10,236 bases of DNA from an uncultured Nitrososphaerota archaeon (GTDB lineage: Archaea > Korarchaeota > Korarchaeia > Korarchaeales > Korarchaeaceae): NCBI GenBank assembly GCA_964618805.1, contig CAZUBM010000041.1, forward strand, positions 1-10,236, in the 5' to 3' direction. Position numbers and translations under genes: made by a program. Shown piece after piece: positions 1 through 10,236 of the stretch (its first letter is position 1; each line of letters begins with the position of its first letter). The notes under the pieces were generated by a model. The model was not told the DNA's origin, made no database searches, and saw only the letters and a list, made by a program, of their open reading frames with translations.

Positions 1-197
1 TGCTTGGCAATACCTTGATAACCATCCTTCTCCAATCTTGTCCTGACATACTCATCATAGAACTGAATAGCCTCGTTGATCAACGTCGTCATCGGCTTTC
101 CCGTCAGTAGTTTGAGCCTGTAGAGCCTCCTCACATTCTCCGCCTCGACAAACGGTTGATAGAGCCTCTCACGCTTTGCTTTCAGACCCACCACCAT
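1..197 (-). CDS. Small putative ribbon-helix-helix-like DNA-binding protein, 3' end runs off the window (not in ORF track)
   Basis: Manual translation from ATG at 197: MVVGLKAKRERLYQPFVEAENVRRLYRLKLLTGKPMTTLINEAIQFYDEYVRTRLEKDGYQGIAK..., open to base 1. The strand-helix-'GKPMTTLINEAI' helix pattern fits RHH proteins. It overlaps the end of 169..654. Confidence 0.7.
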   Translation of the reverse strand, partial: MVVGLKAKRERLYQPFVEAENVRRLYRLKLLTGKPMTTLINEAIQFYDEYVRTRLEKDGYQGIAK

Positions 198-654
198 CAC
201 CCAACTTAAATAACCCCATCTGCTCATACTCCTTCTTGAACTCCTTGGCTTGCCTTTTCCTCACCTTCACCACTTTCTTCTGCTCCTTCCTGATCCAATG
301 CTTCAGCTCTCTCAACTTGCTCTGCTCATGATCTGAAAGCTCCTTAGGCACCCACTCATAAGCATCTGCTCCACGCTTCTTCATGTACCTGCCGGCCAGA
401 TACAGGTAGATGTTCGCCCACTCCTGGGACATTGGCAAAGCAAAGCTAGCACAATAGAGGTAAGCCAGGGCTTCGGCATCCGTAGCATAATCATCTTCCC
501 CCTTGTAGACCCTTACTATCCTTTCGATCGTTATCTGATCTTTGATCCACTTTGGGAGTGTGTCAGCCCAGCCCTCATCATACACGATCACAGGGTCGGT
601 GAAAACCTCAAGCAAGCGAGCGATGTATTCATCCAGTTTAGGGCGGTGCGACAT
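169..654 (-). CDS. Hypothetical protein (161 aa), probably mobile-element associated
   Basis: Long ORF with natural composition and motif-like blocks (FTDPVIVY..GWADTLPKW, ATDAEALAYLY.AS...PM..EW..IYLY). It is co-oriented in the operon. I recall similar proteins from Dehalococcoidia islands, but this is unverified. Confidence 0.85.
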   Translation of the reverse strand: MSHRPKLDEYIARLLEVFTDPVIVYDEGWADTLPKWIKDQITIERIVRVYKGEDDYATDAEALAYLYCASFALPMSQEWANIYLYLAGRYMKKRGADAYEWVPKELSDHEQSKLRELKHWIRKEQKKVVKVRKRQAKEFKKEYEQMGLFKLGDGGGSESKA

Positions 655-672
655 TCAATCACGATTTAGCTC

Positions 673-686
673 AAAACGGCCGTTTT
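673..686. repeat. Perfect 14-bp palindrome AAAACGGCCGTTTT
   Basis: Read directly. It lies in the 34-bp gap between 689..997 and 169..654. Confidence 0.75.
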
Positions 687-688
687 CT

Positions 689-997
689 TCATGCAGTTGC
701 AACGTAGTAGGCAGACTTGGAAACGGTCACCTTCCTAACCAACTTCCACTTTTCCTCTAGCCTCTTGAGGACTTTGCAGCAGCGCGACTTACTGATGCCT
801 GTCAGAAAAGAGATCAAGTCTATGCTCAAAGGCTCCTTTGCCTCTCTCAAAACTTTCAAGATAACACGATCATAAGGCTCAGTCTCTGGCAATTCTCTAT
901 ACTTCTCCAGAATCCTCTTTGCTCTACGCTTTGCCTCCCTATCAACGTACTCCATCAATTCCTCGAGTGTACTAAACTGGGGTTGGTGTTCTTTCAT
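689..997 (-). CDS. Winged helix-turn-helix DNA-binding protein (TrmB/IclR-like HTH)
   Basis: ILKVLREAKEPLSIDLISFLTGISKSRCCKVLKRLEEKWKLVRKV...YY is a typical wHTH with beta wing. ATGA overlap (994-997) with the upstream gene. Confidence 0.85.
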   Translation of the reverse strand: MKEHQPQFSTLEELMEYVDREAKRRAKRILEKYRELPETEPYDRVILKVLREAKEPLSIDLISFLTGISKSRCCKVLKRLEEKWKLVRKVTVSKSAYYVATA

Positions 998-1941
998 GCT
1001 TCAACACCGCAAAACTCATAAACCCTCCACCTCTTCTCCCCTATGGCTCTTACAAGCCCTTTTGCCCTAAGTCTTCTCATGTACTCCCTGAAGGTTCGTT
1101 CGCTCTTTGCCTTTTCAGCCCTCTCGACATACAGCTCATAGAGCTTGGAAGCCGGAAGCCTCTTCCTTTCCTTCATCAATTCCAAGAGTATTTGCTCGTC
1201 ATCCCTCGTCTTCTGTTCATTAATGGGATTGGGTATGTCTGGCTCTCGAACGATTCTCCTATTCTCGCTCTCAGCCCTTGCTATACAAGCTTTCAGAAGG
1301 CTTATGGCGAGGGTAACGTTGCCACCAGACTTTTCAGCGATACTACTGATGATTGTACTCTTACAGCAACCTTCGCTTAAAGCTCGTCTAGCTCTTTCTG
1401 CAAGTATCCTGTAGACCTGCTCATCCGTATACCTAGCGACATGCAAGAAGTTAGGTATTAGTGACATAGCATGTTTGCTCAGTCTTTTGAAGCTTGCCCT
1501 CTGGTTCGAGGCCAAGATTATTGTGATGCTCAGGCCGAACAGCTTATCTATTATGCTAACATCTCTTAACTCTTCGAAATGGTCTATACAAACTGTCATC
1601 CTTTTACCCATTCTCCTTAGCCTTTCAATCAGGTAGGAGTTGCTCCTAGGAATGGCACTTAAAGGGTTGAGGTTGGATAGGATTTCCTTCAGGATGCTGT
1701 TCGTGGTCTGGCATAGCACAGCATCAACATAGACTGCTCTAGCCTTGCTTATAGAGTTAAACTCCTCGATGGTTAACTTCAGCAAGGCTGTCTTTCCAGA
1801 GCCCGATGGGCCATAGATGAAAGTGTTAACGTTGTTCAGCAAAGCACGCAGGAGTTTTGCTTTCTCCTCTTCCCTGAACAAGAGCTCCTGCGGAACATAA
1901 GCATGTGACAAGACTTCTGAATCGATGAGCAAGCGTCGCAT
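994..1941 (-). CDS. Orc1/Cdc6-like AAA+ ATPase with C-terminal winged helix
   Basis: N-terminal LSHAYVPQELLFREEE (Orc1/Cdc6 'L...YVPE.L..RE' box), NTFIYGPSGSGKT Walker A, VYVDA, degenerate Walker B VCIDHFEEL, sensor-1 ILASN, YTDEQVYRILAERA helix and Cdc6-type WH (LYELY...SERTFREYMRRLRAKGLV). Confidence 0.85.
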   Translation of the reverse strand: MRRLLIDSEVLSHAYVPQELLFREEEKAKLLRALLNNVNTFIYGPSGSGKTALLKLTIEEFNSISKARAVYVDAVLCQTTNSILKEILSNLNPLSAIPRSNSYLIERLRRMGKRMTVCIDHFEELRDVSIIDKLFGLSITIILASNQRASFKRLSKHAMSLIPNFLHVARYTDEQVYRILAERARRALSEGCCKSTIISSIAEKSGGNVTLAISLLKACIARAESENRRIVREPDIPNPINEQKTRDDEQILLELMKERKRLPASKLYELYVERAEKAKSERTFREYMRRLRAKGLVRAIGEKRWRVYEFCGVEA

Positions 1942-2090
1942 GATGTAATGTTCGAGCTAAGGTTTGGAATATCTTACGAGAGTGTAGGTTTCCGTTATGC
2001 CGTTAGACAAGGTTGACCTCTCGGCGTCACGGATTCTCAACTACGGGTAAACGAAATGTGTGGCCAGTGCATTTCTTAAACTTGATACGC

Positions 2091-2621
2091 TTGAACCAAG
2101 ACGAAGAACTGGCCCGCCTAGAAGCGATGGAGAGCTACATTCGCTACAAAGCATTCTACTTTGCAGAAGAAGACCCCATGACACAGGAAGACCTAGCTCA
2201 AGAAGCAAGGGAAGCTATCATCAAAGCGTTGAGAAAAGACCATTATCCGAGGAGCTATCTCAGAAAGGTTGTGCAGGGGGCGATGATCCACTATCTTCGG
2301 CAGGGAAGGAGCGTGGATTACCACAGGCCTCGTCAAACTCAAGAGTATAGGATAATGAGCCTCGATAGGTCGATCGGAGATGGCACTCCATTGGAAGAGG
2401 TCATCCACGTAAGGGGTAGTTTTGAGGACATGGCAGACGCGAGGATGATGCTCAACCAGTTGGAAGCTTATCTCAATGAGCGTGAGAGGTATGTGTTTAA
2501 CCTGCTCAGAAAGGGATACTCACAGGCAGATGTAGCGAGGATGATGGGATGTACGAGGTCTTGGATCTACTACATAATGGAGGATATCAGGAGGAAGGCA
2601 AAAGAAGTGTGGAGAATCTAA
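2091..2621 (+). CDS. Sigma-70 family (ECF-like, regions 2 and 4) RNA polymerase sigma factor
   Basis: Region 2-like QEDLAQEAREAIIKAL...SYLRKVVQGAMIHYLR. Region 4 HTH LNERERYVFNLLRKGYSQADVARMMGCTRSWIYYIMEDIRRK. Start uncertain: TTG 2013, TTG 2091 or ATG 2127, with no clear SD. Confidence 0.85.
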   Translation: MNQDEELARLEAMESYIRYKAFYFAEEDPMTQEDLAQEAREAIIKALRKDHYPRSYLRKVVQGAMIHYLRQGRSVDYHRPRQTQEYRIMSLDRSIGDGTPLEEVIHVRGSFEDMADARMMLNQLEAYLNERERYVFNLLRKGYSQADVARMMGCTRSWIYYIMEDIRRKAKEVWRI

Positions 2622-2684
2622 AAGCGGGAGATGAGCGGTGAAAACACAAGCCCTATGTAGAGAGGCACAAAGCATAAAGGTGAG

Positions 2685-2706
2685 GCTCAAATGGTAACAT
2701 TTGAGC
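2685..2706. terminator. Perfect 9-bp-stem hairpin between convergent genes (terminator or operator)
   Basis: GCTCAAATG-GTAA-CATTTGAGC, followed by only a short T tract (TTCT). Confidence 0.45.
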
Positions 2707-2768
2707 TTCTAAATGGCTCCATAATTCGATAGCGATATAGGTTAAAGGCTTTGAGATTCACCTAGAAT

Positions 2769-3251
2769 TTACACTTCAACTATTAATGCTTCTGCTTGCT
2801 CACCTATCTTCTGGGCAATTATCTGCGCTTTCTCAAGATGCTCCCCCATCTTCTGCTCAGTAAGTTTACCTTGCTCATGTAAATCTCTGATCTGCTCCAC
2901 GATCGATGCATATTCGGAGAACAGCTCGCCTATTTTAGCATCTCTTATAGTTATTGAAGCTATACTGGCCGCAACAACAGTATTAACACTTACCTTAGCA
3001 TACTGAGCTAAATCCGTTCGGCCTTGGCGAAGCCCTTCTGCCATAAATCTTAAATGAGTTAATGATTGACCGAGTAGATTCAATAGAGAATCGACTTGCG
3101 TTTCCAAACGTTCTTTCTTCCATTGCAACCTTAGATCATGCAAGGCCCATTGCCTCTGTTTCCATTGCAACAAGAAAGTTCCAAGACTGCCAATAATAAC
3201 CCCTAAAAGACTACTAAGAGCGGGAATAAATGTTAACCATGGCCTATCCAT
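2769..3251 (-). CDS. Hypothetical protein with a single N-terminal transmembrane helix and helical C-terminal domain
   Basis: Hydrophobic FIPALSSLLGVIIGSLGTFLL followed by WKQRQW. SD-like GAGGT shortly upstream of the ATG. Confidence 0.8.
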   Translation of the reverse strand: MDRPWLTFIPALSSLLGVIIGSLGTFLLQWKQRQWALHDLRLQWKKERLETQVDSLLNLLGQSLTHLRFMAEGLRQGRTDLAQYAKVSVNTVVAASIASITIRDAKIGELFSEYASIVEQIRDLHEQGKLTEQKMGEHLEKAQIIAQKIGEQAEALIVEV

Positions 3252-3287
3252 TTCCCTACCTCTAATTTTAAAAACACTGCGAGAAGA

Positions 3288-3523
3288 CTCATGGTTCGCT
3301 CATTTTTGAGGGACTTTCGCAGATTTGGGGCTTGGCAAGCGCTGATTCTTAAGCATTGTGATTTACTTCAAGCTTGCCAAAGCCATTTCCCCCTACTTCT
3401 TTGCAAGCAGTGTACTTCTTGGTGGGGCATCAGCCCAAATTCGCCCTAAAAATGAGCAATATGTTGCTCTGAAGTGGAGACAAAATCCTATAATATGCCT
3501 CAAAAAAATGAGCGAACGGGGAG
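3288..3523. mobile_element. MITE-like non-coding element with imperfect terminal inverted repeats
   Basis: Left end CTCatgGTTCGCTCATTTTTGAGG (3288-3311). Right end reverse complement CTCcccGTTCGCTCATTTTTTTGAGG (3498-3523). Internal inverted repeats are present. Flanks AGAAGA/AAAAGA may be a decayed target duplication. Confidence 0.55.
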
Positions 3524-3825
3524 AAAAGAGGTTTATTAAGCCCAATGTAAGCAAAGGTTGTGTAAGTTTCATAGACCAAGATAAATCATTTGGCGGTCTC
3601 CCTGCAAAGCGTTGCCGCAATCAGGATGAATGCCACCTGTAAGGTCAGAGCGCAATGCAATGCCTCCGTCGTACCACACTGTGCTTGCGAATGTTGGGCG
3701 TCTTTGCACATGATACTCATTTTGACCCATCAACGGGAAGTATGGTTGTAGTATTAGAGCGGTAATGATCACCAGCAACGAGAGGGAGACTCAATTATTT
3801 AAGCTTTAATAAACAACATATACAC

Positions 3826-4134
3826 ATGTGTCAGGACATGTATCAGGTAAAAAGAGAAGACTGCAATAAGTTAACCAAAGGATCCTGTGAAGGATGTCCA
3901 ATTTATGGAGAGTTTCTTGAGGCGATGAGGCGAGATGCTTGGGAAAGAACTGGCAAGCCTGCTGGACTTCCCTTCGATTGGTTTACAAAATTATATACAT
4001 GGGGTCCAAGAGCTCAAGAAGTAGTCAAAAAGTGTCCTCCTGAAGCCCGTCCAGATTACCCTCAAGATGGTGAGACATTTGACGAAATGATGGAAAGAGT
4101 AGGAAAAGATTTAAGAAGGTACGCAATAAAATAA
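3826..4134 (+). CDS. Hypothetical protein (102 aa) with N-terminal Cys cluster
   Basis: Protein-like composition with C-x7-C-x2-C. It fills the space up to the convergent STAND stop. No clear SD, so the start is uncertain. Confidence 0.6.
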   Translation: MCQDMYQVKREDCNKLTKGSCEGCPIYGEFLEAMRRDAWERTGKPAGLPFDWFTKLYTWGPRAQEVVKKCPPEARPDYPQDGETFDEMMERVGKDLRRYAIK

Positions 4135-4140
4135 GCCCAC

Positions 4141-6666
4141 TTAACTTTTGTTTTCTCCCTGCTGCTGCTTCTCCTCAAGATGTCTATAGTAACTCTCCGT
4201 TATAGAGTACATGTACTTGGCTCCTGCAGCTTTGTATACATTGAGGGCTTTGCGAGCATATTCTTTTGCCTCATCTATTCTCCCTAAGTGCTCCTCGATC
4301 TCGGCCCGAAGTTTGAGAGCGTAGGCATAGGCTGAAGAAGGAGGGGATATCTCTTGAGCTAGTTGAAGCGATTGATCTGAGCGTTGCCAAGCTTCTCGCC
4401 ATATTCCCAATGCGGCATACACCAAGGCCGTTTCACTTAGTCCTTCAACAATATCATCCAAGTACCCTAGTTCTCTACGAAGTTCTAGTGACTCCTCAAG
4501 GATTGTACGGGCCTCTAAAAGTTTATTTTGTCTATCCTTACCCTTTAAGAGCTGTGCTTGTCTATATTTTACAAGTCCTAATGAGGATTTTGTATAAGCT
4601 ATCCATTGCTTCCGCTCGCATTCTAGCCACAACTCTGAAGATTGAATGAAGAGTTTACTAGCCTTGTCTAATTCTCCCCTTTCCCTAGCCATTCGGCCCA
4701 TGTTATACAAAGCTAATGCCTGGACTTCTGGATATCCCATCTTCTTTGCAAATTCTAATTGCTTAGTAAAAAGCTCCTCAGCTTTTCGCTCCTCTCCGAG
4801 GACTAAATATGTCCACCCAATGTCAAACACCTCAAACCAGGCTTTCTTCCTTTCCTCACCCAACGCTTGGCAAGCGACGCATGCTTCCTTTCCCCACCTA
4901 AGGCGTTCATCAAGATACCGCAAGATACCTAACGATTGGCCTATCAGGTCAAAAAGATCTATTATGTAGCGCCAAGCTTCGTATGGACGACACCCTTCAC
5001 ATTCAAAATTGGCGTCTGCAAGAGCACGACATCCTTGCAGGGTCGCGAGCACGTTCCATTTCTCATCCCCCCTTCCTTCTCTAAGGAACCTCAGCTTTTG
5101 ATCTATTGTGGGCCTTTCCTTCAAAGCTTGAATGTAGTAATTGGCTAAACCCACGTAGGCTTTGGCAGTGAACTCCGAGAGACTTATGCCATCAATGGGC
5201 CCTTTCTGTTTTTTCAAGAACTCATGGGCAGATGTACTGCGAAGCATGAATCGTGAATCGGACCTAGTAACGAAGTTGAAGTTACATAGAGTACCTAAAC
5301 CATGTAAAGCCTGAGATGAATCCAATTGACTCGCAGCAGTGATAGCCTCTATGGATGCTGAAAAGGGGACAAATATAGGCATAACATGCAATACTTGCTT
5401 AGCTTCTCTCCCTAATCGCTTGTAAGCCTCACCCCACATAAAATCCAATACTACTTTATCCTTAACGAACTTCTTGATAGCTTCCTTCAAGGGGAATTCA
5501 GTGCTTTTCATTAATCTTAGAGTGAGGTTTATGGCTAAAGGATTACCTTTAGTAGCCTTATATAAATCCCGTTTTTCCTCCTCAGTTAAAATATCTAAGC
5601 TTTGCAATGTGCAAACCTGATCCATCAATTCAGAGGCCTCATCAAAGCTCAGACCAGAGATGTCAACGATTTGGTCTCCGATGTTAAATATCCTTCGACT
5701 AGTAAGAAGAACCTTGCTCGGCCCTTTATATTGCCTTAGAAATATACGGAGTTGATCTAAAGCATCAGGGTCAAACTCCTCCAAGTTATCAATGATTATG
5801 AGGCAATTGCGATTTTTCAAGAGATCATTGACAATTTCGAGCTTCCTATTAAAGCCATTAGGCCCTGACACAGCACGATATTCGAGGATGTGCGCGATAG
5901 TATCTAATACGCCCTCACATGAAGTGACCGTTTTGATGTAGGGGACCTGAGCAAATGAAGGGACTTGCTCTGCTCGCACTACGAGTACCTTCTTCTTTGC
6001 TGAAGCCCAGATGATTGCCTCAAAGAGTCTTCGTTCTTTACATCTTCTTCCCACCTCGTAGGCCAAGGCGGTTTTTCCTACTCCTGGAGGACCATTCAAA
6101 GTTATAATCCAAGGCTTTCCCCTAAGCATTTCGATAATTATCTCTGCAAGCTTATCCTCCTTCTTGTATCCTGGGATAATGGGTTTATCTTCGAACCGAT
6201 TGTATCGCTCAATATATTGGGCAAAAATAAATGATTGAGGAGGCAAATTATCCTTAACCACAACAGCTAGCCGTGTTTCCTCTTCCCATTCCCAGATTGT
6301 AGCAGCTATCTCCTCTCCAGCGAGACGCTTTAGTTCTTGGAATGTAGCTCTTTCTACACCAATCCTGTCGGCAACCGTTCTCCACCTTTCCCCTCTTTTA
6401 TAAAAATCCCTAAGAAGGATGTATATTCGCCAAGGCTGTGTGTTTAAATCTTCTGGAAATGACGGTTGCTGAGCATCTATAGCCTCCCACAGCAAGCTTT
6501 TTAAATTGTTGCCAAGATAAACTGGACTTCGATCGGGGGAGGAGAGCATACGGTTCTCCAGTATTTTGAGGCTCGTAAGCCTCCTAAGACCCGCCAATTC
6601 TCTATACCGATTCAACCTAGCTAGTTTTAATGCTTTTCTAATATCCTTTACAAATTCTTCATTCAT
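4141..6666 (-). CDS. STAND NTPase: N-terminal HTH-containing domain, NB-ARC, C-terminal TPR repeats (~841 aa)
   Basis: Walker A GPPGVGKT, Walker B LIIIDNLE, VLLTSRR, GxP motif KGNPLAI, TPR-like repeats (ALALYNMGRMARERGELDKA, AYTKSSLGLV, AYALKLRAEIEEHLGRIDEA) and HTH WRTVADRIGVERATFQELK. Start placed at ATG 6666 (SD GGGGGA; alternative ATG 6678) because a promoter lies inside the ORF-track extension to 6810. Confidence 0.92.
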   Translation of the reverse strand: MNEEFVKDIRKALKLARLNRYRELAGLRRLTSLKILENRMLSSPDRSPVYLGNNLKSLLWEAIDAQQPSFPEDLNTQPWRIYILLRDFYKRGERWRTVADRIGVERATFQELKRLAGEEIAATIWEWEEETRLAVVVKDNLPPQSFIFAQYIERYNRFEDKPIIPGYKKEDKLAEIIIEMLRGKPWIITLNGPPGVGKTALAYEVGRRCKERRLFEAIIWASAKKKVLVVRAEQVPSFAQVPYIKTVTSCEGVLDTIAHILEYRAVSGPNGFNRKLEIVNDLLKNRNCLIIIDNLEEFDPDALDQLRIFLRQYKGPSKVLLTSRRIFNIGDQIVDISGLSFDEASELMDQVCTLQSLDILTEEEKRDLYKATKGNPLAINLTLRLMKSTEFPLKEAIKKFVKDKVVLDFMWGEAYKRLGREAKQVLHVMPIFVPFSASIEAITAASQLDSSQALHGLGTLCNFNFVTRSDSRFMLRSTSAHEFLKKQKGPIDGISLSEFTAKAYVGLANYYIQALKERPTIDQKLRFLREGRGDEKWNVLATLQGCRALADANFECEGCRPYEAWRYIIDLFDLIGQSLGILRYLDERLRWGKEACVACQALGEERKKAWFEVFDIGWTYLVLGEERKAEELFTKQLEFAKKMGYPEVQALALYNMGRMARERGELDKASKLFIQSSELWLECERKQWIAYTKSSLGLVKYRQAQLLKGKDRQNKLLEARTILEESLELRRELGYLDDIVEGLSETALVYAALGIWREAWQRSDQSLQLAQEISPPSSAYAYALKLRAEIEEHLGRIDEAKEYARKALNVYKAAGAKYMYSITESYYRHLEEKQQQGENKS

Positions 6667-6706
6667 TTTTTCCCCCATGTTAACTTGAGTTTGGGAAAGT
6701 ATGAGA

Positions 6707-6744
6707 AAGAACAACCCAACAGAAGTAAGAACCCAACCCAGAAG
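6707..6744. repeat. Imperfect tandem direct repeat in the STAND gene 5' leader
   Basis: AAGAACAACCCAACAGAAG-T-AAGAACCCAACCCAGAAG. Confidence 0.6.
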
Positions 6745-6769
6745 CAACGCGGGTTTTTTTCTATCCTCA

Positions 6770-6798
6770 ATTATACCTGAAATTGCCCCCCTTGTAAA
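6770..6798 (-). promoter_or_regulatory. Sigma-70 housekeeping-type promoter for the STAND gene
   Basis: Minus strand TTTACA (6798-6793), 17-bp spacer, TATAAT (6775-6770). Confidence 0.7.
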
Positions 6799-7006
6799 TA
6801 GGTTTGGCAAAACTCAAGAAAAACTGTGGAAGATCACTGAAATTCTACTGGACCTTGTATCTAATTTCATAAGCTCCAAGCTAGCAAAATTCCAGATGCA
6901 TTAATAAATCAAAGTTCTATAATATAGCTAGAAAGCAGGAGAAACGCAATAGAAGGATTGGCCGCAGTACCCAAACATGAAATATTGGCTTTAGGAGTCT
7001 AAACTA

Positions 7007-7294
7007 ATGAACCAACAACTTATCTTGGAGTTTCTGCGAGGGGAGTTAGATTACCTTGACAGTCAGCTCAGATGGCTTTGGGATACCTTGGAACAAGCCA
7101 AAGCTAAAGGTGACGCTGATGGAGTGCAATTTTGGGAACAAGCCTTTCTATCTAAACTTAACCGATACGAAAATGTCGCTGATCAGATAACTCAGATTAC
7201 TCAGGAAACTATATTGTACCAGCAGAATATTGCACATAGAAGAAGGGGCAAAGGCTTATGCTTAGGCCGGTCGACTATTATAGACAAAAATTAG
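7007..7294 (+). CDS. Small helical hypothetical protein (95 aa)
   Basis: SD AGGAG upstream, amphipathic helices, overlaps the start of the DksA/TraR gene. Confidence 0.7.
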   Translation: MNQQLILEFLRGELDYLDSQLRWLWDTLEQAKAKGDADGVQFWEQAFLSKLNRYENVADQITQITQETILYQQNIAHRRRGKGLCLGRSTIIDKN

Positions 7295-7578
7295 AAGAGG
7301 AGAAGAAAAGAATAGAAACGTATGCCCAAAGGGATTGTGAATTCTCCGCGGACGCCACTGGACTTTGGCAAAAAATGGAACACGAGTGGCGATGCCGGGA
7401 AAAGGCAAGGCGTCTCAAAGAGATAAGAAGGGCTTTGCAAAGATTGGAAGAGGGTGTGTATGGGGTATGTGAGAGATGCGGAAGACCGATTAATCCTGAA
7501 AGGTTAGAGATTTTGCCGTGGTCCACTTTATGTGTCAAATGCAAGAATTATGAAGAAAGCCACTCTAACCAATATTAG
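7258..7578 (+). CDS. DksA/TraR C4-type zinc finger protein
   Basis: Coiled-coil followed by ALQRLEEGVYGVCERCGRPINPERLEILPWSTLCVKCK, the canonical DksA/TraR CxxC-x17-CxxC signature. Confidence 0.93.
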   Translation: MLRPVDYYRQKLEEEKKRIETYAQRDCEFSADATGLWQKMEHEWRCREKARRLKEIRRALQRLEEGVYGVCERCGRPINPERLEILPWSTLCVKCKNYEESHSNQY

Positions 7579-7608
7579 TTTCCCAACTCTTAAAAAGGTG
7601 AGGAAGAT

Positions 7609-7701
7609 ATGAGCCAGACCCAAATCATCTTACTGCTAGTAGCGTATATTCTTGGATTGCTCACTGCCATGATAATATTGGCACCGAGGTATACTAGGTG
7701 A
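7609..7701 (+). CDS. 30-aa single-pass membrane peptide (below ORF-track cutoff)
   Basis: MSQTQIILLLVAYILGLLTAMIILAPRYTR*, preceded by SD AAGGTGAGG. Long hydrophobic core and basic tail. Confidence 0.7.
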   Translation: MSQTQIILLLVAYILGLLTAMIILAPRYTR

Positions 7702-7847
7702 TCATCTTTCCCAAACTGAGTATTTTTAGGGTTCACACTCCAATCAGATGCTGAAACGCACAAAAACCCAGCACCGAATGGTGGTGAGGAGGAGAATATG
7801 TTTTGCTCCCGAATCTGTTAAAGTTAACATGGTTGCACACCTTACCT

Positions 7848-7908
7848 AAAATTGCCTGCTAGTACCTGAGAGACGCAAGAAACCTAAAAGGTGCTGACAG
7901 GCAATTTT
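7848..7908. terminator. Long stem-loop between convergent transcription units, probably a bidirectional terminator
   Basis: AAAATTGCCTGCTAGTACCT pairs with AGGTGCTGACAGGCAATTTT (20 bp, 2 G-U, 1 mismatch) around a 21-nt loop, with A and T tracts at the ends. Confidence 0.6.
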
Positions 7909-8028
7909 TGTTGTATGATAATCTCAAAGTGATTGTGATTTTACTTTGGTTGGAGTAAAGCTAAAGATTTGTAAAGCACTATCGGAAATCTATGCGTGGA
8001 TAAGATTGATTTCATCCTCTCTCTTAAA

Positions 8029-8514
8029 TCAATGCCGAGTATTTGGCGAGAAAAGTAAAGAGCATAAAAAGATGATCTGAGGTGATCCATACGCCGTATA
8101 GGTACGGCTGTGCCTCAAACGGTGCCTGAAGCCAATCTTCCATTCTTCATATCCAGGGGCTTGCACCTCTAGAAAAACGTAATCAAGAACCTCACCTGGA
8201 AGGGTAAACTTAAACTCAGAAACATCTTCAGCTATAACCTCACCACCCAATATAACACGGGAAGCTATAACAGGTTCACCAGTGGCAGCATCTCGAATTT
8301 TAGCGATGACTGTCAATCGAGGGTTTGACTCTGGCGTTCCTTCTATAGGCTCAGGAAAGGTTACGATGCTTTCGCCAGGAGCTAGCTTCGTAACTATTGG
8401 AGTTATGATTAGTTCAGGTGTAGTAGCTTTTTTGGATTGGTTGAAGAAGATGCCAACGATAAAGCCGATAGCTAGCAGGATAATGGCGATGGTGATTATC
8501 CCTAGTTTCTTCAC
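8029..8514 (-). CDS. Exported or membrane-anchored protein with carboxypeptidase-regulatory/PEGA-like beta-sandwich (161 aa)
   Basis: Start reassigned to GTG 8514 (AGGAGG 6 nt upstream), giving the signal/TM segment MKKLGIITIAIILLAIGFIVGIFF. A Pro/Thr linker follows, then IRDAATGEPV...LEVQAPGY motifs. Confidence 0.8.
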   Translation of the reverse strand: MKKLGIITIAIILLAIGFIVGIFFNQSKKATTPELIITPIVTKLAPGESIVTFPEPIEGTPESNPRLTVIAKIRDAATGEPVIASRVILGGEVIAEDVSEFKFTLPGEVLDYVFLEVQAPGYEEWKIGFRHRLRHSRTYTAYGSPQIIFLCSLLFSPNTRH

Positions 8515-8576
8515 AAGGGGCCTCCTTTTGAGTGAAAAGATTATCTTCCGCACTTTTTGATACAAACTCCAATACT

Positions 8577-8721
8577 GGTAGTCTCCCTATAAAGAGTTGG
8601 TGAAAGGCGGGGGGACAACAACCGTGGTGAGAATCTCCTCGATGCTCCAGATATGGTCGGTTAACTTCGCTGCCATGGCTAGTGTCCGGCGTAGCCAGCG
8701 TCGTCCTACCTCAAGCCTTGG
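8577..8721 (-). mobile_element. IS1-family insertion sequence remnant (transposase C-terminus plus one end)
   Basis: Frame 8721..8587 reads [44 protein letters not shown], matching the 'RTPAMAAGLTDHIW..EELL' tail of IS1-family transposases. It is followed by an end beginning GGTAGT (8577), consistent with IS1 GGnnnT termini. Confidence 0.8.
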
Positions 8722-9996
8722 TCATGTGGAATTTTGAGGGCTTGCCGGTGGAATAGGATTTTGACTACTAGTTTGCTGAGGAACTCCTGGTGCTGTGATC
8801 TCCTCAGTGCTCTGATGGACGACTTTTCTCGCTGAAGGAGGACAATACATTTTGGCCTGGTGAGCGTAGCGGTCATCAGAGGCGTGAACCAAATTTTCAT
8901 AGAATGATGCAATCATTAGGTCCCTAGGAGAAGAATCCAACAACTCTTGTGCTTCTTCATGAAGAAATGCAAAATTCGATATCTCACTTATGATAATCTT
9001 CCTTTTAAGAGGGTCAGCCGTTAGATACTCGTATGCGAAGGGATAAACTCGTTGAGCAGTACAGCAGAATGCCTGGAGACCACCCCCATACTTCACTACG
9101 ACGTTTTCCCTACGAAGAATAAGGCCCGACAATGCTAGGCAATACAAAGCTTTATTCGGCCACTTCTTCTGATGGAATGCGATTGACAGGCTCGCTAATA
9201 GATGTGAAAACTTAGTAAGGTCAGTGAAGTAGAATGATTCCGGGTTATCACGATCTCTAGCGAATTCACATGATGTCTCTAGGAAGTTCTCGAGAGCGAT
9301 GTCTGGCTGACCAATTTGGAGACGTGTATGACCGTAGATATACATACCATTTCCCAACTCCTGACCAGGCTCAAACTCTTTTGATAGCTCCCGATGAACA
9401 TGGAAGCATCTTAAAGCGTCTTTTAAATGTTCAGTGTGCCACAATACATAAGCAGTTCGCCATAGCAAGCCCAGAGTATATCTGGAAGGGGAAGCCGTGG
9501 CCTGAGCTATAGCCTTATGAGGGTCAAACAAGTCAGGATCCCATTGTCTAGTTTGGAATAGCAATTTCATGCGTATCCGCATATAGGGATTATACTCAGG
9601 GTCATTCCGGATCTCAGGATCCAGCATTTGCATACCCTCCGAAATGAGAGCATTTGCTCTTTGGATATGTCCCTTTGCTTGCTGAATGGCAGCCTCAGCC
9701 CAGTGTGATGGCGAGGGTGGAATGCACTCGGTTGGCCAAACATGGGGTATACCTGAGATGATGAGACCTTCAGCAGTATAGCCAGCAGCTCTCAGAAGTG
9801 CATTCCTTTCACTCGGGGTTAGACCCAGAACATCAGCAACCCTGATGATATTCTCATAATCTGGCCTATGAGTCTCACCGGTTTTCCATCTACGAATTGT
9901 GATGCGGTGGACAAAAATCCTTCTAGCTAATTCTGAATCATTTATTCCTCTGCGATCAATGAACTTCTTGATTAACTCCTCAAAAGTCTCTCCCAT
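8722..9996 (-). CDS. XRE-family HTH transcriptional regulator with TPR-like helical C-terminal region (424 aa)
   Basis: SELARRIFVHRITIRRWKTGETHRP..ENIIRVADVLGLTPSERNALLRAAGY is an XRE HTH. TPR-like helices follow (GMYIYGHTRLQIGQPDIALENFLE). SD GGGAGG. Confidence 0.88.
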   Translation of the reverse strand: MGETFEELIKKFIDRRGINDSELARRIFVHRITIRRWKTGETHRPDYENIIRVADVLGLTPSERNALLRAAGYTAEGLIISGIPHVWPTECIPPSPSHWAEAAIQQAKGHIQRANALISEGMQMLDPEIRNDPEYNPYMRIRMKLLFQTRQWDPDLFDPHKAIAQATASPSRYTLGLLWRTAYVLWHTEHLKDALRCFHVHRELSKEFEPGQELGNGMYIYGHTRLQIGQPDIALENFLETSCEFARDRDNPESFYFTDLTKFSHLLASLSIAFHQKKWPNKALYCLALSGLILRRENVVVKYGGGLQAFCCTAQRVYPFAYEYLTADPLKRKIIISEISNFAFLHEEAQELLDSSPRDLMIASFYENLVHASDDRYAHQAKMYCPPSARKVVHQSTEEITAPGVPQQTSSQNPIPPASPQNST

Positions 9997-10016
9997 TGGT
10001 TTCCTCCCATCTCAAA

Positions 10017-10057
10017 ATGTAACTCAGATGTAACAGTTTTGATGTAGACAATGTAAC
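10017..10057. promoter_or_regulatory. ATGTAAC direct repeats, putative operator array
   Basis: ATGTAAC at 10017, 10028 and 10051, with variant ATGTAGAC at 10042, just upstream of the XRE gene SD. Confidence 0.65.
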
Positions 10058-10135
10058 AAAGCTTATAGTATCCTATTTTGAGTATAGCGATCATATTAAG
10101 TTTGTATCCTTTAGCCATGTCATTCATACATGTAT

Positions 10136-10164
10136 ATCATATCCTAAACACCCGTAAATTGCAA
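10136..10164 (-). promoter_or_regulatory. Sigma-70-type promoter for the XRE-TPR gene
   Basis: Minus strand TTGCAA (10164-10159), 17-bp spacer, TATGAT (10141-10136). Confidence 0.6.
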
Positions 10165-10236
10165 GATACCGAACCTTCACTATAGGGCAATCGCATTTTT
10201 ATCCCATGAGGACTTTAAGTAGATACTTTTCATCCA

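Follow-up and report, generated by a model that had tools for sequence, protein, structure and literature searches.

The operon and its divergent neighbour

The window, i.e., the entire stretch of 10,236 nucleotides analysed here, is one whole contig (C41) of the archaeal genome bin G000 (2.18 Mb). At its left end lies, on the minus strand, a four-gene operon, present as the first-pass annotation had described it. The leading gene (994-1941) codes for a divergent, short AAA+ protein of the Orc1/Cdc6 family with 315 aa. Its stop is overlapped by 4 nt by the start of the gene for a 102-aa winged-helix DNA-binding protein (689-997; HTH_27 22.5 bits, cut-off 22.2). The 161-aa protein which follows (169-654) is conserved together with the operon; neither a family match in Pfam, NCBIfam, PHROGs and PADLOC nor a usable Atlas match was found. 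The small last reading frame (3-227, listed as 1..227) is open at the contig end: 75 aa lie in the window, and 79 aa result after joining contig C35, within which the frame ends 4 codons past the window, convergent with an integrase gene. The label 'RHH-like' initially given to it is devoid of profile support: Pfam, NCBIfam, PHROGs and PADLOC yielded no family with E≤0.1.

A divergent intergenic region (1942-2012) separates the Orc-like gene from a sigma-like gene on the plus strand. The gap measures 71 nt to a TTG start at 2013 or 116 nt to a GTG at 2058, in agreement with the head-to-head arrangement across less than 200 bp noted before. A TATA-like AT-rich hexamer may be read by eye some 23 nt ahead of the ATG of the Orc-like gene. 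The -35/-10 promoters of the sigma-70 type which had been claimed for the window are at chance level, 19 sites being found versus 16.5 ± 4.2 in shuffled sequences. Repeat clusters or origin-like structures were not found beside the Orc-like gene, the intergenic region included.

The 315-aa protein aligns over residues 7-296 with positions 4-347 of the 366 of the orc1/cdc6 model TIGR02928 at an E-value of 5.4e-25, yet the score of 88 bits is below the curated cut-off of 181.3. Cdc6_lid exceeds its cut-off (30.2 bits versus 27), whereas Cdc6_C does not (14.1 bits versus 25.1). Of the earlier assignment as an Orc1/Cdc6 AAA+ protein with winged helix the family relationship has thus survived, while the winged helix is left without profile confirmation. 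Matches in the PDB are Cdc6 (1fnn, E 1.8e-12) and Orc1-1 (2qby, E 8.9e-9). Relatives occur in 160 plasmid and 9 virus records; the matches listed and all genera named in the counts are haloarchaeal, with annotations as Cdc6/Cdc18 or Orc1. In the tree the protein belongs to a clade of seven rows (support 100/100, branch length 1.46), set apart from the long chromosomal Orc1/Cdc6 copies of the phylum with a support of 88/91. The structural matches, the plasmid and virus matches and the tree place the protein with archaeal Orc1/Cdc6 and not with bacterial ATPases. Relatives with more than 30% identity were found neither in the plasmid and phage collections nor in the species genomes.

In alignment A4 the G, G, G and K of Walker A are invariant in all seven members of this clade. 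Walker B reads D-H in 7/7, i.e., the catalytic glutamate is lost, and the column of the sensor-2 arginine is occupied by T or A, again in 7/7. The sensor-1 Asn is retained in three of the seven.

The sigma-like gene and the variable cargo block

The divergent gene (2013-2621, plus strand) codes for a two-domain protein of 202 aa, or of 187 aa if translated from the alternative start GTG 2058, as in P0001. The ECF-like sigma-70 gene proposed at this place is borne out by TIGR02937 (sigma70-ECF, 50.1 bits, cut-off 42.9) and Sigma70_r2 (26.6 bits, cut-off 24). The AlphaFold model (pLDDT 80) predicts two helical domains, residues 19-97 and 137-200. All 50 Foldseek matches listed from the PDB are bacterial sigma-factor chains or RNA polymerase complexes which hold a sigma factor. 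Seven have E≤0.001 (best 2.8e-4), and TM-scores are around 0.3 because the two domains are differently oriented. In its sequence and predicted fold the sigma-70/ECF-like gene is real.

The protein shares with bacterial ECF (group 4) factors the architecture sigma2-linker-sigma4, a length of about 190-200 aa and the TIGR02937 score above cut-off; the top Foldseek matches listed include M. tuberculosis SigH and SigL, E. coli SigE and P. aeruginosa AlgU. Unlike these factors it has no significant sequence match to solved sigma factors, the region-4 Pfam models are under their cut-offs, and its host has no bacterial core polymerase. The subfamily is tiny, with 75 matches at E≤1e-3 among 1.84 billion representatives. 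Among 401 archaeal genomes, its profile had a full-length match solely in that of the window, and the phylum's 42 other genomes had none. Sigma70_r2, which matches 10 of 10 bacterial and none of 4 archaeal controls, has a single match in the bin, i.e., the window's gene.

A 6-kb cargo block (2038-8078), in which the sigma-like gene comes first, varies between copies of the element: some have it, others have a shortened form or lack it. Four sequencing runs (X1, X3, X4 and X5) were examined as assembled unitigs, not raw reads; runs of the same year and habitat possibly stem from one campaign. A form without the block is represented by the joint 2037->8079 (depth 33, 13.7 and 13.6 in X3, X4 and X5), a form with the sigma gene alone by the joint 2617->8072 (9.4, 6.8 and 8.2 in X1, X4 and X5). 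The latter recreates an Ile codon plus stop, so that the sigma frame stays whole. The short sides of the joints measure 20-34 nt. In X3-X5 the depth is 17.6-52 in the left flank (1-2052) and 12.6-18.6 in the right-flank bin 8209-8550, dropping to 0-10 within the cargo (2053-3078, 4105-7866). No single unitig spans the Orc-like and sigma coding regions, the break being located at a k-mer node at 1981-2010.

Further cargo comprises a 160-aa ORF (2769-3251, minus; weak match to phrog_2050, E 0.0019), which appears to possess an N-terminal membrane segment and a coiled coil, and a short high-copy repeat (3634-3708; depth 328-1861 in the four runs, loose ends at 3634 and 3708), a unitig break site which was not found elsewhere in G000. 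A 102-aa ORF (3826-4134, plus) and a 95-aa ORF (7007-7294, plus), the latter overlapping the start of the next gene, had no match in Pfam, NCBIfam, PHROGs and PADLOC. Between them lies an 889-aa ORF (4141-6810, minus) for a STAND NTPase (NB-ARC 55.1 bits, TPR_12 48.2 bits), called as 841 aa elsewhere, the relatives of which at 47-60% identity are exclusively from metagenomes. The DksA/TraR gene reported earlier is a C4 zinc-finger protein of 106 aa (7258-7578, plus; zf-dskA_traR 47.6 bits, cut-off 24.9), with the DksA and yteA models under their cut-offs. The premise that DksA is bacterial was too strict: PF01258 matches in the Methanosarcina acetivorans control and is above cut-off in 3 of 43 genomes of the archaeal phylum.

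The right flank of the cargo is a 178-aa ORF (8029-8565, minus), by its sequence with a possible membrane anchor; the ends of the joints lie 41-48 nt beyond its stop codon, and when the cargo is missing the ORF directly precedes the Orc-like gene in the direction of transcription, both being on the minus strand. A high-copy repeat follows (8576-8713; depth up to 547 per bin and 792 at a single place, with loose ends), the translation of which we take to be a remnant of a transposase-like C-terminus. Next is a 424-aa protein with an N-terminal XRE/Cro-type HTH (8722-9996, minus; HTH_3 28.4 bits), which, like the sigma-like and integrase genes, is listed for a contig of 26,139 bp (equal size). 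Another high-copy repeat (10183-10236; depth 1069 in X1, loose ends at 10173 and 10183) is the probable cause of the assembly break.

An archaeal host and a putative integrative element

The host is a hyperthermophilic, non-methanogenic archaeon. G000 holds TBP, archaeal RtcB, Rpb7 and a reverse gyrase above cut-off; a search for mcrA in this bin found none. The TBP profile matched, among the controls, only archaeal ones, a search of G000 and 40 relatives for Orc1/Cdc6 had matches in 40 of the 41 genomes, and the nearest relative of its RtcB is Pyrococcus PH1602. One contig, C12, carries Rpb7, KsgA, RtcB, UPF0179 and FKBP26. The bacterial, possibly Chloroflexota, host initially suspected is incompatible with these markers. 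Since the bin is archaeal, the Orc1/Cdc6-like gene is native to its domain.

The first 55 nt of the window are the reverse complement of the first 55 nt of C35, an end overlap which joins both contigs. The minus-strand operon thereby runs into the gene of a tyrosine integrase (Phage_integrase 84.8 bits), the best plasmid matches of which are haloarchaeal (40% identity, E 3e-61). Beyond it follow a second, more canonical Orc1/Cdc6 gene (195 bits, above cut-off), adjoining two 14-nt palindromes and an AT-rich tract, and a gene for a DUF87/HerA-like ATPase; C35 also encodes an EVE domain and an N6_N4 methylase. A paralogous element resides within C12, a plainly archaeal chromosomal contig of the same genome: its Orc-like gene is 48% identical to that of the window and its HerA-like gene 48% identical to that of C35.

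The order Orc-like gene, wHTH gene, 161-aa ORF, integrase is repeated on public contigs of 4.8 to 26.8 kb; co-location on one contig was deduced here from equal sizes in bp. At 90% the Orc-like, the wHTH and the 161-aa protein each form a cluster of 15 members; those of the 161-aa protein are from contigs which also bear the Orc-like gene and an integrase. Contigs of 26139, 26751, 18619, 17277, 4603, 3919 and 4791 bp contain the Orc-like gene, the 161-aa ORF and/or the wHTH gene, and the integrase. On the 4791-bp contig the proteins, with accessions two apart, are labelled 'archaeon' by NCBI. Thus the operon is conserved and linked to an integrase, and it does recur, though in archaeal contigs and not in the bacterial ones which had been anticipated. 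Members of the sigma 90% cluster are on the 26139-, 26751- and 18619-bp contigs, again equal in size to those with the Orc-like and integrase genes, i.e., the adjacency at the Orc-sigma junction recurs outside of this assembly.

The best explanation, with a probability of roughly 0.72, is that positions 1-2621 represent one end of a putative integrative mobile element of at least 24 kb in this archaeon, in which the sigma gene is polymorphic cargo. As envisaged by the first-pass annotation, these positions would be the replication/regulation part of an undescribed integrative element, and they are linked to an integrase. What would be new is that an archaeal integrative element carries, as variable cargo, a sigma gene of bacterial type. 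A search for att sites, a tRNA target and element ends found none, and the element could be episomal rather than integrated. Of the suggested cross-domain transfer a component is retained: foreign-looking is the sigma-like gene, perhaps also the DksA/TraR-like one, not the Orc1/Cdc6-like gene. Any transfer would have proceeded from bacteria or their phages to the archaeal element, and the sigma-like gene may well have been acquired from such a source. Because the host has no bacterial core polymerase to bind, its product would at most be a sequence-specific DNA-binding regulator, or a passenger.

Two other explanations deserve consideration. We regard it as very improbable that misassembly or mis-binning has attached a sigma-bearing part of bacterial or phage origin to the archaeal element. 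To our knowledge archaea do not use sigma factors, and among the archaeal genomes searched a full-length match to the profile of the subfamily came from a single one. False joins are conceivable at the high-copy repeats 3634-3708 and 8576-8713, and a bin of the same genus harbours a mis-binned bacteriophage-like contig, on which a terminase and a GH108 lysozyme accompany a sigma gene; therefore contamination occurs in such bins. However, the sigma gene has element sequence on both sides: it has the stretch 1981-2037 in common with the form without cargo, and the joint 2617->8072 connects its end with the right flank. Sigma gene and Orc side are equally deep in X1 (27.6 versus 23.2-25.1), and the three further contigs carry the sigma cluster. 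The cargo also fits the host in composition (tetranucleotide correlation 0.895, 12th percentile of 329 host chunks, not an outlier), a fit which is partly circular as binning itself is composition-based. An even more remote proposition is a bacterial integrative element or plasmid, possibly of Chloroflexota, which uses an archaeal-derived initiator. Sigma-70-like, DksA/TraR-like, XRE and NB-ARC-TPR genes are indeed commonest in bacteria, yet the archaeal bin, the 48% paralogue amid archaeal housekeeping genes, the near-identical operon labelled 'archaeon', the haloarchaeal replicons which carry the best annotated matches of integrase and Orc-like protein, and the lack of enrichment of bacterial-type promoter sites all speak against it.

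Possible roles of the Orc-like protein

Judged from its motifs, the 315-aa protein would bind ATP because Walker A is intact, and would hardly hydrolyze it because all members of its clade have other residues in place of the Walker B glutamate and the sensor-2 arginine. With its predicted, conserved C-terminal winged helix it may bind DNA of the element, and could either bring in the MCM of the host as an always-on initiator or control the element's genes for replication and integration. The canonical Orc1/Cdc6 copy on C35 would be the likelier origin-proximal initiator.

'Shell' copies of Orc1/Cdc6 from archaeal integrative elements, plasmids and viruses are described by Raymann et al. (2014; PMC3914693). 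The window conforms insofar as a divergent extra copy stands beside an integrase on a mobile element. Haloarchaeal plasmid Cdc6/Cdc18 proteins cover 96-100% at about 27% identity (15 plasmid matches listed), Orc1/Cdc6 of the pleolipovirus SNJ2 matches with an E-value of 1e-15, and the short length of about 315-335 aa is common to all of these. In contrast, the 7/7 loss of Walker B glutamate and sensor-2 arginine and the long branch set the window's clade apart.

Instead of an initiator, the protein could be an ATP-gated regulator of transcription or a sensor belonging to the element, or a component of a defence island, a possible but less favoured alternative. Liu et al. (2022; PMC9738581) describe Orc1-2 of Sulfolobales, a non-initiator homologue in the DNA-damage response, as a global regulator whose switch is the binding and hydrolysis of ATP. 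For the window a similar use of the Orc1/Cdc6 fold is proposed as a likeness, not as orthology; loss of hydrolysis is lethal in Orc1-2, whereas the window's clade appears to dispense with it. The missing origin-like repeats, the second Orc1/Cdc6 gene next to palindromes, the predicted co-transcription with the wHTH gene and the location of the C12 paralogue amid AbiEii and MNT/HEPN toxin-antitoxin genes would suit such a function. So would a weak PADLOC mad8 match (E 9.9e-6), which is, however, limited to the P-loop region. On the other side, the closest annotated relatives among the matches listed are replication proteins of haloarchaeal plasmids and viruses, and a hyperactive initiator, too, agrees with the loss of hydrolysis. 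The Walker B mutant E147A of Sulfolobus islandicus Orc1-1 binds ATP without hydrolysis, over-replicates and recruits more MCM (Samson et al., 2013; PMC3607249). The window's protein resembles it in its intact Walker A and absent catalytic glutamate; unlike this engineered point mutant of a chromosomal initiator, its change is natural, clade-conserved and accompanied by loss of sensor 2.

Bacterial-type sigma-70 genes in archaea have been reported already, in DPANN (Castelle et al., 2021; PMC8204110), where no anti-sigma partner was found and no mechanism is known. The window likewise presents a sigma-70 family gene in an archaeal genome. It differs from the DPANN cases described there in that the host is a 2.2-Mb archaeon with reverse gyrase and the gene, of a tiny subfamily, is polymorphic cargo of a mobile element near a DksA/TraR-like gene.

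Host and mobile element

The host of this DNA is an archaeon. The genome bin (G000; 2.18 Mb in 62 contigs, 93.7% complete, 3.4% contamination) includes the window as an entire contig, C41. TBP is found in the bin, and among the controls it matches only the four archaeal genomes. Orc1/Cdc6 matches are present in 40 of 41 genomes, i.e., the bin and its 40 relatives, mostly in ORFs of about 400 aa. Contig C12 of the bin encodes Rpb7, KsgA, FKBP26, UPF0179 and an RtcB closest to Pyrococcus PH1602. Reverse gyrase was detected; a search of the bin for mcrA found none. The sole Sigma70_r2 match of the bin is that of the window, and this family matches ten bacterial controls and no archaeal one. In an archaeal host the Orc1/Cdc6-like gene is thus native, and it is the sigma-like gene which is foreign. 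The first-pass annotation had proposed a bacterial, possibly Chloroflexota, element using an archaeal-derived initiator. Its observation holds in the main points, yet the interpretation has to be inverted: the tempting misreading of an archaeal initiator in a bacterium is corrected to a bacterial-type sigma gene carried as a passenger in an archaeon. Public runs containing the window are labelled hydrothermal-vent and marine-sediment metagenome. The reverse gyrase on contig C1 (179830-182964) appears as three adjoining matches, two of which are reported to contain an in-frame TGA; possibly this gene is split, carries a frameshift or is interrupted.

The ORFs of positions 1-2621 are laid out as initially described, and profiles back most of the labels, i.e., Orc1/Cdc6-like, winged helix-turn-helix and sigma-like. 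The ORF listing has the 315-aa Orc-like protein, assigned by the orc1/cdc6 profile, at 994-1941 on the minus strand. On the same strand it is overlapped by 4 nt by a 102-aa winged-helix ORF (689-997; HTH_27 barely above cut-off), which is followed by ORFs of 161 aa (169-654) and 75 aa (3-227, open at the contig end). The label 'RHH-like' for the small ORF remains a guess, since neither this nor the 161-aa ORF has a match in four family libraries. A search of the Atlas with the 161-aa protein likewise yielded no usable match. The 202-aa sigma-like protein (2013-2621, plus strand; TIGR02937 and Sigma70_r2) is separated from the Orc-like gene by 71 nt, or by 116 nt if it starts at GTG 2058, the start in another gene call. 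Sigma-70-type promoter sites, to which attention had been drawn, are not enriched (19 in the window, 16.5 +/- 4.2 by chance), and Rfam at the gathering threshold gave 0 matches across the window.

The window and C35, another contig of the bin, share their first 55 nt in reverse complement, and the small ORF read across this joint stops four codons further on. Beside the joint C35 encodes a tyrosine integrase of 401 aa (77-1282). Further genes of C35 specify a 329-aa Orc1/Cdc6, a 595-aa DUF87/HerA-like ATPase accompanied by a small zinc-ribbon gene, an EVE-domain protein, an N6/N4 DNA methylase and an MBL-LTD protein. The best plasmid matches of the integrase are haloarchaeal (40% identity, E 3e-61); the HerA-like ATPase found no match in the plasmid and phage collections. 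This gene arrangement is found again in public assemblies. Each of the three 90% clusters (Orc-like, winged-helix and 161-aa protein) has 15 members, and Orc-like protein and integrase share public contigs of 26139, 26751, 18619, 17277, 4603, 3919 and 4791 bp, where identity of contigs was judged from identical sizes in bp, a proxy only. Those of 26751 and 18619 bp additionally carry C35-type Orc and HerA-like genes; on that of 4791 bp, whose proteins are labelled 'archaeon' at NCBI, the accessions of Orc-like protein, 161-aa ORF and integrase are two apart. A tyrosine integrase tied to replication genes and recurring with them as a unit is what is seen in archaeal integrative mobile elements. 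The window is one end of an archaeal mobile element; of the integrative element originally envisaged, the replication module stands, here linked to an integrase, and the bacterial host falls.

A paralogous set resides on C12. Its Orc-like gene is 48% identical to that of the window, its HerA-like and zinc-ribbon genes are 48% and 55% identical to those of C35. The segment C12 6649-17113 is a second copy of the element family, located in the chromosome and devoid of an integrase; its Orc-like and HerA-like genes are interspersed with two AbiEii-type genes and an MNT/HEPN pair. ARAGORN places a 90-nt tRNA-Ile(tat) on C12, 1.2 kb from the Orc-like gene. On C41 and C35 themselves searches for tRNA genes, att repeats and element ends found none, and both contigs have open outer ends, the right end of C41 being a high-copy repeat; the element may therefore be integrated or episomal.

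As an archaeal integrative element which bears shell Orc1/Cdc6 genes, the present one is of an already known kind: archaea are well documented to have additional, divergent Orc1/Cdc6 copies that stem from integrative elements (PMC3914693). Close relatives of the present family were found neither in the phage and plasmid collections nor, by pattern scan, in 185,579 species genomes. Judged by these collections, the family appears to be new, and with it an element family of hydrothermal-vent archaea is described.

The sigma-like gene as polymorphic cargo

The sigma-like gene opens a cargo block (2038-8078) which is present, shortened or absent. Unitigs of four sequencing runs from four studies (X1, X3, X4, X5) were aligned to the window; these are assembled unitigs, not reads, and runs sharing year and habitat may be one campaign. 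In X3 to X5 the left-flank bins (1-2052) have a depth of 17.6-52 and the right-flank bin (8209-8550) of 12.6-18.6, whereas the bins 2053-3078 and 4105-7866 are at 0-10; 8893-9918 has no cover in these runs. A joint from 2037 to 8079 omits the whole block (depth 33, 13.7 and 13.6 in X3, X4 and X5). Another joint, from 2617 to 8072, retains the sigma gene alone (depth 9.4, 6.8 and 8.2 in X1, X4 and X5). Here the last sigma codon is replaced by another isoleucine codon which is followed by a stop; the reading frame is thus preserved. In X4 the depths of the forms, 13.7, 6.8 and about 4, add up to approximately that of the flank, and in X1, probably the source sample, the sigma gene is as deep (27.6) as the Orc side (23-25).

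The two joints and the depths place element sequence on both sides of the sigma gene. The joint sides measure 20-34 nt, and the sequence between the two sides is outside the unitig evidence. Since every unitig is broken at a node (1981-2010), no single one spans the Orc-like and sigma-like coding regions. Members of the sigma 90% cluster are on contigs of 26139, 26751 and 18619 bp, sizes which match contigs carrying Orc-like protein and integrase, size again being a proxy; for the STAND, DksA-like and XRE proteins, too, a contig of 26139 bp is recorded. The tetranucleotide profile of the cargo correlates with that of the host at r 0.895 (12th percentile of 329 host chunks), a better fit than that of the flanks (r 0.79 over 4.2 kb). 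A chimera at the Orc/sigma junction, against which the first-pass annotation had warned, does not agree with element sequence flanking the sigma gene on both sides and with forms which recur in unitigs. Rather than part of a chimera, the sigma gene is cargo of a polymorphic kind.

The assignment of the protein itself is based on profiles and on a predicted structure. TIGR02937 (50.1, cut-off 42.9) and Sigma70_r2 (PF04542; 26.6, cut-off 24) score above their thresholds; region 4 scores below (Sigma70_r4 19.5, cut-off 24.1; r4_2 19.4, cut-off 25.7). The AlphaFold model (pLDDT 80) has helical domains at 19-97 and 137-200 with a disordered linker between them, and the C-terminal domain is confidently modelled as four helices. 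All 50 rows listed by Foldseek against the PDB are bacterial sigma-factor chains or RNA polymerase complexes holding one, at probabilities of 0.96-1.00, and comprise SigB, SigH, SigL, SigE, AlgU, SigK, sigma-28 and SigA. Seven matches reach E<=0.001 (best 2.8e-4), and the model aligns with sigma factors over its full length. TM-scores are low, about 0.3, on account of domain orientation, as expected for two freely hinged domains. The model thus has the sigma2 and sigma4 folds. A sequence search of the PDB gave only spurious matches to designed Kelch-type proteins.

By sequence comparison the protein is of a rare type. A word-indexed search of 5.8 billion proteins returned two matches, and an exhaustive search of 1.84 billion representatives returned 75 at E<=1e-3, three of them below 1e-30. 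None of the ten relatives looked up has a name; a relative at JGI with 57% identity is named 'RNA polymerase sigma factor (sigma-70 family)'. The family alignment retains region-2 and region-4 patterns. A search of the phylum's 42 other genomes did not recover the protein, and a subfamily profile has one full-length match in 401 archaeal genomes, that of the window, three others spanning the last 45 positions only. Tblastn against phages and plasmids gave no match, nor did a distant relative (P0025) against phages, and pattern scans of metagenome, genome and viral contigs with the single protein or an alignment (A2) found no true relative. Two candidate loci (L022, L023) were false positives; what had been matched is an ORF for a DNA alkylation repair enzyme, and its contig, which also encodes FtsEX and SmpB, is bacterial.

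The only other sigma gene of the phylum above cut-off is on an 11,992-bp contig, C10, of a bin from the same genus (G001), together with a terminase large subunit and a GH108 lysozyme with a peptidoglycan-binding domain. It was rejected as an archaeal sigma gene. The contig is bacteriophage-like, hence uninformative on archaeal sigma genes, and is likely a mis-binned bacteriophage, i.e., contamination.

Sigma-70 genes in archaea have been published for DPANN, where mis-binning is excluded and no anti-sigma factor was found (PMC8204110). Compared with those cases, the gene of the window differs in being presence/absence cargo in a 2.2-Mb archaeon with reverse gyrase, and in this form a sigma-70-like gene is new. 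It extends the occurrence of such genes beyond the reported DPANN cases. Further, its natural forms with and without the sigma gene are matched material to ask whether such genes act in archaea.

A divergent Orc1/Cdc6 clade

The 315-aa protein is a divergent member of its family. TIGR02928 aligns with it over nearly the full length (88 bits, E 5.4e-25; 84.5 bits in a six-frame search), below the curated cut-off of 181.3 bits. Cdc6_lid (PF22703) covers residues 178-236 with 30.2 bits (cut-off 27). Cdc6_C (PF09079) scores 14.1 bits (cut-off 25.1), and the TIGR02928 match extends to model position 347 of 366. The C-terminal 60 residues are strongly conserved in the clade; they can be aligned to those of the haloarchaeal proteins and of the C35 protein, and R285 and G301 are invariant there. 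In the PDB it matches Pyrobaculum Cdc6 (1fnn, E 1.8e-12), Sulfolobus Orc1-1 (2qby, 8.9e-9) and Drosophila ORC5. By tblastn 160 plasmid records were recovered; all listed rows and all counted genera are haloarchaeal, annotated as Cdc6/Cdc18 or orc1/cdc6, and identity is about 27% across 96-100% of the query in the 15 listed rows. Nine haloarchaeal virus records, SNJ2 included, were also matched, and a pattern scan of viral and genome contigs with the clade alignment (A3) found nothing.

In the bin the canonical copies score above the TIGR02928 cut-off, i.e., 214.1 bits on contig C5, 195.1 bits on C35 and 189.6 bits for the N-terminal piece of a chromosomal copy split over contigs C27 and C12, the C27 piece scoring 153.3. 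The end of C27 and the start of C12, over which this gene is split, share a k-mer overlap. The divergent copies are those of the window (84.5 bits) and of the C12 element (54.6 bits). With the split gene counted once the bin has two chromosomal and three element copies. A maximum-likelihood tree of 24 sequences, its groups defined partly by length, unites the window protein with six metagenomic or paralogous sequences at 100/100 on a long branch (1.46); the split between this clade and the phylum's long chromosomal copies has a support of 88/91. Shortness was considered as a mark of mobile copies and rejected: a short copy in the genome G039 adjoins a TruB/PUA (Cbf5-like) pseudouridine synthase gene, so shortness alone is no mark of mobility.

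The clade differs from its relatives in the ATPase motifs. Walker A (GPSGSGKT, residues 43-50) is intact, and all 12 aligned sequences share G44, G47, G49 and K50. In Walker B the D-E of the five other aligned sequences is D-H in all seven clade members, and the sensor-2 arginine column has T or A in 7/7. Both replacements are also seen in the alignments to 1fnn and 2qby. The sensor-1 asparagine is retained in three of the seven. The alignment predicts an ATP-binding, poorly hydrolysing, DNA-binding protein, and the conserved loss of hydrolysis residues appears to be new. A Walker B mutant of Sulfolobus islandicus Orc1-1 (PMC3607249) binds ATP without hydrolysing it, over-initiates at its own origin and recruits more MCM; the clade looks like a natural counterpart of this engineered protein. 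By this analogy, a naturally hydrolysis-poor Orc1/Cdc6 would suit a mobile element. A natural clade which seemingly keeps ATP binding and is devoid of hydrolysis residues, and whose engineered equivalent over-initiates in Sulfolobus, offers a test of how elements escape host origin-licensing control.

Alternatively, the Orc-like protein may be a regulator, as Orc1-2 is (PMC9738581). Two observations speak for this. No repeats, such as the ORB-like elements flanking an AT-rich tract expected at a cognate origin, adjoin the Orc-like gene: repeat families were found neither in the intergenic 1942-2012 nor nearby, and the palindrome of C35 has 0 matches in the window. Further, the element has a canonical Orc1/Cdc6 gene on C35 which lies beside two 14-nt palindromes and an AT-rich tract (1325-1440); two copies were reached in 0 of 200 shuffles. 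Located about 1.2-1.5 kb outside the left end of the window, C35 1283-1564 is a candidate for the element's origin or for an operator. The palindromes are 45 nt apart and followed by the AT-rich tract, and the segment lies between the integrase and the 329-aa Orc1/Cdc6 genes. The uniform Walker B and sensor-2 replacements, by their likeness to the over-initiating mutant, are compatible with the initiator reading.

The cargo and its improbable reading as a working unit

Sigma factors and DksA/TraR proteins act directly on RNA polymerase in bacteria. Besides the sigma gene the cargo encodes a DksA/TraR-type zinc-finger protein (PF01258 47.6 bits, cut-off 24.9), which remains below the equivalog models (DksA_like 59.4, cut-off 105; yteA 64.3, cut-off 134.4), and an NB-ARC-TPR STAND NTPase with relatives of 47-60% identity, all metagenomic. 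Three further cargo ORFs have no relatives in the family libraries. One might envisage that the archaeal element recruited the sigma-like and DksA/TraR-like proteins to tune or redirect the archaeal polymerase or pre-initiation complexes at element promoters, while a hydrolysis-dead Orc1/Cdc6 keeps the origin permanently licensed. We consider this improbable, at odds of roughly one in twelve. If true, archaeal transcription would here, for the first time, involve a sigma-type factor, one spread by the mobile element which carries it.

Over three stretches of the window (3634-3708, 8576-8713 and 10183-10236) the depth in each of the four runs is several hundred to 1,861, and 8576-8713 encodes what we take to be the remnant of a transposase C-terminus. 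The three stretches probably derive, as fragments, from an insertion sequence present in many copies in abundant members of the community; they account for unitig breaks and for the right end of the contig. They were not found elsewhere in the bin and thus are unusable as a host signature. An inverted repeat (7848-7908; 20-nt arms with 85% complementarity, 21-nt loop) occupies part of the spacer which follows the DksA/TraR-like gene; the right edge of the cargo block is about 170 nt further on.
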